IMG/VR virus record: IMGVR_UViG_3300024257_000004
DNA from: a virus
Taxonomy: Duplodnaviria; Heunggongvirae; Uroviricota; Caudoviricetes; Schitoviridae
Strand: one strand, 5' to 3'
Length of the DNA stretch: 64,000 nucleotides
Shown here: positions 1 to 64,000 of the stretch, in pieces
Layout of the letters: each line of letters begins with the position of its first letter
Numbering within the stretch: position 1 is the first letter of the stretch
Position numbers and translations under genes: made by a program
The notes under the pieces: generated by a model
Told to the model about the DNA's origin: nothing
What the model saw: only the letters and a program-made list of their open reading frames with translations
The model's database searches: none

Positions 1-373
1 CGAATGCTTGGTCAACACCTGATGAGTAAGACATAGCGTGAGTATGCTCCATAGTAGCAATTCTGCTGTATAGGTACTCAAGCCAAGGGTCATTAGATAT
101 TTCTGATAAATAGCTGAACACGTCAGGTACTAGTGAATCCAATACAGTCTGGTAGCCTACAGTTTTTCTGAACTTAGATAAAGCGTTATCTGGCATCTCG
201 TCCCATCTATCTTGCGAACAAGAGATTAGGTTAAGAAACCATACGTTAGATTCATCAACTTCTGCTAATTTCTTAAAAGCACTATCGTACGGTAAATCTA
301 TACGTGATACCCCATCTGACTCCCCGAAGAATAACTCCGGAGAACGTTTAGGTTCATTTTGTATATTGATCAT
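1..373 (-). CDS. nrdB: Ribonucleotide reductase class Ia small subunit, N-terminal part (gene continues beyond window start)
   Basis: Minus-strand translation from the ATG at 373 gives MINIQNEPKRSPELFFGES...YQTVLDSLV...EHTHAMSY. This aligns with the E. coli NrdB N-terminus (MFFGQPVNVARYD, YQTLLDSIQ, ETIHSRSY). It lies immediately upstream of nrdA on the same strand. Confidence 0.8.
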   Translation of the reverse strand, partial: MINIQNEPKRSPELFFGESDGVSRIDLPYDSAFKKLAEVDESNVWFLNLISCSQDRWDEMPDNALSKFRKTVGYQTVLDSLVPDVFSYLSEISNDPWLEYLYSRIATMEHTHAMSYSSGVDQAF

Positions 374-385
374 AGTTTATCCTTA

Positions 386-2656
386 TTATGCCCCACATCC
401 ATCACATTCCTCATCTTCAAGGTCTGATTCGTCAATAGGTGTATGTGTGTAATATAATGATTTAAGGCCAAGTTTCTCAGCATAGATTATGTCATTAATT
501 ATTTCGTAGGCTGAATCAGGTTTAGCGTATGCTAATGACACTGATTGGCCCATATCAATAAACTTCTGCCTGATTGCAGCAAGTTCAATAGTATCCGAAT
601 TAGGGATATTAAATGTAGTTTGGTAGTACTCTCTATTTTGATTCAAGTTAGGTACTACAAACGGTAATGAGTATGTACCTTCTTGGATAGTTTTAAGCTT
701 TCTAGGCGCATCAACACCTTCAGTAGCGTTAATAGCTTTAGAAGAGGTTGCGGTAGGCGCAATAGCTAGTAAGTATTCGTTTCTGATACCATACTTGAGT
801 AATTGAGTTCGTAAGTATTCCCAATCCATTAATAATGGGTAGTTAAGTTCTGAGTCCTGATTATGCAGGATAGATAACTCGTGAGGGAATATACCTTCAG
901 CCCACTTAGTGTCATTAAACACTGGACATCTACCACGTTCAGAAGCTAGTTTTATAGATGCTTCAATGGCGAAGTAAGATATCTCTTCTGATATCTCGTG
1001 AGTTAATTTACGAGCACCTTTTGATCCCCATAGGAATCTGTTAGATGCTAATAAGTTTGCGTAATTAGAAGCACCAATACCGATATTCCTATGCTGTTCA
1101 GAGTGATACTTACCTAACGGGTTAGAGTAGAATGCGTTATCAATAGCGTTATCCATAGATGATACTAATGTATACATAAACTTAGATTTCTCAGTAATAT
1201 TTAGTGTTACCCAGTGCATTAAATTAGCAGATGACAAATTACATAAAGCAATGTCGCCTTTGTACTTTCTGCCCATAAACGTACCATAATTGGTACTGGT
1301 AACTAAATCGTCCTCAAGATGCTCAATTGCTTTAAAGTTAGGTAAGTACTCACAACATAAGTTAGATTGAGTAACAGTACCTGCTCCGATATTCTGAATA
1401 TTAGCATTATCAGTAAAGAATGTATAGATATTTCCAGTTTCAGCTTTCTGAGTAGCTACAGTGTAAGCTAAATCTCTAGCTGAATACTTCCTCTTGTGGA
1501 TGTGATTATTTCTGGAGTACTTAGCGTATAAGTCCTTCCATTCATCACCCCAAGCGTAGGTCATATCTTGAGTCTTGTGCGGATCTATTAGGTATATTGG
1601 TTCATCATTACAGATTGCATCTGATAACGTTGAATTCCACTTAATTGAATACTTAAGTTTACGCGCTCTGTCTTCATCCTTACCGGATTCAGATTTAAGC
1701 ATAGTAATCTCAGGCGATTGATAGTGAAACCAATTGTAGTATACAGCACAAGCCGAAGACCTAGTAGATCCCTGGTTATATGCTCCTACCGCTGCTTGAG
1801 TTTTCTGTATAAACGGTATAACTCCGCCAGAATAGCCTTTATTACCATCAACTACTGCGCCTTTAGCCCTAATAGCTGATACATCAAGAGATAAACCTCC
1901 ACCAAACTTAGATTCTCTACCTAATAGATCATCAACTACGTTTAGTGATTCAAGTGAATCTTCCGGTCTTGCTAAACAGCACGAAAACATTTGTGCGTTC
2001 TTTCTACCAGAGTTCACTGTTTTAGGTGTTGCTTCTGTTACGGCGTGAGTTGCTAATTGATTATACTTATCGATGATAGCGTCTACACCCTGTTTGTGCA
2101 TAAGGTTAATAGCAATCCTCATATAGACATGCTGAGGGAGTTCAACAATCTGTTTCTTATGGTGGTTGCAGTACTTTTGTACAAATACATTTAGACCACC
2201 GAACGTGAACAATAGGTCATTTTCCGGTCTAATTGCGTCAGATAGCCTACGGTATACAGCTGTATCATAAATAAAGTTGAATAAATCAGCGTCATAAATA
2301 CCTTTGTCGATATTAGCTAAAGTTAATGACTTGTAGTCTGGATAAAAGTCTCTAAGAACTCCCATATCCTTATGAATTTTCAATAGGTATAGGTTCTTAG
2401 CCACAGTCTCCCATTTAGGAGCTATATCTGATATTAGATTAGCCGCTGTCTCGATTAATTCATTGAATAGCTTAACTATACTGATTTTATCGTATATTCT
2501 AATGCTAACTGCATTGATTAGTTGATCAGCGAATGCCGGTGAACCATCACATGCCCACTTAATAACCTTATACAGTTTATCAGGGTTGTAAGGTTCCGTT
2601 GTACCGTTTCGTTTAATTACGAGGTGGGACTTACCTTTAATTACTGTTATACTCAT
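386..2656 (-). CDS. nrdA: Ribonucleotide reductase class Ia large subunit with N-terminal ATP cone
   Basis: 756 aa. The N-terminal ATP-cone segment reads VIKRNGTTEPYNPDKL. An SNLCCEY active-site motif matches the NrdA SNLCLEI motif. The C-terminal CDGCG redox cysteine pair is present. Confidence 0.92.
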   Translation of the reverse strand: MSITVIKGKSHLVIKRNGTTEPYNPDKLYKVIKWACDGSPAFADQLINAVSIRIYDKISIVKLFNELIETAANLISDIAPKWETVAKNLYLLKIHKDMGVLRDFYPDYKSLTLANIDKGIYDADLFNFIYDTAVYRRLSDAIRPENDLLFTFGGLNVFVQKYCNHHKKQIVELPQHVYMRIAINLMHKQGVDAIIDKYNQLATHAVTEATPKTVNSGRKNAQMFSCCLARPEDSLESLNVVDDLLGRESKFGGGLSLDVSAIRAKGAVVDGNKGYSGGVIPFIQKTQAAVGAYNQGSTRSSACAVYYNWFHYQSPEITMLKSESGKDEDRARKLKYSIKWNSTLSDAICNDEPIYLIDPHKTQDMTYAWGDEWKDLYAKYSRNNHIHKRKYSARDLAYTVATQKAETGNIYTFFTDNANIQNIGAGTVTQSNLCCEYLPNFKAIEHLEDDLVTSTNYGTFMGRKYKGDIALCNLSSANLMHWVTLNITEKSKFMYTLVSSMDNAIDNAFYSNPLGKYHSEQHRNIGIGASNYANLLASNRFLWGSKGARKLTHEISEEISYFAIEASIKLASERGRCPVFNDTKWAEGIFPHELSILHNQDSELNYPLLMDWEYLRTQLLKYGIRNEYLLAIAPTATSSKAINATEGVDAPRKLKTIQEGTYSLPFVVPNLNQNREYYQTTFNIPNSDTIELAAIRQKFIDMGQSVSLAYAKPDSAYEIINDIIYAEKLGLKSLYYTHTPIDESDLEDEECDGCGA

Positions 2657-3137
2657 TGTATTCCTTGTAATATTGTTTGATTGTGTCTAGTTTAACAAAC
2701 TCAAAGTTATTGTTATCTAGATTAACGTTAAAGTATCGTGAGTCTGGTATAACATCGCCATGTAGATGACCATGAATATTCCCAAGCCTGCCCCGTACTT
2801 CTTTTGGGTGAATAGGGCAATGCGATATCCACATCGATTTGTAGCAAAACAGAGGTAACTGCATCTCTACAAAAGACTCATCATAGAGTTTACGTGAATC
2901 ATGGTTACCCATAACTAATTTGATGCGGCATTTGGCTTGCGATAGCCGTTGTACATATTCTTCATAATGAGGACCGTCAAATAGAAAGTCTCCGAGGAGT
3001 AATAAAACGTCACGTTTACCTAGTGAAAGAATCATATTGATGATATAGTCATCGTGTTCTTCCACGGTACCAAATTGTGGTCTATACTTAATAATTGCCT
3101 TATGTCCTAAGTGTGTGTCTGAAGTGAAATAAACCAT
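2637..3137 (-). CDS. Ser/Thr protein phosphatase (calcineurin-like metallophosphoesterase)
   Basis: 166 aa with metallophosphoesterase motifs DTHLGH, GDFLFDG, GNHD and GHLHG. Confidence 0.8.
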   Translation of the reverse strand: MVYFTSDTHLGHKAIIKYRPQFGTVEEHDDYIINMILSLGKRDVLLLLGDFLFDGPHYEEYVQRLSQAKCRIKLVMGNHDSRKLYDESFVEMQLPLFCYKSMWISHCPIHPKEVRGRLGNIHGHLHGDVIPDSRYFNVNLDNNNFEFVKLDTIKQYYKEYNEYNSN

Positions 3138-3146
3138 AACTAACCC

Positions 3147-4622
3147 TTATAGTAGGTAAGCTGCGTTATCTACATTATACCTAGCTCTAGTTACAGCAAC
3201 ATAGTACAGGTATAATTCAGTTAGTTCATCGCTGGCTAGTAGTGGAGTAGTTCCATTACCCCTGCACTCTAAAATGTGTGACATTATACTGTCGATTGAT
3301 TGATTTACGTCATCCGCTAGTTCAACAGAATCGAAAGTTGTACCTTTACTTGTGTGTACCGTTAACAGGGAGAGGCTAGCGGTAGTACACTTCTGGTGGG
3401 ACTTAGCTGAATTATGTGCATCAATTACTCCGGCAGGTGAATGCGCGGAAATCATACGTAATGCAGGTTTAACGTCTGGGTTATCTGGGTTCTCTGAAGC
3501 TAAGTATGCCATACGTGACGGGTAGAGTTGTTGTAAATGTGTAGATTTACCCCATAGATCTGCCTGTCGCTGCATTTGTTTGTACTTAGGATTCTTCTCT
3601 TTATTACCTGGTTTGCATCTTAATAGCGCTAAAGGTAATTCGAACATCTGATTAATCTTAGCTGTAGTAGCTAGTTTATACGGCGTACCTGACTCATTAA
3701 GTTCAATCATTTTACCTATTAGTTCTGCGTTAGTACGAGTTAAATAGGCTGATGATGCGTATTCTGTCGGAACTACCGGGTATTCAAACCCAGTAAAAAC
3801 CATATCATGGTTAAATGTCGCCCTGCTAAATGCTTCTACACGTTTAGCTAATTCAGATTCGCATCTAAATGACTTAGTTAAGGATAATTCTTTAGCATCT
3901 TTGAAGTAGTCAAAAGCGTTTATACATCCCATGAATGAGAAAATAGACTGATAGGTATCACCTACTAGTACTTTCAGTTTAGCTGGGTATGCTCGTATAA
4001 TATCCAACGTAATTGGAGTTAAATCCTGACACTCATCCACAGCTAGTATGTCTGTAGTAGCAAGTTTAGTTTCACCGCTCATAACTTCCATATGAAATAC
4101 TTTAAGATAGAAAGGGTGAGTACATCCCATTTTACCTTCTACCATAGCAGTCATAATATCATTAGCTAATTTAACAGCTCCTGGTGTGTACTTATTTATA
4201 ATCTCTAGGTCATTTACGTCCATTTCAGTAGACGCACAAAATGTTTCAATAAGCTCAATAGCAGAGGGAGTCTGCCCAAATGGCTGATGAATATACTTAG
4301 GTATGTCCTTCCAAGAAATGAAAGATGTTTGACTTAGATACATAGTACTGCACTTGATAGTATTGTGAAATGCCAGTGAATGTAAAGTAGATACAATACA
4401 ATTAGAGTTCATAGATTGACGTGCTTCTTCAGCTTGCAATGTTCCAAAAACTAAATACCGGAATGACCTATTTGTATTATGTTCAAAGAACGCATCCGAA
4501 GCTTTCGACAGAGTGTACGATTTCGATGCCCCAGCTACAGCTTCTACTAATAAAGTATCTGCCGTTGGGTTTATGATCTCATCAACGATGTCTTGTTGCT
4601 GTTTTGTTAATTGATATGACAA
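3147..4622 (-). CDS. Superfamily 1 DNA helicase (UvrD/PcrA-like)
   Basis: 491 aa. Walker A-like AGASKSYT and DExx box AVDECQDL. The C-terminal motif VAVTRARYNV resembles helicase motif VI. Confidence 0.65.
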   Translation of the reverse strand: MSYQLTKQQQDIVDEIINPTADTLLVEAVAGASKSYTLSKASDAFFEHNTNRSFRYLVFGTLQAEEARQSMNSNCIVSTLHSLAFHNTIKCSTMYLSQTSFISWKDIPKYIHQPFGQTPSAIELIETFCASTEMDVNDLEIINKYTPGAVKLANDIMTAMVEGKMGCTHPFYLKVFHMEVMSGETKLATTDILAVDECQDLTPITLDIIRAYPAKLKVLVGDTYQSIFSFMGCINAFDYFKDAKELSLTKSFRCESELAKRVEAFSRATFNHDMVFTGFEYPVVPTEYASSAYLTRTNAELIGKMIELNESGTPYKLATTAKINQMFELPLALLRCKPGNKEKNPKYKQMQRQADLWGKSTHLQQLYPSRMAYLASENPDNPDVKPALRMISAHSPAGVIDAHNSAKSHQKCTTASLSLLTVHTSKGTTFDSVELADDVNQSIDSIMSHILECRGNGTTPLLASDELTELYLYYVAVTRARYNVDNAAYLL

Positions 4623-4645
4623 TTCTGGGTCCTTTTTGGTATTTA

Positions 4646-5734
4646 TTATTCTAACGGAGAACCGTCGTCATTACAGGCTCTGAAGTGATTACCTACAGGC
4701 TTAAGTGGTTTAAGGTCTTTTGATAAAGTTTCATACTCTATGTTCAACCAGCGTCCGACATTAGATTTAGCAATAGCTGCATCAATTAATCGTTCTTCTG
4801 CTGTACCTTTACGTTTAACGGAAAATTCAAGACCTTCCGGAGTTACACAAGTGTACACTGGATGGTTGTTCTTGTCTAGTTTAAAGTCAGTTACTCTGTA
4901 TTCGTCGTCTAGTGTTTTCTTGTACTTCCACTGGTCAGATGACCTAACGTTGTGCTTATAAAGTCCGCAGGGGTCCTTAATAACAGTACCTTCTAACCCT
5001 AGTTTCATGCAAGCATTGTAATGATCTTCAATATCTTGTAAAGTTTGACAGACTGTTCCGGTAAGTGGGTATACAAACTCAATCTTGTCTTGGTACATCA
5101 GCTCTGCCTCAACAATTAACTGTCTACGGTTAGTGTATGTATCATTAGAATCTGCAATATCAAAGATTGCAAACTCAAGCGATTTAGAAAGTTCTTTCGG
5201 CTTCTTAACCGCTGAAGTGATATCTTGAAGGTGGGTATTCTGAATATAAAGCTCACCGTTTAGTTCAGAGGATTCTAGTATAGCCATAATGTACTTGACA
5301 TCTGCCGCCAAATGTGGAATAGCCGGGTAGACTTCACCGCCACGACTAGTTAATACTAGCTCGTTATTCACTAATCTGTATGTAGCATTAACACCGTTAA
5401 GTTTTGGAGTGGAAATAAACCCAGGTTTAAACCGTTTAGATTCCCATACCTTAACTTTCATAGGTAATTGTACAGTTACTGGCGCAGACTGATCAATACT
5501 ATAACCAGACTTGATCTTCTTTTCCCATTTTGACTTAGCTTCTAGGTCAGCTTGTTGATTGTCAGTAGTTTCATTAGACTTACCGACATTCTTACCTTTA
5601 CACGAGGTAGTTTTAATCTGCATCTTGCCGTCTAGTTGGCCGAATTCGACTGTTATAACATTACCTAGTGTAGATATACTACAAACCTGGGTTGCTCCAG
5701 TTTTTGTAGCTTTATAAAGTGTCGGTAAAGTCAT
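4646..5734 (-). CDS. ATP-dependent DNA ligase
   Basis: 362 aa carrying the nucleotidyltransferase motifs of DNA ligases: motif I KLNGV(NATYR), motif III ELNGELYI, motif IV EGTVIKD, and a lysine-rich motif V. Confidence 0.7.
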   Translation of the reverse strand: MTLPTLYKATKTGATQVCSISTLGNVITVEFGQLDGKMQIKTTSCKGKNVGKSNETTDNQQADLEAKSKWEKKIKSGYSIDQSAPVTVQLPMKVKVWESKRFKPGFISTPKLNGVNATYRLVNNELVLTSRGGEVYPAIPHLAADVKYIMAILESSELNGELYIQNTHLQDITSAVKKPKELSKSLEFAIFDIADSNDTYTNRRQLIVEAELMYQDKIEFVYPLTGTVCQTLQDIEDHYNACMKLGLEGTVIKDPCGLYKHNVRSSDQWKYKKTLDDEYRVTDFKLDKNNHPVYTCVTPEGLEFSVKRKGTAEERLIDAAIAKSNVGRWLNIEYETLSKDLKPLKPVGNHFRACNDDGSPLE

Positions 5735-5736
5735 AG

Positions 5737-6423
5737 TTACTTACCGAATTTAACTTTTTTAGTTGGCTGTTTAACTGTGTCAGATCCTCCAGCAGCTGCT
5801 CCGCCACCTTGACCTCTGTTGTTTTTGATCCAGTCTTTGATGTCTTCTTCAGTTAAGTTATCTCTGTATGATATATCTGAAGCATAAGCTTGATCTTTCT
5901 CTAGTTGAGATCCGTGACCTTCCCCTTTAGTAAGTTCTTGTGCTGACGCACCTTTCTCATCGTAGAAGCCTCTAATAATTTTGTTTTCGCTGATATTATC
6001 GTTGTATTTAGAATATTCAACTTGAATTCTTACTTGGATATTACTACCGTCGAAACCTTCTAAAGCTTTAACATCTTTAGCTGCACCTTTTTTACCGATT
6101 GGTAATTCTGCGTCAACTGAATCTTCTACGTCGTTAGGGTCAATGTTACAAACTTTACACATTTTAAGGAATAATCCCATACCGATTTTGTTCTCAGAAC
6201 CATCGTTATTGTAAATTCTCATTCCACCATAGATAACTTGCTCTTGTCCTGCATGGTCTACAAATAAATCAATTGCTATTGATCCATTTTTACCTGTACT
6301 AACTACTGGAGCTAATAACGTTACCGGGTAAATACCTGATTTAGTGATGTGTTTAGAGTTTCCTCCTTCTTTAGTTGCTTGGTTTAATTCTTCTTCTGTT
6401 ACTACTTTTTTTAAAAATGCCAT
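5737..6423 (-). CDS. Hypothetical protein, possibly DNA-binding (start moved to an internal Met with a strong RBS)
   Basis: AAGGAG lies 5 nt upstream of the ATG at 6423 (MAFLKKVV...). The protein is Gly/Lys-rich at the C-terminus. The 5' extension in the ORF track overlaps the upstream gene. Confidence 0.5.
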   Translation of the reverse strand: MAFLKKVVTEEELNQATKEGGNSKHITKSGIYPVTLLAPVVSTGKNGSIAIDLFVDHAGQEQVIYGGMRIYNNDGSENKIGMGLFLKMCKVCNIDPNDVEDSVDAELPIGKKGAAKDVKALEGFDGSNIQVRIQVEYSKYNDNISENKIIRGFYDEKGASAQELTKGEGHGSQLEKDQAYASDISYRDNLTEEDIKDWIKNNRGQGGGAAAGGSDTVKQPTKKVKFGK

Positions 6424-6472
6424 AATTTCTCCTTTTGGCGGGTTGGTTAATTTGGTTAATTGAATGAGAGAG

Positions 6473-7246
6473 TTATATTCTCCACTCTTCAACGTCGTTC
6501 TGGTTAGCTAATAATTTTGCTATATGGTCCTTAAGGTTGAAGTATTCTTCGCCCTCTTTAAGTTTTTTACTCTTATCAGGATCATCTATATTTGCTACGT
6601 ACATCTTACTAGGTAAGTCAGTTAGAAAAGTTCTAGCTTGCTTCTTATCCCCTCTAGTATGCACGATCCTATGAGTGCCATCTGGTACAATAGTTACTGA
6701 TTCATTTACAGTACTATAGAATCCACCTTTTTCAAGGAATTTACCTTGACCGAATGGTAAGAAGTTTCCTGTGTAATTACCTTCTAACTTCTCATTTATA
6801 ACGTGATTAAGTAGTATTACATTAATACCGTTTAATTCTAACTCTTCATGGATAAACTTAGTTAAAGTTGCCATTTCCTTAGTAATAAATGCTCCTCTAC
6901 TACCCCACGAATCTGGTACTGCTGCTCCTGAATCAATAACGTCCATAAAGATTTGTGATACTGAATCAATTACTACATTTTCAGGCGGATGGCCTATCTT
7001 TTCGTAGTACGTGTTTAGTTTATCTACAACACCTTCAATAACTGTATCTTCATTTTCGCTATTTTTAACTGTACCGCCGTACAATAGTATATCCATACCG
7101 TAATAGGTATCAACTAACATATGAGGCAGCGGGAGATTGAATTCCTTCGCATCTCTAGATACAACAAATGTTTCCTTGCCTAATGATTTTAGCAGTTGTG
7201 TTTTACCGGCCCCTGCAATACCGTTTATTAATAATTTTACAGACAT
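6473..7246 (-). CDS. RecA-like/Sak4-like P-loop ATPase (replication/recombination)
   Basis: Walker A GIAGAGKTQLL lies directly after an RBS-supported start (AAGGAG-N6-ATG at 7246). The N-terminal extension in the ORF track is probably not translated. Confidence 0.65.
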   Translation of the reverse strand: MSVKLLINGIAGAGKTQLLKSLGKETFVVSRDAKEFNLPLPHMLVDTYYGMDILLYGGTVKNSENEDTVIEGVVDKLNTYYEKIGHPPENVVIDSVSQIFMDVIDSGAAVPDSWGSRGAFITKEMATLTKFIHEELELNGINVILLNHVINEKLEGNYTGNFLPFGQGKFLEKGGFYSTVNESVTIVPDGTHRIVHTRGDKKQARTFLTDLPSKMYVANIDDPDKSKKLKEGEEYFNLKDHIAKLLANQNDVEEWRI

Positions 7247-7292
7247 AGTTGTCTCCTTTAATATGTTAGTTTTATGACTTCTCGGTCTGTTC

Positions 7293-7520
7293 TCATGTTT
7301 GTAACTGCCTGTATTCAATTTTGATACTATATACCATGTTATTTCTTTCACCGTAAGGGTTCTCGAAACTATGAGTAAATACATCAGGTTGAGGCAGTAT
7401 TAACTGGTTTGCTAGTTTCTCCGCTAAGCTATTAGCTAAGTTTGATATAAGCCCCCGCTTGAAGTTAGGGTCAAATATGTCCCGCTGACTAGCTCTAAAC
7501 TGTGTTTCTATAATTTCCAT
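7293..7520 (-). CDS. Hypothetical small protein
   Basis: 75-aa ORF with an AGGAGA RBS upstream of the ATG at 7520. Confidence 0.5.
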   Translation of the reverse strand: MEIIETQFRASQRDIFDPNFKRGLISNLANSLAEKLANQLILPQPDVFTHSFENPYGERNNMVYSIKIEYRQLQT

Positions 7521-7529
7521 AATTGTCTC

Positions 7530-9833
7530 CTAAAATTCCCATCTCGCCACCTGTTCAATGATAGATATTCTGAATCGTTCATCGTCCATAGGATCATACC
7601 AGTAATCGTTGATTTCGTGCATAAGGGCGACCACTGATTCCTTAGTTGCCCCAAGGTCTTTAGCGTGCTTAGCGGCTCTGATTAACGCTCTAGAACAATT
7701 TGCTTCACACTCAAATGCATATGAGAATGTAGTAAGCTTGTTCTGTAACTGCGCGTCCATTTGAGACTTATTAAGTTTCTTAGGTTGTGAATTAGTTCCA
7801 GATAAAGCGTCAGATGAAGCTAATATAAACTCTTTGGCAGCTAATGGTTCTGCATCTAGTACTGATAGTACATTACGGTCTGCATAACTAAAATATATCT
7901 GCCCTTTAGGTAAGTTATCCACTTCAAGTTGCAGTTTATTTGCTATTGCTTGAATAAAGTATTTCCATTGTATGTCAGATACACTAACTACAGTATCTAG
8001 TTGCAGTAGTACTCTAAATTTAAATGGGTTATCTGGGTCCGACGTACGTGCTATATGGTGGTTAATGTCTTCAAGTAAGTAGTGAGCTTCCTCATCAGTA
8101 ATATCTGACGTATCGACATCAAGTACTACCCAAGAACACCCTCCTACGATATTATTACGACCTCTAACTCTGCCGCTAGGATTAGGATGCTTTTTACGAT
8201 CAATATCTGCACCGTTAAGTACATCCTTCAGCTCGAATGGTGTATAAGCAAAGTCATTAGTTAATAAATCAGCTAATTCTTCGAAAGAGGTTGGACCATA
8301 GTCATACCCGTGTACAGCAGTAGCAGCTACAAAAGCTTTAGCTTTCTTGATACGTTCATAGTCAGCATTTTCAGAAACTAGTTTCGCTACATTAGAATTA
8401 TCTACTTCTATATAGGATACGCCCATTTCCGTAGCAACTACCTGCTTTTCATAGCAGATGGCTGAGTTTTCTTTACAGATAGTGTATACGCCTTCTGGGT
8501 CATACGATGAAGCTAAATGTACTAATTCACACATATTAGTTGTTGAATCACCTTTAGGTGGTATGTATCCTAGCTTACGTAAGTCATGAAGAGTTATCAT
8601 AAACTTGTTATCAATAGCATGTAATTGCATATATTGAACAAATAGTTCATATGCTTCTTTCGATAATTGTTCTTCGAATGATAATAAATCCGGAGATAAA
8701 GTCTCTATAGTATTGATTGCATCGACATAATGAGATTCATTAATAGTTTCTGATTGATCAAGAATTGCGTAAGTACCTGATAATTTGAGGGCTAACCACT
8801 GCTTGTGTTTACGTGCTAGCTTACTTATAGGATAATGTGCATCTAAGTCTTCAGATTCTCTGGAGTTGTATTCAAGGTATATATCAAATAGGTCTTGAGC
8901 GCATGATTCCAGTGGTAATGTTTCCGGGATAGTATCAATATTAGTAACTAATTGATGAACATAGTCACCCACCAGTTCTTGAGCATGCGATACTCTTTCA
9001 CGTTCAGCTTGTTTATGTTTACGTACTTCTGTGATTGATTTGAAATTCTTCATCGGCACTTTATCTGGAGAGAAACTAAATAATGACCTACGTGCTAACT
9101 GTGTACTAAATACTGTACGAAATTTAGCCTTTATATTATTATCATAAAGAATAGCATCCTCTGAGCCAAATAGTAGAGCGTTAATAGGTAAAGCATTTAC
9201 TTCCCCGGTTTGATTCTCTGATGACTTAACAATCTTTGAAGGTATTTTACCTAAGTCATAACCAACTGCTATAGTTTTAATAATATCTATAAGTAGTGGG
9301 TTTGATTGTAGGTCAGTACCAATTTCAGACGTATTAACTGAAGCAGCTCCAATTGCCCCTTCTTCTAGGTGAACAAAATGTTGAACTAGTCCTTCTACTG
9401 TACCAAGACCAGCTTGTAGCGCTCTAGGTTTAGTATAGTAACTAATCCATTGATCAGTATTAGCTCCGTCAGCTTTAGCAGCTTCTTCGGCTTTTTGTAC
9501 AGCAAATTGTTCTCTGTAGTCTTCTATTATGTTATAAGATTGTTTAAATGCTTTTCTAATCATATTCATAGAACTATCTTTTGCTTGACCTGATCTTGCT
9601 AGTGCAAATGTAATAGCGTTACATGGTACTACAGTTCCGTCATGCAGTGTAATAGATCTACGTAGATGTGAAATCAGAGTAATTAACTCTGATAATGCTA
9701 TAGATAATCGTAAGTTATACGGAGCGTCTTCTGGGAGAATATCCACTGTTGCAGATACTACTTCGTGTGTAAGTGGTTTGAATGCCCCTTTACTCTCTAA
9801 GTGAGCACGTAGCATGTCTTTAGTTGTGCACAT
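7530..9833 (-). CDS. Putative replication protein with primase-polymerase (AEP)-like motif
   Basis: 767 aa with no Walker A. The C-terminal region has WVVLDVDTSD (hhhDhD), typical of AEP primase motif I. It sits between the ATPase and DNA polymerase genes. Confidence 0.4.
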   Translation of the reverse strand: MCTTKDMLRAHLESKGAFKPLTHEVVSATVDILPEDAPYNLRLSIALSELITLISHLRRSITLHDGTVVPCNAITFALARSGQAKDSSMNMIRKAFKQSYNIIEDYREQFAVQKAEEAAKADGANTDQWISYYTKPRALQAGLGTVEGLVQHFVHLEEGAIGAASVNTSEIGTDLQSNPLLIDIIKTIAVGYDLGKIPSKIVKSSENQTGEVNALPINALLFGSEDAILYDNNIKAKFRTVFSTQLARRSLFSFSPDKVPMKNFKSITEVRKHKQAERERVSHAQELVGDYVHQLVTNIDTIPETLPLESCAQDLFDIYLEYNSRESEDLDAHYPISKLARKHKQWLALKLSGTYAILDQSETINESHYVDAINTIETLSPDLLSFEEQLSKEAYELFVQYMQLHAIDNKFMITLHDLRKLGYIPPKGDSTTNMCELVHLASSYDPEGVYTICKENSAICYEKQVVATEMGVSYIEVDNSNVAKLVSENADYERIKKAKAFVAATAVHGYDYGPTSFEELADLLTNDFAYTPFELKDVLNGADIDRKKHPNPSGRVRGRNNIVGGCSWVVLDVDTSDITDEEAHYLLEDINHHIARTSDPDNPFKFRVLLQLDTVVSVSDIQWKYFIQAIANKLQLEVDNLPKGQIYFSYADRNVLSVLDAEPLAAKEFILASSDALSGTNSQPKKLNKSQMDAQLQNKLTTFSYAFECEANCSRALIRAAKHAKDLGATKESVVALMHEINDYWYDPMDDERFRISIIEQVARWEF

Positions 9834-10599
9834 TATAATTCCTTCATTATTTGTTTAATTTCCTCCGTAGAGCAGTTATTTGGTAGTTCAGTTTGACTAG
9901 CCCAGTCAGGGCCTATTTCTAGGTTAGCTTCGTTATGTACTATTTGATTATCCATAAAATCCTTCACCATAATTTCAACTAAGTTGTTATTTAGCCATTT
10001 AATTAAGGCTGGATCAGCTTTGATTATTCCATAAATTGAATCATAAATAGTCGACGTGACGTATAAGTCCGATTCAGGTATTTTAGCTTCTGCTTGTCTA
10101 TGGTGTAACTCATTAATTGAAATAGCAGTTAGTATTGACCAAAATTGTGAATTAGCGTTAAATAGCGTTCTTGAGTCTTTGTCTGGTGTATCAGAATAAA
10201 GCCTAAGACCTAATCCTATGTGAGTGTACCCAGTTTGTTTAACTTTATCGATTACCTTATTACGGAATGCTGATATATTTGGATACATCTTGTTATGGTA
10301 GTTATCAAAGATTTCCTGAGTAATAGTACCACCTTTATCAACATCAGGGAAGCCCCCATAAGCCAATTTGAAGGTTACAGGTTTAGACTCTTGTCTAAGT
10401 GCTCCGGCTTCTTCCGATGTCTTAGTAAGCTTTTTGAATAGTCTAGAAGCTTCCTTGTTATCAGTAAATTCTCCAACCATGTCTGCTATCCTATCCGGGT
10501 AGTAGTATGTAGCGGCTAATGAGTGGCCATCTAAGCCTTCAGAGAATACTGCGATTTTATTGTTATCCCCAGAAAGATTAGCTATAACTCTATCTTCTA
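9833..10599 (-). CDS. DNA polymerase I family (PolA), exon 2 (motif A second half, motif B, motif C)
   Basis: Carries motif B (KPVTFKLAYGG) and continues motif A (EDRVIANLSGD). It is in frame with exon 1 after removal of the intron, giving the spliced junction ...DYAAL|EDRVIANLSGD, which matches the PolA motif A DYSQIELRILAHLSGD. Confidence 0.75.
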
Positions 10600-11540
10600 C
10601 GTTTATATTCAACACAGCTCGTTAGGCTGTGCCGGTTCTTGCTTCGCTTACAGCGTTACAGGAAATCAAACTAACCCGGAGGATGCTGACTCGTTTGGAA
10701 CTCTATAAGCGAAGTGAACTCCTGCATGTTTCCATGCAGACTAGACTATATCATCATCCATGTAGGATGCTCACCACTTCCACCCACTTGGGTGTACTCC
10801 CTGCAAAGGGATAGTCGTTGCACGTTCCTCCGAAGAGGCTTCGCTCAGGATTGCCGGTAAATTAATACTACGGGTTTCCCTGAATTCGATGAGTTTGCTG
10901 TACACATTACTGCGTACAGGCGCTAGTTAATTAAGGTTCGAGACCAAAAATAGCCACCTGCGGATTTACGTAACCCACGAGTGACTTTGGATATATTTTG
11001 AAAAGGCACATTAGTTTGGCGAGTAGCTTCCCTATCGCTACAATAGGTAGCAATAAACTCACCAGATTTAGTGTACTGGTGTATCTCTTTAGAGCAGTGA
11101 TCATGAGTAGTTAACCCAGTATCAACTGCATGTTGAGAATTCTCCTGCTCAGTAGCCCATTCTAGGTTAGTTAAGCAGTTATTTAGCTTGTTACCATCGA
11201 TGTGGTTTACATGTGCCTTATTTTCCAAATTAGGTAAAAAAGTTTCACACATAAGTCTATGTACAGGTCTATTTCTACGAGAACCGCTATTGTCTACTAA
11301 TGTAACTATATAATAGTTGTTACTAGTATTTTTACTATTGTTTACTTGTTTAAGTATTTTAGAAGTTCCGTCTATTGTGTTTTTTCGTTTTTTGAGTGAT
11401 AGTACCTCTGTAGTCTCCCTACAGAGGTAATAGTCACTATACCCATTTATTTTTGTAAATTGTTTTTGTTCAAATACCATAGTAATCCTTTTTGTGTAGT
11501 CGAATTATAGGGGTATTTACCTTAAGTGTAACTTATGTTA
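10600..11540 (-). mobile_element. Group I intron (about 941 nt) interrupting DNA polymerase motif A, carrying an HNH homing endonuclease ORF
   Basis: Exon 1 ends with U and the intron ends with G (omega G at 10600). The 3' 320 nt (10600-10922) is GC-richer than flanking DNA and contains GNRA/UUCG-capped helices (CUGCAUG-GAAA-CAUGCAG, CCUC-UUCG-GAGG, GGG-AAA-CCC). An in-frame stop follows exon 1. Removal restores a perfect PolA motif A. Confidence 0.65.
10923..11480 (-). CDS. HNH homing endonuclease (intron-encoded)
   Basis: 185 aa with HVNHIDGNKLNNCLTNLEWATEQEN, an HNH motif followed by an AP2/NUMOD-like region. It lies inside the intron within the polymerase gene. Confidence 0.75.
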   Translation of the reverse strand: MVFEQKQFTKINGYSDYYLCRETTEVLSLKKRKNTIDGTSKILKQVNNSKNTSNNYYIVTLVDNSGSRRNRPVHRLMCETFLPNLENKAHVNHIDGNKLNNCLTNLEWATEQENSQHAVDTGLTTHDHCSKEIHQYTKSGEFIATYCSDREATRQTNVPFQNISKVTRGLRKSAGGYFWSRTLIN

Positions 11541-12603
11541 ACGCTGCATAATCTATCGAGAATACTAGGTACCCTGGAGGAGCTGTAAAGCACTTTTTAA
11601 TAGGCTTAGCGTATATTGACCCAGTTGAAGGCATATTAAGCATATTCGGCCTCTGTGACGTATAACGAGCTGATTTAGCTCCTAGTAGTTTGTAATCTCC
11701 GTAGAGTTTACCGTCTACTGAATATTTATAAAATGCTTCGATGAAGTTATTCTTTACAATTGCTCCGAATGAGAAATCGATAAAGGCTTGAGTTATTTCC
11801 TCAAGAACTGGATCCTTAGTTTCATGGTTAATTCGCTCTATTTGATCACGAGGCCATGATGGGTCACCTGTAGTTTTAGATGTTGTTTCAGATTCAAGAC
11901 CTAACCAAGCAAATAGTTCTGCTTTTTGTTGTGGTGATGATGGTAAAAATTCAGGTAGAAGTTTATCCATAGACACTGTTTTGATCTGCTCACGGTATCG
12001 TTGGTTAATTGAGTCTGCTTTAACTTTGGCTCTAGCTAATTGATTCATAGCTTCGATAGCTATTGGATCCGCTTCTGGCACAGTTTTATCCATTACTGAT
12101 TGCAGTTCAGGGCATATCTGTAAGTAGGCTTTAACTAATTTAGCTGTCCATTTAGGAATACCTAAATCTAGCATGTCCGTTGGCGGAGTTAGTTTAAATT
12201 TTGGGTAGCGTTTACGAAATTCTTCCATGTAGAAAGACCTATGAATAGTGTTACCGTTCTTGAATGTCTTCATAAAGTACTGTACATTACGTAGTTTAGA
12301 GTTGATTTCTTTTAAGTACTCATCTCGTACTTTAGGATATTTCTGCGCATGAAAGTCGATTATGATTTGGTTATTAGCTATAATTTCCTTTACACCAGAT
12401 AGTACCTCATCAAGAGTAGATTCCAATTCAGCTACACGTTCCATGTCTATAGGTAAGCCATTTGACATGATTTTGTTCGTATCTTCAATAAGTGGTTTTG
12501 CTATGTTTTCATAGAAGTAGTCTAGTTGTAATTCAGATGGGTCATATACTGAAGGGGCCGGTTGTGGTAGACACATCCAAGGCCGGTTCTGTTGGTTGCT
12601 CAT
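11541..12603 (-). CDS. DNA polymerase I family (PolA), exon 1: polymerase domain N-terminal part up to motif A
   Basis: 356-aa ORF ending ...FSIDYAAL(T). Motif A begins with DYAAL. It has its own RBS (AGGAG-N7-ATG at 12603). Confidence 0.75.
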
Positions 12604-13270
12604 TGTTAAGCTCCTTTATTTGTTTCTTCATATCATTGTATAAATACATTGTTGCACATGCATCCACAGCTGCGTATTCAAGCATCTTAGGGTCCATTTT
12701 GTTAGCTTCAGTAAATTCTAGCTCATCGGCAATAGACCATTCACCGTATACGGATCCTGCTAAATGCTTCAGTCCTGTAAGTGCTTTACTAATATCACAG
12801 TGGTTGATTAATGTTTTAGCTAAGATCTGCGTATCTTCATAATTCTTAGGGAATCGACCAGTGAAATATCTAATTAATTTACCATCGTAACCTAAGTTAT
12901 GCCATATTTGCTTAATTTCCGTTGTAACTATCCAGTTAAGTACATACTCGTGAATTTCCGGGTTAAATACTATAACAAATGAATCATATTCAGATGTAGC
13001 AATTGACATGTGAGTTATCTGTATTAATGATGGGTGTGATAACCCGTCTGATGTAGTAACTTGGTTAAGATATACTAATTCCGGATCACGAAAGGGCACA
13101 TCAAGTTCCTCACGGTAATCTTTAGCTGCTACTACTTCCTCCTTAGAGTAAATAGAGGCAGCTTCAAAATCGGCAGCGATTGGTTTATTTGCTGGTAGAT
13201 TAGCCAGGGCTTGTTTGACTTGAGGTAACGTTGTATAGTGTACCCAGTCTACTTTACGAAATGGGTTCAT
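12542..13270 (-). CDS. DNA polymerase 3'-5' exonuclease domain (separate ORF or frameshifted N-terminal part of PolA)
   Basis: 242 aa. The Exo I motif is IAADFEAAS, typical of DnaQ-like proofreading domains. It ends 62 nt inside the next ORF, in a different frame. Confidence 0.65.
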   Translation of the reverse strand: MNPFRKVDWVHYTTLPQVKQALANLPANKPIAADFEAASIYSKEEVVAAKDYREELDVPFRDPELVYLNQVTTSDGLSHPSLIQITHMSIATSEYDSFVIVFNPEIHEYVLNWIVTTEIKQIWHNLGYDGKLIRYFTGRFPKNYEDTQILAKTLINHCDISKALTGLKHLAGSVYGEWSIADELEFTEANKMDPKMLEYAAVDACATMYLYNDMKKQIKELNNEQPTEPALDVSTTTGPFSI

Positions 13271-13568
13271 TAGTTATCCTTTGGTTATTAATTTCGTTTT
13301 CTATACGTTCTAATAAAAATTCTTGTTCCGGGTTTGGTTCACCTGTTGATATGTCATCAAATAGTGATTTCAAAAAGAACAATTTATCCATGTCAGTTGA
13401 CCTAGTTAATAGTATCATTCTAAGGTTTAGTTCAAGAGTATTAGCTACAGATTCAGTCACATAACGAGAGATTACATCGTAAGTTAAACTAGCTGCGTTA
13501 GAAGTTACTAACGTAGCTTTAGCGTAGTCTGCAGTTGCTGCAACCGTACTAGCTACTTGATCGTTCAT
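13254..13568 (-). CDS. Hypothetical protein
   Basis: 104-aa ORF in the operon. Confidence 0.45.
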   Translation of the reverse strand: MNDQVASTVAATADYAKATLVTSNAASLTYDVISRYVTESVANTLELNLRMILLTRSTDMDKLFFLKSLFDDISTGEPNPEQEFLLERIENEINNQRITNEPIS

Positions 13569-14448
13569 CTCGTAGTCTCCAGTCTTGAGCCAACAGGTGC
13601 CTGAATTCTGGCGATTTGTTCCAATGGTCCACTGAATGCGCTATTAGTTTAATAACACCCTCAACCATGTCAAAATCCTCATCAGTAATTTGCTCAGTAA
13701 GAGTAACTACTTGTGATGGGTATTGAGTTAAAGGTTTACCAGTTTTCTCAGATACTCTACCTGTGTCATTCTTAGTGATGTAAATAATTCTAACTCTATC
13801 AATAGTAATACCCATTTGCTTAAGTACCCAAGCGTACGTCAATAACTGCATTTTATGTGAGTATTGAATGTTCTTAGGTAATGAAGTAGGTCTAGTACCA
13901 GTAGTTTTGTAGTCACAGATGATTCCACCGTCACATGAAACTAAGTTATCAAATGAATGGTCATCAGATGAGTACTTAGGATTCTCCAGCGTAAGGTTAT
14001 CTATCGATCCGCCAACATGAATTCCCGGTAATACTTCATTTGCAATGAATGGTTCTACATGTGTAGGCATATTCTCTTGTAAATATGAATTAACACCTGT
14101 TTCAGCCATAACTTTGTATTGGTCTCTAATGTAAGATTCATCAATTTCAGCTTCAAAATCTGCTGATGATGGATCACAATGTTTAGTTATGTATAGCTCC
14201 ATTTGTTCTTTATCTTCGTCAGATAGGTGTTGTTTAGCTGCGTATTGCTCAAGAATGTAATGTACAATAGTACCAGTTACAGATGCTGAGTTTCCAGTGA
14301 AACCGCTTTCTCCAAGTAGGTTCTCTCTGTACCAAGCGTTAGTTGCTGTGAAGAATTTACTGATACCAGATGCTGATATTCTGAATTCACCCTCAGGTAC
14401 TACATTAGTACCGTTGTTGTAGTCTAGTTTTGTTATTATTTGTTGCAT
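13549..14448 (-). CDS. PD-(D/E)xK family nuclease (RecB/Cas4-like domain)
   Basis: 299 aa with IICDYKTTG (the hhDYKTG hallmark) followed by a QxxxY motif (QLLTY). Confidence 0.65.
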   Translation of the reverse strand: MQQIITKLDYNNGTNVVPEGEFRISASGISKFFTATNAWYRENLLGESGFTGNSASVTGTIVHYILEQYAAKQHLSDEDKEQMELYITKHCDPSSADFEAEIDESYIRDQYKVMAETGVNSYLQENMPTHVEPFIANEVLPGIHVGGSIDNLTLENPKYSSDDHSFDNLVSCDGGIICDYKTTGTRPTSLPKNIQYSHKMQLLTYAWVLKQMGITIDRVRIIYITKNDTGRVSEKTGKPLTQYPSQVVTLTEQITDEDFDMVEGVIKLIAHSVDHWNKSPEFRHLLAQDWRLRDERSSS

Positions 14449-14464
14449 TATTTATTTTCCTTTA

Positions 14465-14677
14465 TTAGTTTAGTTTGTACCACTCTATATCAGTAAGTGG
14501 CGCATTTGGGTTATGTTTAAAATAGTTTAGCGCTTCCATGTACATAGATAACCCGAAGCACCCATATTGTGATGCCTGTTCTTTAAGTTTATGTTTTAAT
14601 TCTTCAGTGAATCTTGATTTGTACTTAAAGTAATTTAATCGTGAAAGTTCGTATCCTGGCTCTTGTGCGTATTTCAC
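14465..14677 (-). CDS. Hypothetical small protein
   Basis: 70-aa ORF. Confidence 0.4.
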   Translation of the reverse strand: MKYAQEPGYELSRLNYFKYKSRFTEELKHKLKEQASQYGCFGLSMYMEALNYFKHNPNAPLTDIEWYKLN

Positions 14678-14691
14678 TAGTTATCCTTTAA

Positions 14692-15003
14692 TTACTCGTA
14701 GTAACTTGATATTTCTTCATTTGACGTATTTTGTAAGAATAGTAATACTTCTTCTCCGAAGTCAGTAAGCCATCCACCTCTAGGTGATGAGCCGTATTCA
14801 ATACAGTCACAAAGCAGTCCTAGGAATAGCCAATACTCACGCACCGTATATAAGTTGTCCGGTATATCAGTAGAGATAAATTTGTCATCCGCCTTCCACT
14901 GCAAGATAGTTCTGAATGCATCAAAGACTTCCTCGTCTGACAGTTCACCGTACGCCAATATTGGTAATTCGTCATACCATTCCTTGAATTGTTCATGCGT
15001 CAT
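14692..15003 (-). CDS. Hypothetical protein
   Basis: 103-aa acidic ORF. Confidence 0.45.
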   Translation of the reverse strand: MTHEQFKEWYDELPILAYGELSDEEVFDAFRTILQWKADDKFISTDIPDNLYTVREYWLFLGLLCDCIEYGSSPRGGWLTDFGEEVLLFLQNTSNEEISSYYE

Positions 15004-15004
15004 T

Positions 15005-15364
15005 TTAGTCCTTTAGTAGATCTGTGTTTTCATATATGTTTCCGATTACTTCTCTTTCTTTAAAGTATAAAACACTACTTAGAGTATTTCTTTTATTGCT
15101 TAGAGTAAAACTATTATTTACATAATTTACTATATAACTATTAATAGAGTTTTTGTCAGCAGTCATTATGTCACCCTCGTAAATTTCTACACCATTCTTG
15201 TCTTTAAGGCCGGTGTACTGCACTTTATATTTACAATTACCCCAACCCACTACACCATTAAAAGCTTTTCTATCTTCTATCTGATCCAGGGTAGCATCTC
15301 TGTGAAATGTTTTACGGTTTGGTAAATCTACGTTAAAGTAATATCTAAACTTAATCTCTCTCAT
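15005..15364 (-). CDS. Hypothetical protein
   Basis: 119-aa ORF beginning MREIKFRYYF. Confidence 0.45.
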   Translation of the reverse strand: MREIKFRYYFNVDLPNRKTFHRDATLDQIEDRKAFNGVVGWGNCKYKVQYTGLKDKNGVEIYEGDIMTADKNSINSYIVNYVNNSFTLSNKRNTLSSVLYFKEREVIGNIYENTDLLKD

Positions 15365-15375
15365 CGTTTATTTCC

Positions 15376-16668
15376 TCATATGATAAATTTTGGTTGTGGT
15401 ATATTATCCTCTTGCGATAATTCCTGATTCTTAATTGGTTTCTTTCGCTTAAGATTACGTTCTGCCTGTTCAGCTGATTCTTGTAAAATATTATACCACC
15501 TGCCCCTGTCGTCATCACCAGTGTATATGTAACATTTAATCTTCATTCGACTGATACCGACGTATAACAATCTCAACATTAGATCAAGATTAATAGGGTT
15601 GTTATACTTAGATTTAGGTGTTTCATAAGCATTTACAATATCTAGTGCATCTAAGAATACGTAGTCAATTGATTCGCCTTGTGATTTATGTACAGTTGAA
15701 GCGTACACATGTTTAAGTCTAAATGACTTATCAAATAAGTCCCAGTAACCGTTTTCGTTACCTTCTAGTTGCAATTCACCTAACAGTTTAGTCAACTTAG
15801 AAGAAGCCTTATAGTGCCTAATCCAAGACATGCTGCCATTATCGGTTACTACTCGTATAGAATAGTAGTCGTCCAGTTCCTCTAAGTCGTTTATTATTAC
15901 TACATCCTGGTTGTGTGCAATTTGACCGATTGGTTTATCCAGTATTACAGCGTCTCCAATATTGAATGTATCACCGTCATTGATATTAGCGTTATACTTC
16001 TCCACCACGTTGTTTCTATAAGCAATAATCTTCTTATTACCCTCACAGGTTACGTACTTACGGCAAAATACCTTGTGGTCATCGATTAACTCAATAGCTG
16101 GAGCTTCTGTACCTAATTCAGGTAAATTACCTTCCTTTATTGCTGTACGGTATGTATCCATATATGAAGCTAGCTTATCGCACGGTTGTTGTCTCATCTG
16201 TTCAGTCAAATTGATCTGATGTTTGGCGAGTTTAGCTAATTTAGGTTTATTAGATACTGCTGGTAGCTGGATAGGATCTCCTACAAATAGTAGTTGATCA
16301 TATGAGTCACCTAAAGCTTCTAGAGCTGCAGTGAGTATTCTGTCAGGTAGCATAGATACTTCATCAATAACTAAAAGTCTTGTTTCCTTTAGATCGTGAT
16401 TACCATTCTGAACAAGTACCTGTTTATAGTTAATGTTAGTTAAACGAAATCCAAAGTACTTATGTACAGTCTGAGAAGGTCTACCCGTCATTTGTGATAA
16501 AACTGATTTAGCTTTATGTGTAGATGCTGTTAGTATTGAAGGTATATCATGAATAATTTGTGATACTGTGAATGACTTACCGGTACCGGCTTCACCTGTC
16601 AAGTAAGTTATAGGAGCCCGTTCTTTAATGACCCTGTCGTATACTTGTTGTTGTTTTTCGTTTAGCAT
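15376..16668 (-). CDS. Dda/RecD-like SF1B DNA helicase
   Basis: 430 aa with Walker A GEAGTGKSFT and Walker B LLVIDEVSM, plus the C-terminal motifs of an AAA_30/UvrD_C_2 architecture. Confidence 0.8.
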   Translation of the reverse strand: MLNEKQQQVYDRVIKERAPITYLTGEAGTGKSFTVSQIIHDIPSILTASTHKAKSVLSQMTGRPSQTVHKYFGFRLTNINYKQVLVQNGNHDLKETRLLVIDEVSMLPDRILTAALEALGDSYDQLLFVGDPIQLPAVSNKPKLAKLAKHQINLTEQMRQQPCDKLASYMDTYRTAIKEGNLPELGTEAPAIELIDDHKVFCRKYVTCEGNKKIIAYRNNVVEKYNANINDGDTFNIGDAVILDKPIGQIAHNQDVVIINDLEELDDYYSIRVVTDNGSMSWIRHYKASSKLTKLLGELQLEGNENGYWDLFDKSFRLKHVYASTVHKSQGESIDYVFLDALDIVNAYETPKSKYNNPINLDLMLRLLYVGISRMKIKCYIYTGDDDRGRWYNILQESAEQAERNLKRKKPIKNQELSQEDNIPQPKFII

Positions 16669-16677
16669 TTAAGTTCC

Positions 16678-17841
16678 TTAGTTCGATATTTCGAAATTAC
16701 CTACTGAATCAGTACCGTCAACATGATCCCATGTGTAATCAGTGTAAGCTGAATCAGCTAAAGCTAATGCTTCTGCTTCAGACGCAGCCTCTACTGTAGT
16801 AGATTCAGTTATTGACTTAGTAGCTAGTACTGTGTAAGTTTGCAATGATCTGTACATAGTTAAGTCATAGTCATTGTGGAATTTACATTCACCAGTTAAC
16901 AGCCACTGAGTTGATATAACATCGTTATTAGCGTTTCTAACATACCCTACAATAATATCATCAGTTATCTCTAGTAGTCTGCATTTGAAGTCTGGGTTAT
17001 TGAATGTATAGTTACCTATACTAATAGTTGGACTACAATCGACAACCTGTTTAGTACTGTCAAAGTCTGGTACGTCGTCTACTGCTGGTTCAACTACAGG
17101 CAGTTGTGCAGGTTCTGTATCTGATTGATGTCGTTTCTTCCTAAGGAAGTTATTATATAAGATAGAAACACCTAAAGATTTCTTCATAGCTTCAATTATT
17201 TCAGATTCGTCGGCAACTGTAGTTGAGTCTGTACTGATAACCTTTACTGATTTTTTACGTTTAGTTTGTTTAATAGTTACTACAGCGGTAAAAGGTTCGT
17301 AAGGAGCAGTTACAGTTACTGTACTCTGGTCATATGAGATTAATTGAGCAGTTCCAGACTCATCCATAAGGATTAAGTAGCTTTCCCTGCCTTTTTCTGG
17401 TAATACGTATAGTCCGTAGAACCTTTTATTCGCACAGGCATCAAAACTAATATCCTTAGTTCCAGTTTTGACTTCGTGTAAATTAGTAATTCTAGGTTTG
17501 TCATCATCATCATCAGTGATTGTGACTACTACGTCAGGTTTAACTTCGGCTTTTACATGAGATATATACTCTAACCTGAAAGGTGCGCTAGAGCTACTGA
17601 ATCTACCGTTGTCCGCTAATCTTACTTTAATAGAGGTAGAAACTTCTATCTTTCCAGCAGCTTCATAAAATTTAGTATTTTGTGGAGCTGCCATGTAGTG
17701 TATATTACCAAGTATACTAACTTCCCATACGTCTTGGGTCCAAGTTGGGTTAGGTGGTGGTAAGATATCTACTATGTTAAGTATAAATTCTTTTGTATTG
17801 TATTTGGCATATAGCCACGGTAAATTAGTTACCTTCATCAA
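16678..17841 (-). CDS. Hypothetical protein
   Basis: 387-aa ORF with no recognised motifs. Confidence 0.5.
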   Translation of the reverse strand: MMKVTNLPWLYAKYNTKEFILNIVDILPPPNPTWTQDVWEVSILGNIHYMAAPQNTKFYEAAGKIEVSTSIKVRLADNGRFSSSSAPFRLEYISHVKAEVKPDVVVTITDDDDDKPRITNLHEVKTGTKDISFDACANKRFYGLYVLPEKGRESYLILMDESGTAQLISYDQSTVTVTAPYEPFTAVVTIKQTKRKKSVKVISTDSTTVADESEIIEAMKKSLGVSILYNNFLRKKRHQSDTEPAQLPVVEPAVDDVPDFDSTKQVVDCSPTISIGNYTFNNPDFKCRLLEITDDIIVGYVRNANNDVISTQWLLTGECKFHNDYDLTMYRSLQTYTVLATKSITESTTVEAASEAEALALADSAYTDYTWDHVDGTDSVGNFEISN

Positions 17842-18288
17842 TTACTCCTTATCGTCTAGTAAATTGCTGAAATATCTCCCAGCTATGTTTTTATTGTAGT
17901 AGTTATCGTTGATACACGCTTCTACTTTAAATAGTTCTCTATCCTCAAGGTAAGATAAATACTGCTTTTTGTGTGAATAGAATAAAATAGTTTTAGTTAT
18001 TACTTTATCTTCAGGGTCAATATCTTTACTGCTACTTTCGTAGTTGCGCCATTTAGATTCTGTGGCAACTAATTCCATAGCTACACGTTTGCTCTTCTTG
18101 ATGCGGTTAAGGAACTTGATATGCCCTTTACGTGGTTTGCCAGATTTTAGTGCAGTTTTCTCGTTGTATGAGTGAACTTGCTTCTTACCAATGTACTTCA
18201 GCCCTGATTTGTACGTCAGCTCGTAAACAAACCCAAATACGTCATCAGGTATAGTGTCTACAGGCAGGTTTTTATGAGTCCATTCCAT
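17842..18288 (-). CDS. GIY-YIG nuclease domain protein (free-standing homing-endonuclease-like)
   Basis: GFVYELTYKSGLKYIGKK, a GIY-(9 aa)-YIG arrangement. The C-terminal ELF...NYYNKNIAGRYF resembles the end of the I-TevI catalytic domain. Confidence 0.55.
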   Translation of the reverse strand: MEWTHKNLPVDTIPDDVFGFVYELTYKSGLKYIGKKQVHSYNEKTALKSGKPRKGHIKFLNRIKKSKRVAMELVATESKWRNYESSSKDIDPEDKVITKTILFYSHKKQYLSYLEDRELFKVEACINDNYYNKNIAGRYFSNLLDDKE

Positions 18289-18290
18289 AG

Positions 18291-18983
18291 TTAGATCCTA
18301 GCTTTAATTTGGTTTGATACTGTTAATAGACAATTGCTGTAGTAGTCAAGTTCAACTAGTTTATCATCGACTTCTGGTAACTTAGTGTATAACTCATCCA
18401 TGTATTCATTAATATGTTTGTACTTAATACTCTTGTTTGGCAAATGGTTAACTATGTTTTGTAGTTGTATAATTTTAGTTAGATACTCATTACCGTTACC
18501 CCTGTTAGCATAATGTCTACCCGAGGTAGGTAAAGGTCCAGTTAAATAGCTATATAATGAGTCTGTATACATTCTCCAATTAACAGTAAAATTAGTAGGG
18601 TTATCCTCTGTTACGGTAGAAAAATTAGTTATAATATCACCAGAATTGCCTGGCATTTCAACATGCGTAGTGTGTTGGAATACTTCCATCATCCGTTCGT
18701 AAGTTGGTAAATCTGGTGATTGATGTTTGAAGTACCGTAGCATAAGTTCTGTAGCCTGGTTACGTAATGAGTACTCTATAAAGTCTGGTAATTCTTTTGA
18801 AGACTTCTCTCTAAGACGTTCATAAGCATATGTAGCTAACATGAAAGTATGTTCAAGTTCTCTTGTTGGTGAGCTACTATCAATCCCGTGTAAGGTGTTT
18901 TGCCTAACGGCTGATTCGTAGTCTTTAACGTATTGCGCTTCTTTTATTTTGTTGTACTTAAGTATAAAATCAAAGTCATTCAT
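18291..18983 (-). CDS. Hypothetical protein
   Basis: 230-aa ORF. Confidence 0.5.
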   Translation of the reverse strand: MNDFDFILKYNKIKEAQYVKDYESAVRQNTLHGIDSSSPTRELEHTFMLATYAYERLREKSSKELPDFIEYSLRNQATELMLRYFKHQSPDLPTYERMMEVFQHTTHVEMPGNSGDIITNFSTVTEDNPTNFTVNWRMYTDSLYSYLTGPLPTSGRHYANRGNGNEYLTKIIQLQNIVNHLPNKSIKYKHINEYMDELYTKLPEVDDKLVELDYYSNCLLTVSNQIKARI

Positions 18984-19285
18984 TATTTGCCCTTTTCTAT
19001 GTATAGGTATGTACCTAGTTTTAATTTCTTCTCTGTGTCCGCTTTCACTTCATCTAAGAATATATTTCTGTATTTTCCAGTCGTTCTTGAGTAGTCGTAT
19101 GCTGGGTAGATAATTACTTTATTGTTTATTTTAGCAGCTATCTTAGTGTTGTATGAAAAGAATACTTGTAGATTATTTGCAGTATCTCTAAGAATAATTT
19201 GATTCCCTGCGGTATCTAATCGTTCTACGGAAATACTAGTTAGTTGATTGAGTTTAGTTAACTCTGAGTTAGTTAGTGTAGTCAT
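18983..19285 (-). CDS. Hypothetical protein
   Basis: 100-aa ORF. Confidence 0.45.
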   Translation of the reverse strand: MTTLTNSELTKLNQLTSISVERLDTAGNQIILRDTANNLQVFFSYNTKIAAKINNKVIIYPAYDYSRTTGKYRNIFLDEVKADTEKKLKLGTYLYIEKGK

Positions 19286-19326
19286 TTAATGCTCCTGTTT
19301 AATTGCCCAGGAGAAGGCAGTTATCG

Positions 19327-20763
19327 CTAAGGGATAACTACATTAGTTCCTGGTACTTTAGTTGTGTCTACCGGTCTACCATCGGATGGTGATACCCAGT
19401 AGCAAGTTAATTTACCCATGATTGGGTACTTATAGAATGTATCTTCAATATCTGAATAGTTATCAGAAAACGACATATATAGGTATTCTGTAGGATTAGT
19501 TACTTTTAGGTTAGCTATGTGCTTGAATACATCCAAATGAGATGTACCGCCATTTCCGTGTCTGGTACCGATTGCTTTTCTGAACATCGGGTCATCTGCA
19601 ATACTATCATCTGCTTGAAGTGTGAATTCTTTCAGTACAGCTGAAGTATGTGGTAATACAATGATTTCGCTAATTCTTTTAGACTGTTTTTCAAATAGAC
19701 CTAATAACTTCTGTAAATCACTATATGACATTGAGCCAGAGTTATCAATAGATAAGATTAGCTTAATAGTCTTTTTTATGTGCTTGTGCTTAGGTGCTGA
19801 ATAGATATGCCTATAGGTATTGTTTAAACCTGCCCAAGTAGCCTCATGCTCATTAGTTCTATGATAAACCACTCTGTGAAAAGACTTAGCTAGTTTCTTA
19901 AACCATGATGTGTCTACTTTAACAGAGTCAAATGTAGCAGCAAATAGGTCACCTACACCAGTACCCTTACAGTTAGATGAGATATCGTTATGTAATTGAT
20001 CAGCTAATGATGTAATAGAAGCGTCAACTTTGCCTAGGCCTGTTTGATACCCATATTCACCGAGGTCAGGGTTACAGCCGTGAGATACTTTTTCAGGTAT
20101 AACATAATGTTTACCGTTAATATTTACTTTCTTTAAGTACTTCTTGATACTAGTCACTTTCAGCGTTGGAGCAGAAAAAGCTATTTCTTTGATAATATCT
20201 TCTGCACTTAGGTCTGATGACGGCGCTGGGTAAAGGCTATTAAGTTCATTAATAGCCTTAGTAGCTGGTGCTAAGACATTTAGTATAGCACGCATTTTTT
20301 GTCTTATTACCTGGTCGTTAGCAATTTCTACTAGCATATGGATATCTTGCTTATCGCCAATAACCCTAGCTAATGACTGAGTATGAGCTAGTGTACCATG
20401 CTTAAGTATAATGCTATGCATGTTTCTTAGGTAGTGGTATGAGAACAGTAAAGGTTTCTTCTCTATGATTCTAAGTAGGTGCTTAAGGTGTTTTTCGTCT
20501 TTATACACAAACTTAAACTCAACTGTTGAAGGGTTATCTGGATTTATGTATGAAATGAATTGATTATCTAAGTCTTCTATTGATAGTGTTTTAGTGACAG
20601 TAGTATTATCATCCTGTACTGCTGAAATATTTACACCTAACTTAAGTATCATACCCGTCGATAGGAATGATGTTTTCTCTTGTTGCATAAGAATATTAAT
20701 GTTCTTCATAATGTCTTTAAAGATTGTCTCTTCGGCTTGTTTAATAAATTTTTCGTATTTCAT
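19327..20763 (-). CDS. von Willebrand factor A domain protein (CobT-like partner of the AAA+ ATPase)
   Basis: 478 aa with the MIDAS motif LSIDNSGSMS in the C-terminal half. It lies directly downstream of a MoxR/CobS-like ATPase. Confidence 0.65.
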   Translation of the reverse strand: MKYEKFIKQAEETIFKDIMKNINILMQQEKTSFLSTGMILKLGVNISAVQDDNTTVTKTLSIEDLDNQFISYINPDNPSTVEFKFVYKDEKHLKHLLRIIEKKPLLFSYHYLRNMHSIILKHGTLAHTQSLARVIGDKQDIHMLVEIANDQVIRQKMRAILNVLAPATKAINELNSLYPAPSSDLSAEDIIKEIAFSAPTLKVTSIKKYLKKVNINGKHYVIPEKVSHGCNPDLGEYGYQTGLGKVDASITSLADQLHNDISSNCKGTGVGDLFAATFDSVKVDTSWFKKLAKSFHRVVYHRTNEHEATWAGLNNTYRHIYSAPKHKHIKKTIKLILSIDNSGSMSYSDLQKLLGLFEKQSKRISEIIVLPHTSAVLKEFTLQADDSIADDPMFRKAIGTRHGNGGTSHLDVFKHIANLKVTNPTEYLYMSFSDNYSDIEDTFYKYPIMGKLTCYWVSPSDGRPVDTTKVPGTNVVIP

Positions 20764-20798
20764 TGTGTATCCTTTATTTATACGGTATTATACCATAA

Positions 20799-21995
20799 TT
20801 AATGTATATAGTCACTTACTGTGTCCAGTAATTTAGACTGATTAGCTAATACTTTAGTTTCTAGTAACTCTTTCTCTTTCTTAGTTAATTTGTGATTAGC
20901 TTCATTGTAATTACCTAAGAATTTCTCTATTAGGATTTGTTGTCCTGCTGTAATAGCTATACCCTCTTGAGATGACATAACAAATTTAATGTAAATCTGC
21001 CCTGATAAGTATCCGATAAAGTTCTGAGCTGTTACATCGTTACTATTGTGGTTAATTAAATCAATTAAATATGCCGCATCAGTTGGTGTATGGATATAGT
21101 TAACTATATAAGCCCATAGTACTTTATCAGTTTCCTTAAGCTGTGAGATTGATTGCATAGCTTGTGATTTAACTACGTTATCGAAGTCAATCTTATTGAT
21201 ATAAGTAACATGTTCATACAGCTTTTTAGATACGTCGTTAGATATTTTCATCCTAGCTAACATTTCTATGTTATCGTTTACAAACTCTGTAGAGTGTAAT
21301 CCGATTTCGTTAGCTAAGTACGTCCAAGACCTAGGAGATTCAAATTGTTCTAAGTCAGTAGATTCTGTACCAACTATGTCACCTTGATTAGCTTTTAAGT
21401 ACGATGCTACATAGTGATGTAATCTGTTACCAAAATTATCAAACCAGTAATTGAAATCGAAATCAATCTTCATAAGAGAGAACCTGTTCTTGATAGGAGC
21501 TTCTAGTCCTTCAAATCCTGCTTCTTCTGAATCATTCATTGCGCCCATGATGGCCACTTTAGACGATAATTTGTAATTACCTAGCTTACGCTCACCTAAT
21601 AGTGAATATAGGTAAGGCTCAACTGGTTTAGGAATTTTATGTAAATCGTCAAGGAATAAAATTGCCCCATTACCAGTTTCTGCTGCGTTATTACAGTTAG
21701 CTATAAGTTCAGGTACAGACCATTGAGTTGATTGAGAATCAGTTACACCTGCAGTAGAATACTTATCCATATTAGGCGCTGGTTTGAACGTAGGAATCCC
21801 TGATGCGGATTCAATAGTTGCCTCTGGTAATGAGATATGAATAACTGACATATTAAGTTCTTTACCTAATGCGTACATAGATTGTGTTTTACCGATTCCT
21901 GGAGGTCCTACTAGGCATACTCCGCCACCGATATCAGCTCCTGCAAGCTGACCTGAGATATTTGTTTTTAGTACTGTTGTAATTAATGGGTTCAT
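20799..21995 (-). CDS. AAA+ ATPase, MoxR/CobS-like (AAA_5)
   Basis: 398 aa with Walker A LVGPPGIGKTQ and Walker B ILFLDDLH, plus a sensor region. Confidence 0.7.
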   Translation of the reverse strand: MNPLITTVLKTNISGQLAGADIGGGVCLVGPPGIGKTQSMYALGKELNMSVIHISLPEATIESASGIPTFKPAPNMDKYSTAGVTDSQSTQWSVPELIANCNNAAETGNGAILFLDDLHKIPKPVEPYLYSLLGERKLGNYKLSSKVAIMGAMNDSEEAGFEGLEAPIKNRFSLMKIDFDFNYWFDNFGNRLHHYVASYLKANQGDIVGTESTDLEQFESPRSWTYLANEIGLHSTEFVNDNIEMLARMKISNDVSKKLYEHVTYINKIDFDNVVKSQAMQSISQLKETDKVLWAYIVNYIHTPTDAAYLIDLINHNSNDVTAQNFIGYLSGQIYIKFVMSSQEGIAITAGQQILIEKFLGNYNEANHKLTKKEKELLETKVLANQSKLLDTVSDYIH

Positions 21996-23104
21996 TATTG
22001 TTCCTTGTTTAGTTGTTTCATTGTTGTTTCATAAGCAGAAAACGCGTTGTCTGTAGATATTTTGTCACGTAACTCATCTGATACTAGACCACTGTTAAAG
22101 ACTTCTAGTAGTTGATCTCTAGCGGTAGTTAAGTAATATTTACCATTTGTGTTAGTACTTAAAAGGTAATTAAGTACTACTAGCTTATCCCTTAGCAGGT
22201 TAACCTCTCTATCGTCCAGTTTACTAGGTTTAGTTACACCACTAACGTACATGTAGTCAGTTGAATACACAGCTAGTATAGACGTAGATACCGGTAATTT
22301 GTGGTTACGTGCTACGGAGTTATAAAAGTCATTTGAAAATGCTATGTTATCGCATACATTATTATCATCAACATCCGCTAATGCAGTTTCATACCATATA
22401 TATTTAAAAGGTAAGTCTGATTGATTAGTGCAGTCTATTGATCTACAATCCCTAATAGTGCTAATAAGGTGATTAGTTTTTGTCCTAGCCTTATTCCAAA
22501 TTAGGTTCATGTATTTAACTTTAATGTCAAGTTCTGCTTGAGTGTAGTTATTATTTATATACGTTGATGGTAATATTTCTGACATGTAGTTAACCGCATC
22601 TACGCCTGTAATATACTTCTTCGACTTAAGAAAGTTTTCGAAAACTGTATAACTAAACATGTCAAGTTTGAGATTAGGTTTAGTAGCATTAAATTCTAGC
22701 TCTCTACGCCTAGATCGTTCTTTTTTAAGTACAGAGGTTGTTGCGTAGTCTTTAAGTTTGTCGTCAGGAATAGCTTTTATTATACCCTCAAGTTTACCGG
22801 AAAATCCCCATCCCCCTGGAGGATGTGTGATAAATTCCTTACAATAGTCTTCTGCTAAGTCGTAAACTGGCGTCTTGGCTGACTGTGTGATATTTAGCCA
22901 TACTCGGGAGCTACTTGCGTACACACCCATAACAAATAATTTAGTAGCCAAATCCGGTAATTTATCAAATTCTGCAGAGACTACGTGTTCTTTATGGTAG
23001 GATTGGTTATTATCATTAAATTCGTAAAATTCTTGTATTTGACTTGAGTTAGTGTTATTTACTACCCAGTTAGCTAGTTCTTGTACTGTTTCAAATTGTG
23101 CCAT
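21995..23104 (-). CDS. Hypothetical protein
   Basis: 369-aa ORF whose start overlaps the stop of the AAA+ gene (ATGA). Confidence 0.5.
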   Translation of the reverse strand: MAQFETVQELANWVVNNTNSSQIQEFYEFNDNNQSYHKEHVVSAEFDKLPDLATKLFVMGVYASSSRVWLNITQSAKTPVYDLAEDYCKEFITHPPGGWGFSGKLEGIIKAIPDDKLKDYATTSVLKKERSRRRELEFNATKPNLKLDMFSYTVFENFLKSKKYITGVDAVNYMSEILPSTYINNNYTQAELDIKVKYMNLIWNKARTKTNHLISTIRDCRSIDCTNQSDLPFKYIWYETALADVDDNNVCDNIAFSNDFYNSVARNHKLPVSTSILAVYSTDYMYVSGVTKPSKLDDREVNLLRDKLVVLNYLLSTNTNGKYYLTTARDQLLEVFNSGLVSDELRDKISTDNAFSAYETTMKQLNKEQ

Positions 23105-23243
23105 TATTCTGCTCCTGTAAAAAATAGTTTGATTGCTTGTTTCCAGTCAGTTACTGCTACTGGTGTATCGAAGTAGTTATCTGGATAATACATCCAATAA
23201 CTTACGTGCCATATGAACTTGCCGTGAATTCCATATATTGTAT

Positions 23244-23546
23244 TCATGAGTTATCCTCTGCAAAACCTGCTAAAACGAATGCAGCGTCCATTAGTTTTTG
23301 ACCGTAATTAGCTAATTGCCAAAAAACTAGCTGTTCTGCGCTATCCAAGTCAAAAGGCCTGTTACCACAAAAAGATAAGTAGTAGTCTTCGCTACCTATG
23401 TCCCATTTTGCTAGTGTATAACAGTACTCGCCCTCAGTAGACTGATTAGGCTCCCACTTAACTAATTCACAATACTCTACCTGGTTTGGTCCAATTGCGC
23501 GTGTTGTACGAAAACTAATGTTCCCAATTCTAGTTCCTTCATTCAT
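23244..23546 (-). CDS. Hypothetical protein
   Basis: 100-aa ORF. Confidence 0.45.
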   Translation of the reverse strand: MNEGTRIGNISFRTTRAIGPNQVEYCELVKWEPNQSTEGEYCYTLAKWDIGSEDYYLSFCGNRPFDLDSAEQLVFWQLANYGQKLMDAAFVLAGFAEDNS

Positions 23547-23916
23547 TGTTGTATCCTCCGTGCCATGGGCATGATTCTGTTATTATTCTGGTTTCAGTAA
23601 ATCCTACACGTTCTGCGTTATCCATTTTTGGACAAAGGCAACCGTTTAGCTCCATAGTGTACGTATGAAATGCTATATTTCTTGGAAAATTCCAATTATC
23701 TTGCAGTTTAAACTCAAGCTCTGTGATATTTTCCACTACAGTACGGTGAGATTTTGTAGTAGTAGGATTTGACTCTAGTAATATACCTAGTTCTTCATAC
23801 AGCTTATCTAATTCATATATTTGCTTGTAAGTTACTTTCTGTGCAGCCAACAGAGTTTCATTTAAGTTATACCTTTTTATTACTATTTGGGTAATTTTTT
23901 GCTCATGGTGTGTCAT
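23539..23916 (-). CDS. Hypothetical Cys-rich protein
   Basis: 125 aa with a C-terminal CLCP...CPWH, a possible zinc-binding motif. Confidence 0.45.
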   Translation of the reverse strand: MTHHEQKITQIVIKRYNLNETLLAAQKVTYKQIYELDKLYEELGILLESNPTTTKSHRTVVENITELEFKLQDNWNFPRNIAFHTYTMELNGCLCPKMDNAERVGFTETRIITESCPWHGGYNNE

Positions 23917-24077
23917 TGTTGTATCCTTGGTTGGTTGTAATAATTAAGCCTACATGGCTCTATAAATTCCGTGTTAAAAAAAAATAAATCAAACATACTA
24001 TTTTAAACTGCGTACTATGCAGATGGTTCTAGATTTTTGATAGGCTTAATTATTACAACAGAAGCTAATTAAAGCCT

Positions 24078-24680
24078 CTATTCTTTGATTTTGTTAAGTA
24101 GCCACCACTGCAGCAGCATACGAGTTGTACTGTCAGTATTAGTTACTTCATTCAGGAATGGAAATACGTCAATGTAGTCAAGTGAATACGCTTCGATATC
24201 TTCATCAGGTGATAGTTTCTGACCTATATAATCAGTATCAGCTACTTCACAGTAGAAATGGTGTGATTTGCTACCTTTGGTACCCACAGCATTAAGTGTA
24301 GTAGTGATAGGCACTAATCGTTTAATTGGTACTAGGTAACCTAGTTCCTCATGCATTTCTTCGATAGCCGTTTTCGGTATTCTGTAGTCATCTGTACAAG
24401 AACTGTACTTGTCTACAAGGCCTGCACAACATTCAATTACTTCTCCTGAGTGGTCTGATTGATTGATCAGAACAGGAATACGAATTTGCTTAACTAGTAA
24501 TAATTCATTATGATCGATATTATTAACTAAGATGTGAACAGTGTCATGTCCTGTCCCGACTTCCCATTGGTGCTGCTTGCCTAGTTTGTCACCTCTAGTG
24601 TAAGTAACTAGCTGAGCGTCTTTAGTCAAGAACTTAGGTTCAACTAACGGTTTTTGCTTGTGTATGAAAACTGGTTTCAT
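24078..24680 (-). CDS. Nudix hydrolase (ADP-ribose pyrophosphatase-like)
   Basis: 200 aa with the degenerate Nudix box G-x(n)-IPKTAIEEMHEELGY. It is adjacent to the Nampt and Nmnat genes. Confidence 0.5.
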   Translation of the reverse strand: MKPVFIHKQKPLVEPKFLTKDAQLVTYTRGDKLGKQHQWEVGTGHDTVHILVNNIDHNELLLVKQIRIPVLINQSDHSGEVIECCAGLVDKYSSCTDDYRIPKTAIEEMHEELGYLVPIKRLVPITTTLNAVGTKGSKSHHFYCEVADTDYIGQKLSPDEDIEAYSLDYIDVFPFLNEVTNTDSTTRMLLQWWLLNKIKE

Positions 24681-25022
24681 TTAATTCTCCTTATTCTCTA
24701 ATATCCATTGACATGCTTCGAATACTGCTTCTGATTCTGTATCTGCTAAAACTATTTCTTGTGGGTTTATTTTACCAGGTGAAGCTGTGCGATGATTTAC
24801 TTCACATGACGCGGATATTGCACCATGCCCTGAAAACAAAAAGTAATTCTTAGTATAAGCCCATTCTTTACATTTGTTAGCTAGTTCGTAGATGTTGATA
24901 TACCTATAATATAGCCTACTTCCTACTTTTTCAATATATTCAATCTCATTAGGCTGAAGCTGTTCGTCAATATCAAGTTTACAGCCTAATACTTCACTTA
25001 ATAATTCTTTAGATATTGGCAT
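24681..25022 (-). CDS. Hypothetical protein
   Basis: 113-aa ORF between the Nudix and Nampt genes. Confidence 0.45.
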   Translation of the reverse strand: MPISKELLSEVLGCKLDIDEQLQPNEIEYIEKVGSRLYYRYINIYELANKCKEWAYTKNYFLFSGHGAISASCEVNHRTASPGKINPQEIVLADTESEAVFEACQWILENKEN

Positions 25023-26467
25023 TAGTTACCCCAGTTTCTGATTTCAGCTAATGTTGTTTCTTTAAGCAGTTTACCATTCTCAAACACTACACTCAGTGCC
25101 TCTACGCAATGCATATTTGGTTGCTTACCAACAATTCCAGCGATGTATTCCTTAGTTTCAGTATCGAACCAAGTAGTTACTTTACCTTTCTTGGATGCTT
25201 TACCATGGTCCGTGATTGGGTCTTTGTAGACGTCTATGTCTTCATAAATGTATCCTGATTGACCATCTTTACAGATTGGGTCATCATACCGTCTAGTAAT
25301 AGAACTACATTTAATAGCAAACTTTTGAGTATCTCTATTAACATTCTGCATTAAATCACCACCTGAGCCAAATACAAAGTTTTCAGCAGCAAAAGGTTGT
25401 GTTGATGTTTGATCTGGTGCTGGAATTGTTTCATAAGTAGTAAATGTTTTAAGAATAGTTTCTATAGTGTGCGGTGTAATACCATCACCCCATAAAATAC
25501 CAAAGTTTGTTGAAAGTGCTTTGCCTTCTATATCTGTATCAAAACAATCATTGTTGACCATTATAGCTAACATTTGCTTGATGACATTAATAGGATGACC
25601 ACTATCAGGTCTTAAGACGAATTTCTGATTTGGTCTAGATTCGATTAGTTTTCTAATCCTAGAGTCTGGATGGGTACAGAATTCAGTGAATGCATATACG
25701 TCATAGCTATCTGCCACGAATGACATAATAGGCGCATCTGGGTTAGTTAATAATTGATCATATACAAATTGTTCTTCATTATCTCTACCATATGAAGTAG
25801 TTGAGCTGTGCTCAGTAGCAAATACTGAATATGACTCAGCGATGCCTGCTCCGTAAAATTCTTCACAGAAGTCTAATGAGTTGAAGTTATCAGTTCCCAT
25901 AAATTGTGTAGAGTGTGCAAATCCGCCGATAGCTGCAGCTTCAACAGAACTAGAACCTCTGTCTCCAAAATTGTGATATGCAAATTGTGCCCATTCAGGT
26001 GAACCGTATTTTTCTAACATTTGTTTAGCATAGTAAGATTTAGTGGCTATCGTAGTTGGATACCATAATTTCATAAGTATCGTTTCAGTAAAGCCTGCTA
26101 TCCATGGTACTTTAGGGTCTGTAGATTCAATAGTCATAAGTACATGTTTAGTTAGGACTAGCGATCCCTCATCAACTGCTTTGATCTTAATAGGTAAGTA
26201 ACCTAATTGCACGATATAAGACCAACCGTCATAATCAAATGGCACACCGTGCGCTTGACACCTGTCCCTAGTTTTATCTACTTCTTCTTGCGTAGGTATA
26301 CTCATTAAATACTGTTTAATATAGTATTGAAGTCCTACAAATACTGTTGCTGGGTATACACCACCTCTAGATTCCATGTAGTCATACATAGATACTGTAT
26401 TAGCTGGGTATTGGTTAGCATGGGAGTATTTGTAGCTATCGGCTAGGTTTAAGATGTTGTTTTTCAT
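25022..26467 (-). CDS. nadV: Nicotinamide phosphoribosyltransferase
   Basis: 481 aa. The N-terminus NILNLADSYKYSHANQYP...VFVGLQYYIKQYL closely matches NAMPT/NadV (NILLATDSYKVTHYKQYP...VFYGLQYILNKYL). Confidence 0.88.
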   Translation of the reverse strand: MKNNILNLADSYKYSHANQYPANTVSMYDYMESRGGVYPATVFVGLQYYIKQYLMSIPTQEEVDKTRDRCQAHGVPFDYDGWSYIVQLGYLPIKIKAVDEGSLVLTKHVLMTIESTDPKVPWIAGFTETILMKLWYPTTIATKSYYAKQMLEKYGSPEWAQFAYHNFGDRGSSSVEAAAIGGFAHSTQFMGTDNFNSLDFCEEFYGAGIAESYSVFATEHSSTTSYGRDNEEQFVYDQLLTNPDAPIMSFVADSYDVYAFTEFCTHPDSRIRKLIESRPNQKFVLRPDSGHPINVIKQMLAIMVNNDCFDTDIEGKALSTNFGILWGDGITPHTIETILKTFTTYETIPAPDQTSTQPFAAENFVFGSGGDLMQNVNRDTQKFAIKCSSITRRYDDPICKDGQSGYIYEDIDVYKDPITDHGKASKKGKVTTWFDTETKEYIAGIVGKQPNMHCVEALSVVFENGKLLKETTLAEIRNWGN

Positions 26468-26988
26468 TTGTTATCCTTTATATAATTATACACACTTGGG
26501 TGTAAATAGTGTTTGTTAGCTTCTAGGTCTTCTCTAATTAACTTCGCTCTAATCGGTATATCAGATATAGGTAAACTAGTTGTGTGTAAGCCGTCGATTT
26601 CGTACATCTTACAATATGACTCATCAAGATAATCTACACCCCTAAAAGTGAAGTTTTGTAGGTCTTCCAACTTTTCGTGCAGATAGATTGTTATTTCGTC
26701 CAAGTCTTCACTTATTTGTTCTTGTAGTGTTGACTTCAGTAATGAATACCATTCATCCCAGCAGTTTCTGTCTTCTATAGAAATTACTTTGATGTTTGGA
26801 TATACAAGGTTAATCATAGATGTACGATCCTCTACCGAGTAAGGGTTCTTTACATTGCATGATTCTTGCGCTGATCCAGCTAATATTACAGGCTCTAACC
26901 CGTCTGCGATAATGTGATCAATGATAGATTGATGACCGGTGTGAAAGGGCTGAAAACGCCCAAGAAAGACTCCATGTTTGCGTGGCAT
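26464..26988 (-). CDS. Nicotinamide-nucleotide adenylyltransferase (NMNAT, NadM-like)
   Basis: 174 aa with GVFLGRFQPFHTGH, the (H/T)xGH nucleotidyltransferase motif of NMNATs. Confidence 0.8.
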   Translation of the reverse strand: MPRKHGVFLGRFQPFHTGHQSIIDHIIADGLEPVILAGSAQESCNVKNPYSVEDRTSMINLVYPNIKVISIEDRNCWDEWYSLLKSTLQEQISEDLDEITIYLHEKLEDLQNFTFRGVDYLDESYCKMYEIDGLHTTSLPISDIPIRAKLIREDLEANKHYLHPSVYNYIKDNK

Positions 26989-26991
26989 TAG

Positions 26992-27441
26992 TTATCCTTT
27001 TACCGTAGTAGGTCTAGTTATTGGACCATAAATATCATATTTTTCTAGTACTTGACTATTCTCTTCAAAAGCCCATATACCCCCAATAATCTTCCTATCA
27101 CTTGTTTCACGAACAATTTCAATACGCTGACTATCAAATAGTTTAGACACACACCAATAGTACTCACCTATAATTAATTCATCATTTGATGTTACTTTGT
27201 TGTAGTGTGAATTATTCTTTTCTAATATCCACAACATATCATTTTCTTTGTTTTCTATATCATCCCATTTATCATCAATATTATCCCAATAAACATCACC
27301 TTGTGGAGTGTTTTTCCAGCTGAAAGCAGATGTGATAGAACAGCTAATATTTTCTAACCAATAATCATTATCATCTTCATCAAAGTTTTCTACAAACTCA
27401 TCATAACAATTATTATCTTTTAAAAATGTGCTTAGTTTCAT
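26992..27441 (-). CDS. Hypothetical protein
   Basis: 149-aa ORF. Confidence 0.45.
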   Translation of the reverse strand: MKLSTFLKDNNCYDEFVENFDEDDNDYWLENISCSITSAFSWKNTPQGDVYWDNIDDKWDDIENKENDMLWILEKNNSHYNKVTSNDELIIGEYYWCVSKLFDSQRIEIVRETSDRKIIGGIWAFEENSQVLEKYDIYGPITRPTTVKG

Positions 27442-27650
27442 TAGTTATCCTTTGGGTAATTGATACAGCGGTATACTGGTCGAAGTTGAGAACCTGATTT
27501 AGTGTAGTCATCCGTATATAAGTTTGGTACTTCAGTGCAATGCTGTTCAATAGCTGATGTATGGGCATTAGCCCTCTCGACAGCAAAGTATATTACTAAA
27601 CCTAATCCTACAAATATACTAAACAATGTTGCAGTAATTATGTTATCCAT
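27441..27650 (-). CDS. Small membrane protein (possible lysis accessory: holin, antiholin or spanin)
   Basis: 69 aa with one N-terminal transmembrane helix. It lies upstream of the endolysin cluster. Confidence 0.4.
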   Translation of the reverse strand: MDNIITATLFSIFVGLGLVIYFAVERANAHTSAIEQHCTEVPNLYTDDYTKSGSQLRPVYRCINYPKDN

Positions 27651-27868
27651 TAGTTATCCTTGTTGTACCATTCTTTGACTCTACTATATACCAGTTCCAG
27701 GGAGTCATTTGGTAACTTAGCTAATTCATTTCTGTGCCAAGTCCATTCGCTTTTAAAGCCTCCTGAATAAGATCCGCATTTCGATATTTCGTCTGTTGAC
27801 ATTGCATCATAGCTAGGACTATTACCGACTATTGCATCAATTAGCATTCTTCTATACGTATTGTCCAT
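27650..27868 (-). CDS. Hypothetical protein
   Basis: 72-aa ORF. Confidence 0.4.
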   Translation of the reverse strand: MDNTYRRMLIDAIVGNSPSYDAMSTDEISKCGSYSGGFKSEWTWHRNELAKLPNDSLELVYSRVKEWYNKDN

Positions 27869-28338
27869 TAGTTATCCTTGTGATTGCGCATCATATTATA
27901 CAAATAGACGCCTCTAGTTTTAGTTTGCTTGAACCAACGTGATGCTTTCATTTCCAATGCAGCCTTGACCCAATTTTGTCTAGATAGTTGTGTGTGCATC
28001 TTCTTGAAAGTGCTGAATCTACTAATACCCATATTATATACCATATCCTGTAGGATAGATTTAGGTACATAAGGTAAATTAGAGTACCAGGGAAATCGTC
28101 GATCTAGGTCCTGGTCAACTACGAATAGTCGTGACACTAGTAAGTACTCAGCTTCGGCTTTAGTTATGTAAGATAAATTAGTACCGTAGCCAATTGCATA
28201 TCCATTAGCATCTCTGTATACTGAAGATACGAATCCCTCATGGTCCTTGATAAGTTCAAGAGATAACTCAGTTGGGTTAGCTCGTAATTGAGTATATGTG
28301 ATAGCCAGGATAATACCTAGTATATAAAGTAGTTTCAT
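27868..28338 (-). CDS. SAR endolysin, T4-lysozyme-like glycoside hydrolase family 24
   Basis: 156 aa. An N-terminal hydrophobic SAR/signal segment (MKLLYILGIILAITYTQ) is followed by LIKDHEGFVSSVYRDANGYAIGYGT, matching the GH24 catalytic E...D...T region. Confidence 0.82.
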   Translation of the reverse strand: MKLLYILGIILAITYTQLRANPTELSLELIKDHEGFVSSVYRDANGYAIGYGTNLSYITKAEAEYLLVSRLFVVDQDLDRRFPWYSNLPYVPKSILQDMVYNMGISRFSTFKKMHTQLSRQNWVKAALEMKASRWFKQTKTRGVYLYNMMRNHKDN

Positions 28339-28359
28339 GTGATCTCCTTTGGTTGTACG

Positions 28360-28752
28360 TTATTCTGTACATTCCTCGAATAGTACACAGTCTTTCTTGT
28401 ATTTGCTCTCATACTTAGTGTTACACCAGTGGTTTAGTTTATTGTTAGCTTCGTAAAGTGCTACACCTACTATAGTTAACATAATAAAAATAACTGCAAT
28501 GAAGGCTGCAGCAATTAATCCTGTAAGTAAAATGTGAAATACCGGTAGTACGCTAAGTAGGGATAGGGAAGTTAATCCACTAAGAAACCATACTTGTACT
28601 TGTTGAGTAATTAGTCCAAACAAAAACACAGCTACACTTGTAGCTATAATTATTACAGTCCACGTAAAAAGTGGAACTATGTGTTTCTGGAATTTGTCTT
28701 TAGCACATTGTGATACGCAATATTGCTTTTTGTTGATCGGGTTTGTAAACAT
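28360..28752 (-). CDS. Membrane protein, candidate holin/pinholin
   Basis: 130 aa with about three transmembrane helices and a charged C-terminus. It is immediately upstream of the endolysin. Confidence 0.45.
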   Translation of the reverse strand: MFTNPINKKQYCVSQCAKDKFQKHIVPLFTWTVIIIATSVAVFLFGLITQQVQVWFLSGLTSLSLLSVLPVFHILLTGLIAAAFIAVIFIMLTIVGVALYEANNKLNHWCNTKYESKYKKDCVLFEECTE

Positions 28753-28783
28753 TAGTTGTCCTTGGTTATTGTATTGTTTTAGT

Positions 28784-28981
28784 TTAAGCGGTTATCTGTT
28801 CATCTCTATAAGCTTCGTAAGCCTTATCGTTGCATTCACTGATGAATTCCGTGTATCTGGTTTCTAACCATGCCCATTCCTCTTCAGGTTCGTCATTAGG
28901 ATGTAAGTTCTGAAAGTCGTTAAGGTATTCCTCGTACTCATCTGATCCGGTATTGTGATACCAAGTGTCATAGTCAAGCAT
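28784..28981 (-). CDS. Hypothetical acidic protein
   Basis: 65-aa ORF. Confidence 0.4.
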   Translation of the reverse strand: MLDYDTWYHNTGSDEYEEYLNDFQNLHPNDEPEEEWAWLETRYTEFISECNDKAYEAYRDEQITA

Positions 28982-28984
28982 TAG

Positions 28985-29182
28985 CTATACCAGTGCATAG
29001 AATACAGACACATGATAGATGTTAGCTGCCGATAGGTTAATATTAATATCCACTATGTCGATGTCCATAGTACTGCTTACCTGGAGATTTAGTTCTGATA
29101 GTATTTTTGACTCTAGGTCGATATTCTTATCAGTGTTGAAAGAAATAACTCCCCAGTTGTCGTTTTTACGGTATTTAATCAT
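28985..29182 (-). CDS. Hypothetical protein
   Basis: 65-aa ORF. Confidence 0.35.
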   Translation of the reverse strand: MIKYRKNDNWGVISFNTDKNIDLESKILSELNLQVSSTMDIDIVDININLSAANIYHVSVFYALV

Positions 29183-29185
29183 TAT

Positions 29186-29434
29186 TTATCCTTTGGTTCT
29201 ATATAATTTATTTTTATAAATAAATAGTTTTGTGTCTGGTTCAATATAACCACCAAGAGAGTCCACATAAAATAGGGTATCTTCTTGTCCTCTATACCCT
29301 TCAATATATTGCAGTGTTTCATTGGTTTTATTATCCACTAAAATTTTATGGAAGTTACCATCTTTGTTTGTCCCATTCCATGTTATATGCACTATATCTT
29401 TGCATAATAAGTTTTGTAAAAAATTTAACATCAA
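29186..29434 (-). CDS. Hypothetical protein
   Basis: 82-aa ORF. Confidence 0.4.
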   Translation of the reverse strand: MMLNFLQNLLCKDIVHITWNGTNKDGNFHKILVDNKTNETLQYIEGYRGQEDTLFYVDSLGGYIEPDTKLFIYKNKLYRTKG

Positions 29435-29780
29435 ATCTCCTTTAGTTATAAATTGTTTTTGAGACCGACATCAGTGTCGGCATCAAATCTACACACTAGA
29501 TCAGACTCCTACCAGAATTGCTCCGATATTGTCTGATCCATCTATAGACTGTTTTTAGTGTTTATGTGCCAGTCACACAATAAACTATGCTGATTTTCAA
29601 CTGAGCCATAATTGTTGTTACGGCAATCACTAACACTTCTAGGCCTTGCATCATAGCCTACCTTCGATACGACAAGTACAACAATACCCACCGAATTATG
29701 ATAGTTGTCTAAACACACAGTGAAACATTGCTTTAAGCCAGCAAACTCCACGATTTTATACTTATAGTGTGGCTCTTAAG

Positions 29781-29888
29781 TGGTGAACCTTTCAGGATTC
29801 GAACCTGAAACCGTGCAGGGTGGACCATCCATAATACGGGTAACGATCCCGGCCCCTCGCCTGCTCTACCAATTGAGCCTAAAGGTTC
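29781..29888 (-). ncRNA. tRNA-like element, 108 nt, with a GC-rich insertion in the anticodon region (noncanonical)
   Basis: The minus-strand RNA reads GAACCUU-UA-GGCUCAAUUGGUAGAGC...UCAGGUUCGAAUCCUGA-AAGGUUC-A-CCA. A perfect 7-bp acceptor stem, a D-arm, a T-arm (GGUUCGAAUCC) and an encoded CCA are all present. The region between the D- and T-arms is 54 nt instead of about 22, with internal hairpins (CGGG-AUCGUUA-CCCG) enclosed by a GCAGG/CCUGC helix. Confidence 0.5.
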
Positions 29889-30476
29889 TCGTATGTGTGC
29901 ACTATAACTGGTGCACACACCAGGATTCTTTTATATCCCGAATTCCCTTACCATCGGCAATAGCTTACGGCTATCAATCTGATAAACACAATAGGAAGAG
30001 GTTAGAAGTAAACTCCTGCCTCGTACTATTGATTATGTAGTGCGTCTGCCGTCTGATCACTACCCGTTTGTTCGTAGGCTACGTATTCGAGATAAGTGAA
30101 TATCCAATAACTCTACACCTGTGCTTTCACTAGCGTTTCATGCAGATCAGTTAGATCACCTAACAACTATACACCGTGAGCATCTCTTCCAGAGGTCGAC
30201 GTTTGGGAGACTCTATAACTGCTGTATAACGTGTACTTGACGGATCAATGTCTTTTGGGCTCTACTGTGACTTAGCCTAGGATGTCTGCTTGTTTCGGCA
30301 CGTTCCTAGGTACAGTTGATGTATAGCTGTTAGCTAATCTAAATACTCAAGCAGACCAAGTCTTGAGCAATCTTTAGGGTCAGCCCTCGACCAAAGGGTA
30401 TAAATTATATAGAAGTCTTTTAGGCTCATACTCAGGAGCTAGGTCTAGTTATTAGGGTCAAGGTGACCACACCTGG

Positions 30477-30719
30477 TTAAATAGTGTCTTTGATTCTAAT
30501 TATAAGATCTTTCAAGTCAAGGTATTCATCATACTCTGATTTGCTGAGTATATAACCATCAAGTGAGAATGTAGTTAAAGAATCAGGACTAGAATCATCC
30601 CAATTTAACAGTCCAGAAAATGTAGCTAGATTGACTTCTGTGCCTAATTTCTCACTAGCATATACTAAGAACGGTTTAGCGGTCTCACTTTGTAATTCTA
30701 TACGTAGTTTTCGTTCCAT
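30477..30719 (-). CDS. Hypothetical protein
   Basis: 80-aa ORF. Confidence 0.4.
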   Translation of the reverse strand: MERKLRIELQSETAKPFLVYASEKLGTEVNLATFSGLLNWDDSSPDSLTTFSLDGYILSKSEYDEYLDLKDLIIRIKDTI

Positions 30720-30931
30720 TACTTATTCCTTATAGCTTCTACATATGTTTTGCAATCCTTAACCCAAATTACACCTGCGTGACTTTGAAAGTCTGGTACA
30801 GATTTGCACTGTTCAAGTCCTGCCTTAGCTAATGCTATGTCAGACTCCATTTGCTGCTTATTGTAAGTTGTTATACCCAGTGTAAGTACTATAAAACCTA
30901 CAAGTACTGCTATTATTAATGTTGTATTCAC
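30719..30931 (-). CDS. Small membrane protein
   Basis: 70 aa with an N-terminal transmembrane helix (TLIIAVLVGFIVLTLGI). Confidence 0.45.
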   Translation of the reverse strand: MNTTLIIAVLVGFIVLTLGITTYNKQQMESDIALAKAGLEQCKSVPDFQSHAGVIWVKDCKTYVEAIRNK

Positions 30932-31344
30932 TATATTTCCTTTGTATTTTAATCTTCATTTATTACTATTAACTAAAAGCACCTAAAGGATCCGACTATA
31001 CTACATGCATTCGTATAGTCGATTATGTCGTAGTTTTCCAACAATGAAGGTCAAAGACCATTTACATACGTCCTACGCGTTAGTATGTCATATCACCAGC
31101 AAGGTTTCCCTATATGGATATTGTTGATGCTCTTAATTAATAATAAATAGTAGTGTAGATTTGCGTGTTCGCATTATACTGATAAAATTTCCCTTACTGT
31201 TAACATATAAAAATAATTTGTGTATAAATTTAAAGACTTCACGACTAAGTCATCTGGCTCTACTATGTGAACTGTTCAGGATTTAGTCGATTTGACAGTC
31301 TGTTTCTGCTATTGTATAGGCTCTATACTTCGTCTACCTATACA

Positions 31345-31557
31345 TTATTCTCCACTTACAAAAGAATCTTCTTTGTAAGTAATAGGGTTTTTAAAGAAAC
31401 TGTCTTTAGCTTTTATACACTTAAAATTCGATACGTCTAATTGCTTAAAGCCTACAATATACTCACTGTTAAATTGGGGTTTACGTTCTACAGTAATTCC
31501 AATAAAGTAAAGAGTAGCTAGTGCTCCAGCTGCAGCTGAGATTATATGAGAAAGCAT
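31345..31557 (-). CDS. Small membrane protein
   Basis: 70 aa with an N-terminal transmembrane helix. Confidence 0.4.
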   Translation of the reverse strand: MLSHIISAAAGALATLYFIGITVERKPQFNSEYIVGFKQLDVSNFKCIKAKDSFFKNPITYKEDSFVSGE

Positions 31558-31565
31558 AATAGTTC

Positions 31566-32432
31566 CTACTTAGTATTAACTATAACCGGGACGTTTCCAC
31601 CCATAAGTGTTGTTGGTAACTTACCATCCCACTTAGTTAATTCTTGTTCTCTAAGTTCAAGTCTTCTAAGCTCTAATAAGTCTTTAGTAATACCTGAAGC
31701 GATCTTCTTATTGTAGTCAGCAATTCTCTTAGCTTCAATCATTTTAATGTTGTACTCACCTTTAGCGATAGCTTCTCTACCCTTTAGTTTAGTTAACTCA
31801 ATTTGAACTTGTGCTTCTTCCTTTTCAATAGCCATTCTTCTTTCTTTAGCTTTTTCAATAGCTTCAGTTACGATTGCTGGATATTCAATACTTCCGATAG
31901 TTACATCAGAGATTTCGATAGGTAAGTGGTCTAGCTTAGGTTTAATTGCATTATATAGTTCTACAGTAATTCTAGCATAATTCGTATTTACTTCATCAAC
32001 ATTGTACTGTGATATAACTTCTCTCGCTGTATTAAGTACTACCATTTTACCGTAAGTATTATATACCTCGTCTGTAGTAACTATCTTATCGTCCATTTGC
32101 ATATCATTAAAGATTGTACTGATAGTTTTGTTATCACCACTAATTCTTCCTCTGAATACTATATGAGCTTTCAATGTAAGTTTATCTTTAAGCAATACTT
32201 TAATTGGTTGAGAATATTTCTTAGTTGTTGTTTGTACTAAAAACATTTTTTCAGGAGTTAAATTCCAAATATTGTTATTTAACCAAACTTTAGATGGAGG
32301 GTATACTTCTGGCTGGAAACCAGTTTTACCCATAATTTTACCTTTGTGTCCTGCTGGGACTTGCGTGTTACAGCCTGTAAATCCAAACATCACCAAACCG
32401 GCTAATACTAATACTATTAATTGTTTTTTCAT
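31566..32432 (-). CDS. Lipoprotein with SPFH/band-7 (prohibitin-like) domain
   Basis: The signal peptide has a lipobox (LVMFGFTGC). The C-terminal region has SPFH-like and coiled-coil features (IEKEEAQVQIELTKLKGREAIAKGEYNIKMIEAKR...). Confidence 0.55.
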   Translation of the reverse strand: MKKQLIVLVLAGLVMFGFTGCNTQVPAGHKGKIMGKTGFQPEVYPPSKVWLNNNIWNLTPEKMFLVQTTTKKYSQPIKVLLKDKLTLKAHIVFRGRISGDNKTISTIFNDMQMDDKIVTTDEVYNTYGKMVVLNTAREVISQYNVDEVNTNYARITVELYNAIKPKLDHLPIEISDVTIGSIEYPAIVTEAIEKAKERRMAIEKEEAQVQIELTKLKGREAIAKGEYNIKMIEAKRIADYNKKIASGITKDLLELRRLELREQELTKWDGKLPTTLMGGNVPVIVNTK

Positions 32433-32455
32433 TTATTTTCCTTTGCGCTAGACGA

Positions 32456-32680
32456 CTAAGCGCCTAGTAGTTTATCAAGTTGTTCGATTGTGTTTGTAGC
32501 CTGTACAATACTGGCATCGTTATCAGCATTCTCTGCATCTAACAACTCCATTGTTTTTAAGTTAGTATTAATACTTTCTTGACATAAATTAATACCCTCT
32601 TGAAGCTTAGTTTTTACACTTTCAAACTGACTTAGTGTTGACTTAATTAAGTCACTTCCGTTTTGTTTCATACTAAACAT
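32456..32680 (-). CDS. Hypothetical protein
   Basis: 74-aa ORF. Confidence 0.4.
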   Translation of the reverse strand: MFSMKQNGSDLIKSTLSQFESVKTKLQEGINLCQESINTNLKTMELLDAENADNDASIVQATNTIEQLDKLLGA

Positions 32681-32688
32681 GTTTTCTC

Positions 32689-33018
32689 CTATTTTAAATC
32701 TTCAGCTGATATACCGAAGTCTTTGTTAACCGATTTATCAAATGAGTTATCTATTGTTTTAGCTGGTAGTACTTTTGATTGCTCAATTTGAGTATTCGCA
32801 TAGTCAGTTTTAGCTTTAGTATTTACATCCATTTTTACTGGTGATATAATCTGCAGTACTAGTATAACTAATGATACGGTAGTCCACTTATTCCATAATT
32901 TGTTATCACCAGCTTCAAAAGATGCTTGAGACGTTCTCCATGCTTTATACAAAGCAAGTAAGAATGCTGCACTAAAAGCTAGTTTAGCTAACCAGAACCA
33001 TTGTAATGTTAATTCCAT
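32689..33018 (-). CDS. Membrane protein
   Basis: 109 aa with two N-terminal transmembrane helices. Confidence 0.45.
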   Translation of the reverse strand: MELTLQWFWLAKLAFSAAFLLALYKAWRTSQASFEAGDNKLWNKWTTVSLVILVLQIISPVKMDVNTKAKTDYANTQIEQSKVLPAKTIDNSFDKSVNKDFGISAEDLK

Positions 33019-33046
33019 ATTTTCTCCTTTCGTAAAATTGTAATTA

Positions 33047-33454
33047 CTACTTTTTCATCGCTTGTAAGTCTTTAATAGACATTTCAGCTAATTGTGCATT
33101 TTTCTTCTTTTCAATAAGATCATCTATCATATCGTTATGTGAAGTATTTGCTTTAGCTGACTGAATTGCTAATTTATCGTCTTGTTTAGTTTTAATAATA
33201 TCTACAACTAAATTAAGTTGTAGTTCAGCTAATGTATCTGGTTCAGTTGTGTCTAGAAAGGATTTCTTTTTTGACTGCTTAAACTGCGAATGAAGCTCCA
33301 TAGCAATATCATTTAGTTGTGCTGGAGTTAATTGCCATAGCTGTTGTACGTTAAGTACACCTTTAGTTGATTGGAATGTCCAATTGTGTTTTGTTGCTTC
33401 TTTGAATAAATTCATATTATTTCCTTTGTTATTTGTGGTTGCCAATTTGGCCAT
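33047..33454 (-). CDS. Hypothetical protein
   Basis: 135-aa ORF. Confidence 0.45.
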   Translation of the reverse strand: MAKLATTNNKGNNMNLFKEATKHNWTFQSTKGVLNVQQLWQLTPAQLNDIAMELHSQFKQSKKKSFLDTTEPDTLAELQLNLVVDIIKTKQDDKLAIQSAKANTSHNDMIDDLIEKKKNAQLAEMSIKDLQAMKK

Positions 33455-33458
33455 AAGG

Positions 33459-33540
33459 TTACCATATCAGGAATCGAACCTGAGACATCTTGCTTGTTTG
33501 CATTTTAAGGCAAGCGCTCTACCGACTGAGCTATACGGTA
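33459..33540 (-). tRNA. tRNA, type II (long variable arm), Leu-like with UAA in the anticodon loop; anticodon stem-loop irregular (4-bp stem, 8-nt loop)
   Basis: The minus-strand RNA reads UACCGUA-UA-GCUC-AGUCGGUA-GAGC-G-CUUGC-CUUAAAAU-GCAA-(14-nt variable)-UCAGG-UUCGAUU-CCUGA-UAUGGUA-A. The acceptor, D-arm and T-arm are canonical. Confidence 0.6.
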
Positions 33541-33546
33541 ATAGGT

Positions 33547-33692
33547 TACTCGAGTAGGGATTGAACCTACGGCCTTCATCGTGTAATGGTAAATCTGCTA
33601 GGATTTGAACCTAGAACCCCTAGACTAAGCTAGTGCTCTAACCAGTTGAGCTACAGATTTTGGATGACGCTCTACCACTGAGCTACCGAGTA
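33547..33692 (-). tRNA. tRNA-like gene interrupted in its anticodon loop by a complete second tRNA gene (outer gene; probable pseudo-tRNA or processed composite)
   Basis: The 5' half reads UACUCGG-UA-GCUC-AGUGGUA-GAGC-G-UCAUC-CA. The 3' half reads UUACAC-GAUGA-AGGCC-GUAGG-UUCAAUC-CCUAC-UCGAGUA-A. The acceptor halves (UACUCGG/UCGAGUA) and anticodon-stem halves (UCAUC/GAUGA) are complementary across a 73-nt insert. Confidence 0.5.
33588..33660 (-). tRNA. tRNA nested inside the anticodon loop of the outer tRNA-like gene (encoded CCA; anticodon arm noncanonical)
   Basis: The RNA reads AAAUCUG-UA-GCUC-AACUGGUUA-GAGC-...-CUAGG-UUCAAAU-CCUAG-CAGAUUU-A-CCA. The acceptor stem, D-arm and T-arm are perfect. 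The anticodon region (ACUAG-CUUAGU-CUAGG) has only a 6-nt loop. Confidence 0.5.
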
Positions 33693-33708
33693 ATGGGTAT
33701 ATAACGTA

Positions 33709-35703
33709 CTAAAATTGTACGTTATATAGTTTTGTTGAATTAGGGTTAGTCACTTTAAGTACTACCTCGTTATTCACTGTAGAGCTGAAGCCTAGTCCAG
33801 CTAATTGTTCATTCGCTGCTTCTACTTTCATTTTAGATGCTAATACTTCGAATACTTTACGGTGTTCATTAAGATTAGCGGCTAAGAATTCGTTATAGAA
33901 TCCTCTAACTTGATCAGTAGTCTTACAACCATCTAGTATAAACATATAATGCTTATTACCGGTAGAGTTATCTTGCCAATGGTTAGGGGATAACATAATA
34001 TTATTTACTTTAACAAACTGCTGAGTTTTAACACCATAAATAGTTTTAGATGACTGAGAATGGGTTAAGTGGTGTGTAATAGTTATATTTCCAGAAGAAT
34101 CCACAACTAATGTCGCTATCCTAACGTTTTCCTTGTCACTAAGTGGTTTATGGTAACTGTATTCAAATACTTCTCCGTTAAACTCAATTTCTGCTTTGAA
34201 ACCTGATGTGGCTCCTCTAGCTGAAAAGTTATTTACAGCGTATTCATATATACCTTGTTTTACTTTACCGTGAGCATGAACAATGTTCTCTACTGCCACT
34301 TTACTACCCGGGCTAGTAATATCAACATCAAGGTTAAATGCTGCATTACCTTTATTTGAGTATTTGATATGACCGTATGGTGATTTACAGTATAAGTCAA
34401 GATCATCTGGATTATCGTTATCTTCATTCCACATAATAGAACACCTAGTTGCTCCGTCTACTTTACCCCCAAATGACTGCACTAGTTGCTTCATAGAGTC
34501 AGTAACGTTACCATTATAAGACCATGTAAAATTGTTATCCCATTTAAGTAAGTGCTTAGACTCATTAATAGGTGCTATAATATTCATAAAGTTGGATTGG
34601 TGTTTGTTATCAACTAAAGCTTCTATAGATTGTGCATTAGGTAATTGATGTGCTAAGAAATCTTCAATTGAGATATCCTGAGCATTATCAGTAGTTGGTT
34701 TCTTAACTTTTACTTCTTGTTTAAGCAGATCTGCTACACCACCTTTCATTAGAGATTGAACTGCAGTATCAGAGAATAATACGTCATTTACATTAACATC
34801 ATGAATAGTTGCATGTCTTCTAGCTAAAGAAGGCTCAAGGTCAAGTTCAGTGATAGTTTCCATTGCTTTATTAATCATACCCTGTGTAATAAGAGATTTA
34901 CTACGTTTATAGTTCTGAGGAGCTACTTTAGCTTCAAAAGACTTAACTGCAGATACTAAGTCGACTCCATTAGATAGGTCCTCAACTAATGTACCAATAA
35001 CTGTGTTCTTGAACCTAGCTGCTGGGTTATTATAATTTTCAAATCCGAAGAGTCTCTTTGTACCAGAGTACGACAGTGATTTGTTAAATAAATCTTTGAA
35101 CTGTTTAACAGCCTTAAGATGCTCGTCCCCTCTGTACAGAGAATTAGATTCAATAAGTTCAATAACATCATTAAGTGCGGATAGTTTAAACGATTCAATA
35201 GCTGTAGTTAACATAGTTGCTGAAGTAGTTGCTTGTCCAGTAATTTCTCCGACACTAGGGCCTTTAAACAGGCTAGAAGGCATCTCACAGTGGAAATGAT
35301 TCCAGTTAATAACTGAACCGTCAGGTAAGGTTTGTTTAGATTCATATGCTCCGTATTTCTTCTCAGAAGCATAAAATACTGAGTGAATAGGTTTAGTTTT
35401 TACGTAAGCTGACATACTATCTGCTACAGCTTGGTACTCATCATCAACAATTATATCCCATACTGAAATAAAGTTACCATCTTTTACTGCTACTAAATTA
35501 CCTACGTTTCTGATAAAGTTCTTACAACATGAACAATCATGCTTAGTGTTAGTGATGTAGGTAGGATTAGTTCCTTCCGGGAACGCATTAAGGTAATGTT
35601 CTTTAATTTCGTCTCTATCGATATTCATTCTGAATAGTGGGTAGTTATTCGCCATATGGTTGAATTGGTTGTGCACTAATTGTGCGAATTGTTTAAAATT
35701 CAT
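33709..35703 (-). CDS. Hypothetical large protein (664 aa)
   Basis: Long ORF with good codon periodicity and no recognised catalytic motif. It is adjacent to the tRNA-like cluster. Confidence 0.55.
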   Translation of the reverse strand: MNFKQFAQLVHNQFNHMANNYPLFRMNIDRDEIKEHYLNAFPEGTNPTYITNTKHDCSCCKNFIRNVGNLVAVKDGNFISVWDIIVDDEYQAVADSMSAYVKTKPIHSVFYASEKKYGAYESKQTLPDGSVINWNHFHCEMPSSLFKGPSVGEITGQATTSATMLTTAIESFKLSALNDVIELIESNSLYRGDEHLKAVKQFKDLFNKSLSYSGTKRLFGFENYNNPAARFKNTVIGTLVEDLSNGVDLVSAVKSFEAKVAPQNYKRSKSLITQGMINKAMETITELDLEPSLARRHATIHDVNVNDVLFSDTAVQSLMKGGVADLLKQEVKVKKPTTDNAQDISIEDFLAHQLPNAQSIEALVDNKHQSNFMNIIAPINESKHLLKWDNNFTWSYNGNVTDSMKQLVQSFGGKVDGATRCSIMWNEDNDNPDDLDLYCKSPYGHIKYSNKGNAAFNLDVDITSPGSKVAVENIVHAHGKVKQGIYEYAVNNFSARGATSGFKAEIEFNGEVFEYSYHKPLSDKENVRIATLVVDSSGNITITHHLTHSQSSKTIYGVKTQQFVKVNNIMLSPNHWQDNSTGNKHYMFILDGCKTTDQVRGFYNEFLAANLNEHRKVFEVLASKMKVEAANEQLAGLGFSSTVNNEVVLKVTNPNSTKLYNVQF

Positions 35704-36197
35704 AATATTTCCTTTGTAGGTTGGTTTGTGCTAAAATATGGATTAGTTTTAGCCATTTCGATAAGTATTGATCCGTGAATGTTAATAAGTTTATATCCCT
35801 CTTTCAGTGCTGCGTTAACTACTGTCGTGCCGGTATGAGCGTCACTTGCCTTATAGATGAAATAATCCTGGCAAGTAGAAAAGTCCACAGTCGCATCGAT
35901 AGCTGGTACGTAAACTACGTATTCTGAAGGTATAACAAAATTACCTAAGTTATCACTGTAAAGTTCTATCCCAAGTTCGTGGCTGTTTCCTTTTCTAAAT
36001 GGAAACGTTTTGTAAAATTCCTTATTACGTAAAATACGTTTAGTAACTTCTTTTCTGAAGGTATAATCATCAGTATTATCATGTCTATTAATTATACTGA
36101 ATAAAAAATGATCATTTGAAGCTTTCTGTAAGGCATCAAAGAAATCTGGTGTAAACTGCCAGTACTCGTCCTGTTGTTTGTGGATAACTGGTAGCAT
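35700..36197 (-). CDS. Hypothetical protein
   Basis: 165-aa ORF whose start overlaps the upstream stop. Confidence 0.5.
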   Translation of the reverse strand: MLPVIHKQQDEYWQFTPDFFDALQKASNDHFLFSIINRHDNTDDYTFRKEVTKRILRNKEFYKTFPFRKGNSHELGIELYSDNLGNFVIPSEYVVYVPAIDATVDFSTCQDYFIYKASDAHTGTTVVNAALKEGYKLINIHGSILIEMAKTNPYFSTNQPTKEIL

Positions 36198-36922
36198 TAG
36201 ATTCCTCCTTCAGCTGATTCAGATTGATTAATAAGTATTATATTAGTATTAGTAGACTTAGCCAGTTCAATAAGAGCTTGCTTAAGTACTGAATAGTACG
36301 TAGTATTTGTGTAAGCAGTATAAATCTGCACTTTAGTTATGTCTGAAAAACCCAAAGAAAACTTACTGAGCTTAAATAGCTCACGATGGTTGTCTTCTGA
36401 AAGTTTAATTAGTAATTTATTAGGTATATAATTAGATAAATAAGTAATAGAGTGGTTGATCTGTGTACGTTTACGGTCATTAACTAGTGCTTGTACTAGC
36501 CAAGGTTTTGCGTTATGGGTAGTAGGGTTTATACAAACCTCGTGTAGTAATAAGTCACACTCAGTAATGTATGAGTCATACTGTGAAATTAAATGATCAG
36601 ATGCTGTAATACTCGATAAAAATTCATCGTTTGTGTATACGTATGGGTTTACTTCAAACAGTGTACCTTCAGAGTTAATTGGTTTACGGAATTTACTAAA
36701 ACACGTACTAGTGGTAATGTACGTAAAGTTACTGATTTGGTACTTAAGTTCATCGAAGTACAAAGCTAACTTCTGCTGTTCAATGGCTAACTTCTCACGC
36801 TTAAGTTGAGAAATATCGTCAGTAACGGGCAGTTTATTGTAATCCTGTTGAAGGTCAATGTCTGCAATTAAGAGTTTATCTAGTTGTTTTTGCAGTTTAC
36901 GCTGGTTATACCAATCAAACAT
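36197..36922 (-). CDS. Hypothetical protein
   Basis: 241-aa ORF. Confidence 0.5.
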   Translation of the reverse strand: MFDWYNQRKLQKQLDKLLIADIDLQQDYNKLPVTDDISQLKREKLAIEQQKLALYFDELKYQISNFTYITTSTCFSKFRKPINSEGTLFEVNPYVYTNDEFLSSITASDHLISQYDSYITECDLLLHEVCINPTTHNAKPWLVQALVNDRKRTQINHSITYLSNYIPNKLLIKLSEDNHRELFKLSKFSLGFSDITKVQIYTAYTNTTYYSVLKQALIELAKSTNTNIILINQSESAEGGI

Positions 36923-36937
36923 AATAAACTCCTTTAG

Positions 36938-37729
36938 TTAGTTGTTATACTGTTTCGCCAGGTCTAAAATTTTATCATATAACCCTAATTTGAACTCAAA
37001 ATCAGCGTCAATACTTTTAATAGGGAATGACTCTGTGTACTGTTCAATACTAGATACTGGAGCATTCGTCATAGCGTATAAAGCTTTTAGTTCTTCTAAA
37101 GATTCAATAGTAAAAGTCACTTGTACTGGTCTAAACTTATTAGACGGAAGGTTCAATGTATAGTTAACTGGTTCTAGCATAGCTGATGCATATGAGTAAG
37201 CAACTTCGGTAAGCTCTACAGTTAAATCGTCAACTATGTCAACGATTTTATTACTGTGAAAAAGCATACCCCGCAGAAGAGTAGCTTCGCCATACTTAGT
37301 ATCGAGGGTAAGGTTAGGTTTGAGTTGGACTTCATCACCTACGTCATAGTATACCTCGTCAGTAATAACTACAAAGCTGCTATCCGCTATAGTACTAACT
37401 CTTAGTACTACCCCGACATTGTTAGTTACAATGCCATTAGTTACTACATAGGTTTTACCTGGAGTAAAAGTATCCCCCTCCCAGTTTGTACACATAATTA
37501 GATATTGATCAGCTAAGGTAGTAGTCTGGCTAAGAGAGGCAGTCCGTACTTTACGGAAGTGTTTGGAAGTATGCCAACAATTTGTACCGTCATGACTATT
37601 TAACGCTATAGTAATTACAGCCTTATCTATCAGTTTACCTACTAAATAAAAGTTTCCAGCTATAAGGTTACCCTTTGGTGACGATTCTACACGTACTACT
37701 ATGTCTCCTGGTAAAATAGTTTGTCTCAT
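36938..37729 (-). CDS. Hypothetical protein
   Basis: 263-aa ORF. Confidence 0.5.
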   Translation of the reverse strand: MRQTILPGDIVVRVESSPKGNLIAGNFYLVGKLIDKAVITIALNSHDGTNCWHTSKHFRKVRTASLSQTTTLADQYLIMCTNWEGDTFTPGKTYVVTNGIVTNNVGVVLRVSTIADSSFVVITDEVYYDVGDEVQLKPNLTLDTKYGEATLLRGMLFHSNKIVDIVDDLTVELTEVAYSYASAMLEPVNYTLNLPSNKFRPVQVTFTIESLEELKALYAMTNAPVSSIEQYTESFPIKSIDADFEFKLGLYDKILDLAKQYNN

Positions 37730-37731
37730 AA

Positions 37732-38529
37732 TTAGCCCTCAGTTACAGTTGGTTGGATTTTCTCCCAGATTGTATCAATAGTTTTATCAAGATTGAAATC
37801 TGCAATTGATACTGTATTAGTTGGTTCACCAATAGTTGAATTACTGTTGTTTGGATTAAGTAACTCATATGAAGCCCATCCAAATGTACGTTTAGAGTCT
37901 GCAGTAAAGAATAAAAATTCTTCAGGTTTAATAGGCTGTCTGAACTTTTTCAAGCAGTAAGAGTAGCAAGTTGGAGTATCTGTACCAACATGGTTAATTA
38001 CAAATACTCTGATTGATACTAGTCTAGCTAATTCTTTACAAAGTGCGTATAATGCGTAAGCATTGTTCTCAATTACCTTGTCATCTATACTCCATGAGTA
38101 TGATAAGTTAATATAAATATCGTGGAATAGTTTACTGTCATCCATAGCTGTGTTCTGGAAGTAGCAATCACGTTTACCAAGCATAACTCTCTGCTTAGAT
38201 AATACACCTGTGTTCTGAGAAGTAAATGATACATCCCCGTAGAGCATTTTAGTAGTAAATCCTCTAGAGTGCAGTTTATCTTTTACTTCCCTAGCAACGT
38301 CTGCGTATAACGTAGAGTAAGATCCATTCTTTGTTTGGATATCTTTATATTTCTCTTTACCTTCAGTAATAAGATCTATTGCCTCACTGTCAGTAGTCGG
38401 TGTGTTAATAATATCATTCATGAAATCAATAGGATTTTCATAGTGATTATAGATTGTATTATCAACCCATCGTTTATCTAAATGCGCTTCAATAGCTTTA
38501 GCAGGTTTGTTAGTTTGTGTGTTTTTCAT
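37732..38529 (-). CDS. Hypothetical protein
   Basis: 265-aa ORF. Confidence 0.5.
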   Translation of the reverse strand: MKNTQTNKPAKAIEAHLDKRWVDNTIYNHYENPIDFMNDIINTPTTDSEAIDLITEGKEKYKDIQTKNGSYSTLYADVAREVKDKLHSRGFTTKMLYGDVSFTSQNTGVLSKQRVMLGKRDCYFQNTAMDDSKLFHDIYINLSYSWSIDDKVIENNAYALYALCKELARLVSIRVFVINHVGTDTPTCYSYCLKKFRQPIKPEEFLFFTADSKRTFGWASYELLNPNNSNSTIGEPTNTVSIADFNLDKTIDTIWEKIQPTVTEG

Positions 38530-38531
38530 GG

Positions 38532-38882
38532 TTAGTCCTTATTGTTACCAAATTCGGTATAATTATCGTATAGCCAAGCGGCTAATGGTTGTATTGTATG
38601 GATGTTAGTGGAAAATAGTTTATCAAAAGGTCTATCGTTATAAGCATAAATAAAATCACTTTCTACTAAGTCTGTAATACTAAGTACAATAGGAAAAGTA
38701 TAGGGAGTTGCTGTTGCTAAGCTATCACGTAAATTATCAATCAATTTCATCTTTAAGGTATTTACCCATACGTTAATTACATAGTTTTTTATCTTATCGT
38801 AATCGTATTTGTCGTTTATTTGTATACAAAACTTTGGAATACATAGTGTAGCATTAAGGTTATTCATTATGTACACTCCCAC
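38532..38882 (-). CDS. Hypothetical protein, member 3 of a tandem three-gene paralog family
   Basis: 116 aa sharing the pattern W(Y)..(V/H)...LIDxLRD...YP(I/L)...I..........PLA(D)WL..NY with the two adjacent ORFs. Confidence 0.5.
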   Translation of the reverse strand: MGVYIMNNLNATLCIPKFCIQINDKYDYDKIKNYVINVWVNTLKMKLIDNLRDSLATATPYTFPIVLSITDLVESDFIYAYNDRPFDKLFSTNIHTIQPLAAWLYDNYTEFGNNKD

Positions 38883-39205
38883 AGTTTAGCTGTAACACCA
38901 GATTTTCCGTGCAGGTTATAGTTAGTTTGTAACCAGTCAGCTAACGGCATTACACAAGCTATACTTGTATGCAATGAATCAGAAAAGTCTTTATCTTTAG
39001 TGTTATAAGTAAAATCATACTCTTTCATAGCTTCTATTGTAACTAATAAAGGGTAAGTAGAAGTTTTACGCGGATAACCTTTTATTTTATCCCTCAAGTC
39101 AATAAGTCCCCAAGCACAATGAATACTATACCAAATCCGTGAGAGGTAGCTGTTAATTACTTTGTGCTCGTCAGCGTCTGCTATGGTAATAGTAAAATTA
39201 ATCAT
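38867..39205 (-). CDS. Hypothetical protein, member 2 of the tandem paralog family
   Basis: 112 aa with the motifs IWYSIHCAWGLIDLRDKI...YPLLVTIEA...MPLADWLQTNY. Confidence 0.5.
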   Translation of the reverse strand: MINFTITIADADEHKVINSYLSRIWYSIHCAWGLIDLRDKIKGYPRKTSTYPLLVTIEAMKEYDFTYNTKDKDFSDSLHTSIACVMPLADWLQTNYNLHGKSGVTAKLWECT

Positions 39206-39525
39206 TACACACGCTCCGGGTTGTTTTTAGTTAAATTAGCTATTAACCAGTCATTAAACGGAATAAATTCTGGTATAGTTGTAGTAGGTAACGTTGAGAT
39301 ACTGGATACACGACGTAATAAACTTATTTTAAAGTCTACTGGATCTGCTTCTATGTGTAAAGTTATTGGATACTGTAAAGTTCCCTCCGAATCGTAGTAA
39401 AATGCACGTAGTTCATCTATCAGTGAAACGCGTACGTTATACCATAAAAAGCAGAAATACCTATCGTAAAAATCATCAAAGTGTTCTGTATTATTAATAA
39501 TTAAGCTGAACTTAGCAGATTCCAT
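39205..39525 (-). CDS. Hypothetical protein, member 1 of the tandem paralog family
   Basis: 106 aa with the motifs FLWYNVRVSLIDELRAFY...YPITLHIEA...IPFNDWLIANL. Confidence 0.5.
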   Translation of the reverse strand: MESAKFSLIINNTEHFDDFYDRYFCFLWYNVRVSLIDELRAFYYDSEGTLQYPITLHIEADPVDFKISLLRRVSSISTLPTTTIPEFIPFNDWLIANLTKNNPERV

Positions 39526-39528
39526 GGA

Positions 39529-42012
39529 TTATCCTTGTTTGATTTTAGTTTGCCTTACATGTCGTTCTACATCTCTCGGATCCATGTTAGTTAAATCAAT
39601 ACCCTTAACATACTCAAGGCCATACCTAATTGCTAATTGAGCATGAGTTAGGTCATAGTTGATTGTGTGAAATCGTTTAAGTGTTGCTGCATCCATAGGT
39701 TGTCTAGCGTTAAATTTCTCTGAGTACTCATTACCAGTAGTATTAGCTGTACCAATTAATCTGAAATTAGGGTGTACATCAACTAGTGCGTCAGGGAATT
39801 GAAATTGGTCCTTCTTTAATGCATTAAGCACTAGTATAGTGTTAGGATTACAAGCATCAATCTCATCTAAGATAAATACTTTACCGTGCTCTACTGCGTC
39901 TCTAAGTAATGATGAGATATACTCACCAGTAGTGATAGACTTGTAACCTAGTAGGTCATCAACAGTTAACTGAATAGTGCCTTGCTGGATTACTAATTCT
40001 TTATTATGGTGCTTAGCATAATCAATAGCTATAGTAGTTTTACCTGAACCAGATGGCCCTGTAAGTAACGCCCATTCTCTAGCTTCAATGTTCAATTCAT
40101 GGTCAAGAGTAACTAATAACTCGTCGAATACTTCCTTATCTTTAGGTGATAGTTTTTCAACTGGAGTAGAAAATTCATCAGAAATTAATTGGTAGTTATA
40201 AGAATAATCAACTGGTGATATATTAGTCTTATGTAAATGACTAATATCGTCTAAGATATCTCCAGAGCTAGAACACTTGTATTTACCGCAAGAGTATTGT
40301 GTAAGATTGTGAACTACGTCTTTGCTACTGGCTTCAGTAAGTACTCTGTATACTGTATAGTTATCCGCATCAGCTTTATACTCAGCTAAATCTTTTCTAT
40401 TATTTATAACAGACCAAGTGTGTGATGCGTTACACAAAATAATATCTTTTACTTTAACTCTCGCAGACTTGTCAAGTTTAAATATTGGGTATTGTTCACC
40501 TGTGTTATGTTCAGTTTGGGATTGAGGTATTGTTTCACCATCAACAACCACATAAGTATAACTAGATACATCGTAAGGATTAGGTACATTAGGTTCAGGA
40601 TTCTTCCATTTAGCTTTCTCTGGAACCGGTGATAGTTCAACCGGGGCAGGTTTAGCTGGTTGTTGGTTAGATGACGTACCTAGTTCTTCAATTGTGATTT
40701 TCATTTTTGCTCCTGTGTTTATTGTTTTTTCTACCATATCGTAACTTATGTAATATGAATGCTTACTATTATTAGTTTTCCATACGTAAGATTTTATAGT
40801 AATAGTTCTGTTTACTGGTAAAACGTTCTCCATGCTAGCAGTAAAACACGGATCAGTATCTATACACCCATTACGGTCTAATCCGTATACTGCTTCCATA
40901 CTCTCCCATGAAGAAATAACTACTTGTGAGAAATCTTCTGCATCCAGTTCGTGTAGCTCACTAAGTGATTCTATTACAGTACTGTCCTTGGTATGCGCTG
41001 GTATATGTCTGCAGGCTCCAGGTATAATACCATTTTCGTATGATGTGCTAAGACTTATAAGCATAGGAGTTGAGTTAATACGATTGAAATAGCTCGATAG
41101 GTTACCGTAATTGTCTTCTAAATTGTAATTACTACCAGTTTGGTAATAACTTAGTTGAGTTACTACTTCACGTATCTCTTCTTCTGTAGTTACTTTTACC
41201 GCGATACCCAAGTCACATAAGTAGTTGATATTATTAGGCGCAGGTTTAAGTAACGATATTATTTCTGGAACTGTGCATTGACTTACTTCCCAGTTAACAC
41301 TATTGGATAAACTTAAGAAGTTATTTTCTACATTTATATACCGATGTCCAACATAAGATATGCTTCTACTTCCGGATGCTCCCCATTTATAACCATTGTT
41401 AAGTAAAGCTGTTTGTGTTTGATCAAAATTAGTTTCGTCGTTTATAATGATCTGAAATTCTTGGTTTAGGTTTATTGGTTTACTAATTATTGTTTTACTA
41501 GTTAGTGTTTGAATCAATTTCAGGTCCTCTAGTGTTAAATGGATTGTATCTGGGTTTAAACCGTTAAATCTACGATTAGTACGTACTGCACAAGAGGTGT
41601 AGTCGGCAATAGCGTTATTAAGCGCAATACCCTTAATAGTGTTAGCTCCACCCGCATGTCTGTAGCCATGACCTACAAATAGTTGATTATCTAGCTTTGG
41701 TAGCTCTCTAATTAGATCTTTCATTTCAGTAAATTCTGCTTCAGATTCTACTGCTATGTAGCAAGGGTAATTACGATCAAGTAGTTGCTGGATAGTAATT
41801 TCACGATAGCTATCATCCTCGTACGTTGGTACGTTTGTTGAGTATGTTAACTTACTGCTGTTGTCTAAGAATAATCCTACCGGTTTTGTTGAACTATTAA
41901 GTCTTTCTAAAGAAATGTTTGAAAAAGGTTTAACTTTATAAGACATATACTTGTAGATTAAGTTAAATTCCTCTGCAGAGTTACAAAGTATTTTAGTGTT
42001 AGTTAAAGACAT
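39529..42012 (-). CDS. Large protein with C-terminal AAA_5 (MoxR/McrB-like) ATPase domain
   Basis: 827 aa. The C-terminal 200 aa carry Walker A LLTGPSGSGKTT, Walker B VFILDEIDAC and a sensor FRLIGTANT. The N-terminal 600 aa have no recognised domain. Confidence 0.65.
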   Translation of the reverse strand: MSLTNTKILCNSAEEFNLIYKYMSYKVKPFSNISLERLNSSTKPVGLFLDNSSKLTYSTNVPTYEDDSYREITIQQLLDRNYPCYIAVESEAEFTEMKDLIRELPKLDNQLFVGHGYRHAGGANTIKGIALNNAIADYTSCAVRTNRRFNGLNPDTIHLTLEDLKLIQTLTSKTIISKPINLNQEFQIIINDETNFDQTQTALLNNGYKWGASGSRSISYVGHRYINVENNFLSLSNSVNWEVSQCTVPEIISLLKPAPNNINYLCDLGIAVKVTTEEEIREVVTQLSYYQTGSNYNLEDNYGNLSSYFNRINSTPMLISLSTSYENGIIPGACRHIPAHTKDSTVIESLSELHELDAEDFSQVVISSWESMEAVYGLDRNGCIDTDPCFTASMENVLPVNRTITIKSYVWKTNNSKHSYYISYDMVEKTINTGAKMKITIEELGTSSNQQPAKPAPVELSPVPEKAKWKNPEPNVPNPYDVSSYTYVVVDGETIPQSQTEHNTGEQYPIFKLDKSARVKVKDIILCNASHTWSVINNRKDLAEYKADADNYTVYRVLTEASSKDVVHNLTQYSCGKYKCSSSGDILDDISHLHKTNISPVDYSYNYQLISDEFSTPVEKLSPKDKEVFDELLVTLDHELNIEAREWALLTGPSGSGKTTIAIDYAKHHNKELVIQQGTIQLTVDDLLGYKSITTGEYISSLLRDAVEHGKVFILDEIDACNPNTILVLNALKKDQFQFPDALVDVHPNFRLIGTANTTGNEYSEKFNARQPMDAATLKRFHTINYDLTHAQLAIRYGLEYVKGIDLTNMDPRDVERHVRQTKIKQG

Positions 42013-42103
42013 AAAAGTTCCTTACGTTAATATATAAATAATTGAGTAATAACTTATATATTACCGTAGAGTAAAAAAGGGAACTGAATCCCTTTTAGTT
42101 AGA

Positions 42104-42433
42104 CTATAATAGTCCTTCGCCGTTACTAGCTGATGATTCAGATACGATACATCTAAGTACTGCGTTATTCGCAATTAACTTAGCAATCTCTACCTTTCTA
42201 TCTGCTTTCTTAGGTATAGCTGTTACTGCGTCCGTAATTGCTACGTATTCAGCGGTAACTGTTGCCCATTTAGAGTCCTCATCGATTAACATCGATACAG
42301 GCATTTGACCGTAAGCAGTTTCTACTTTTGGTTCAGTTGTAGGCATACCTGCTCCGTATACTGCTACCGCAGCTTCTACGGCTTCTGTTAATTTCTTGAA
42401 ATCTTGTTTCTTAATCGCTTTGCTTAATGACAT
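42104..42433 (-). CDS. Hypothetical protein (start moved to an internal Met with RBS)
   Basis: AAGGAG-N5-ATG at 42433 (MSLSKAIKK...). The longer ORF in the track overlaps the upstream gene by 77 nt. Confidence 0.45.
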   Translation of the reverse strand: MSLSKAIKKQDFKKLTEAVEAAVAVYGAGMPTTEPKVETAYGQMPVSMLIDEDSKWATVTAEYVAITDAVTAIPKKADRKVEIAKLIANNAVLRCIVSESSASNGEGLL

Positions 42434-42506
42434 AATGTCTCCTTTAGTTTTGGTTATTGTGTCTGTACACACAATAAAGCAGAGTAATATCTGCTCTATG
42501 TACGTA

Positions 42507-43055
42507 CTAGTTAAATAGTGATTTAAGTTTTTGTACTGTTTTATCGAACTCTTGTTTAACAGGTTCAAGTTGGTTAGTATCAATATCCTTGATAGCTGAA
42601 GATAGCTTTCCGTTTAACTTCTGTGCTTTATCAGAAAATTCAGACAGTTTAGCGTTAGTATTAGCAAATTCACCTAAGTCGTTGTTAAAAGCGGTGATAA
42701 GTTCTTTCATATCCTTAGCTAATTCAGATGTAGTTTCAGAGAATGCCTGTTCCGTATCATTCATCTTGTTCTGTACATACGACGATAAGATTTCATTCAC
42801 TCTAGAAGCAATAATAGTTTCAAGGTTATTTGACCCAGCTTGTAGTACGTATAGTTCGTAGTTAGCTTTACCAGCTAGTAATTCCTCTAAAGACTCTGCT
42901 GTTTTGATATTGATTAACTCCCCGTTATACATCATTTGAGTACCTGAGAAGTACTTAATGTTTGAATAGTAGAATATGTAACTTGATTCCCCGGAACCAG
43001 TAAATGATACTAGGTTAGTGATTTCGTCCTTGTCCATTTCTAAGATTGATTTCAT
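42507..43055 (-). CDS. Hypothetical coiled-coil protein
   Basis: 182-aa ORF. Confidence 0.5.
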   Translation of the reverse strand: MKSILEMDKDEITNLVSFTGSGESSYIFYYSNIKYFSGTQMMYNGELINIKTAESLEELLAGKANYELYVLQAGSNNLETIIASRVNEILSSYVQNKMNDTEQAFSETTSELAKDMKELITAFNNDLGEFANTNAKLSEFSDKAQKLNGKLSSAIKDIDTNQLEPVKQEFDKTVQKLKSLFN

Positions 43056-43261
43056 GTTATTTCCTTTGGTTGTTGTGGTTGTATTTTTTCAAATACTAAT
43101 TGAGAGGTGTAGTAGTTATAGCGGCTATCTGCAGCTATAGCATTAGACTGCATTACAAGTCTGTAGCCTTTTTTATTGTAAGAGGATAGCGCTTTTGATA
43201 GTTTTTCAGATTGAGTATCAGAAGTGGTACTTCTGATAAATTCAATTTTTTGGTCAAGCAT
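43052..43261 (-). CDS. Hypothetical protein
   Basis: 69-aa ORF. Confidence 0.4.
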   Translation of the reverse strand: MLDQKIEFIRSTTSDTQSEKLSKALSSYNKKGYRLVMQSNAIAADSRYNYYTSQLVFEKIQPQQPKEIT

Positions 43262-43269
43262 AAATACTC

Positions 43270-44313
43270 CTACTTAGCGTAGTTTTCAATTAAAAGGTTA
43301 GTTCTGTCTTCTCTACTTTGGTCTAATTGGATCTTTAGTTGTTGTACATCTACAAACTTCTTGTCCATTTTGTCCTTAGTTTTCTGCATAACAGTGTCTA
43401 AACGTTGACGATGTCTAGCTTCATCCGAATGAATACGCTTAAGCCTGTCAGTGTCTAGTCCAGTTTCACCTATCATTTCTAGTGACTCATATATAGTTTC
43501 ATTGATATCTACACGTATAATGTCTCCAGCCTCTGAAGCTAATGCTGTAGTTGCTTGGACCATCCCATTTAGATCTGCTAGTTGTTGTTGGAATGCTTTG
43601 AATCCTGTTTTGTACTTAAGCTCATTCTCAATAGTAGGTAAGATAGCTCCAATTTGTTTAACAGATATACTTGCTCCTGTAATAAGGGGATTTACTTGAG
43701 ATTCTATATCGGATTTGATACCTTCAATAGTTACAGTTAGTTGAGAAATAAGTAACTGAGCATCAAAGTGTTCTCGAGATAAGTCTTTAGCGTTAGCTAA
43801 TACTGCTTCTGCTTTAACTAGTAAACTCTCATAGCTTGATACAGATTCTACCATGTCTTGTTTAACTGATGCCGCTATTTCAATAAAACCTAATACTTCC
43901 TCACGTTTAGTCTCAATATGGCCAATTAATTCATCAACAATTTTAGATATAGATTTCTCTTTTAGTTTCTCTTCATCTAAGTTTTCTTTAGCGTTGTTAA
44001 GCCACTTACCTGCCCATTTATTGTTTGGGTCAATAAGTGAAATAGCTCGAGATGATACTTTAGATACTGTCGAAGGTACTTTTCCATTATTAACAAAAGC
44101 GTTAACTGTTTGCATAGTTTCTGATATTTTATCATTAATAGAGTCCATACCACTTAAAGTAAAGTTTCCAGCTAACGACTCAACCTTAGTAGACGCCTGT
44201 TTCTTTGTAGAATTATATGAAGACATTAGTTCTTCAAGCGATTCAACAGGTTGTGAAGAGTCATCTGTGTCAATTATTTCAATTTCTACAGGATCTCCGT
44301 CGTATAGTGACAT
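43270..44313 (-). CDS. Hypothetical coiled-coil protein
   Basis: 347-aa ORF, heptad-rich. Confidence 0.5.
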   Translation of the reverse strand: MSLYDGDPVEIEIIDTDDSSQPVESLEELMSSYNSTKKQASTKVESLAGNFTLSGMDSINDKISETMQTVNAFVNNGKVPSTVSKVSSRAISLIDPNNKWAGKWLNNAKENLDEEKLKEKSISKIVDELIGHIETKREEVLGFIEIAASVKQDMVESVSSYESLLVKAEAVLANAKDLSREHFDAQLLISQLTVTIEGIKSDIESQVNPLITGASISVKQIGAILPTIENELKYKTGFKAFQQQLADLNGMVQATTALASEAGDIIRVDINETIYESLEMIGETGLDTDRLKRIHSDEARHRQRLDTVMQKTKDKMDKKFVDVQQLKIQLDQSREDRTNLLIENYAK

Positions 44314-44323
44314 TGTATCTCCT

Positions 44324-44974
44324 TTATATCTTGTATTTAGATTTCACTTTATTGTACATTTCAATGTCTTTTAGTTCATCATTAATTGCAGAACTAGTTT
44401 TGTTTAACTCATCTAGTACTGTAGTTGATAACTGAATACCCTTAGTAGATACTAAGTCATTAATAGCTTTAGCTTGTTTATTAAGTACCTTTTGCACATC
44501 ATGGATGTTCTTAGTACCGATTACCTGTTTCGAAGCAATATATGGAATACCTGTAGGCGCATCAACGTATTGTTTATAAGTATGCCTATATTTAGTAACC
44601 CATCCACTTAGGGTTTTAGCATTAACGTTTAGATCTTTAGCTATACCTGATTGAAGTTCTCCGTGCTCTACATGTCTTCTAACAGCATTACACTTAGTAG
44701 CCAAGCACATTCTAACTTGTCTACCATGGATAAACCCAGCTGCCTCTATGCCGCCAGATTCTTTTAGTTTACGAGCCCAAGTATCAATTGTACCGATAGC
44801 TAAATTAAACTTCTTACTAAAAGTTTTGTATGGTATTTTAGATACTTTGCATAATTTAACTGTTTTTATTTTAAAAGAATCTGGCGCTATTCTTTTACCT
44901 TTCTTATTAAGTGGAAAAGTCGAGTATTCGTCTACTAGTTGTGCTATTTGTTCAGTTATTGTATATTGTTTCAT
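44324..44974 (-). CDS. DNA-binding protein with two helix-turn-helix-like motifs
   Basis: 216 aa with two similar segments, KKFNLAIGTIDTWARK and AKDLNVNAKTLSGWVTK. This resembles transposase-N or terminase-small HTH repeats. Confidence 0.45.
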   Translation of the reverse strand: MKQYTITEQIAQLVDEYSTFPLNKKGKRIAPDSFKIKTVKLCKVSKIPYKTFSKKFNLAIGTIDTWARKLKESGGIEAAGFIHGRQVRMCLATKCNAVRRHVEHGELQSGIAKDLNVNAKTLSGWVTKYRHTYKQYVDAPTGIPYIASKQVIGTKNIHDVQKVLNKQAKAINDLVSTKGIQLSTTVLDELNKTSSAINDELKDIEMYNKVKSKYKI

Positions 44975-45107
44975 TATATTTCCTTTGGTGTAGTTGTGAG
45001 TTTATTAAGAACTTTCGTAAATGCGCATTTCTCCGGGTAAGTTGAAGCTTGTGCGATTTGCTGATTAAGCCATATTGATAGCTCTTCGACTGATATGTGG
45101 TCCATAG

Positions 45108-45335
45108 TTATTCCTCTTCATTAAGTGATACTGTTGATACTCGTGATGTTACAGTTCTAGCTGTACCACGACGTTTACGTTCTTGGTTAATAGCCGATAC
45201 TAATGGATCAACTAACTTCTTGTCAGCTGTTTTCTCTAGCGAAGAACAGCACTTGAAAATGTGTACAAGCGTGTCATCACTTTTAGCTTCAAGTCCTGCA
45301 ATTGTATTGTCTACAGTTTCCTGCGTAATAGTCAT
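45108..45335 (-). CDS. Hypothetical protein
   Basis: 75-aa ORF. Confidence 0.4.
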   Translation of the reverse strand: MTITQETVDNTIAGLEAKSDDTLVHIFKCCSSLEKTADKKLVDPLVSAINQERKRRGTARTVTSRVSTVSLNEEE

Positions 45336-45344
45336 TCTTTGTCC

Positions 45345-45995
45345 TTACAGTTCATATTCTTTGTTATTTAGTATTTCACATACTCTTTCAGATACTTTTT
45401 TAGGCACATAGATTACTCCTGTAGTTTTTAAAGTCCACCAGCAATCCGAGTAATACCTATTACCTTTGCAATCACAATCAATATAGTACTTAGATTGATT
45501 ATCATCATTCCAATCAGCTACCCAATCTTCCATGTTCATCTCAATAGTTACTGCTTCTATTAGAGCACCTAATCTCATCATCTCATTTTGAGTCTTGGAA
45601 TGTTCATTAGTAAACTTTTCAGTACTCCTGTATCTACCAGTATTAAGGAGGTCCTCGTCTGTTCCTGAATTTACCTGCCTAGTCCTATAACTACCTATAA
45701 GGTTCGTACTTCCAGCCTCATATTCTATCTCATACTTACTAGGTTCTTCGAGCTGTGTGTCATCGCATACAATAGCTTCTACCATCCATGGGTCTATTTT
45801 GAAATTGTCATAAGTACTATCAGCGTCTAGTTTAACAACAGAGTTACATAGTTGTTTCATTTCACGGCTAAACGTTGGAGTATTGTCTGAGTACGTTCTC
45901 CCTCCATAGGTGGTTTTGGTTGTAATCTTCTTAATGGATTTCCAAGATTCAATAAGTACTTTTCTGTCTCTGATTTGGTCTTCTGTGCAATTCAT
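45345..45995 (-). CDS. Hypothetical protein
   Basis: 216-aa ORF. Confidence 0.5.
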   Translation of the reverse strand: MNCTEDQIRDRKVLIESWKSIKKITTKTTYGGRTYSDNTPTFSREMKQLCNSVVKLDADSTYDNFKIDPWMVEAIVCDDTQLEEPSKYEIEYEAGSTNLIGSYRTRQVNSGTDEDLLNTGRYRSTEKFTNEHSKTQNEMMRLGALIEAVTIEMNMEDWVADWNDDNQSKYYIDCDCKGNRYYSDCWWTLKTTGVIYVPKKVSERVCEILNNKEYEL

Positions 45996-46012
45996 GTGTT
46001 ATCCTTTAATTA

Positions 46013-46141
46013 TTTTATGTCAATCCAGCCTGAATCGCTTTCTTTATCAATTCTAGCCTGTTCTTTACCCATTAGTTTAATAGCTATGAGTAATAATATT
46101 CCGCATGCTAGTAGTCCGATAAAATCTATGTAATGTTCCAT
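46013..46141 (-). CDS. Small membrane peptide (42 aa), not in the ORF track
   Basis: AAAGGA-N7-ATG at 46141. The product MEHYIDFIGLLACGILLLIAIKLMGKEQ... has a single transmembrane helix. Confidence 0.3.
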
Positions 46142-46219
46142 TTTGATTCCTTTGTGTAAGTATAATAGTGCCCACAATAATCTAAGTTTCAGAGGGATTA
46201 TGTGAGCACGATATAGTTA

Positions 46220-48709
46220 CTAAAATTTAGTAATGTGGTTAAATGATAATCTACTAGAATCCATTCCAGAAATATTCATTTGATCTTGAGTGTAGTCTGC
46301 TGTAAATTCTAGAGAAGAGTTATCAGTTAACCTGTGGTTATAATTTGCATAAACACTAACTTCCTGACCTGCAGGAGCTAGTGAAGTTGATTGAGTTGAA
46401 TTAGATATTGATCCATCCATAGCTCTTGAAGTTGGTACAACTGAAGTAACTGATCCTGAATCAACTCTCATAGGTAGTTTAATACCACCGTTAAAGTTAG
46501 TTGAAACATAAGTTAGTTTAGCTGCCATACCTGTAACTGCAGTAATATCTGTAAACATTCCACCTACTTGTCCATCTGCTGTACCATAAGTTACTGATGC
46601 AGTAAGTCCGTTGTAAGTTGGAGTATCTATAGTTAAATACTGAGTTTTACCTGAGATGCTCATAGCACCCTCACCTGTAGTACCGAATAAGTCATTAGAT
46701 TGAGCATACATGAATTTGAATCCCTTGATACTAGTACCAATAGATGCTGATTGTGATGCTTCGTCTAATCCAATAATAATACTGTTAGAGAATTCCATTT
46801 GCTGGTAAGAATCTGCATCAAATGCATATCCTGTGTTAGCTACTTGTGATGTCATGTCAAGAGTATAACCTCTGTTGAAATCATCAAGAATTAATGTGCT
46901 AGACAGTGCTGATATACTAAGTGCTGATCCAAATGCAGAACTAGATGTAATCTGAGTCTTGCTTGAATCGAATTTAGGTGCTGTAGAAGTAATGTATCCA
47001 CCTGTAGGAATGTTTATAGTACCTACTGGTTGCATAGCTTTTTCAATATTTAATAGACCATGTCCATAAATATCATCAACACCTTCCTCACCTAAGTCAG
47101 TAGTTGTAGCAAACATAATGTCTCTGATTTCTCTACCTACTAGGTAAGGGAATTTCTCAGCTAATAAAGCAAAAGCACCTGTAACAACTGGAGCTGCCAT
47201 AGATGTACCCTGCATATAATTGTAGTCACCCTCATCGTATATTCTATCCGCACTGTCAGATGATTTAGTTGACATAATCATACCGTCAGATCCAGATGCT
47301 GTGAATAAATCTCCACCTGGAGCTACTATGTACCAGTCTTTAGTTATACCTGCAGCGTTAGAATAATACGCAAGAGTGTCATCTGTTGATTTGTTAACTC
47401 CGTTCCCAGAAGTGTAATTAAAGTTATATGAATCACTAATTGATCCAACTGCAATAAATGCTCCGTCATATGTCCCATCAACCATATCAGCATAATCCTC
47501 GAAAGCCGGAAGAGCTGCTGGGTAATTACATTTACCTGTTGAAGTATATCCCATATCCTTACATTGACCAGAATTATTACCTGCTGCAAATATTAATGAT
47601 GTGTCAGCTTTTAAAGCTGTTCTAATATCCTCTACACTACTAGCGTAGTATGATGGACTCCAATAAGTTGTACCTAGTGATAAGTTAGCAACTTTAGCGT
47701 CTTGTTCAGCTGCAAGTTTAATACCTGCAGTGATAGTACTTAATGAACCACTTCCTGAATTGCTTAGTACTTTGATACTAATAATATCAGCATTGTAAGC
47801 AACACCGTGCATACCTTCGTCATCCTTAGTTGCTGCGATAATACCTGCTACGTGCGTACCATGTCCATGAAGATCTTCACCTGAATCGCTATACATAGTA
47901 AATGTACCTTTGATGTTATCAGCAAGATCACTGTGATCAGCATCAATACCTGTATCTAATACAGCTACTTTAACACCTGCCCCTGTCCAACCTTGCTCAT
48001 AAGCAGCTGCAGCGTTAACTTTTTCTAAGAAGTTTCCAGCTTTATATTCTGCTGTGATTGGATTAAGGTCTTTAGTTCCAGGAGTTCCTAGAGTGTAATC
48101 AGGTGTTCCTACTATTCTAACTGGAGCAACTACTGGAATTTCTTTGATAGTGAATTCTTCTTTACCGTATGCAGATCTATCACCTTTATCATCCATTACA
48201 TAGAAAAGGATTTTGTAGTCTGCTACAGGAAGGTCATCAATAGTTTCTTTAGATGAATTAAGTACTTTAAAGTATCTACCATTCTTATACAAGAAACCTC
48301 TGTGTTGTACAATAGTACCGTCACTGTCTGTAGATTGTGATGAGTCTACTGTTACAGATTGACCACTAGTTGTTGCTGTTAGAACTAGTGTAGGTTTAGC
48401 GTTTACAACTTCTTCAGCTCCTGAAGCTGATACTGTTTTCTTTACTAGTTTATATTTTTTACCGTCGCTATCTTTAGCTACCATAAGAAACTTATAAGTT
48501 GCATCAACTAGCGGTAAATAGTCTGTACCAGTTAATTTAGTAAAGTATCTACCATTCTTCCATACGTATATAGTAGTAGAGCCTACTGAACCAGATGTGT
48601 CAATTTTGATACTTGATTCTGTAGTTGATATACTCATATTTGCTACTGCTGCGTAAGATGATGTAGCTAATAAAGCACTAAGTGCTAATAGTTTCAATAA
48701 ATGTTTCAT
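46220..48709 (-). CDS. Secreted subtilisin-like serine protease (peptidase S8) with N-terminal repeats and a beta-rich C-terminal domain ending in Phe (autotransporter-like)
   Basis: A signal peptide (MKHLLKLLALSALLATSSYAAVA) precedes the catalytic triad motifs VAVLDTGID (Asp), HGTHVAGIIA (His) and GTSMAAPVVTGA (Ser). An internal repeat (KNGRYF...) occurs twice. The C-terminus is ...SFNHITKF. Confidence 0.8.
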   Translation of the reverse strand: MKHLLKLLALSALLATSSYAAVANMSISTTESSIKIDTSGSVGSTTIYVWKNGRYFTKLTGTDYLPLVDATYKFLMVAKDSDGKKYKLVKKTVSASGAEEVVNAKPTLVLTATTSGQSVTVDSSQSTDSDGTIVQHRGFLYKNGRYFKVLNSSKETIDDLPVADYKILFYVMDDKGDRSAYGKEEFTIKEIPVVAPVRIVGTPDYTLGTPGTKDLNPITAEYKAGNFLEKVNAAAAYEQGWTGAGVKVAVLDTGIDADHSDLADNIKGTFTMYSDSGEDLHGHGTHVAGIIAATKDDEGMHGVAYNADIISIKVLSNSGSGSLSTITAGIKLAAEQDAKVANLSLGTTYWSPSYYASSVEDIRTALKADTSLIFAAGNNSGQCKDMGYTSTGKCNYPAALPAFEDYADMVDGTYDGAFIAVGSISDSYNFNYTSGNGVNKSTDDTLAYYSNAAGITKDWYIVAPGGDLFTASGSDGMIMSTKSSDSADRIYDEGDYNYMQGTSMAAPVVTGAFALLAEKFPYLVGREIRDIMFATTTDLGEEGVDDIYGHGLLNIEKAMQPVGTINIPTGGYITSTAPKFDSSKTQITSSSAFGSALSISALSSTLILDDFNRGYTLDMTSQVANTGYAFDADSYQQMEFSNSIIIGLDEASQSASIGTSIKGFKFMYAQSNDLFGTTGEGAMSISGKTQYLTIDTPTYNGLTASVTYGTADGQVGGMFTDITAVTGMAAKLTYVSTNFNGGIKLPMRVDSGSVTSVVPTSRAMDGSISNSTQSTSLAPAGQEVSVYANYNHRLTDNSSLEFTADYTQDQMNISGMDSSRLSFNHITKF

Positions 48710-48975
48710 TACATATCCTTTATTTGTTGGTATTTTAGTATTTCCTGTTTAACAGGAGTTCCTACATTATATAGCAGTGTCGCTATAAAGTCCATTAGTT
48801 CTTTATTCTTTTTGTTATGATCTTTACAACTCTCGTAGTACATTGTTTCTGAAGATTTAGACTGAGCAAGTTGACGTTTTAGTTGTTGATTTTCCCTCTC
48901 TAAACCTTCGTTTTTAGTCTCTAGACAACTAATGTCATGTACGAGTTGCTCCGTATATTTAGCTATTATTGACAT
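48709..48975 (-). CDS. Hypothetical coiled-coil protein
   Basis: 88-aa ORF. Confidence 0.45.
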   Translation of the reverse strand: MSIIAKYTEQLVHDISCLETKNEGLERENQQLKRQLAQSKSSETMYYESCKDHNKKNKELMDFIATLLYNVGTPVKQEILKYQQIKDM

Positions 48976-48986
48976 TAGTTATCCTT

Positions 48987-49355
48987 TTATTCTCTGAGAT
49001 ATATTCTCAATGGTTTGATTATCTCTGGGTGTTTAAGTTTTCTTACTACTTGGTTTATTTCTGTACTCATAGCCGTAGCTGATTTACTGAATACAGTTGC
49101 CATAACTTCTGCACTGCCCTCATCACGATTAGGTTCGATAGTTGCGTCAACACGTCTGCGTTTTAATACTGCTAGGTTTTCTTTTAGTCTTTTAGTTAGT
49201 TGGTCAAGTTCATCTACATAAGCTTGGCCTTCAGCGGCTATTTGGTAGTTTGAATTATGTGACATATCCGCAAATGGCCGTCTGGCATTAGCTATGTACT
49301 TAATTTCTGTCTCATAGTCATTTATGATATTATTTATTATTTTTAAATTAGGCAT
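48987..49355 (-). CDS. Hypothetical protein
   Basis: 122-aa ORF. Confidence 0.45.
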   Translation of the reverse strand: MPNLKIINNIINDYETEIKYIANARRPFADMSHNSNYQIAAEGQAYVDELDQLTKRLKENLAVLKRRRVDATIEPNRDEGSAEVMATVFSKSATAMSTEINQVVRKLKHPEIIKPLRIYLRE

Positions 49356-49785
49356 AATCGTTAACTCCTTCTACGTCAATATGCTCCGGTAGGATTAGTA
49401 CTTTCAATTCATCTAGGGCTTTCTTAACCTTTTTGTCGTTCAACGATATATTTTGTAGTTTACGCTTAGCTTGATCATCTATTTGTTGAATTCGTTGTTT
49501 AGTTACTCCGCCTAGTACAAAAGCTATGTCCTCAAAAGGCAAGTCTTTAAGAAATTCTGAATACTTAGTTTTAATAAGTCGGTTAAGTACGTAAGCTGGA
49601 AATTCTTGTTTTTCCCATACTTTGAATGAGAGTTTAGGCGTTTTACTGTGCAACTTCTCCATACATTCCGCATGAATACGCTCTTTAGCGGCTTTTGGTG
49701 TGTACTTTACAAAGTCTTTTACTATACTTCTTATTGCTAAAAGCCCGTTATATGTTACAAGGTCAGTGTGTTTAGTTTTAGCCAT
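49348..49785 (-). CDS. Sigma-factor-like protein (sigma-70 region 4-like HTH)
   Basis: 145 aa. The segment DIAFVLGGVTKQRIQQIDDQAKRKLQ matches the region 4.2 HTH consensus (IAxxLGxSxERVRQIExxALRKLR). Confidence 0.5.
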   Translation of the reverse strand: MAKTKHTDLVTYNGLLAIRSIVKDFVKYTPKAAKERIHAECMEKLHSKTPKLSFKVWEKQEFPAYVLNRLIKTKYSEFLKDLPFEDIAFVLGGVTKQRIQQIDDQAKRKLQNISLNDKKVKKALDELKVLILPEHIDVEGVNDYA

Positions 49786-50036
49786 AATAGCTCCTTTATT
49801 GTTTATAGGTGGTTTAGAGTTTTTTCTTAATTGGCACTTTTTAAAAAAATAAACGCTTTATAGTTCCATAGGGTCGTAATTAATTAACAATTTGTAAAAA
49901 AACTGAGTATTTTGACTCTAGGTCTGCCATTAATTCTTCCATCTGTCCGATAGTTACTTCTCCTATGTATTCCACATGGTCGGTATAGTGAATTGTACAT
50001 ATTCCGTTGATGACTTTTACTGTAATTGGTTCCATT

Positions 50037-50624
50037 TTATAATCCTTTTAAAAGTATTGGTAGTGCTTCAAGATGTTTATCTTTCTGCTTCTGTGAGTCT
50101 GTGTAAGCCATATCATGGAACATACTTACTATTTTCACTTTAGTTGCTAGTTTATTACGTGCTATACCTTTAATATATTCAAGATATGTTTGGTTTGACT
50201 GCTTAGTTAGTAAACTTAGTGCATGATACGCATTTTCAAATATAATATAGGCTTCACCTTTATATATTTTGATAAAACTATACCCTGATTCAGTGGAATG
50301 CAATAATTTCGCTTCCGTATATTTAAATAGGCCATGTAATACAGCTACTATCTTCTCTTCTTCTGTATCCATCATGTTCATAACTGCTAATGGATGAGTA
50401 ATGTAAGGTTCTACTGTATACCATTGTTTGTAATTAGTGCAATATGTAAGCATACTCTTGTTTGGCAGCGCTAGATATTCTCCTACTAGGGAACCATACA
50501 TCATATCTGACATTTGTTCATCTGTAATTAATTCACCTGGGCCTTGTCTTAGGTATTTAGGTCGTTTCCATTGCCCCTCATGTGCTTTCGTTGCTAATTC
50601 AATAGCTTGTGGTAATGTAACCAT
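50037..50624 (-). CDS. RelA/SpoT-family HD-domain protein (small alarmone hydrolase-like; catalytic HD appears as HG)
   Basis: 195 aa with ATKAHEGQWKRPKY and EPYITHPLAVMNMM, matching the SpoT hydrolase motifs AxxAHxGQxRK and EPYITHPxAV. The expected LHD motif reads LHG. Confidence 0.6.
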   Translation of the reverse strand: MVTLPQAIELATKAHEGQWKRPKYLRQGPGELITDEQMSDMMYGSLVGEYLALPNKSMLTYCTNYKQWYTVEPYITHPLAVMNMMDTEEEKIVAVLHGLFKYTEAKLLHSTESGYSFIKIYKGEAYIIFENAYHALSLLTKQSNQTYLEYIKGIARNKLATKVKIVSMFHDMAYTDSQKQKDKHLEALPILLKGL

Positions 50625-50637
50625 TCTATATTTCCTT

Positions 50638-51093
50638 TTATTTTATTGGGTATTGTGTTGTTCTATCGTAACCTAGCCTACCATGGATGTGCTGATGGCA
50701 GTCACGGCATACTAGGTTTAGATCTGATAAATCTTCTGAGCCTAGACGTTCATAAGTATTATGGTGTACCTCTAAAGATTCTGGGTTGCCGCAGCACTCA
50801 CACTTGCTGTCGTGTAGTATATACATAAGATCTTGTAGTGTCTTCCACTTTGAGGATTTAAGATACTCTCGCTTCTCTTTAGCTGACATGTACTGATTAC
50901 CTGCGGTGTACGTGTCTGGTATGGTACCATTATACTCATCCTGGCTACTGTCTATAGTTGAGTAATATACATTGTAACATATTAATAAAAAAATAAATAA
51001 AACAGGCAGCATAGTTATAGTCTGTAAAGTTATAATAAATATAATAAACACAGAAACTACAAGTAAGTAGTATTGAAATTGATTCTTAATCAT
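50638..51093 (-). CDS. HNH endonuclease with N-terminal transmembrane segments
   Basis: 151 aa. The C-terminus CECCGNPESLEVHHNTYERLGSEDLSDLNLVCRDCHQHIH is an HNH motif. The N-terminal 40 aa are hydrophobic. Confidence 0.65.
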   Translation of the reverse strand: MIKNQFQYYLLVVSVFIIFIITLQTITMLPVLFIFLLICYNVYYSTIDSSQDEYNGTIPDTYTAGNQYMSAKEKREYLKSSKWKTLQDLMYILHDSKCECCGNPESLEVHHNTYERLGSEDLSDLNLVCRDCHQHIHGRLGYDRTTQYPIK

Positions 51094-51134
51094 AATTAAC
51101 CCTTTTACTCTCTTATAGACTTAAAAAAAAAATA

Positions 51135-51167
51135 ACCACAATACTCAATTAAGAGTATTGTGGTTAA
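51135..51167 (-). terminator. Rho-independent terminator (13-bp stem) followed by a U-run on the minus strand
   Basis: AACCACAATACTC-AATTAA-GAGTATTGTGGTT is flanked by A10 on the plus strand (U-run on the minus transcript). It lies downstream of the RNA polymerase gene. Confidence 0.6.
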
Positions 51168-51198
51168 TAAGTCATCTGTTGTATAAAACAAAAAAAAA

Positions 51199-51222
51199 TA
51201 AGCATACACTGTTACGTGTATG
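51199..51222 (-). terminator. Second tandem terminator hairpin with U-run
   Basis: GCATACAC-TGTTAC-GTGTATGC is preceded on the plus strand by CAAAAAAAAATAA. Confidence 0.5.
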
Positions 51223-51234
51223 CTGTTTATAAGG

Positions 51235-53163
51235 TTATTTAAGTGCCATAGGGTCACACTTAAAGTCAGTTGTTAGAGGGTTAATTTGTTTACTAAGTTT
51301 TTGCCATTCCTTCATAGCATTACTGTTAAGTCTGATAGATTTGAAGTAATTATTCAGAATAGCTTCTCTATCTGCGTATACATCTTCTATTTTAGTTGCG
51401 TATAGTTCTCTAGTTTGTTGCGCATGTACAGGAGATACTATAAATGCGTCGTGTATAGTTAAAGCCCAAGGTAAAGCTTCACCGATTGAGTCAGCAATTT
51501 GACTATCAAGGTTATGTATTAGTAGTGTTTGGAAGTATCTTTTGAACTGTTTTAAGTCTGGTACTTTATGCGTATGTGTATGCGCTATGGCAAGTACAGA
51601 TCTATCAGCAGTAGAGTAGATAGGGTATCTTCTAGTGTAGTCTCCTACATTCTTGAATTTATTACAAGATATAGTAAATTCTTCATTCCAAATCTTTACA
51701 TCCATACTTTGAGATGGTTGTGCGTTATCAATTACCATGTTCTTGAAGTCATTAGCTACTGCGTAGAAGCCGTTCTTTACTTCGAAAGACATTAATGCTA
51801 ACTGCTTAGTAGTGTAGTCTAATCCTTTCTTATCCCAAAGAGTTTTAACTGTCTGAGATGAACCGTATAATGTAGGTGTAGCGTACGACTTAACTTGTAA
51901 CCTACTGATATTGTCTAAATGCCAAGGATCAGTGATACCAGTGTTAGTTAATACGTTAGTTGCTTCCATATAAGGTGTGTGGTTAAGTAATACACCAGTA
52001 AGTTGAAGCATAGATGCTGATGCGTCTAACTCAATAGGTACGTAAGAGTAGAAAGGTTCATCAGTATTTCTACTAAAGAATGCATCTAGCTCGTCATACA
52101 ATCTTTCTAGCCAAATTAGCTCGTGTAATTCACTTCTGTCATGGTCAGCTCGTGCTATTTCAGCCGTAACTTCATCGTCAGTCATGAACGAAGTTAATAC
52201 TTCTTGACAGTCTAGCTTAGGTAATTCTCTGTTTTTATACATTTCTTTACCGATTCTAGCCTTATCCTGTTCACTATCGCAGAATTTAGTACCATTTAGT
52301 TCAGCAATAAATAAGTAGATTGCATGTGTATACGCTCTTGCTTCTTTGAATGAGTTTGTTGGTACTAACGTAGCTGGATTAATAAGTAATGCTCTCGCAT
52401 CTTTGAATCCAATAGGGTTAAATACTTTCTTAAGTGCGTTAGATATAGCTCTACCTCTAGAGTCGTTGTAGTTAGCTCCAAGTGTAAACTCTTCTTCTGA
52501 GTACATATGGTAGTCAACGATATCTTTAGATATAGAATTATAATCTGCTCCATCTTCTACTAGTTCGTGTATTTCAGCAACTTTTCTCATAGATTTAGTT
52601 ACATTCATAACTATTGCATCATAGTACTTATATAAGTAATCTGTGTCATACTTAAAAGAGTTAGTTCCTGTAGTAGCGAACCCGTTTCTTGTAAGTCCAG
52701 TGTCTAACACTCTACCGTTTTGCTTAGTTAGGTTAGCGGCTGCGATATTTGGTTTATACTCTAGTTTATACTTGTTAAACTTAATAGCTTTTCTGATATT
52801 AGTAATAACTTCTTGAGGTACTACTTCTAGTAGTTTAGCTTCTACTAACTCTATTTCAGCCCAGTGTCTAGCTGGTACTACAATAGAGTTAATCCAACCT
52901 GCATCACTTAAATTCTTAAGGAATTGGTTGAATACTTTAGGATCTTCAAATTTATCATACCAGTAAGTAGTAGATATTGTAGATTTATTCTTAAGGTAGT
53001 TAGTCCATAGGTTCTTCCACATACTCTCCATTAGTTGTGTTGGTTCTTTGATTAAGTCTAATACTTCTACCGGAAAGCTTAGTTTACCTTGCTCTAGTTC
53101 TAATCTGAACTGCACTCTCTGCGCTAATCTTTGTTTTACTGTTGATATTACATTTACTGACAT
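51235..53163 (-). CDS. Single-subunit DNA-dependent RNA polymerase (T7-like / N4 RNAPII-like), 642 aa
   Basis: Motif A is LDASASMLQ (T7 DGSCSGIQH). Motif B is VKSYATPTLYGSS (T7 KRSVMTLAYGS). Motif C is LTIHDAFIV (T7 LIHDSFGT). The size is close to the fused N4 RNAPII p4 plus p7 (673 aa). Confidence 0.75.
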   Translation of the reverse strand: MSVNVISTVKQRLAQRVQFRLELEQGKLSFPVEVLDLIKEPTQLMESMWKNLWTNYLKNKSTISTTYWYDKFEDPKVFNQFLKNLSDAGWINSIVVPARHWAEIELVEAKLLEVVPQEVITNIRKAIKFNKYKLEYKPNIAAANLTKQNGRVLDTGLTRNGFATTGTNSFKYDTDYLYKYYDAIVMNVTKSMRKVAEIHELVEDGADYNSISKDIVDYHMYSEEEFTLGANYNDSRGRAISNALKKVFNPIGFKDARALLINPATLVPTNSFKEARAYTHAIYLFIAELNGTKFCDSEQDKARIGKEMYKNRELPKLDCQEVLTSFMTDDEVTAEIARADHDRSELHELIWLERLYDELDAFFSRNTDEPFYSYVPIELDASASMLQLTGVLLNHTPYMEATNVLTNTGITDPWHLDNISRLQVKSYATPTLYGSSQTVKTLWDKKGLDYTTKQLALMSFEVKNGFYAVANDFKNMVIDNAQPSQSMDVKIWNEEFTISCNKFKNVGDYTRRYPIYSTADRSVLAIAHTHTHKVPDLKQFKRYFQTLLIHNLDSQIADSIGEALPWALTIHDAFIVSPVHAQQTRELYATKIEDVYADREAILNNYFKSIRLNSNAMKEWQKLSKQINPLTTDFKCDPMALK

Positions 53164-53225
53164 TCTGTATTCCTTATAAGTTGTTAAATAGTTCTAGCAC
53201 GACTGGCTAGAATGCCAGTGCGGTG

Positions 53226-53882
53226 TTATGCTGTTTTATACACGATATCTGCTACTTCATCATTGTTAGATGGGTCCAGTAGTTTGTTGTCCTCATATTG
53301 AGTATTAGCTTTTATTACAGCTTTGTCTTCAAGCACTTGTAGTTTGTCCTGATTGATTTGACTAAAGTTCACTGCTGCTAATCCGATTTCTCTTGCTACT
53401 GTTTCTAAGATTGCTCTCATTTCGTGGGCATTGCCTATAGCGCCTGGTACTACTGATCCAGTTAATTTGTCGAAGTAAGTATTTCTACCTGCTACGTCTG
53501 GGAATGCATTAGCTCTCAGTTCTAGTGTACTAGCGAAGTACGATAATTCTGGGTTAAGAGCTATAGCTTCATTTAGAGCTTCTCTACCAGCTTTCTTCTG
53601 GAATTGGATTGTTCTAATAGCTCCGATTAGTGCATTTGCTTGAGTACCGAAGTTAAATTCTTGGTATCTTGCGAAATGCCTATCACTAATGCTGTCCAGC
53701 GGTTTAGTTATTGCTAATAGCACGGCGTCATCCGCCAGTGTTACTTGATCATTAACGTACTTGTCCGAGTTGATGTAGTTAAGCTCATTTTCTAGTTTGA
53801 TTACCTCTATTCTCTCTGTTGCTTCTACTTTTCTAGCCTTACTTGCTTCATTGATCTTGTTGATTAATTCTTGTTTTGTCAT
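53226..53882 (-). CDS. Hypothetical protein
   Basis: 218-aa ORF. Confidence 0.5.
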   Translation of the reverse strand: MTKQELINKINEASKARKVEATERIEVIKLENELNYINSDKYVNDQVTLADDAVLLAITKPLDSISDRHFARYQEFNFGTQANALIGAIRTIQFQKKAGREALNEAIALNPELSYFASTLELRANAFPDVAGRNTYFDKLTGSVVPGAIGNAHEMRAILETVAREIGLAAVNFSQINQDKLQVLEDKAVIKANTQYEDNKLLDPSNNDEVADIVYKTA

Positions 53883-53974
53883 GTGTTTAATTCCTGTGTT
53901 TATTTTATTTGTTAGTATTCTATCACTTTGTTATGATATACCAGGTGTACGGCTAGTTTTTTGACAGTTACGGT

Positions 53975-53993
53975 CATATCATAAATTAACGGT
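53975..53993 (-). promoter_or_regulatory. Conserved intergenic motif copy a (TCATATCATAAATTAACGG), candidate phage promoter
   Basis: Shares the 14-nt core ATCATAAATTAACG with three other intergenic sites. It lies about 95 nt upstream of the leftward gene starting at 53882. Confidence 0.4.
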
Positions 53994-54007
53994 AAAGTAC
54001 GATGTAC

Positions 54008-54241
54008 TTAGTTGTTAATTATCTTAGCTTCTGGGTTATGTTGTGCCCAGTTACCACTATCCAGTTCTTGCATTAGTTCTGGGTAGTTACTATATAGCTT
54101 GTCTATCATCTTCTCTTTGATATAAGTTTCTATATTTCTATCGAAGTTGATGCTACCGTTTATATACATCGATAACGTACACTTTCTGTGTTCATCGTAA
54201 AATGTCATACCAGTTAGCGGGTGCATTGTTTGTAATTTCAT
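54008..54241 (-). CDS. Hypothetical protein (start at internal Met with AGGAGA RBS)
   Basis: 77 aa. The ATG at 54241 (MKLQTMHPLTG...) overlaps the upstream stop (ATGA). Confidence 0.45.
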   Translation of the reverse strand: MKLQTMHPLTGMTFYDEHRKCTLSMYINGSINFDRNIETYIKEKMIDKLYSNYPELMQELDSGNWAQHNPEAKIINN

Positions 54242-54489
54242 TATATATCTCCTATAATGTCTGATAAGTCTTCTAGTTCTATCGGCAGTTCCCATAGAAT
54301 ATCCTTGAATGCTGCACTCGTTTTGAATTCACTGTCTGCTGTCCATACTTGTGCACAAGCGAACTCAAACGATTCTGGATTATCGGATATATCCCATTCT
54401 AGGTATTCAGCGTACAGTTCTTGTAGTTTCTCATTATTCTCTCCGACAAACGTTTCTAGGTCGTCTATTCGGTAATATTTAGTTTTCAT
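54241..54489 (-). CDS. Hypothetical acidic protein
   Basis: 82-aa ORF. Confidence 0.45.
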   Translation of the reverse strand: MKTKYYRIDDLETFVGENNEKLQELYAEYLEWDISDNPESFEFACAQVWTADSEFKTSAAFKDILWELPIELEDLSDIIGDI

Positions 54490-54552
54490 TAGTTAATCCT
54501 CTCTATAAAGTATATTGTTAGTGTTACTATAAACATTGTTAGCAGTATGTTG

Positions 54553-54783
54553 TTAGTCATTAGATATTTCCTTAGTATTTAGTTTATGTTGAAAGTATAG
54601 TGGTGCTTCAAAAGCTTTTACAGCTAGCATCCTATCTTCCTCAGTAATTTCTATACCCAGTTGGATAGACATAACTTCTACAGGTACACTGTGTAAGTCC
54701 ATCTCATAGATGTCCAGTATTACCTGTTCAGCTTCTTCTAATGTTACACTAGGTTCAGCTGGTTTAATATCGAATATATTCAT
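54553..54783 (-). CDS. Hypothetical protein
   Basis: 76-aa ORF. Confidence 0.4.
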   Translation of the reverse strand: MNIFDIKPAEPSVTLEEAEQVILDIYEMDLHSVPVEVMSIQLGIEITEEDRMLAVKAFEAPLYFQHKLNTKEISND

Positions 54784-54786
54784 AGA

Positions 54787-55128
54787 TTAAGCTCCTACTA
54801 TTTGCTCTATTGTTGGAACTTTGTGTAGTTCCCACCACTCCGACCCATCATACTCATCTCGAGTAAGCCACGTACCGTTGTTTAGCAGTACCGTCCCAGT
54901 TAGGTGTTGCACACCATACCCAGAGTCGTACTCTAGATCTGCTGGGATAGTGCAGTTGTCTATCTCTATCCCTTTAATCTCTAAGGCACGAATTAGTAAT
55001 GACTCCCCATTATCCGTACCTGATTTGTAGTTAGGATTGGAAATGCTTAGGCGCATGCTATATGCTACTATGTCACTTAGCTGTGCTGGACTGATAGCGT
55101 CTTTTAATTCTTGTAGTACGTTTGTCAT
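54787..55128 (-). CDS. Hypothetical protein
   Basis: 113-aa ORF. Confidence 0.45.
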   Translation of the reverse strand: MTNVLQELKDAISPAQLSDIVAYSMRLSISNPNYKSGTDNGESLLIRALEIKGIEIDNCTIPADLEYDSGYGVQHLTGTVLLNNGTWLTRDEYDGSEWWELHKVPTIEQIVGA

Positions 55129-55567
55129 GTTATGCTCCTTAAGCTCACCTATGGTATAATAGGTATGGTCCTAGTTACTTACTAGGTGGTATGGTTTATA
55201 GTTGGACTATAGTAGTATTATTGGTGTGGTACATGGTGGTAGTTGAGGTTATTCTGAAGAGTAGGTTGTAAAATCCGCTGTAGCCAGTCCTCTCTCATCG
55301 CTATAAGGACGTAATTCGAAGTATTCGTAACGAACATTGCTCGAAGTCGTATCGCTTTGCTAGGTATAACTACGGAGCTGTAATAGAGTCTCTCTTTTTG
55401 GATTTACTCTCTTACCTGTGAAGAGAAGGTGAGGACTTACGTCCTACTGTTGATTGCTCTAGCTTCTTCTAGGCTACTACATACTGTTCCGTTGTTCGCT
55501 ATCCATATCATGTTTTCTCCTTTAGATTAGTTGTTAGTACAATACTCCGAAGAGTACTGCGTAATTA

Positions 55568-55840
55568 CTACGAATTAGTAGCTGGTTTGTTCATGTTTCT
55601 AAGGAGGTCTTCGATTTCCTTGTTAGTTACTACGTTATCTATATTGTTTATAGAGTCGAATTGCTCACTACGCTTTTCAGCGTTCATTATCAGCACGTCG
55701 TTTCTGTACGTCTTTAAACTATCATCAGCTGTCACATTTACTGTATCTACTACAGTTTCAGCAGTTGATGCTAATCCTTTGATCGAGTCTTTGAACCAAA
55801 ATAGTAAGAATAGTCCCGCAATTAATATTAGTGTTTCCAT
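55568..55840 (-). CDS. Small membrane protein
   Basis: 90 aa with an N-terminal transmembrane helix (METLILIAGLFLLFWF). Confidence 0.45.
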   Translation of the reverse strand: METLILIAGLFLLFWFKDSIKGLASTAETVVDTVNVTADDSLKTYRNDVLIMNAEKRSEQFDSINNIDNVVTNKEIEDLLRNMNKPATNS

Positions 55841-55930
55841 GTTGTTGTCCTTTGTTGATATTAGTTAGTACTTAGCTATTGTACTAAGCTGTGGTTGTCC
55901 CTGATGGACGTAGTTAGCTACTAATTTAGC

Positions 55931-55950
55931 CTTATCATAAATTAACGCAG
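55931..55950 (-). promoter_or_regulatory. Conserved intergenic motif copy b (CTTATCATAAATTAACGCAG)
   Basis: Same 20-nt motif. It sits in a roughly 60-nt tandem duplicated unit upstream of the gene starting at 55840. Confidence 0.4.
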
Positions 55951-55990
55951 CTGTACGTTGTACTAAGTGCTGTTGTTAGTAGTAATTAGT

Positions 55991-56010
55991 CTTATCATAA
56001 ATTGACGAAG
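55991..56010 (-). promoter_or_regulatory. Conserved intergenic motif copy c (CTTATCATAAATTGACGAAG)
   Basis: The second copy in the tandem duplication. The flanking GTACTAAGTGCYTGTTG is also repeated (55963 and 56057). Confidence 0.4.
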
Positions 56011-56107
56011 GTGTACCGTACGTTGAGTGACGAGCTAGTACTATTACGTCGTACTAAGTGCCTGTTGTACTCTCTTGTACCCCTTACTAAAAACAAAGAG
56101 ATAGACC

Positions 56108-56389
56108 CTAAAGGTCTATTTCGATGTTTGTCGGTGCTGGATTATTAAGACGGTGTCTTACTAGTCCGCATATGTGAGGACCGTCGTCTTCACCGTATAG
56201 CTCCTCGAGCGTTTGTCCATTCAGTTTTTGACTGAATAGGATGCCGTATTGTACGGCCTTGTCTTTACTTGTAAAGTCAGCGTAAGCTGGTTGGTTGATT
56301 AGAGAGTTAGCGATCTTATCAGCAATTGTGTATTTAGTTTTTAATTCCATTCGAAATCCTTTTAGTATGTAGTTTTGGGTTAGAAACAA
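56108..56389 (-). CDS. Hypothetical protein
   Basis: 93 aa. It is the last gene of the leftward block. Confidence 0.45.
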   Translation of the reverse strand: MFLTQNYILKGFRMELKTKYTIADKIANSLINQPAYADFTSKDKAVQYGILFSQKLNGQTLEELYGEDDGPHICGLVRHRLNNPAPTNIEIDL

Positions 56390-56447
56390 TGCAGGTGGTC
56401 CTCGCCTTGCTCACGCAGGAGAATCTTTAGATTATTCCTTATCATAA

Positions 56448-56467
56448 ATTAACGAAGCGTAGCGTAG
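56448..56467 (-). promoter_or_regulatory. Conserved intergenic motif copy d (CTTATCATAAATTAACGAAG)
   Basis: Lies 60 nt upstream of the leftward gene starting at 56389. It is an exact match to the consensus. Confidence 0.4.
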
Positions 56468-56801
56468 GAAAAAGGGTCCCTTTTCTGGAAGAAACTTGAC
56501 CGGGGGGTACTTGTTCTGGGAGCAGGCTCCAAGCAGGTATACTGCCCACATTCAGAGAATTATAAAAATCAGTAAAAACAAAACTTAAACCAACCTTAAA
56601 CACCCCCTCCTGTACATAAGCCTTGAGGTTTTCCTGTAGTACCACGACTGAGCGAGTCCTGCTCGAATCGTAGGAGCACACGAAGAAGCGCAGCGACTGA
56701 GTAGTGCAACGGAGATTGAGTAAAGGATGAGTCGAAAGAGTGTGTACGGAATGGAAAATCGAATAGGCGTCCCTTCGGCAAAGATTAAGATTTCACCTAA
56801 T

Positions 56802-56937
56802 CGGGGTCAACTACTATAATATAACAGTACCTACCAGAAAAATAGAACATAACAGGGGTCGTGTACCCGATGAACACCGAAAAGTACCCTAAATAGTTAG
56901 AGTTATAAGGTACAAACAAGGGTCGTTATGTTATAAT
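56802..56937 (+). promoter_or_regulatory. Tandem promoter-like modules GGGTC-N6/7-TATAAT (56802-56820 and 56920-56937) upstream of the rightward operon
   Basis: A(A/C)AGGGGTCG(T) is repeated at 56802, 56851 and 56916. Copies 1 and 3 are followed at fixed spacing by TATAAT (56815-56820, 56932-56937). The second box lies about 28 nt before the RBS and ATG at 56966. Confidence 0.4.
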
Positions 56938-56965
56938 GGTACATATATTAGATAAAGGGGTTGAT

Positions 56966-57691
56966 ATGACAGATGTAAAAACTAGAGCTGGTACTGATGG
57001 AGCATTTCCTATTAATGAAGAATTAGCTGGGTTAGTTCCTATGGCTATTGCTAGTGAACAAGCTGTACTTACAATGGATATAAACGAACATGGTCAACGT
57101 GAGCCTATAGTGTTATGGAAAGGTGAGGTAGTAGATGGCCGGTGTAGACAAAAGGCGCTTATAACATTAGGTAAAGACTTGTATTATAAGGAATTAGATA
57201 GTGCTCTTACTGAGGATGAAGTGAAGATATTCGTTAAGAGTGTGAATACTAGACGAAACCTAACACAGACGCAGAAGATAATGAGCGCTTGTAGAGATTC
57301 CCTTAAGTCTAATAGTAAGTCAATAGTTGATACAGCTAAAGCCTGGGGTATTGGTGATAAGACTTTGAAGAATGCTAGATACGTAGCTAAGCAACGTCCT
57401 GAGTTCATAGATCCACTGTTCAATGGTAAGACTGTTACTATAGTTAATGTGAAAGGTGAGGAGATCGAAAGTAATAAGATCACAGCGATTTATGCTTTTA
57501 TTAAGAGGTTAGAGGAAGCAGTTATTGAGGATGTGGAGCATGCTTGGGATGAAAGGGCTGCTATCAAGACGCAAGCTGGAAAAGAGTGGTATTATAAACA
57601 AATGTCTGATATACAGGACTACGGTGACGTTAAAGCTAAGATGCTTATCGCAGAATTAGCGAATTATAAGTTTAAACAGAATAAAGATTAA
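56966..57691 (+). CDS. ParB-like nuclease domain protein
   Basis: GQREPIVLWKGEVVDGRCRQKA matches the ParB/Srx motif (PIvV....liDGhhRl.A). The start is AAAGGGG-N5-ATG at 56966; the ATG at 56936 in the track lacks an RBS. Confidence 0.6.
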   Translation: MTDVKTRAGTDGAFPINEELAGLVPMAIASEQAVLTMDINEHGQREPIVLWKGEVVDGRCRQKALITLGKDLYYKELDSALTEDEVKIFVKSVNTRRNLTQTQKIMSACRDSLKSNSKSIVDTAKAWGIGDKTLKNARYVAKQRPEFIDPLFNGKTVTIVNVKGEEIESNKITAIYAFIKRLEEAVIEDVEHAWDERAAIKTQAGKEWYYKQMSDIQDYGDVKAKMLIAELANYKFKQNKD

Positions 57692-57734
57692 GGTGTATAA
57701 CGATATACTGTTATCATAATTACATAGGAGAACC

Positions 57735-58967
57735 ATGAGTAAGCTAAAAAAATACAAATACGAAGATCTAACAGATCAGGATAAGATTGATATCTATACA
57801 CAGTTGAAGCGCAGAAACCTTGCCGTTGTTGAGGAATTCTACGTAAGATTTGGTAAAAAAGAAAGAACTCTATATAGCTGGAAAAAGAATATTAGAGAAG
57901 AGATTGAGGCTGGTAAACTAATACTTACTGGTTGGGATAATAGTAAAAACGCGGCGTGTAACGATTATGAGGTTAACGGAGTAAGTGCTGAGGTTAGAGA
58001 GTTAATGAAACCTAAAGCTACCAGTACACTGTATGGGCCAGACGGCGAAGTTAAGTTAGAATGGGTAAAGAGTGACATTCAAAAAGATAATGCCTTAGAG
58101 ACTTACGAAAAGGCTTTAAATGTGCTAAGCGAAAGTTTAATAGAAAGTAGAAAACCTATTAAAGTACCTAAGGTTAGTAATTCTGATTCTATGACTGTGT
58201 ACACTATTGGTGATGCGCACGTTGGTATGTTAGCCCATAAAGCTGAAACCGGTAATGATAACGACTTAAAGACCGTAGAAGACGACCTTGTTATAGCTAT
58301 GACTATGCTTACTGAGCAGTCTGTTGCTACAGAAGAAGCGTTTATTATTGATGTTGGAGATTACTTCCACAGTGATAATCAAAGTAACACGACTGCCGCT
58401 AGCGGTAACAGGCTTGATGTTGATGGTAGATACCATAAGGTACTAGAGGTTGGGTTAAGAATGACTACAGAGTTGGTTGATATGGCACTTACTAAACATA
58501 AAGTAGTTAGATGGAGATCAGCTATCGGTAACCATAATGAACATACCGCGTTAATGATCAATGCATTCTTAAAAGCTTACTACAGAAATGAGTCTAGGGT
58601 TATTGTACATGACACACCTAACATGTTAATGTATCACCAATTTGGTAAGAATTTGATTGGAATTACACATGGGCATACGGTTAAAGCTGATAAGCTTGGT
58701 GAAATAATGTCGGTTGATTGTGAAGAGTTATGGTCAAGTACTAAGAATAGGTATTGGTATACTGGTCATGTTCACCACTTAAGTACTAAAGAGTACCCAA
58801 GTTGTGTAGTTGAAACATTTAGAACATTATCAGGTAAAGACGCGTGGCACTCTGCAAGTGGCTATAGAAGTGGTCAAGATATGAAAGCAATTACATTGCA
58901 TAAAGACTTCGGTGAGGTTGGTAGAAACACCGTTAACATTGCTGCTATACAGAATCGCCAGAACTAA
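57735..58967 (+). CDS. Calcineurin-like metallophosphoesterase (Mre11/SbcD-like fold) with N-terminal extension
   Basis: 410 aa with the motifs VYTIGDAHVG, DVGDYFH, GNHNE and GHVHH. Confidence 0.6.
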   Translation: MSKLKKYKYEDLTDQDKIDIYTQLKRRNLAVVEEFYVRFGKKERTLYSWKKNIREEIEAGKLILTGWDNSKNAACNDYEVNGVSAEVRELMKPKATSTLYGPDGEVKLEWVKSDIQKDNALETYEKALNVLSESLIESRKPIKVPKVSNSDSMTVYTIGDAHVGMLAHKAETGNDNDLKTVEDDLVIAMTMLTEQSVATEEAFIIDVGDYFHSDNQSNTTAASGNRLDVDGRYHKVLEVGLRMTTELVDMALTKHKVVRWRSAIGNHNEHTALMINAFLKAYYRNESRVIVHDTPNMLMYHQFGKNLIGITHGHTVKADKLGEIMSVDCEELWSSTKNRYWYTGHVHHLSTKEYPSCVVETFRTLSGKDAWHSASGYRSGQDMKAITLHKDFGEVGRNTVNIAAIQNRQN

Positions 58968-59001
58968 GCTAGGATAAAGGGATTGGACGGTAAAATGTGG
59001 T

Positions 59002-59451
59002 ATGATTAATTTAGTAATAGCAAGTAAAAGATATAGTAAAACCGATAGCAGGTTTAACACGTTTATGGCTGACGTAACTAAGTGTATCACAGAGTCGCCG
59101 TACTACCACACTGAGGTAATATTTGACGGGTTGTGGTATAGTATGAACACAGACGGGATGTCTGCTGGTGCGTTAAGACCTTTAGAGGATAATTGGGATT
59201 ACCAGTTGGTAGAAGTTGACGATAAGTTTGAAGATATAATTAGACAGTGGTTTGAATGGACTACCGATAAAGAGTACGATTGGATGGGTGCAGTAAGAGC
59301 ACAGTACAGCTGGTTTCCTGAAAGTAAAGATAAATATTTTTGTACGGAATTTGTCGGTGACTTACTACAAGCGTGCGACGTTCGTAGTATATGTACGATA
59401 GACACTAGTAAGTTAACTCCTGGTGAATTGTACGAATTGCTTGACAAGTAA
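59002..59451 (+). CDS. Hypothetical protein
   Basis: 149-aa ORF. Confidence 0.45.
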   Translation: MINLVIASKRYSKTDSRFNTFMADVTKCITESPYYHTEVIFDGLWYSMNTDGMSAGALRPLEDNWDYQLVEVDDKFEDIIRQWFEWTTDKEYDWMGAVRAQYSWFPESKDKYFCTEFVGDLLQACDVRSICTIDTSKLTPGELYELLDK

Positions 59452-59733
59452 TGTTTAAAATAGATCACTTACCCAAATGAGCTTACACTGCTGAAGAGTG
59501 GGGTGAGCTCAAGAAGGGCGCGTACGCGGCGGTAGGAGATACGTTGTATTCTAGGTTTAAGGAGAATATAAGTAAACCTGCTGTAAAATGTCAATCTATA
59601 AAAGGTTTACTTCGCAGTAGAAGTACTACCATAGACGAATAGAAAGGTTAAACATGAACGTATGTATAAGTTGTGGTGATACTGTACCAGACACTTACGT
59701 AGTTTCCCCTAACTGTTCAAATAAATAATTTAT

Positions 59734-59809
59734 GCTGTTGTAGCTCAGTTGGTAGAGCACCTCACTTGTAATGAGGCGGTCGGTGGTTCAAATCCTCTCA
59801 ACAGCTCCA
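59734..59809 (+). tRNA. tRNA-Thr (anticodon UGU)
   Basis: GCUGUUG-UA-GCUC-AGUUGGU-AGAGC-A-CCUCA-CUUGUAA-UGAGG...CAACAGC-U-CCA. The cloverleaf has a 7-bp acceptor stem and an encoded CCA. Confidence 0.8.
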
Positions 59810-59810
59810 C

Positions 59811-59886
59811 GGGGAATTAGCTCAGCTGGGAGAGCGTCTGCCTTGCACGTAGAAGGTCATCGGTTCGAACCCGATATTCTCCACCA
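59811..59886 (+). tRNA. tRNA-Ala (anticodon UGC)
   Basis: GGGGAAU-UA-GCUC-AGCUGGGA-GAGC-G-UCUGC-CUUGCAC-GUAGA-AGGUC-AUCGG-UUCGAAC-CCGAU-AUUCUCC-A-CCA. A G3:U70 pair is present, as expected for tRNA-Ala. Confidence 0.85.
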
Positions 59887-60022
59887 TATGAATTTATTAG
59901 ACACTGATTATGGAACCGGTAAATTAACTGGGGACTATTGAGTTAGAACACAATCTCTGTTCCGTGAATTCACAACACATATCTGCTCCGCCTCTCTATG
60001 AAGCGCAACCGAGCAGGTCTTT

Positions 60023-60097
60023 GGTCCCTTCATCTAATGGTTAGGATTTTGGATTTTCATTCCAACCATAGGAGTTCGAATCTCCTAGGGATCACCA
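60023..60097 (+). tRNA. tRNA-Glu (anticodon UUC)
   Basis: GGUCCCU-UC-AUCU-AAUGGUUA-GGAU-U-UUGGA-UUUUCAU-UCCAA-CCAU-AGGAG-UUCGAAU-CUCCU-AGGGAUC-A-CCA. Confidence 0.8.
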
Positions 60098-60100
60098 TAT

Positions 60101-60174
60101 TGACGTATCGCCAAGCGGTAAGGCCGTAGCTTTTGGTGCTACTATCCTAGGTTCGATCCCTAGTGCGTCATCCA
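60101..60174 (+). tRNA. tRNA-Gln (anticodon UUG)
   Basis: UGACGUA...GUAGC-UUUUGGU-GCUAC-UAUC-CUAGG-UUCGAUC-CCUAG-UGCGUCA-U-CCA. Confidence 0.8.
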
Positions 60175-60189
60175 TAAATAATAATAAGT

Positions 60190-60266
60190 GCGGTTGTAGT
60201 TTAGTTGGTTAGAATGCCTGCCTGTCACGCAGGAGGTCGCGAGTTCGAGTCTCGTCAACCGCGCCA
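60190..60266 (+). tRNA. tRNA-Asp (anticodon GUC)
   Basis: GCGGUUG-UA-GUUU-AGUUGGUUA-GAAU-G-CCUGC-CUGUCAC-GCAGG-AGGUC-GCGAG-UUCGAGU-CUCGU-CAACCGC-G-CCA. Confidence 0.85.
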
Positions 60267-60271
60267 CTTTT

Positions 60272-60347
60272 TCCGAATTAGCTCAGTTGGTAGAGCGCAC
60301 GACTGTTAATCGTGTTGTCGATGGTTCGAGCCCATCATTCGGAGCCA
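60272..60347 (+). tRNA. tRNA-Asn (anticodon GUU)
   Basis: UCCGAAU-UA-GCUC-AGUUGGU-AGAGC-G-CACGA-CUGUUAA-UCGUG-UUGUC-GAUGG-UUCGAGC-CCAUC-AUUCGGA-G-CCA. Confidence 0.85.
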
Positions 60348-60362
60348 CAAATTTAAAATGTA

Positions 60363-60450
60363 GAGAGTTGACAGAGTTGGTCGAATGTACCGGTTTTGAA
60401 AACCGGCGAGGTTTACGCCTCCAGCGGTTCGAATCCGCTACTCTCTGCCA
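60363..60450 (+). tRNA. tRNA-Ser (anticodon UGA), type II with long variable arm
   Basis: AGAGAGU...CCGGU-UUUGAAA-ACCGG-(variable arm CGAGGUUUACGCCUCC)-AGCGG-UUCGAAU-CCGCU-ACUCUCU-G-CCA. Confidence 0.8.
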
Positions 60451-60524
60451 TTACTTATCCCCAAATTAAGCTTACTAAAAGATTCATATGCTACAATAAG
60501 TCAATAAATATACAAAGGGTACAC

Positions 60525-60752
60525 ATGACATGTGATAGATGTAATAAAACTAATAGTGAATTCAGCACGTTTGATGTGCGAGTATCATTAGATGAGGTAG
60601 CTCAACGTAGTAGATTCAATGGATCTAGTTGGACTAGACGACTGTTTAAAAAGTACTTAGGTGTTTTACTTAAAGATCCTGTAACTAAAACTGTTAACGT
60701 GTGTCAGACTTGTACTAGCAGAATGCTCAGGAAACTAGATAAGGATAAATAA
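60525..60752 (+). CDS. Small zinc-ribbon protein (start moved to internal Met outside the tRNA)
   Basis: AAAGGG-N6-ATG at 60525. The product MTCDRCNKTN...VCQTCTS has two CxxC pairs. The 5' extension in the ORF track overlaps tRNA-Ser. Confidence 0.5.
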   Translation: MTCDRCNKTNSEFSTFDVRVSLDEVAQRSRFNGSSWTRRLFKKYLGVLLKDPVTKTVNVCQTCTSRMLRKLDKDK

Positions 60753-60973
60753 TGGGTTTACTAGCAAATAAAATAACAGCTATGCCCCAGGCTAATAATG
60801 GACCGCAAAAACCATCTCCGGCAGCTATAAAGTACTTTGAGATTTTACGTAAAAGTATAGGTAACGTACCTAAGGCTACACCAAAGGTAGAAGCTGGGAA
60901 ACCTAAGCTAGACTTAGATAAACACTTCAGTTTTAATCCTGGTAAAGACTTCGAAAATATAGATTGGAAATAG
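60752..60973 (+). CDS. Hypothetical protein
   Basis: 73-aa ORF in an ATGA overlap with the upstream gene. Confidence 0.45.
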   Translation: MGLLANKITAMPQANNGPQKPSPAAIKYFEILRKSIGNVPKATPKVEAGKPKLDLDKHFSFNPGKDFENIDWK

Positions 60974-60974
60974 T

Positions 60975-61313
60975 GTGAATTGGAGGCGCTCTAGAGAGTA
61001 TAGGGTTTGGAGAGCCTCAGTTGTTCGAAAAGGTAAAGTGTGTCATATATGCAAGTCAAGTCGTAGAAGACAGGCTCACCATATAAAGAACGGATCGCAT
61101 CACCCTGAAAGTAGGTACGACGTAGATAACGGTGTAGTACTTTGCAGAGACTGTCATTCACAACTGCATAACAATTACAAGCATAGTTATAGGATGAAAA
61201 CTACTGATAAAGACTGGGATAATTTCAAAGCTTTAGCTAACTATTATATTCAATTAGGTAAACTACAATATATAAAACAGTATAATAGGGAATTACATGG
61301 TAGTAGGTTATAA
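60975..61313 (+). CDS. HNH endonuclease
   Basis: 112 aa with the motif CHICKSSRRRQAHHIKNGSHHPESRYDVDNGVVLCRDCHSQLH (C..C...HH...N...C..C..H). Confidence 0.75.
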   Translation: MNWRRSREYRVWRASVVRKGKVCHICKSSRRRQAHHIKNGSHHPESRYDVDNGVVLCRDCHSQLHNNYKHSYRMKTTDKDWDNFKALANYYIQLGKLQYIKQYNRELHGSRL

Positions 61314-61497
61314 GTTTGATGATGTATATCCAAGTAAGTTGGACGAAGTAATAGACTACGTAGAGGATGAGTTAGTTCGTAGTACAGAACTCACAGGTAT
61401 AGGCTATACTGCGGTGTACTACCTGAACGATAACGGTACTATATACGCTGATGTGTTTGAAGAGCTGATTGAGTCAGATGAGTTTCCTACGAACTAA
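61297..61497 (+). CDS. Hypothetical acidic protein
   Basis: 66-aa ORF. Confidence 0.4.
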   Translation: MVVGYKFDDVYPSKLDEVIDYVEDELVRSTELTGIGYTAVYYLNDNGTIYADVFEELIESDEFPTN

Positions 61498-62011
61498 TGA
61501 CGACGGAACCGTTACAGGTAGACGTAATAGTAAAAAGAAGAAGACATACCCAAGGAAAGCTGAGGGCATAGTCTACATTATAAAGAGTAAACTTAGATGT
61601 GGTACTGTGTTATATAAGATAGGGTACACTACTAGACGTGGGATCAATGAACGGTTAGCTGAGAACTTACTAGGATTCTTTACACAATACAGGTATATCC
61701 CAGAAACAGACGTACGTAAATATAGTAAAACTCCATATTACTCGGAAGTAGAGGCGCTACTACATAGAGGTTACAACGACGTTAGGTATGTATTTGATAA
61801 GAAGTTCGGAGGCAGTACTGAATGGTTCCATATAGAAGACGAAGAATCGCTGATAAAAGCTTATGAAGAAATTATGGCTGATCCGCTAGACTACGTAACA
61901 CCCACCAAATCAGCTTCAGCTAAGCAAGAAGAGCTAGCTGAAGAAGACGCTACCCAAGCAAGTATGATGGATATTGAACCTGTCAATATGATGGATATCG
62001 ACTACACTTAA
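61469..62011 (+). CDS. GIY-YIG-like (T5orf172-type) domain protein
   Basis: GIVYIIKSKLRCGTVLYKIGYTTRRGINERL has a GIY...YKIGYT...R...E arrangement, typical of T5orf172 and Meiotically up-regulated 113-like GIY-YIG domains. Confidence 0.55.
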   Translation: MSQMSFLRTNDDGTVTGRRNSKKKKTYPRKAEGIVYIIKSKLRCGTVLYKIGYTTRRGINERLAENLLGFFTQYRYIPETDVRKYSKTPYYSEVEALLHRGYNDVRYVFDKKFGGSTEWFHIEDEESLIKAYEEIMADPLDYVTPTKSASAKQEELAEEDATQASMMDIEPVNMMDIDYT

Positions 62012-62080
62012 GAAAACTTTCAGAAACATTCGGATACACTAAAAAATATAATAATTCTATAAACCGAAAGAGGCAAATTA

Positions 62081-62857
62081 ATGGCTGACGCAATTGATCC
62101 TACGGTACCGCAATCAGGTACACACAATATAACAAAAGATAAACTAAAAACATTCTTACCCAAAGGTAGTAGCCATCAAGTAACAGATGAAATACTGAGT
62201 ATGATCACAGGTATGGAAGACGATACCGGACTACTTCAAGATTATATGGAAGAAAGTGTGCTGTCACACATGCACGTATTCAAGACTATGAAGAAGGTTG
62301 ACTTAAAAGACTACGTTAACGCTATTAAGTATTGTAACCTAAAACAGAACATGAGTAACAAGAAAGCTTGGGAAATCACATTCCCAACTGTGTATACTAG
62401 ATTATCAGAAAAGATAGCTAATGGCGAAAAAGCTGGATCAATCGATGCTAACGTATACATGTATGATAAGAGTGACATAGTTACTAAGATTAGTGCAGAG
62501 ATGATGATTAGCGCTCATATACAGTACGCCCCTATGTTCCACGCATCAGTTAGGAAGCAGTTTGAGTTAATGAACGGTAAAGCCGCTGGCGGAATGAATG
62601 TAAGTGCCCACGTACAGCACTTAGCTGCTAAAGAATTAAGAGAGATAACTCAGATGCCTGAAGATAACAGTATTGAGTTGAAGATAGGGCCGACTGATGA
62701 AGCTAAGAAAAGCCAAGATAAATTATTCGATCAAATGAATACACTGGCGTTACAGCAGCAACAGTTGCTTGCTGAGGGTCATGATATAACTAAAGTACAA
62801 AAACTTAATATTAAGATGACAGTAGAAGAAGATATAGAGGATGCTGAATATGAGTAG
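62081..62857 (+). CDS. Hypothetical protein
   Basis: 258-aa ORF immediately upstream of the terminase gene. Confidence 0.5.
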   Translation: MADAIDPTVPQSGTHNITKDKLKTFLPKGSSHQVTDEILSMITGMEDDTGLLQDYMEESVLSHMHVFKTMKKVDLKDYVNAIKYCNLKQNMSNKKAWEITFPTVYTRLSEKIANGEKAGSIDANVYMYDKSDIVTKISAEMMISAHIQYAPMFHASVRKQFELMNGKAAGGMNVSAHVQHLAAKELREITQMPEDNSIELKIGPTDEAKKSQDKLFDQMNTLALQQQQLLAEGHDITKVQKLNIKMTVEEDIEDAEYE

Positions 62858-64000
62858 GCTTCCTACTGCAGTATACGATTGGCCAACAACAGCAGAGGGG
62901 GTAATAGAGTGCTTCGCTGATGGTAATTTATCTGTGGATAAGATGTTGGACTACCCGGACGTATCGCTAGATTGGTATGTACCAAGCTTAGATGCAATAG
63001 ACTTCATAAACACTATAAGGTTAATACTTGGAGATGAGCCGGAGAATACAAACCCCAAAGCGCATTACTTCCTTATAGACTGTATATTCCAGCATGATAA
63101 TGTAAAACCGTACTTCGCAGCTAGAGGGATAGACTTCGATGAGATGAAGGGGCGAACAGTTGTAATGGCAACCAGAGAGTTCGGTAAGTCAGTATTCGTA
63201 GTGTTCCTGATTCTGTACTTAGCTGTTAAAGGTGAGATGCCAGGGTTCGGTAAAGTTAGGTATGGTATATATGTATCAGACTCTATGCGTAATGGTGTAG
63301 AGACTACGATGACTACTATAGCTAAAGTATACTACGAGAGTGAATATCTGCAGAGTATGTTTGAAGAAACTAGGTTAATACAGACTGAGATAAACTTTAT
63401 ACGAAAGCCCAGAACTAAAAAAGAGATTGCAGTATACAAGCACCACGTAGAGGATATGGGTAAAGAAGCTAAGACTGTTCCAGGTAGGATGAAACGAACG
63501 TTGTCAATTAAAGGGTTAGGAGCTGCTACAGGTGGAAGGGGTTCCAGAGATGGGCTTGCTAGACCTGAGTTTGCTATATTCGATGATATGATACCTAATG
63601 AAAAAGATGCTGAATCAGATACTATACTAAGTAACATCGAATCGACTATTGAAGCCGATGTACTAAAAGCGCTTAGCGGTAATGGTAACTTTGCTATAGC
63701 TATTGGTACTCCGTATAATAAGAAGGATCCGATATATAGAAGAATTGAAGATGGTTCGTGGTTACCTGTAGTATTCCCTAGAGCAGAGAAACCTCCGGTT
63801 GACGGTATGAAAGAAGAAGAGTTCAACAGCGTATGGCCAGATAGGCATGATTATAGGCAATGCAGAAAAGACTATGTAATAGCTAAGAAAGCTCAAGATA
63901 GCGGTAATGAGTTCCCTATGAGATCACTAATGCAAGAGAACTACCTGAGAATTAGTAATGATGCTGATAGATTAGTTCCTGCTCCGTTGATTCAATGGTA
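62850..64000 (+). CDS. terL: Terminase large subunit, N-terminal ATPase domain (runs off the window end)
   Basis: The ATG at 62850 overlaps the upstream stop. Walker A is VVMATREFGKS and Walker B is EFAIFDDM. The open frame runs to the window end and is absent from the ORF track because it has no stop. The antisense ORF 63332-63826 is considered spurious. Confidence 0.8.
   Translation, partial: MSRLPTAVYDWPTTAEGVIECFADGNLSVDKMLDYPDVSLDWYVPSLDAIDFINTIRLILGDEPENTNPKAHYFLIDCIFQHDNVKPYFAARGIDFDEMKGRTVVMATREFGKSVFVVFLILYLAVKGEMPGFGKVRYGIYVSDSMRNGVETTMTTIAKVYYESEYLQSMFEETRLIQTEINFIRKPRTKKEIAVYKHHVEDMGKEAKTVPGRMKRTLSIKGLGAATGGRGSRDGLARPEFAIFDDMIPNEKDAESDTILSNIESTIEADVLKALSGNGNFAIAIGTPYNKKDPIYRRIEDGSWLPVVFPRAEKPPVDGMKEEEFNSVWPDRHDYRQCRKDYVIAKKAQDSGNEFPMRSLMQENYLRISNDADRLVPAPLIQW

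Follow-up and report, generated by a model that had tools for sequence, protein, structure and literature searches.

Among the outcomes in which bacterial immunity ends, depletion of NAD+ is one of the most common, and the rebuilding of NAD+ provides phages with a broad escape route. In the NARP2 pathway of phage KVP40, the Nampt (NadV) and the Nmnat (the Nmnat/Nudix protein NatV) rebuilt NAD+ and abolished defence by type I Thoeris and DSR2; an Nmnat is also encoded by 94 % of the phages with such a Nampt (bioRxiv 10.1101/2024.02.11.579819). The pairing of NadV with NadM in phages, as well as the Nudix domain fused to NadM, has also been described (PMC9503650). The NARP1 pathway, composed of Adps and Namat, has the same net effect, as it rebuilds NAD+ from the products of NADases, and its Namat is homologous to Nampt and shares the Pfam domains of the latter. 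It should be noted that activity against the full list of Thoeris, DSR, SIR2-HerA and SEFIR, which the initial annotation of the locus described below had attributed to the NARP2-type route, was shown for NARP1; the part that holds for NARP2 itself comprises type I Thoeris and DSR2, against which it was tested (bioRxiv 10.1101/2024.02.11.579819).

Here, we analyzed a putative NAD+ salvage cassette located within a 64,000-nt stretch of DNA from an uncultured phage, referred to as the window. The open reading frames for an NMNAT, a Nampt, a small protein (orf113) and a Nudix hydrolase were all present at the positions first assigned to them, and all four reside on the minus strand (Table 1). The NMNAT gene is therefore the first and the Nudix gene the last to be transcribed, in the order NMNAT, Nampt, orf113 and Nudix. 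The initial annotation, which placed the NMNAT downstream of the Nampt, thus had these two genes the wrong way round, and although the Nudix-like hydrolase that it reported two genes upstream does exist, it closes the cassette. Its statement that the NMNAT and Nudix functions are encoded separately instead of as a fused NatV was correct, with the Nampt gene and orf113 lying between the two. The Nampt gene overlaps orf113 by 1 nt, the Nudix gene abuts orf113, and a Shine-Dalgarno sequence of the AAGGA/GGAG type is found 6 to 9 nt 5′ of the ATG of all four genes. Four independent metagenome contigs carry the cassette in 100 % identical form.

Table 1. Features of the putative NAD+ salvage cassette, in order of transcription; positions refer to the window
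Feature	Position	Strand	Description
NMNAT gene	26464..26988	−	174 aa; first gene of the cassette; stand-alone, archaeal/NadM-N-domain type
Nampt/NadV gene	25022..26467	−	481 aa; nicotinamide phosphoribosyltransferase
orf113	24681..25022	−	113 aa; small phage protein without assigned function inside the cassette, judged a passenger
Nudix hydrolase gene	24078..24680	−	200 aa; last gene of the cassette; NUDT14/NudK/ADP-ribose pyrophosphatase subgroup
Intergenic region 3′ of the Nudix stop codon	23917..24077	−	161 nt; holds a perfect 18-bp inverted repeat

The region behind the Nudix stop codon is the sole sizeable gap within the string of genes that runs from position 28338 to 23244. The arms of its inverted repeat occupy positions 24042-24059 and 23934-23951, and the repeat, AGGCTTAATTATTACAAC, occurs in the window in two copies of inverted orientation. 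The gap is predicted to fold as RNA with a free energy of −42.5 kcal/mol (z = −4.66); a search of the gap against Rfam returned no match, and a simple scan for terminators called no canonical one within it. The cassette genes are probably co-transcribed as a single minus-strand unit, of which the gap represents the probable 3′ boundary.

The assignment of the 481-aa protein as a nicotinamide phosphoribosyltransferase was borne out by Pfam, NCBIfam, PHROG and PDB matches. With membership judged by the whole-protein score against the curated cut-offs of Pfam PF18127 and PF04095 and NCBIfam NF006629, the protein matched the NAPRTase profile with an E value of 5e-27 (95.5 bits; cut-off of 20.8) and NAMPT_N with 1e-22 (80.7 bits; cut-off of 25), and it scored 418.2 bits against NF006629, over the cut-off of 405. 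It also matched PHROG 448 (5e-115) and, over the full length, both Xanthomonas NAMPT (PDB 7yqo; 1.6e-92) and human NAMPT (approximately 1e-71). Besides RDTQKF, the protein contains the motifs ATEHSS (His220), RPDSG (position 286), WGDG (326) and GSGG (367), which align with their counterparts in 7yqo and in phage Nampts. Judging from human NAMPT, we take the His to be the auto-phosphorylated residue and RPDSG, GDG and GSGG to bind PRPP. The HDFG motif, in contrast, reads HNFG, with Asn165 in place of the Asp; the same position is occupied by Asn in five and by His in one of the six relatives from the Nampt clade, whereas 7yqo and the five phage Nampt/Namat sequences used as references all keep the Asp. 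This Asp corresponds to human D219, which reads the amide of nicotinamide and selects nicotinamide over nicotinate, and therefore the substrate preference of the clade could differ.

Since Nampt and Namat share the same Pfam domains, a separate clade test was needed to tell them apart. In pairwise BLAST comparisons, the 481-aa protein shared 35 to 40 % identity with the Nmnat-linked Nampts of Myxococcus phage Mx1, Synechococcus phage B3 and Vibrio phage X1 and 28 to 29 % with the Adps-linked proteins from phages REP7 and Staph1N. A neighbour-joining tree placed it with the Nmnat-linked (NARP2-type) Nampts, apart from the two Adps-linked (NARP1) Namats. Its identity to the Nampt of any cultured phage reaches only 34 to 40 %, Mx1 being among the closest (39.8 %).

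The Nmnat that a NARP2 pathway calls for in the same phage is provided by the adjacent 174-aa gene, which overlaps the start of the Nampt gene by 4 nt (ATGA). The identification of its product as an NMNAT, proposed on the basis of the GRFQPFHTGH motif at residues 10-19, was upheld by profile searches and by a structure model. The protein passed the gathering score of the Pfam CTP_transf_like profile (6.8e-9), and its best NCBIfam models, all of them NMNAT families (1e-15), scored under their curated cut-offs; TIGR01527 gave 55.4 bits (cut-off of 181.2) and NF002243 57.2 bits (cut-off of 127), with matches spanning only the N-terminal 60 to 90 residues. A profile of the NMNAT family searched against PDB matched only NMNATs, including that of Methanocaldococcus jannaschii (MJ0541, PDB 1f9a; 1.6e-18) and NadM (2qjo; 1.9e-16). 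The AlphaFold model (pLDDT of 95.3) yielded NMN adenylyltransferases as all of its top 21 Foldseek matches in PDB, ahead of NadD and PPAT, and superimposed over the full length on archaeal NMNATs (1m8f, 1ej2, 1f9a) with TM scores of 0.72 to 0.75.

The archaeal enzymes of M. jannaschii and M. thermoautotrophicum (PDB 1ej2) are of similar size (168 to 181 aa) and share with the 174-aa protein the GRxQPFHxGH motif as well as a conserved Trp that follows strand 3, whereas the overall identity is only about 22 %. Residues R11, H16, H19, D73, W80 and R152 were invariant among 43 homologues, and residues with the numbers R11, H16 and H19 are those mutated in the M. thermoautotrophicum structures 1m8f, 1m8g and 1m8k. 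In the profile alignment, RAKLIR (residues 147-152) stands opposite the SGTEIR of MJ0541, with the invariant R152 alone being kept; at the place of the archaeal C-terminal SxTxxR motif (SGTEIR) the clade has IRAKxIR, and distant family members keep ISATDIR. The motif, the profile searches and the confident structure model thus identify the 174-aa protein as an NMN adenylyltransferase of the archaeal/NadM type.

The 200-aa Nudix protein scored under the curated cut-offs of both Pfam and its best NCBIfam model. Its score against the Pfam NUDIX profile (PF00293) was 18.4 bits, with a gathering score of 21.1, and it matched TIGR00052 (YffH/AdpP) over the full length with an E value of 6e-18 (65 bits; cut-off of 79.55). 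When a profile of its family was searched against PDB, the matches included human NUDT14 (2e-30), NudK (1e-24), ADP-ribose pyrophosphatases (1e-12) and NUDT5 (1e-10). Human NUDT14 and Escherichia coli NudK, the best solved relatives, align near full length and have in common with the cassette protein an N-terminal beta domain, the Glu triad and an SVGxxGS segment. Unlike these two, the cassette protein is encoded within a probable NAD+ salvage operon. The Nudix box reads G87...E108-x-x-E111-E112-L-G114-Y115 and retains the catalytic, metal-binding Glu triad (REUxEE); among 39 homologues, residues E83, G87, D90, E108, E112, G114, Y115, G133 and E160 were invariant and E111 was at least 90 % conserved. 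Altogether, the scores of the profile searches for the Nampt, NMNAT and Nudix proteins are far beyond chance, and sequence comparison assigns the last one to the NUDT14/NudK/ADP-ribose pyrophosphatase subgroup.

We also considered that the Nudix protein might be a freed Nudix domain of NatV/NadM. This was rejected, as BLASTP against the full NadM of Vibrio phage X1, the only phage NadM compared, detected no similarity (E = 1), and the NadM structures 2qjo and 2qjt were not among the family-profile matches at E values up to 0.001. The lack of detectable similarity to the Nudix domain of X1 NadM suggests that the protein is a separately recruited helper and not part of a split NatV.

The association of the three enzymes is conserved. 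A contiguous trio of NMNAT, Nudix and Nampt genes was found in nine other loci of uncultured phages, at only 45 to 66 % identity; it was present in loci L016-L019, in five of seven IMG/VR loci seeded with the Nudix and in three of four seeded with the NMNAT, and was seen in metagenomic contigs only. In L016-L019, as well as in the five Nudix-seeded loci, the Nudix homologue is flanked by the NMNAT and Nampt genes. In addition, the NMNAT and Nampt genes lay near each other in the same orientation in each of the 14 further distinct related loci that were examined, L008-L013 and one additional contig among them.

In comparison with KVP40 NARP2, the cassette appears alike in both core reactions, in a Nampt of the Nmnat-linked clade and in a pathway-associated Nudix activity, and the NMNAT gene precedes the Nampt gene as it does in the NadM-Nampt pair of Vibrio phage vB_ValS_X1. 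It differs from KVP40-type systems in its stand-alone NMNAT, which is only 26 % identical to the N-domain of X1 NadM, in its separate Nudix gene of another subgroup and in its distant Nampt with the Asn substitution. The separate NMNAT already has a precedent, since phage Mx1 encodes an annotated 184-aa 'nicotinamide-nucleotide adenylyltransferase' approximately 1.3 kb from its Nampt. In contrast to cultured phages such as Mx1, however, the cassette contains a NUDT14/NudK-like Nudix, for which a tblastn search of 50,697 phage records gave no match.

On the basis of the profiles, the comparisons with solved structures, the confident structure model and the conserved linkage, we consider it likely that the Nampt, the separate NMNAT and the separate Nudix constitute an NAD+ salvage cassette of the NARP2 type, in which the Nudix serves as a helper that recycles ADP-ribose, in agreement with the two-enzyme route proposed initially. 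In such a pathway, which unlike NARP1 would not use ADPR-PP, the Nampt would convert nicotinamide and PRPP to NMN, from which the stand-alone archaeal-type NMNAT would form NAD+ with ATP. The Nudix, whose substrate is the most provisional of these assignments, would most likely cleave ADP-ribose, the other product of TIR, SIR2 and SEFIR NADases, to AMP and ribose-5-phosphate, and the host PRPP synthetase could convert the latter to PRPP. Both fragments of the destroyed NAD+ would be recycled in this way, and NAD+ would stay available in infection while an NAD+-depleting defence fires. The anti-defence benefit is presumed by extension from the genes of KVP40, with which identity is only about 35 %.

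Alternatively, the cassette could represent a general auxiliary metabolic module that raises NAD+ for phage replication and nucleotide metabolism, with any effect on defence being incidental. We regard this as a genuine possibility, if short of probable. NARP2 raised NAD+ also in cells that lacked any defence system, a consequence of its use of PRPP as the starting compound (bioRxiv 10.1101/2024.02.11.579819), and NadV is common in general, being found in 22 % of medium and 33 % of jumbo phages (PMC9503650). Moreover, the cassette is embedded in the window among genes for replication and nucleotide metabolism, encoding ribonucleotide reductase, helicases, primase, DNA polymerase A and ligase. 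However, the ligase domain is ATP dependent and not NAD+ dependent, and therefore no obvious phage consumer of NAD+ was found in the window; the conserved Nudix of the ADP-ribose type is easier to reconcile with a recycling of what NADases release than with a simple increase in NAD+; and in one relative the NMNAT gene adjoins genes for Apyc1 (anti-Pycsar) and a PARP-like protein. The metabolic and anti-defence readings are not mutually exclusive.

A second alternative concerns the Nudix, which could serve for trimming of NAD+/NADH, hydrolysis of NDP-sugars or destruction of signals such as gcADPR instead of recycling ADP-ribose. Its nearest solved relatives prefer UDP-glucose (NUDT14) or GDP-mannose (NudK) as much as ADP-ribose, and unlike theirs, its Nudix box contains a 6-residue insertion and a Glu (E107) in place of the canonical Arg. 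The Nudix of NadM, too, has been proposed to regulate NAD+ by cleavage (PMC9503650), and a text search of the literature did not turn up any phage Nudix assayed on gcADPR. We nevertheless consider such roles unlikely, as the Nudix gene of most relatives is strictly contiguous with those for NMNAT and Nampt, which points to a function in the same pathway, and all 26 PDB matches of the family profile were NDP-sugar or ADPR pyrophosphatases, ADPR hydrolases forming the majority. Furthermore, Lee et al. reportedly found in 2017 that ADP-ribose is among the preferred substrates of the Nudix of KVP40 NatV.

The salvage cassette with its presumed ADP-ribose-recycling helper represents a variant of the already described rebuilding of NAD+ against NAD+-destroying immunity and not a new system or principle. 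Its contribution is to place the Nampt-Nmnat route in a divergent lineage of uncultured phages, in the form of a conserved trio whose Nudix is non-orthologous, and this lends support to the view that the pathway benefits when ADP-ribose is cleared or recycled. For work on substrate specificity, the cassette also offers compact single-domain enzymes and an active-site variant of natural origin, with Asn replacing Asp. A more speculative and rather doubtful extension is that NARP2 became fixed in this clade as a three-enzyme module through independent recruitment of a non-NadM Nudix, with hydrolysis of ADP-ribose or a gcADPR-type signal being itself selected and not a relic of the NadM fusion, and with the Asp-to-Asn change in the Nampt widening or shifting its pyridine substrate, e.g., to nicotinate. 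If this were true, hydrolysis of ADP-ribose or of immune signals derived from it would be selected as counter-defence.

The position of the 113-aa open reading frame inside the cassette was confirmed, but its role as a cassette component was not. A working part in the pathway, such as handling of nicotinamide or ADP-ribose or regulation of the enzymes, could be suspected from its translational packing between Nampt and Nudix and from its identity in all four contigs that carry the cassette. Such a part is improbable, however, given that orf113 was absent from all related cassettes examined, where the equivalent places hold other inserts (DUF723, an AAA protein and small ORFs), and that its homologues, one at 67 % identity and others more distant, reside among unrelated early or replication genes. 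None of 68 viral IMG/VR loci with an orf113 homologue had a Nampt, NMNAT or cassette-type Nudix gene within 6 kb. The fold of orf113 shows no nucleotide-binding features and is best matched by an uncharacterised phage protein; in structure and sequence, orf113 may resemble the phage protein of PDB 1r7l. We therefore judge orf113 to be a passenger, an unrelated small accessory gene that landed inside the cassette.

Finally, tblastn with two phage Adps proteins yielded only noise in the 64-kb window (E values above 3), the longest contig on record with an identical orf113 being approximately 115 kb, and no Prs-type domain was detected in the other ORFs of the window by Pfam or in the eight large ORFs that were scanned against PHROGs only. 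The possibility that the 481-aa protein is a NARP1-type Namat making NAD+ directly from ADPR-PP, to which the shared Pfam domains and the Asp-to-Asn change of a clade that is not textbook Nampt might point, is very remote, as the protein groups away from the Adps-linked Namats, the window contains no homologue of Adps or Prs by tblastn or Pfam, and an NMNAT, for which a Namat has no need, is encoded close to the Nampt and in the same orientation in all of the relatives that were examined.

The cassette at 24078-26988 is a NARP2-type system, in which a Nampt and an Nmnat would reconstitute NAD+. Its four ORFs have exactly the coordinates and lengths given in the initial annotation; however, the "downstream" and "upstream" used there were plus-strand terms and are reversed with respect to expression, as all four ORFs lie on the minus strand. 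The genes are tightly packed, with 4 nt (ATGA) shared by NMNAT and Nampt, 1 nt shared by Nampt and orf113, and orf113 directly adjoining the Nudix gene; an AAGGA/GGAG-type ribosome-binding site is located 6 to 9 nt 5′ of the ATG of each gene. The cassette forms part of a long same-strand gene run, whose first sizeable gap (161 nt) directly follows the Nudix stop codon. A promoter scan revealed sites no more numerous than in shuffled sequence and a terminator scan found none convincing at either cassette end, which leaves the boundaries of the transcription unit presumptive. The cassette proteins are 100% identical on three JGI metagenome contigs, and a fourth contig (ENA) carries a cassette identical except for two NMNAT residues. 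The gap 3′ of the Nudix gene contains a perfect 18-bp inverted repeat (AGGCTTAATTATTACAAC) with arms approximately 90 nt apart and only two copies within the window. The predicted RNA structure of this region reaches -42.5 kcal/mol (z = -4.66), and the hairpin had no match in Rfam.

Coordinates of the cassette genes and of other features discussed in the text
Feature	Coordinates	Strand	Remarks
NMNAT-like ORF	26988 to 26464	minus	174 aa, transcribed first
NMNAT C-terminal motif	26533-26553	minus	residues 146-152
Nampt	26467 to 25022	minus	481 aa, transcribed second
Nampt codon 165	25973-25975	minus	Asn
orf113	25022 to 24681	minus	113 aa, transcribed third
Nudix	24680 to 24078	minus	200 aa, transcribed fourth
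Inverted-repeat arms	23934-23951 and 24042-24059		3′ of Nudix
Metallophosphoesterase gene	2637-3137	minus	166 aa, calcineurin-like
ORFs with the group I intron	12542-13270, 11533-12603, 10923-11480, 9833-10615
Group I intron	10722-10943	minus	Rfam RF00028
ORF-free segment	~29480-30470	minus	~1 kb
tRNA-like segment	29781-29888		108 nt
Abnormal tRNA genes	33457-33540 and 33587-33660	minus	Rfam 62 and 56 bits
SPFH/Band 7 gene	31566-32432	minus
Neighbour genes of related cassettes	L012 8045-9129; L008 6901-7638; L017 8517-10303

From the established chemistry of the enzyme families and the work on phage KVP40 we infer a four-step scheme. Nampt would convert nicotinamide and PRPP to NMN, NMNAT would combine NMN and ATP into NAD+, the Nudix hydrolase would most likely cleave ADP-ribose to AMP and ribose-5-phosphate, and the host Prs would return ribose-5-phosphate to PRPP; both NADase products would then be recycled. 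The substrate of the Nudix enzyme is the least certain element of this scheme, while the families, motifs, NMNAT fold, and gene linkage are directly established. The two KVP40 genes abolish type I Thoeris and DSR2 defence (bioRxiv 10.1101/2024.02.11.579819); the wider list of defence systems in the initial annotation was shown for NARP1. The main rival explanation is that the module simply raises NAD+ for phage metabolism, which is compatible with a role in counter-defence.

The assignment of the 481-aa protein as a Nampt was borne out by Pfam (NAMPT_N, 1e-22; NAPRTase, 5e-27), the NCBIfam model NF006629 (418 bits; cut-off, 405), and PHROG 448 (5e-115). The protein matched solved NAMPTs over the full length (Xanthomonas 7yqo, 1.6e-92; human, ~1e-71) and carries the His of ATEHSS together with the RPDSG, WGDG, GSGG, and RDTQKF segments. 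Pfam domains alone do not distinguish a Nampt from the NARP1 enzyme Namat, which works with ADPR-PP (bioRxiv 10.1101/2024.02.11.579819). Because the shared domains cannot tell the two enzymes apart, we compared the protein with references of both kinds, namely the Adps-linked Namats of phages REP7 and Staph1N (n = 2) and the Nmnat-linked Nampts of Vibrio phage X1, Synechococcus phage B3, and Myxococcus phage Mx1 (n = 3). The window protein and its metagenomic relatives clustered with the Nmnat-linked Nampts (35-40% identity) and apart from the Adps-linked pair (28-29% identity), and no Adps homologue was found in the 64-kb window by tblastn or Pfam. On the tree and the lack of Adps in the window, a Namat/NARP1 identity was rejected.

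The HDFG segment, kept in every reference phage Nampt/Namat and in the Xanthomonas NAMPT, reads HNFG in the window Nampt, with Asn at residue 165. Asn also occupies this position in five of six clade relatives, the sixth having His (HHFG). The Asp of HDFG corresponds to human D219, a residue in contact with the nicotinamide amide that confers selectivity against nicotinate. Its change to Asn raises the possibility that pyridine substrate preference may have shifted in this clade.

The GRFQPFHTGH motif reported for the 174-aa protein was found at residues 10-19. Both Pfam (CTP_transf_like, 6.8e-9) and the NCBIfam NMNAT models (1e-15, well under their cut-offs) recognized the protein, the single-sequence profile matches being limited to its N-terminal third. 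A profile built from 43 homologues retrieved only NMN adenylyltransferases from the PDB (MJ0541, 1.6e-18; NadM 2qjo, 1.9e-16). The full length of the AlphaFold model (pLDDT, 95.3) could be superposed on archaeal NMNATs (TM, 0.72-0.75), followed by NadM and NadR; all of its best 21 structure matches were NMN adenylyltransferases, with NadD and PPAT ranking lower. Invariant residues of the family are R11, H16, H19, D73, W80, and R152, the first three of which have the same numbers as the positions mutated in NMNAT structures from M. thermoautotrophicum. The C-terminal motif, (Y)SGTEIR in archaeal enzymes, is IRAKxIR in the clade of the window NMNAT (the window protein itself has RAKLIR in place of SGTEIR): Arg and Lys stand where Ser and Thr would be, and the final Arg alone is invariant. 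In more distant members of the family, ISATDIR is retained. The window NMNAT also aligned end to end with the N-domain of NadM, the fused NMNAT-Nudix protein, from Vibrio phage X1 (26% identity, 2e-12).

In searches of the 200-aa Nudix protein with family models, Pfam NUDIX remained below its threshold (18.4 versus 21.1) and TIGR00052 (YffH/AdpP) matched over the full length (6e-18). A 39-homologue profile searched against the PDB matched NUDT14 (2e-30) and NudK (1e-24), followed by bacterial ADP-ribose pyrophosphatases (1e-12) and NUDT5 (1e-10), and all 26 matches were NDP-sugar or ADP-ribose pyrophosphatases. The metal-binding Glu triad (E108, E111, and E112) and G114-Y115 are conserved, while the Nudix box of the window protein has its Arg replaced and a 6-residue insertion. 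An origin by splitting of a NatV-type fusion was rejected, as the protein shared no detectable similarity with the X1 NadM Nudix domain (E = 1), NadM structures were absent among the PDB matches of the profile, and tblastn found no relatives among 50,697 phage records. By these comparisons, the Nudix protein is an enzyme from a neighbouring subgroup that was recruited separately. We further scanned one genome per species from 185,579 cellular species, where the single window protein as a query retrieved no relative. Patterns derived from the full 39-sequence alignment were too loose; a 12-sequence subset yielded a single close relative, which lies on a 2.6-kb contig assigned to a Sulfurimonas MAG (locus L107), and its remaining matches were distant Nudix genes that stand alone, with no NAD genes beside them.

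The linkage of these genes recurs in metagenomic relatives. NMNAT homologues (~60% identity) lie near a same-strand Nampt with one to several genes between them (loci L008-L013 and a contig of SRR14699981), and in four further contigs (L016-L019) Nudix homologues (46-55% identity) stand between NMNAT and Nampt. A contiguous same-strand NMNAT-Nudix-Nampt order was present at five of the seven Nudix-seeded IMG/VR loci; the NMNAT-seeded loci had Nampt in 4/4 and Nudix in 3/4 cases, one of these three weakly. Loci L008-L011, without a clear Nudix, encode at the same position a 182-aa protein with weak Nudix-box similarity (1e-4). Relative to these loci, the window order NMNAT-Nampt-orf113-Nudix is rearranged, and related cassettes carry inserts of their own (DUF723, an AAA protein, and small ORFs). 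Phage NadV accompanied by NadM or NatV is already well described (PMC9503650; bioRxiv 10.1101/2024.02.11.579819), and stand-alone NMNATs beside Nampt are already found in cultured phages, Myxococcus phage Mx1 being an example. New here are the Asp-to-Asn change in the Nampt pocket, the altered NMNAT C-terminal motif, and the conserved arrangement of three genes, known from uncultured phages only, whose Nudix is NUDT14/NudK-like and not of the NadM kind.

The neighbours of related cassettes vary and include metallophosphoesterases, RNA ligase, a small GGDEF protein, and, at a single locus, Apyc1 with a PARP-like gene; together they look like a counter-defence or nucleotide-signal neighbourhood. 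On the Logan contig of SRR14699981, Apyc1 (anti-Pycsar) directly precedes NMNAT and a WGR-PARP-like gene directly follows it. In other relatives, Nampt is followed by a GGDEF-domain protein of 146 aa and by one or two metallophosphoesterases, or an RNA ligase lies close by.

The remaining gene, orf113, had no match in Pfam, PHROG, or NCBIfam. Its family comprises at least 221 small proteins or clusters and 68 IMG/VR loci (family loci: the window gene, L005-L007, L022-L025, and L035-L102). Among recorded contigs with an identical orf113, the longest measures about 115 kb. The N-terminal, central, and C-terminal motifs are strongly conserved, with nearly invariant termini, two invariant Cys residues, and a highly variable middle, a pattern typical of proteins under diversifying selection. 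One homologue with 67% identity, like others that are more distant, lies among unrelated early or replication genes, and Nampt, NMNAT, or a window-type Nudix occurred within 6 kb of the homologue at none of the 68 IMG/VR loci. We conclude from this that orf113 is a passenger gene.

The window represents one portion of a large tailed-phage genome, with genes for ribonucleotide reductase, helicases, primase, DNA polymerase A, and lysozyme, as well as an ATP-dependent ligase domain and a tRNA cluster. Megablast queries with the cassette and with the surrounding 12 kb returned nothing from 50,697 phage records. At the DNA level no cultured phage is a near relative, and protein identities to cultured phages are ≤45%. 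One NMNAT homologue (P0141) is labelled "Epsilonproteobacteria bacterium" at NCBI, and this label and the Nudix relative of the Sulfurimonas MAG are weak hints at Campylobacterota hosts for the phage clade. The window G+C content is ~36%, compatible with such a host.

A group I intron (99.8 bits, E 1e-24) splits the DNA polymerase A gene, whose exonuclease, N-terminal polymerase, and C-terminal polymerase parts appear as individual ORFs. A 185-aa ORF overlapping the 5′ end of the intron may encode a homing endonuclease; taken together, the window ORFs include GIY-YIG, HNH, and T5orf172 endonuclease domains. The segment without ORFs or called genes has a G+C content of 0.41-0.51 versus ~0.35 and folds better than shuffled sequences (z = -3.35). 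It drew no call from ARAGORN or Rfam and includes a tRNA-like stretch in which an acceptor stem, a D arm, a T arm (GGTTCGAATCC), and an encoded CCA end accompany an oversized middle. The anticodon loops of two tRNA genes are abnormal. For one of them, ARAGORN gives either a 4-base anticodon or a tRNA-Cys(GCA) containing a 7-nt insert; the second, with a loop of 6 nt, carries the label "Stop|Leu". The two may represent suppressor-like or degenerate tRNAs. Finally, a metallophosphoesterase gene adjoins that for ribonucleotide reductase, and elsewhere the window encodes an SPFH/Band 7 protein; in Vibrio phage X1 and in metagenomic relatives, both gene types also occur in the vicinity of the NAD+ cassette.

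Follow-up and report, generated by a model that had tools for sequence, protein, structure and literature searches.

A gene-free, GC-rich island of a marine phage holds a tRNA-derived element without an anticodon arm and a conserved RNA hairpin

What is a kilobase of phage DNA for when it appears to encode no protein? We addressed this question for an island of 1042 nt within a 64-kb stretch of DNA (hereafter the window, meaning the whole stretch analyzed), which is part of a large uncultured marine phage. The phage genome spans at least 115 kb, the length of the longest related contig, of which the window covers 64 kb. Near-identical contigs of up to 115 kb occur in many JGI, ENA and Logan samples, and the closest cultured relatives are Alteromonas podophages, with an amino acid identity of only 45% in the primase. 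The window encodes a ribonucleotide reductase, a primase-helicase, NAMPT, a Band_7 lipoprotein and a DUF8224 protein, together with a family A DNA polymerase whose gene (parts at 11533-12603 and 9833-10615) is split by a group I intron (10722-10943, minus strand) carrying an HNH/NUMOD endonuclease gene (ORF 10923-11480).

The island extends from the stop of an 80-aa gene (30477-30719, stop at 30477) to the start of an 81/82-aa gene (29186-29431/29434, start at 29431/29434). It had been described from the letters alone as an ORF-free segment of about 1 kb with elevated GC, and both statements were confirmed. The longest ORFs reach 69 aa on the minus strand and 86 aa on the plus strand, no island ORF or six-frame translation matches Pfam or PHROG, and gene callers left the island empty on every near-identical contig retrieved (about 20 metagenome contigs). 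Recoding or a protein pseudogene was rejected, given that all six frames contain 19-31 stops with the three kinds mixed and that the translations lack a Pfam or PHROG match. The GC content is 0.428, compared with 0.364 for the whole window and 0.34-0.345 for the genes on either side; a GC content this high is reached by just 1% of 1042-nt windows, which apart from the island all fall on the tRNA cluster at 59.3-60.8 kb. Among GenBank and INPHARED phages we found no DNA similarity to the island, its tRNA-like element or its hairpin, GenBank matches being limited to a generic T-arm/acceptor similarity with tRNA-Arg genes. Homologs of the flanking 80-aa protein were found only within its own 90% cluster. 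A second gene-free stretch (30932-31344, minus strand; 413 nt, GC 0.32) lies between two 70-aa genes and is shortened to 276 nt in two related strains (L187 and L188; L numbers designate contigs); the sequence AAUCCUGAACAGUUCAC within it resembles the 3' T-arm/acceptor part of the tRNA-like element.

Table 1. Features of the gene-free island, with positions in the window
Feature	Position	Strand	Description and basis
ORF-free GC-elevated non-coding island	29435..30476	-	ORF, stop-codon, profile and GC analyses
Sigma-70-like promoter match	30493..30520	-	TTGACT, 16-nt spacer, TAGAAT; 10/12, consensus match only
Perfect 10-bp hairpin	29893..29920	-	GUGUGUGCAC / GUGCACACAU; 72-nt segment z = -3.56
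108-nt tRNA-derived element	29781..29888	-	arm-by-arm parse; Rfam tRNA D/T arms
Acceptor stem of the tRNA-like element	29882-29888 / 29785-29791	-	GAACCUU/AAGGUUC
D arm of the tRNA-like element	29863-29878	-	GCUC-AAUUGGUA-GAGC
Segment replacing the anticodon stem-loop	29815..29860	-	arm parse, folding
T arm of the tRNA-like element	29792-29808	-	UCAGG-UUCGAAU-CCUGA
ACCA of the tRNA-like element	29781-29784	-	encoded
Conserved RNA hairpin, 63 nt	29487..29549	-	covariation, folding z, covariance model
Small 7-bp hairpin	29464..29481	-	GCCGACA-CUGA-UGUCGGU

The island contains a tRNA-shaped gene whose predicted coordinates proved exact and whose perfect acceptor stem, D arm, T arm and encoded CCA stood up to an arm-by-arm parse (Table 1). 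All 16 stem pairs are Watson-Crick (7/7 in the acceptor, 4/4 in the D stem, 5/5 in the T stem). Both loops are canonical, the D loop AAUUGGUA with G18G19 and the T loop conforming to UUCRANY, and the 7-bp acceptor stem is followed by discriminator A73 and an encoded CCA. The latter is also encoded in all seven canonical tRNAs of the cluster at 59.7-60.5 kb and in an inner tRNA at 33587-33660. A strict T-arm motif is highly specific in this DNA, 10 of its 11 matches in 128 kb (both strands of the window) being tRNA or tRNA-like, which argues for a tRNA origin rather than a chance match. Judged by its sequence, the element is tRNA-derived beyond reasonable doubt. A crude comparison with the phage's own tRNAs revealed no near-identical paralog of its top half. 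The element is invariant in every near-identical contig that covers it, other strains ending short of it, and neither INPHARED phages, nor a pattern scan of IMG/VR, nor the relatives we fetched contain a homolog or variant; hence neither covariation nor purifying selection is in evidence for it. The literature searched holds no description of an element of this type in phages.

The bottom half is not that of a tRNA. A segment of 46-54 nt stands where the anticodon arm belongs, and no parse yields a 5-bp anticodon stem with a 7-nt loop (U33, anticodon, purine 37). The anticodon stem-loop is thus lost and the element cannot decode. The original prediction saw here a 54-nt anticodon region with internal hairpins. 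Hairpins can indeed be drawn: the 46 nt between D arm and variable loop form a single irregular 17-bp arm with an AUU triloop, and the four-way cloverleaf with this arm (-35.2 kcal/mol) lies 1.3 kcal/mol above the minimum free energy of -36.5 kcal/mol. The segment is nevertheless no more stable than its shuffles (z = +0.3 to +0.75), so a structured insertion is not established, and the element as a whole reaches a folding z of only -1.0 to -1.2. The firm result is an intact tRNA top half joined to a non-tRNA bottom half.

Automated classification reflects this split. ARAGORN leaves the element uncalled in its default, tmRNA and mitochondrial modes, and the Rfam tRNA model (RF00005) aligns the D and T arms only, skips 48 nt and, with 19.1 bits (E = 0.64 for 1.3 kb searched), falls short of its 29-bit threshold. 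This partial match is all that the suggested Rfam scan returned, both for the whole window at gathering thresholds and for the region at E <= 10. A tmRNA was rejected (negative in ARAGORN tmRNA mode, no Rfam tmRNA match), as were YrlA (RF02553; no match at E <= 10 in the region, and the topology of the element is unpermuted) and GOLLD, ROOL and other large ornate Rfam RNAs (no match at E <= 10).

An intron-containing tRNA, spliced to a decoding tRNA, had been put forward as one identity of the element and found no support. With relaxed settings ARAGORN does produce a tRNA-His(AUG) with a 22-nt insert, where the intron mode gives nothing by default, and the same phage tolerates a whole tRNA inside the anticodon loop of another. 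The relaxed parse, however, is poor: the insertion falls at 32/33, the stem contains a G.G mismatch, the anticodon has A34, the variable region is 14 nt long, and, as in every other parse, the 5-bp stem and 7-nt loop with U33 are missing. At 22-37 nt the insert would also be much too short for a self-splicing intron. The group I model (RF00028) finds no match in 29300-30600 at E <= 10, while returning 99.8 bits for the polymerase intron at 10722-10943. We therefore consider splicing very improbable.

The best-supported functional element of the island is not the tRNA-like gene but the 63-nt hairpin at 29487-29549. It comprises 27 bp closed by a GCAAU loop, with three G·U wobble pairs in the inner helix, and it is the sole part of the island conserved in distant relatives, with copies in L103 (4548-4610) and L112 (2430-2492) and a divergent copy in L106 (1233-1322). 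Window positions 29490-29554 are 81% identical to L103 4543-4607 and 82% identical to L112; between L103 and L112 the hairpin region reaches 95% identity amid unalignable flanks. Across the three copies 96% of cells are paired and four pairs have changed on both sides, a degree of pairing and covariation reached by only 3 of 500 column shuffles, and slid registers of the alignment drop to 30-50% paired; this covariation rests on three independent sequences and one divergent copy. A covariance model recovers the L106 copy at 27.5 bits, with the basal stem kept and a larger apical insert.

Folding analysis singles out the same stretch. The hairpin has a folding z of -4.8, and in a sliding window over 29450-29599 z is -6.1 on the minus strand versus -1.7 on the plus strand, the one outstanding signal of the island. 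G·U pairs make up about 21% of the paired cells, a proportion that accounts for the asymmetry between the strands and speaks for a gene-strand RNA. Compensatory changes and strand-specific stability, as expected of a structured RNA, are thus both found here. The conjecture that the region holds further structured RNA was borne out for this hairpin, through its covariation, and not for the kilobase as one RNA. Beyond the relatives, the covariance model found nothing in 1.5 Mb of IMG/VR loci, hairpin patterns in IMG/VR gave chance matches only, and the 53 matches to a hairpin 17-mer in GTDB genomes fell in coding sequence and were due to chance throughout. The hairpin neither contains nor adjoins a credible promoter. 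In L103 the hairpin ends 1-2 nt ahead of the 5' end of a tRNA; for L106, a loose scan with about 0.1 chance match per kb points to a possible ACCA-terminated minihelix, 3 nt upstream of the divergent copy.

The remaining parts of the island are less distinctive. The perfect 10-bp hairpin, whose stem ends 4 nt upstream of the 5' end of the tRNA-like element, marks a second, weaker folding signal. The small 7-bp hairpin stands just upstream of the point beyond which two strains, L172 and L113, carry different gene cassettes; in L172 its loop is inverted (CUGA to UCAG) with the stem kept. The 5' 588 nt contain no recognizable element, and folding over 30000-30300 is ordinary (z near 0 to +1.8). 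The sigma-70-like match would place a putative transcription start at the 5' edge of the island; sites of this type are as numerous in the region as shuffling predicts, and strain L187 has the -35 hexamer altered to TTAACT.

These observations bear on two other readings of the island. GOLLD and ROOL often adjoin tRNAs in phages, and the size, elevated GC, phage context and embedded tRNA-like element of the island would all suit one large structured RNA of that kind. We regard this as most unlikely: no Rfam family matches at E <= 10 even with permissive filters, nothing except the hairpin can be aligned with the relatives' islands, a long interior stretch folds like ordinary sequence, and strains of 95-97% identity tolerate a 120-nt insertion and a 10-nt deletion. 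A DNA-level site, such as the origin of replication that the original prediction also raised, would account for a gene-free region with several hairpins, and the inverted loop of the small hairpin is a DNA-level event. Yet the region lacks tandem or dispersed repeats and iterons, and cumulative GC skew, checked as had been proposed, runs straight through 29-30 kb and turns only near 56 kb, at the change in gene direction, so that an origin is unsupported. The region is moreover GC-rich and not AT-rich, and the conserved hairpin, relying on G·U pairs, is stable on one strand only. A role at the DNA level is accordingly the least probable of all the explanations that we considered.

We further compared the island among close strains. 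In its 5' part, L187, L188 and L201 are 95-97% identical to the window and carry a 120-nt insertion at window position ~30340 (L187 ~1565-1684; in L201 the first ~98 nt), whose 3' end forms a T-arm-like hairpin (GUAGG-CGCAAAU-CCUAC) followed by CGCCAUC-ACCA. These insertion-bearing strains also lack 10 nt (30285-30294). L201 matches the window at 100% identity over all positions from 30241 on, and this identity next to a divergent 5' part indicates a recombination mosaic. In L113 and L172, identity with the window ends just downstream of the hairpin, where other gene cassettes follow; L113 and L112 were the useful contigs of a scan of JGI metagenomes. Between L187 and the window, the 5' part of the island differs by 11 substitutions in 346 nt (3.2%) and the neighboring gene by 6 substitutions in 81 third codon positions, a hint of constraint on this part of the island that is not significant.

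More distant relatives, found through homologs of the Band_7 protein and only 35-80% identical in other proteins, also have gene-free gaps: ~980 nt in L103-L105 (in a rearranged context), 373 and 505 nt in L112, at least 1.4 kb in L106 and 1184 nt in L193. Apart from the hairpin, these cannot be aligned with the window. They contain elements that have canonical T arms and escape ARAGORN (two in L106, one in L112, two in L193), against a chance expectation of ~0.04, and reading and folding of L103 revealed a cloverleaf that sits on a stem of ~20 bp and has a T stem of 4 bp. A loose scan for acceptor, T arm and NCCA suggested additional minihelices, on which we do not rely because its false-match rate is ~0.1 per kb. 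The tRNA-like elements differ from one island to the next, and several resemble decaying cloverleaves at several stages of degeneration. A module of L193 (9237-9350) is permuted, consisting of a T arm, a closed 7-bp acceptor hairpin and a D arm; its match to Rfam YrlA is confined to the tRNA-like domain and, at 24.3 bits, stays below the threshold of 69. In the same contig, a T-arm fragment with UCUAACC-ACCA (9135-9163) is homologous to L106 367-392. Together, the indels and mosaicism of the strains and the differing elements of the relatives show that the island is modular and recombinogenic. In IMG/VR, 80 loci around homologs of a 664-aa neighbor yielded no related non-coding sequence, and a D-arm to T-loop pattern retrieved other insert-bearing tRNA-like elements, none homologous to the one studied here. 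Unrelated viral contigs (L092, L094, L095, L097 and L098; IMG/VR 3300045988 and 3300008551) carry tRNA-shaped genes of ~125 nt, ~120 nt without the 3' tail, in which the D and T arms are canonical and ~65 nt replace the anticodon arm; such elements are thus not unique to this phage.

Our tentative reading, to which we give a probability of roughly 0.4, is that the locus is a transcribed, modular island of tRNA-derived RNA in which the non-decoding element is probably still processed by tRNA-maturation enzymes. The island would then be a set of non-coding RNA-gene modules, read in the direction of the neighboring genes (minus strand), with small modules gained, lost and exchanged through recombination. 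The element keeps what maturation enzymes would be expected to read, namely a 12-bp acceptor/T-arm stack, a D-loop/T-loop elbow, the discriminator A and an encoded CCA. Host RNase P may cut at G1 (29888) and 3' trimming may halt at the CCA (29781), which would release a stable tRNA-shaped RNA of ~108 nt and punctuate the transcript, freeing a downstream RNA that ends in the conserved hairpin. Transcription and processing are inferred here, as would be any role of the tRNA-like RNA beyond that of a processing or stability module. We favor this reading because the GC signature is otherwise confined to the tRNA cluster, protein signals are absent, the top half is flawless, the hairpin covaries and such islands recur. 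Against it stand the random-like arm, the lack of homologs of the element and a promoter match no better than chance. The tRNA mimic YrlA of M. smegmatis, which is cut by RNase P and given a CCA in vivo (PMC4201824), provides a precedent.

The same top half could also belong to a dead tRNA gene, an ordinary phage tRNA whose anticodon arm was recently destroyed through insertion or replacement, the surrounding kilobase being decaying or recombination-shuffled DNA of a tRNA region in which the hairpin alone would be functional. This explanation is the main rival, and we consider it only somewhat less probable than our own reading. Phage tRNA sets turn over quickly. ARAGORN and Rfam both reject the element, its replaced arm is no more structured than random sequence, it is not conserved in relatives, the island is indel-rich and mosaic between strains, and the relatives' decaying cloverleaves fit neutral decay equally well. 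On the other hand, 16 stem pairs, both loops and the CCA are intact while the arm is wholly replaced, a combination that implies selection unless the event is very recent. Junk DNA of a kilobase would be unusual in a densely packed phage genome, the GC content has not relaxed towards the 36% background, and several divergent relatives likewise have gene-free islands with elements of this kind. Both descriptions offered originally, a tRNA-like RNA and a degenerate tRNA, are possible for the element, and they are inseparable since no variant or homolog of it was found. A further, unlikely proposal is that the lineage maintains a family of non-decoding tRNA mimics, which may keep the tRNA top half and CCA with the anticodon arm replaced or permuted. 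These might act as decoys against host factors or defenses that recognize the tRNA elbow, the acceptor stem or the CCA tail, nucleases that target the CCA tail or acceptor being an example of such tRNA-reading defenses (PMC12851939). Alternatively, they may be natural 'tRNA scaffolds' that stabilize and process small RNAs such as the conserved hairpin.

Comparison with known RNAs helps to place our preferred reading, that of a processed, non-decoding element in a modular RNA island. With a canonical phage tRNA the element shares the acceptor stem, U8, the D arm with GG, the T arm with UUCGAAU, the discriminator and the encoded CCA; it differs in having a 46-54-nt segment in place of the anticodon stem-loop, and in a 3-nt linker after the acceptor or, alternatively, an 8/4 split of acceptor and T stem. 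Species 1 and 2 RNAs of phage T4 are stable, non-decoding RNAs co-transcribed and co-processed with tRNAs, and their function has long been obscure; their genes belong to a functioning tRNA cluster, in contrast to this island, which lies 30 kb away from the main one. In the TMERs of MHV68 and in engineered 'tRNA scaffolds', a tRNA-shaped module provides processing sites and stability to a hairpin RNA that is attached to it or lies next to it. The former, however, depend on eukaryotic pol III and tRNase Z and the latter are artificial, unlike the phage island, where the link between element and hairpin is positional only (~230 nt apart in the window, with a tRNA abutting the hairpin in L103). 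The hairpin itself recalls PeSLs, conserved stem-loop cassettes at gene-module boundaries of T4-type phages, in being short, conserved and located where gene cassettes differ between related phages; in contrast to PeSLs it lacks a credible promoter, and its G·U content and covariation point to a role at the RNA level.

YrlA, one of the bacterial Y RNA-like tRNA mimics, resembles the element in form: it does not decode, keeps the D arm, T arm and acceptor, and has a long helix where a tRNA has its anticodon arm (Chen et al., 2014; PMC4201824). [quoted passage not shown] The element differs in being unpermuted and ending at the acceptor, where YrlA ends in a long helix, and the corresponding strand carries no recognizable Ro-binding motif. 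No match to TROVE/Ro60 (Rsr) was found among the window ORFs scanned, which were most of those with at least 150 aa and came from 64 kb of a genome that spans at least 115 kb.

Should the element be made and processed, it would represent a phage tRNA mimic that keeps only the half read by maturation enzymes, a half also read by EF-Tu-type factors and several immune nucleases. It would then bear on how phages cope with tRNA-targeting defenses and on the recycling of tRNA genes into new RNAs. If it is merely a broken tRNA, it illustrates the ordinary fast turnover of tRNA genes and serves as a warning that remnants can mimic 'structured RNAs'. The element is a real curiosity, a tRNA-derived non-decoding phage RNA for which the functional evidence is weak, and any function of it is putative. 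We propose the 63-nt hairpin as a candidate for a new RNA motif in marine phages.

The phage contains other unusual tRNA genes. At 33544-33692 (minus strand) one tRNA is nested in the anticodon loop of an outer tRNA, an arrangement for which the literature searched holds no description. The inner tRNA (33660-33587; 74 nt, encoded CCA) has a 6-nt anticodon loop, CUUAGU, and with its sequence deleted in silico, the outer halves are recognized by ARAGORN as a tRNA of 75 nt. The distant relative L103 shows the same nesting at 4612-4770, with an inner 6-nt loop UUCAUU. Under the tRNA-mimic proposal, the nested tRNA would be a product of the same tinkering. Another tRNA at 33457-33540 (minus strand; Rfam 61.9 bits) has an 8-nt anticodon loop, CUUAAAAU, for which ARAGORN reports a four-base anticodon, UAAA; it could be of a quadruplet or frameshift type, or non-decoding.

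Follow-up and report, generated by a model that had tools for sequence, protein, structure and literature searches.

A tRNA-shaped unit inside the anticodon loop of a phage Val-type tRNA gene and its recurrence next to DUF8224 genes

Background

The closest described systems are the intron-containing, split and permuted tRNAs of archaea and algae (BHB introns, Nanoarchaeum, Cyanidioschyzon). These are interrupted in or near the anticodon loop, the intervening RNA is removed and the halves, which are held by the acceptor and anticodon stems, are ligated. Protein-spliced, split and permuted tRNAs are held to be archaeal or eukaryal, and the interrupted tRNA genes of bacteria and viruses have so far all been cases of group I introns. 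The latter also lie within the anticodon loop, and no other class of intervening sequence is established for tRNA genes of the bacterial type; they contain the ribozyme core P3–P9 and are usually longer than 200 nt.

Phages also produce polycistronic tRNA precursors, such as the dimeric ones of T4, in which several tRNAs on one transcript are freed by RNase P and 3' processing. These units are arranged in tandem, and the release of one tRNA cuts no other. Furthermore, tRNA-shaped and probably non-decoding RNAs occur in phages beside specific protein genes. The 2016 work of Burroughs and Aravind reportedly links a 'novel tRNA-like molecule' to SPFH/Band-7 modules, its gene adjoining a Band-7 gene in RNA-repair operons (ligase, RlaP and similar). 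YrlA Y RNAs of bacteria and phages are partners of Ro60 (Chen et al. 2014, PMC4201824). Phage tRNAs can also escape anticodon nucleases through changes in their anticodon loops (van den Berg et al. 2023, PMC10264068).

Here we analyse a locus in a 64-kb stretch of DNA of a marine phage, in the following called the window. A preliminary description had placed a complete tRNA-shaped gene inside the anticodon loop of another tRNA gene on the minus strand, and this arrangement is borne out by the sequence, by ARAGORN with introns allowed (ARAGORN -i), by Rfam and by BLAST. In the literature searchable in full text we found no description of nested phage tRNAs.

Results and Discussion

Structure of the locus

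A Val-type tRNA gene, with anticodon UAC and A73, is broken 5' of its anticodon by a complete, CCA-ended tRNA-shaped unit (Table 1). The 5' half of the outer gene reads UACUCGG, U8 and A9, a D arm GCUC-AGUGGUA-GAGC, G26, UCAUC, C32 and one additional A. The 3' half continues with U33 U34 A35 C36 A37 C38, GAUGA, the variable loop AGGCC, the T arm GUAGG-UUCAAUC-CCUAC, UCGAGUA, A73 and CC. Across the interruption, UACUCGG (33692-33686) pairs with UCGAGUA (33553-33547), including one G-U, to form the acceptor stem, and UCAUC (33667-33663) pairs with GAUGA (33580-33576) to form the anticodon stem; the D arm is closed by GCUC/GAGC. The probability of 12 complementary positions at these fixed places is approximately 8e-6 by chance.

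Table 1. Features of the tRNA module and its upstream neighbour in the window
Feature	Position	Strand	Basis or remark
Outer tRNA-Val(UAC)-type gene, entire	33544-33692	minus	21/21 stem pairs (strict cloverleaf parser)
Outer gene, 5' half	33661..33692	minus	sequence; ARAGORN -i tRNA-Val(tac) with intron; BLAST of spliced sequence
Outer gene, 3' half	33544..33586	minus	ARAGORN -i, BLAST, strict cloverleaf parser
Inner tRNA-shaped unit, 74 nt	33587..33660	minus	ARAGORN tRNA-??? (ta); Rfam RF00005
Second tRNA-like gene	33457..33540	minus	Rfam alignment; ARAGORN alternative fold
12-bp hairpin UAUAUAACGUAC...GUACGUUAUAUA	33698..33728	.	spans DUF8224 stop codon, directly 5' of outer tRNA
DUF8224 gene (PF26675, phrog_1735), 664 aa	33709..35703	minus	stop codon 16 nt before outer tRNA

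The outer gene has no continuous 7-nt anticodon loop; 82 nt separate the strands of the anticodon stem, namely C32 and the A, the inner unit and UUACAC. With introns allowed, ARAGORN reports a tRNA-Val(UAC) of 74 nt with a 75-nt insert between positions 32 and 33. Taking out these 75 nt gives the canonical 7-nt loop CUUACAC, and the remaining sequence is 80–84% identical to annotated phage tRNA-Val genes, contiguous over the junction (BLAST). Exact removal of the inner tRNA leaves a loop of 8 nt (CA plus UUACAC), not 7. The identity set of the E. coli ValRS consists of A35, C36 and A73, all of which are found in the outer gene; by homology and sequence it is of the tRNA-Val type. Its codon GUA is the commonest Val codon of the phage (217 of 376).

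The inner unit had been given as 73 nt (33588-33660), one nucleotide short of the length with its CCA. It has an acceptor stem AAAUCUG/CAGAUUU, a D arm, a T arm CUAGG-UUCAAAU-CCUAG, A73 and an encoded CCA, and scores 56.2 bits with Rfam RF00005 (threshold 29), that is, as a tRNA. Its anticodon arm is shortened: a stem CUAG/CUAG of 4 bp plus an A.G pair carries the loop CUUAGU, whose 6 nt had already been noticed before. ARAGORN gives this loop, and the Rfam alignment has 6 nt where the model has 9 (positions 31–39). Hence the unit does not show the combination of 5-bp stem, 7-nt loop, U33 and purine 37 of a decoding tRNA. BLAST searches for an isotype gave only generic matches of 72–78% to phage tRNA-Lys, -Thr, -Asn and -Pro, both for the inner unit and for the neighbouring gene. 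The 6-nt loop, together with the degenerate inner units in several other families described below, suggests that the main role of the inner unit is that of an excision module rather than of a decoder.

The neighbouring gene, the second tRNA-like gene of the module, is a perfect cloverleaf in which the stem CUUGC/GCAAG closes a 16-nt loop, CUUAAAAUGCAAACAA, and which ends in A73 and CC. The preliminary description was right in calling this loop abnormal, but the 8 nt which it gave belong to an alternative fold of ARAGORN; the best reading is 16 nt, according to Rfam (61.9 bits, with 10 nt in place of 1). Counterparts at the same position in the loci L056, L208 and L090 have loops of 8, 9 and 13 nt, respectively. 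It also holds that all three minus-strand genes are non-canonical, with loops of 6, 16 and 82 nt, whereas the seven plus-strand tRNAs of the window are canonical, with CCA encoded in seven of seven.

A conventional single tRNA is not what the predictors find here: default ARAGORN calls only the inner unit and the neighbouring gene in the region. The MFE fold contains both acceptor stems and both T arms; its z-score of only -1.0 is usual for tRNAs and not informative. Two D arms at a distance of 12–20 nt occur once in the 64-kb window, and so does the two-T-arm pattern, compared with no match for either in 100 shuffles.

Comparison with known systems

The locus differs in several respects from the archaeal and algal systems. 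Its insert is a complete CCA-ended tRNA cloverleaf, it lies 5' of the anticodon (32/33 in the window, 34/35 or 36/37 in the other families described below), whereas archaeal introns are usually located at 37/38, and the hosts are bacterial viruses, for which no splicing endonuclease is known. The halves are arranged in cis and in normal order, unlike those of split or permuted tRNAs, so that the permuted tRNA considered in the preliminary description is not supported. A BHB intron was rejected, since the insert is bordered by the two ends of a 7-bp acceptor stem, where a BHB motif is absent; manual inspection of the neighbouring gene likewise gave no way to draw a 4-bp helix with 3-nt bulges for its 16-nt loop. 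A group I intron was rejected as well: 75 nt are far too few for such a ribozyme, the insert folds as a tRNA, and no Rfam intron family was found at E <= 10 in 33000-34200.

In contrast to the T4-type precursors, the units here are nested, although the inner one would be freed by the same kind of processing. With the tRNAs of van den Berg et al. and with natural 8-nt-loop tRNAs they have in common that the anticodon loops are off the host pattern, but the former carry point changes in 7-nt loops and are working decoders, compared with 6, 16 or 82 nt here. As in the YrlA and SPFH/Band-7 cases, the RNAs lie beside a specific protein gene. In YrlA the acceptor end is closed and there is a Ro-binding stem; both units here have open acceptor stems. 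A Y RNA was also rejected because the neighbouring proteins have no TROVE/Ro60 or other Pfam match and no Rfam Y-RNA family matched at E <= 10. A Band_7 gene is present approximately 1 kb downstream of the module (31566-32432), as well as in L090 and L208. This link is not specific, as Band_7 occurs in two of 13 loci with aberrant tRNAs and in two of 24 without, and neither RlaP nor a ligase is present in the 64-kb window.

Copies and close relatives

About ten assemblies carry the whole region without a single base difference; they come from several ENA, Logan and JGI samples (the phage is found, for example, in JGI 3300024260 and the ERZ2725xxxx series), and the agreement of these independent assemblies rules out a chimera or assembly artefact. 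Megablast against a phage collection gave no match for the region, IMG/VR scans with patterns for the outer 3' half, the outer 5' half and the inner 5' part gave no match either, and near or distant BLAST of eight nested units found none in cultured phages. Retrieval by protein yielded only copies at least 99.8% identical, which show no variation, and relatives at 59–65% identity, most of which have no tRNA at the module site. The closest relatives (62–65% DUF8224 identity) have no tRNAs here and a gap of 10–18 nt instead; the module is therefore dispensable. In L093 a DUF723 endonuclease gene occupies the site.

Such a lineage-specific module at an insertion hotspot, in which none of three loops is canonical, could consist of tRNA genes that were inactivated by insertions or deletions in their anticodon loops and now decay without a function. 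It might have originated from the selfish or accidental insertion of a tRNA gene, or from a captured misjoining product of an RNA ligase, made of a cleaved tRNA and a mature CCA-ended tRNA. The insert positions inside the anticodon (32/33, 34/35 and 36/37) resemble the cut sites of anticodon nucleases. We consider decay unlikely. It would scatter substitutions over the genes, whereas the stems of all three adjacent genes are perfectly paired and the alterations are confined to the anticodon loops. The wider survey bears on this question as well.

Nested tRNAs in other phages

For this survey, the nested class was defined by a complete outer cloverleaf whose anticodon-stem strands surround an inner unit of 69–77 nt plus 4–10 loop nucleotides; the window has 21 of 21 outer pairs, a 74-nt inner unit and 8 loop nucleotides. 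Scans for the two-D-arm and two-T-arm patterns were combined with a purpose-made cloverleaf parser, and of the parser's matches only those with 21 of 21 pairs were used, as those with 19–20 are mostly false positives in AT-rich DNA. The two-D-arm scan of IMG/VR yielded at least 118 loci. Among the matches listed, about 16 loci in about 11 families have a complete outer tRNA around an inner one. The T-arm-pair pattern found mostly other objects, only L326 being nested, and L056 came from the protein-based loci. In total there are at least 14 independent families in viral contigs (the window and 13 others), to which MAGs add about five cases. Rfam gave independent confirmation of the inner tRNAs. 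An ARAGORN -i call of a 'Val' tRNA with a 40-nt intron in L061 was judged spurious (AT-rich, 8-bp acceptor).

In the 14 families, outer pairing holds in 97 of 98 acceptor cells and 67 of 70 anticodon-stem cells with 4–6 pair types per position, a statistic which is partly circular because parser-found families were selected for pairing. Ten of the 14 inner units end in CCA. The degenerate ones include L256, which lacks a real anticodon arm, and L271 and L392, which retain just the T-arm hairpin, as if reduced to the parts required by RNase P and CCA enzymes; some inner tRNAs, namely those of L244 and L257, carry A33. In four families, exact removal of the inner tRNA, from its 5' end to the CCA, produces a canonical loop: CUUUUAA (Lys) in L191 and L256, CUUCUAA (Arg) in L252 and CUGUUAA (Asn) in L194. 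The DUF8224-linked relatives are left with 8–10 nt.

Broken copies exist too, as one would expect of decaying genes: L224 has two mismatches in the outer T stem, L229 only a 5' half beside a truncated DUF8224, and many loci a 5' half and a tRNA but no 3' half. Against decay speak the canonical loop remainders in four families and the persistence of the arrangement where the proteins are deeply diverged and, in several families, between members that have drifted apart (L244/L257, L237/L283, L186/L252). Between L237 and L283 the inner anticodon changes from CAG to UAG, so that both remain Leu, and a stem pair changes from G-U to A-U. The disrupted pseudo-tRNA of the preliminary description has thus become improbable, given three genes without stem defects and a module kept beside DUF8224 proteins over 28–66% identity. 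The tRNA-in-tRNA layout is met again in many phages that are not related to each other, and frequently the gene of the same uncharacterised protein lies next to it. It therefore looks like a selected, apparently undescribed way of building tRNA-like RNAs, not like a broken gene.

Association with DUF8224

Across the many phage lineages that have this architecture, there is a statistical link to DUF8224. In the tRNA-only scans, DUF8224 homologs adjoin eight of 16 nested loci compared with one of 221 other loci, among the matches listed (Fisher p = 5e-10). These homologs include L208 (34% identity) and L237 (32%), as well as L221, L224, L241, L271, L279 and L283. The order DUF8224, nested tRNA, tRNA-like gene with expanded loop is common to the window, L056 and L208, and in all three the nested unit begins 6–16 nt past the DUF8224 stop codon. 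Aberrant loops make up 12 of 36 unique cloverleaf matches in DUF8224 loci and 17 of 277 in control loci (p = 1e-5).

These observations would also suit a module of non-decoding tRNA-like RNAs which work with, or are processed by, DUF8224. Their loops would be filled on purpose, with inserts that range from some additional nucleotides to an entire tRNA, while Val identity is kept (N-A35-C36-A37 and A73). The RNAs could serve as cofactors, substrates, decoys or aminoacyl carriers, comparable to Y RNAs with Ro60; as a variant, DUF8224 itself could remove the insert. We regard this explanation as possible, if doubtful. In its favour, the association extends over the whole range of DUF8224 identities given above, the 3' part of the loop is mostly N-A-C-A-N in the DUF8224-linked cases (UUACAC, AAACAA, GAACUA, AACAU, CACAU, ...AACAA), A73 is present in 13 of 14 nested families, and the window, L283 and L241 share unusual inner loops of 6 nt with a UAG. 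On the other hand, nested tRNAs with a canonical loop exist without DUF8224 (the four families with restored loops), and most DUF8224 loci have ordinary tRNAs or none, only two of about 120 loci from the protein search being nested. Moreover, tRNA clusters and DUF8224 may just share an early-gene region, together with CCA-adding enzyme, Tpt1 and tmRNA.

The protein itself, an uncharacterised one that is found in about 1% of sequenced phages, gives few hints. In its AF2 model only a TerD-like domain (beta-sandwich) is recognised; the model shows no RNA-binding, nuclease or ligase fold, which counts against this explanation, and a HEAT ring is not seen either. Its invariant residues include C57, C60, H136, D459/D461 and N583-H585. 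Sequence comparison with PDB and NCBIfam gave nothing informative; a weak Cmr5 match (E = 0.0056) was discounted. The link to the tRNA module now gives a concrete handle on DUF8224.

Possible maturation of the outer tRNA

Instead, we tentatively favour, with somewhat less than even confidence, that the locus is a compound tRNA-in-tRNA gene within a conserved three-RNA module right after DUF8224, and that it is processed by excision of the inner unit. RNase P recognises the acceptor/T-arm minihelix plus RCCA, and the leader which it cuts off ends in a 3'-OH. RNase Z/BN, which is able to cleave behind the CCA, produces a trailer with a 5'-phosphate, and T4 Rnl1 seals 3'-OH/5'-P nicks in anticodon loops. 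The module would be co-transcribed with its flanking genes and RNase P would cleave at the 5' ends of the outer and the inner cloverleaf alike, while a 3' endonuclease of the RNase Z/BN or RNase E type, followed by trimming, would set the inner CCA end. Thus, the inner unit would be an intervening sequence taken out by ordinary tRNA end-processing enzymes. The outer halves would remain annealed by 12 bp and D/T tertiary contacts and expose a 3'-OH and a 5'-phosphate in the anticodon loop, ends that an ATP-dependent (Rnl-type) RNA ligase could seal. The product, ...UCAUCC(A) joined to UUACACGAUGA, would be a tRNA-Val(UAC) reading GUA, with an 8-nt loop, or a 7-nt loop if the additional A is trimmed. 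Alternatively to sealing, the paired halves may function unjoined, as a Val-type tRNA-like RNA that is split or does not decode; a split tRNA and a tRNA-derived RNA with another role were among the possibilities of the preliminary description.

RNase E-type 3' processing normally destroys the nucleotides adjoining the CCA, which counts against the excision scheme. Pfam scans of 29 ORFs of the 64-kb window, and precomputed hits for the 10 kb past its right end, showed no RNA ligase, PNK or RtcB. Elsewhere the L256 locus has an RNA ligase and a metallophosphoesterase and the L194 locus an ATP-dependent ligase, and RlaP and a PNK-like AAA_33 protein are also found near other nested loci. Extra loop nucleotides without an inner tRNA that could guide RNase P occur in L090 (13 nt), L153 (9 nt) and L056b (8 nt). 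Because of these loops and the 16-nt loop of the second gene, tRNA end-processing cannot account for the whole module.

Recurrence and the four restored loops point to a route in which RNase P and a 3' nuclease excise and RNA-repair ligases join. It is conceivable, although we would not count on it, that phages and some bacteria known only from MAGs possess a so far overlooked class of tRNA intervening sequence, a tRNA-shaped 'intron' excised by the universal end-processing enzymes RNase P and a 3' endonuclease, with exons joined by RNA-repair ligases and a subclass tied to DUF8224. DUF8224 may then be a dedicated factor which matures or uses interrupted Val-type tRNA-like RNAs. Through this route, phage RNA ligases would have a housekeeping substrate in addition to their part in the repair of damage. 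If true, it would be the first pathway of protein-dependent tRNA splicing known from the bacterial world, and a function for a widespread phage protein. The outer genes escape standard tRNA finders, so that counts of phage tRNA repertoires are too low.

mRNA ends and the hairpin after DUF8224

The module fills a 254-nt gap between two same-strand genes, and the downstream gene has a good RBS 30 nt past the last cloverleaf. The cloverleaves could therefore act as punctuation at which RNase P and RNase Z cut the polycistronic mRNA after DUF8224 and set its ends, while the loops drift. The conserved parts are indeed those required by RNase P. A single cloverleaf would suffice for this purpose, and a gap of 10 nt is enough in relatives. 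Nesting, perfectly paired anticodon stems, the conserved N-A-C-A-N segment and the restoration of canonical loops elsewhere would all be left unexplained, and we consider this explanation quite improbable. The hairpin between the DUF8224 stop codon and the first cloverleaf would fit it, and may stabilise the 3' end of the upstream mRNA after the RNase P cut. This minus-strand role is inferred; the hairpin was scored as terminator-like on the plus strand. At the equivalent site, L090 has an analogous UUCG hairpin.

A tRNA gene within a tRNA gene

The preliminary description had proposed that one tRNA gene of this phage lies inside the anticodon loop of another. Reading of the minus strand, ARAGORN and alignment to known tRNA-Val genes all bear this out. 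Run with default settings, ARAGORN misses the outer gene and reports the inner unit and its tRNA-like neighbour, each labelled 'tRNA-???'. With introns allowed, the outer gene is called as tRNA-Val(UAC) with a 75-nt insert at 32/33, the removal of which gives the canonical loop C-U-UAC-A-C. Without these 75 nt, the outer gene is 80–84% identical to annotated phage tRNA-Val genes and the alignment crosses the junction unbroken; therefore, the nested arrangement was correctly observed. The Rfam tRNA model scores the neighbour with 61.9 bits and the inner unit with 56.2 bits. The latter has a shortened anticodon arm, in which the 6-nt loop noted before (CUUAGU) is found on a 4-bp stem plus an A.G pair, but its length is 74 and not 73 nt, and for the neighbour we read a 16-nt loop instead of 8 nt. 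The seven plus-strand tRNAs are canonical, as had been stated, and all seven encode CCA.

Two D arms 12–20 nt apart occur once in the window and in none of 100 shuffles; the same holds for two T arms 25–40 nt apart. For twelve complementary positions at fixed distances the chance probability is about 8e-6. Furthermore, about ten assemblies, made from separate ENA, Logan and JGI samples, agree in every base of the 254-nt intergenic region. The nested tRNA is real and not due to chance.

In its structure the gene belongs with the interrupted tRNA genes, real and unusual. It resembles the interrupted or split tRNA genes of archaea and algae in that halves would be joined after removal of the insert, but it has no bulge-helix-bulge motif, and its insert is not at 37/38. 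Known phage tRNA precursors are tandem, whereas the arrangement here is nested. A group I intron was ruled out, the insert being too small and of the wrong fold.

Positions of the features in the window and in the loci used for comparison (L numbers)
Feature	Source	Position	Strand	Details
Outer gene, 5' piece	window	33692-33661	-	acceptor UACUCGG, U8 A9, D arm GCUC-AGUGGUA-GAGC, G26, stem UCAUC, then C and A
Outer gene, 3' piece	window	33586-33544	-	UUACAC, GAUGA, variable loop AGGCC, T arm GUAGG-UUCAAUC-CCUAC, UCGAGUA, A73, CC
Inner unit, 74 nt	window	33660-33587	-	7-bp acceptor AAAUCUG/CAGAUUU, D arm, T arm, A73, CCA
Neighbour	window	33540-33457	-	perfect cloverleaf; stem CUUGC/GCAAG around 16-nt loop CUUAAAAUGCAAACAA
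DUF8224 gene	window	33709-35703	-	PF26675, phrog_1735; 664 aa; one side of the three cloverleaves
Downstream ORF	window	33047-33454	-	start probably ATG 33415 (RBS AAAGGAA; 122 aa)
Seven-tRNA cluster	window	59734-60450	+
HNH and T5orf172 (GIY-YIG-like) ORFs	window	60975-62011	+	directly after the seven-tRNA cluster
Inner tRNA	L244	1702-1773		A33
Nested tRNA, inner Val(GAC)	L444	2394-2548		MAG contig
Nested tRNA, inner Val(GAC)	L453	1456-1613		MAG contig
Nested tRNA, inner Val(GAC)	L537	1-160		MAG contig
tRNA with short insert	L271	530-648 (plus-strand numbering)	-	T-arm-like hairpin only
tRNA with short insert	L392	4219-4335	+	T-arm-like hairpin only
tRNA with short insert	L187	1693-1786
tRNA with short insert	L213	4499-4592
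DUF723 gene	L093	4460-5359	-	homing-endonuclease-like
tmRNA	L208	5296-5678	-	RF00023, 68 bits
Permuted tmRNA	L271	679-976	-	RF04321, 64 bits
tRNA with 496-nt insert	L252	984-1545		140-aa ORF at 1064-1483
Hairpin array	L319	512-700	+	GGTTCRANNCC

Nested tRNAs in other genomes

Scanning IMG/VR for a pattern of two D arms yielded at least 118 loci. Among the matches listed (125 in these loci), a complete tRNA begins at the expected inner position in 49, and in at least about 16 loci of about 11 families the inner tRNA is immediately followed by a 3' half with perfect complementarity. The inner tRNAs were confirmed independently by Rfam. Additional nested cases are L326 (T-arm scan), L056 (protein-based search) and the MAG contigs L444, L453, L485, L501 and L537. 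In 14 families the outer anticodon stem is paired in 67 of 70 cells and the acceptor in 97 of 98, with 4–6 pair types per position, a statistic that is partly circular because the parser required pairing, although the discovery pattern itself did not. Position 73 is A in 13 of 14 outer genes. That these are decaying pseudogenes or a selfish insertion appears unlikely.

If the inner tRNA is taken out exactly, with its CCA but nothing more, a textbook 7-nt loop results in four families: CUUUU^AA (Lys UUU; inner tRNA Asn GUU) in L191, CUU^CUAA (Arg UCU; inner Phe GAA) in L252, CUG^UUAA (Asn GUU) in L194 and CUU^UUAA (Lys UUU) in L256. Canonical decoders among the inner units are Asn, Phe, Ile and His; units with 6-nt loops occur in the window, L208, L237/L283 and L241, and that of L256 has no real anticodon arm. 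Neither did a search of cultured-phage records with eight nested units find a counterpart, nor a full-text literature search a description of nested phage tRNA genes.

Within one nested family (L244, L257, L300) the inner tRNAs have A33 in place of the universal U33, and between relatives the inner anticodon switches from His GUG to Asn GUU with the nested architecture unchanged. In L444, L453 and L537, from MAGs assigned to Saccharibacteria and Gammaproteobacteria and one further MAG (L537), the outer anticodon stem is longer by 5–6 base pairs and bears the inner tRNA at its tip, a geometry unlike that of the phage cases. The anticodon-loop inserts of 29–52 nt in L271, L392, L187 and L213 may be reduced inner tRNAs.

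Genomic context

The phage is marine and AT-rich (about 36% G+C), and no close relative was found among GenBank phages or in IMG/VR. On the side away from DUF8224 the three cloverleaves are flanked by a phrog_2018 gene, with an SPFH/Band_7 gene about 1 kb beyond; a MoxR-type AAA+ gene lies upstream of the module. The canonical seven-tRNA cluster is on the opposite strand, 26 kb away. Each of the three aberrant loops has a triplet after 'CU', and these triplets, UAC, UAA and UAG, match the preferred Val and Leu codons of the phage, GUA, UUA and CUA. A role of the cloverleaves as mRNA punctuation between these genes is very improbable. For the downstream ORF, the start at 33415 is also the call in two other assemblies; the alternative ATG 33454 abuts the neighbour, whose CC tail ends at 33457.

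Relatives with 59–65% identical DUF8224 mostly have no tRNA at the module site, the gap being 10–18 nt; L090 has a single tRNA-like gene there (Rfam 43 bits, 13-nt loop ACUUAAUUAACAA). In L093 the same intergenic site between DUF8224 and phrog_2018 is occupied by the DUF723 gene. The position seems to be a hotspot for insertions.

Association with DUF8224

The nested architecture is recurrent and apparently undescribed, and it has a specific protein association. The loci were first collected by tRNA patterns alone and afterwards searched by tblastn with the DUF8224 protein of the window, which among the matches listed hit 9 of 118 D-arm-pair and 0 of 119 T-arm-pair loci. Again among the matches listed, DUF8224 is present in 8 of about 16 nested loci versus 1 of 221 others (Fisher p = 5e-10), or, counted by family, in 6 of 11 versus 1 of 200 (p = 3e-8); its overall frequency is about 1% of phage records. 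The gene order of the window is repeated in L208 (DUF8224 34% identity, E = 2e-128) and L056 (33%): the DUF8224 stop, a gap of 6–16 nt, the nested tRNA and a tRNA-like gene with an expanded loop of 9 nt in L208, 8 nt in L056 and 16 nt in the window. Since DUF8224 proteins of nested lineages share only 28–66% identity, the association is either old or repeatedly re-formed. Cloverleaves with 8–43 nt loops account for 12 of 36 unique matches in DUF8224 loci versus 17 of 277 in control loci (p = 1e-5). Within the DUF8224-linked loops, the 3' segment nearly always reads N-A-C-A-N (UUACAC, AAACAA, GAACUA, AACAU, CACAU, ...AACAA); these segments are valine anticodons.

Genes for CCA-adding enzyme, Tpt1/KptA and tmRNA also occur near DUF8224, thus a 'translation/RNA-repair' genome region is a partial confounder of the linkage. 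The tmRNA of L208 and the permuted one of L271 immediately adjoin DUF8224. The DUF8224 model predicts a TerD-like calcium-binding beta-sandwich with invariant D436, D459, D461, E472 and N473, a structural lead and not yet a function; further motifs are invariant C57/C60 and S-P-N-x-W...G-N-x-H (S572-H585) with K584 nearly invariant.

The module is set apart from YrlA/Ro60, because it has no TROVE protein and no Y-RNA match and its acceptor ends are open. Burroughs and Aravind (2016) reportedly mention a tRNA-like RNA associated with Band-7, to which the module may be related. A specific association of Band_7 with aberrant tRNAs was not found.

Possible maturation

As the most likely of the readings considered, we tentatively propose excision of the inner tRNA followed by ligation, with processing modelled on established enzymology. 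Any acceptor/T-arm minihelix bearing a 3' RCCA is a target for RNase P, which would therefore be expected to cut both at 33660/33661 and at the 5' end of the outer gene; the inner CCA end would be set by trimming after cleavage of the RNase Z/BN or RNase E type. The outer halves would stay annealed by 12 bp, with a 3'-OH facing a 5'-phosphate in the anticodon loop. Annealed halves of this type are the substrate of Rnl-type ligases, and sealing would yield tRNA-Val(UAC) for the commonest Val codon of the phage. Near other nested loci, RNA ligase, phosphoesterase, PNK-like and RlaP genes are found. The window phage shows no ligase within the 74 kb examined, exact excision leaves 8 nt in the window and 8–10 nt in DUF8224-linked relatives, and expanded-loop genes without an inner tRNA cannot mature by this route; therefore, excision plus ligation is somewhat doubtful. 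Alternatively, these could be non-decoding Val-type tRNA-like RNAs working with or matured by DUF8224, which we regard as rather unlikely. If true, either excision with ligation or a partnership with DUF8224 would be a new mechanism.

Related tRNA objects

In L214, L192, L206 and L188 a tRNA 5' half, from acceptor strand to anticodon loop, runs straight into a complete tRNA downstream of it, and no matching 3' half is present up to 1.5 kb away. Such fusions could be what is left of nested genes, or else a class of their own. The 496-nt anticodon-loop insert of L252, present likewise in L186 and L239, has no Rfam intron match at the gathering threshold; it could be an intron or a mobile element of a kind not yet recognised. 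Finally, in L319, L313, L348 and L356 from IMG/VR, two to four hairpins that resemble T arms follow one another at a spacing of 45–55 nt, and ARAGORN does not call them as tRNA; some of these arrays are enclosed by a common acceptor-like helix.
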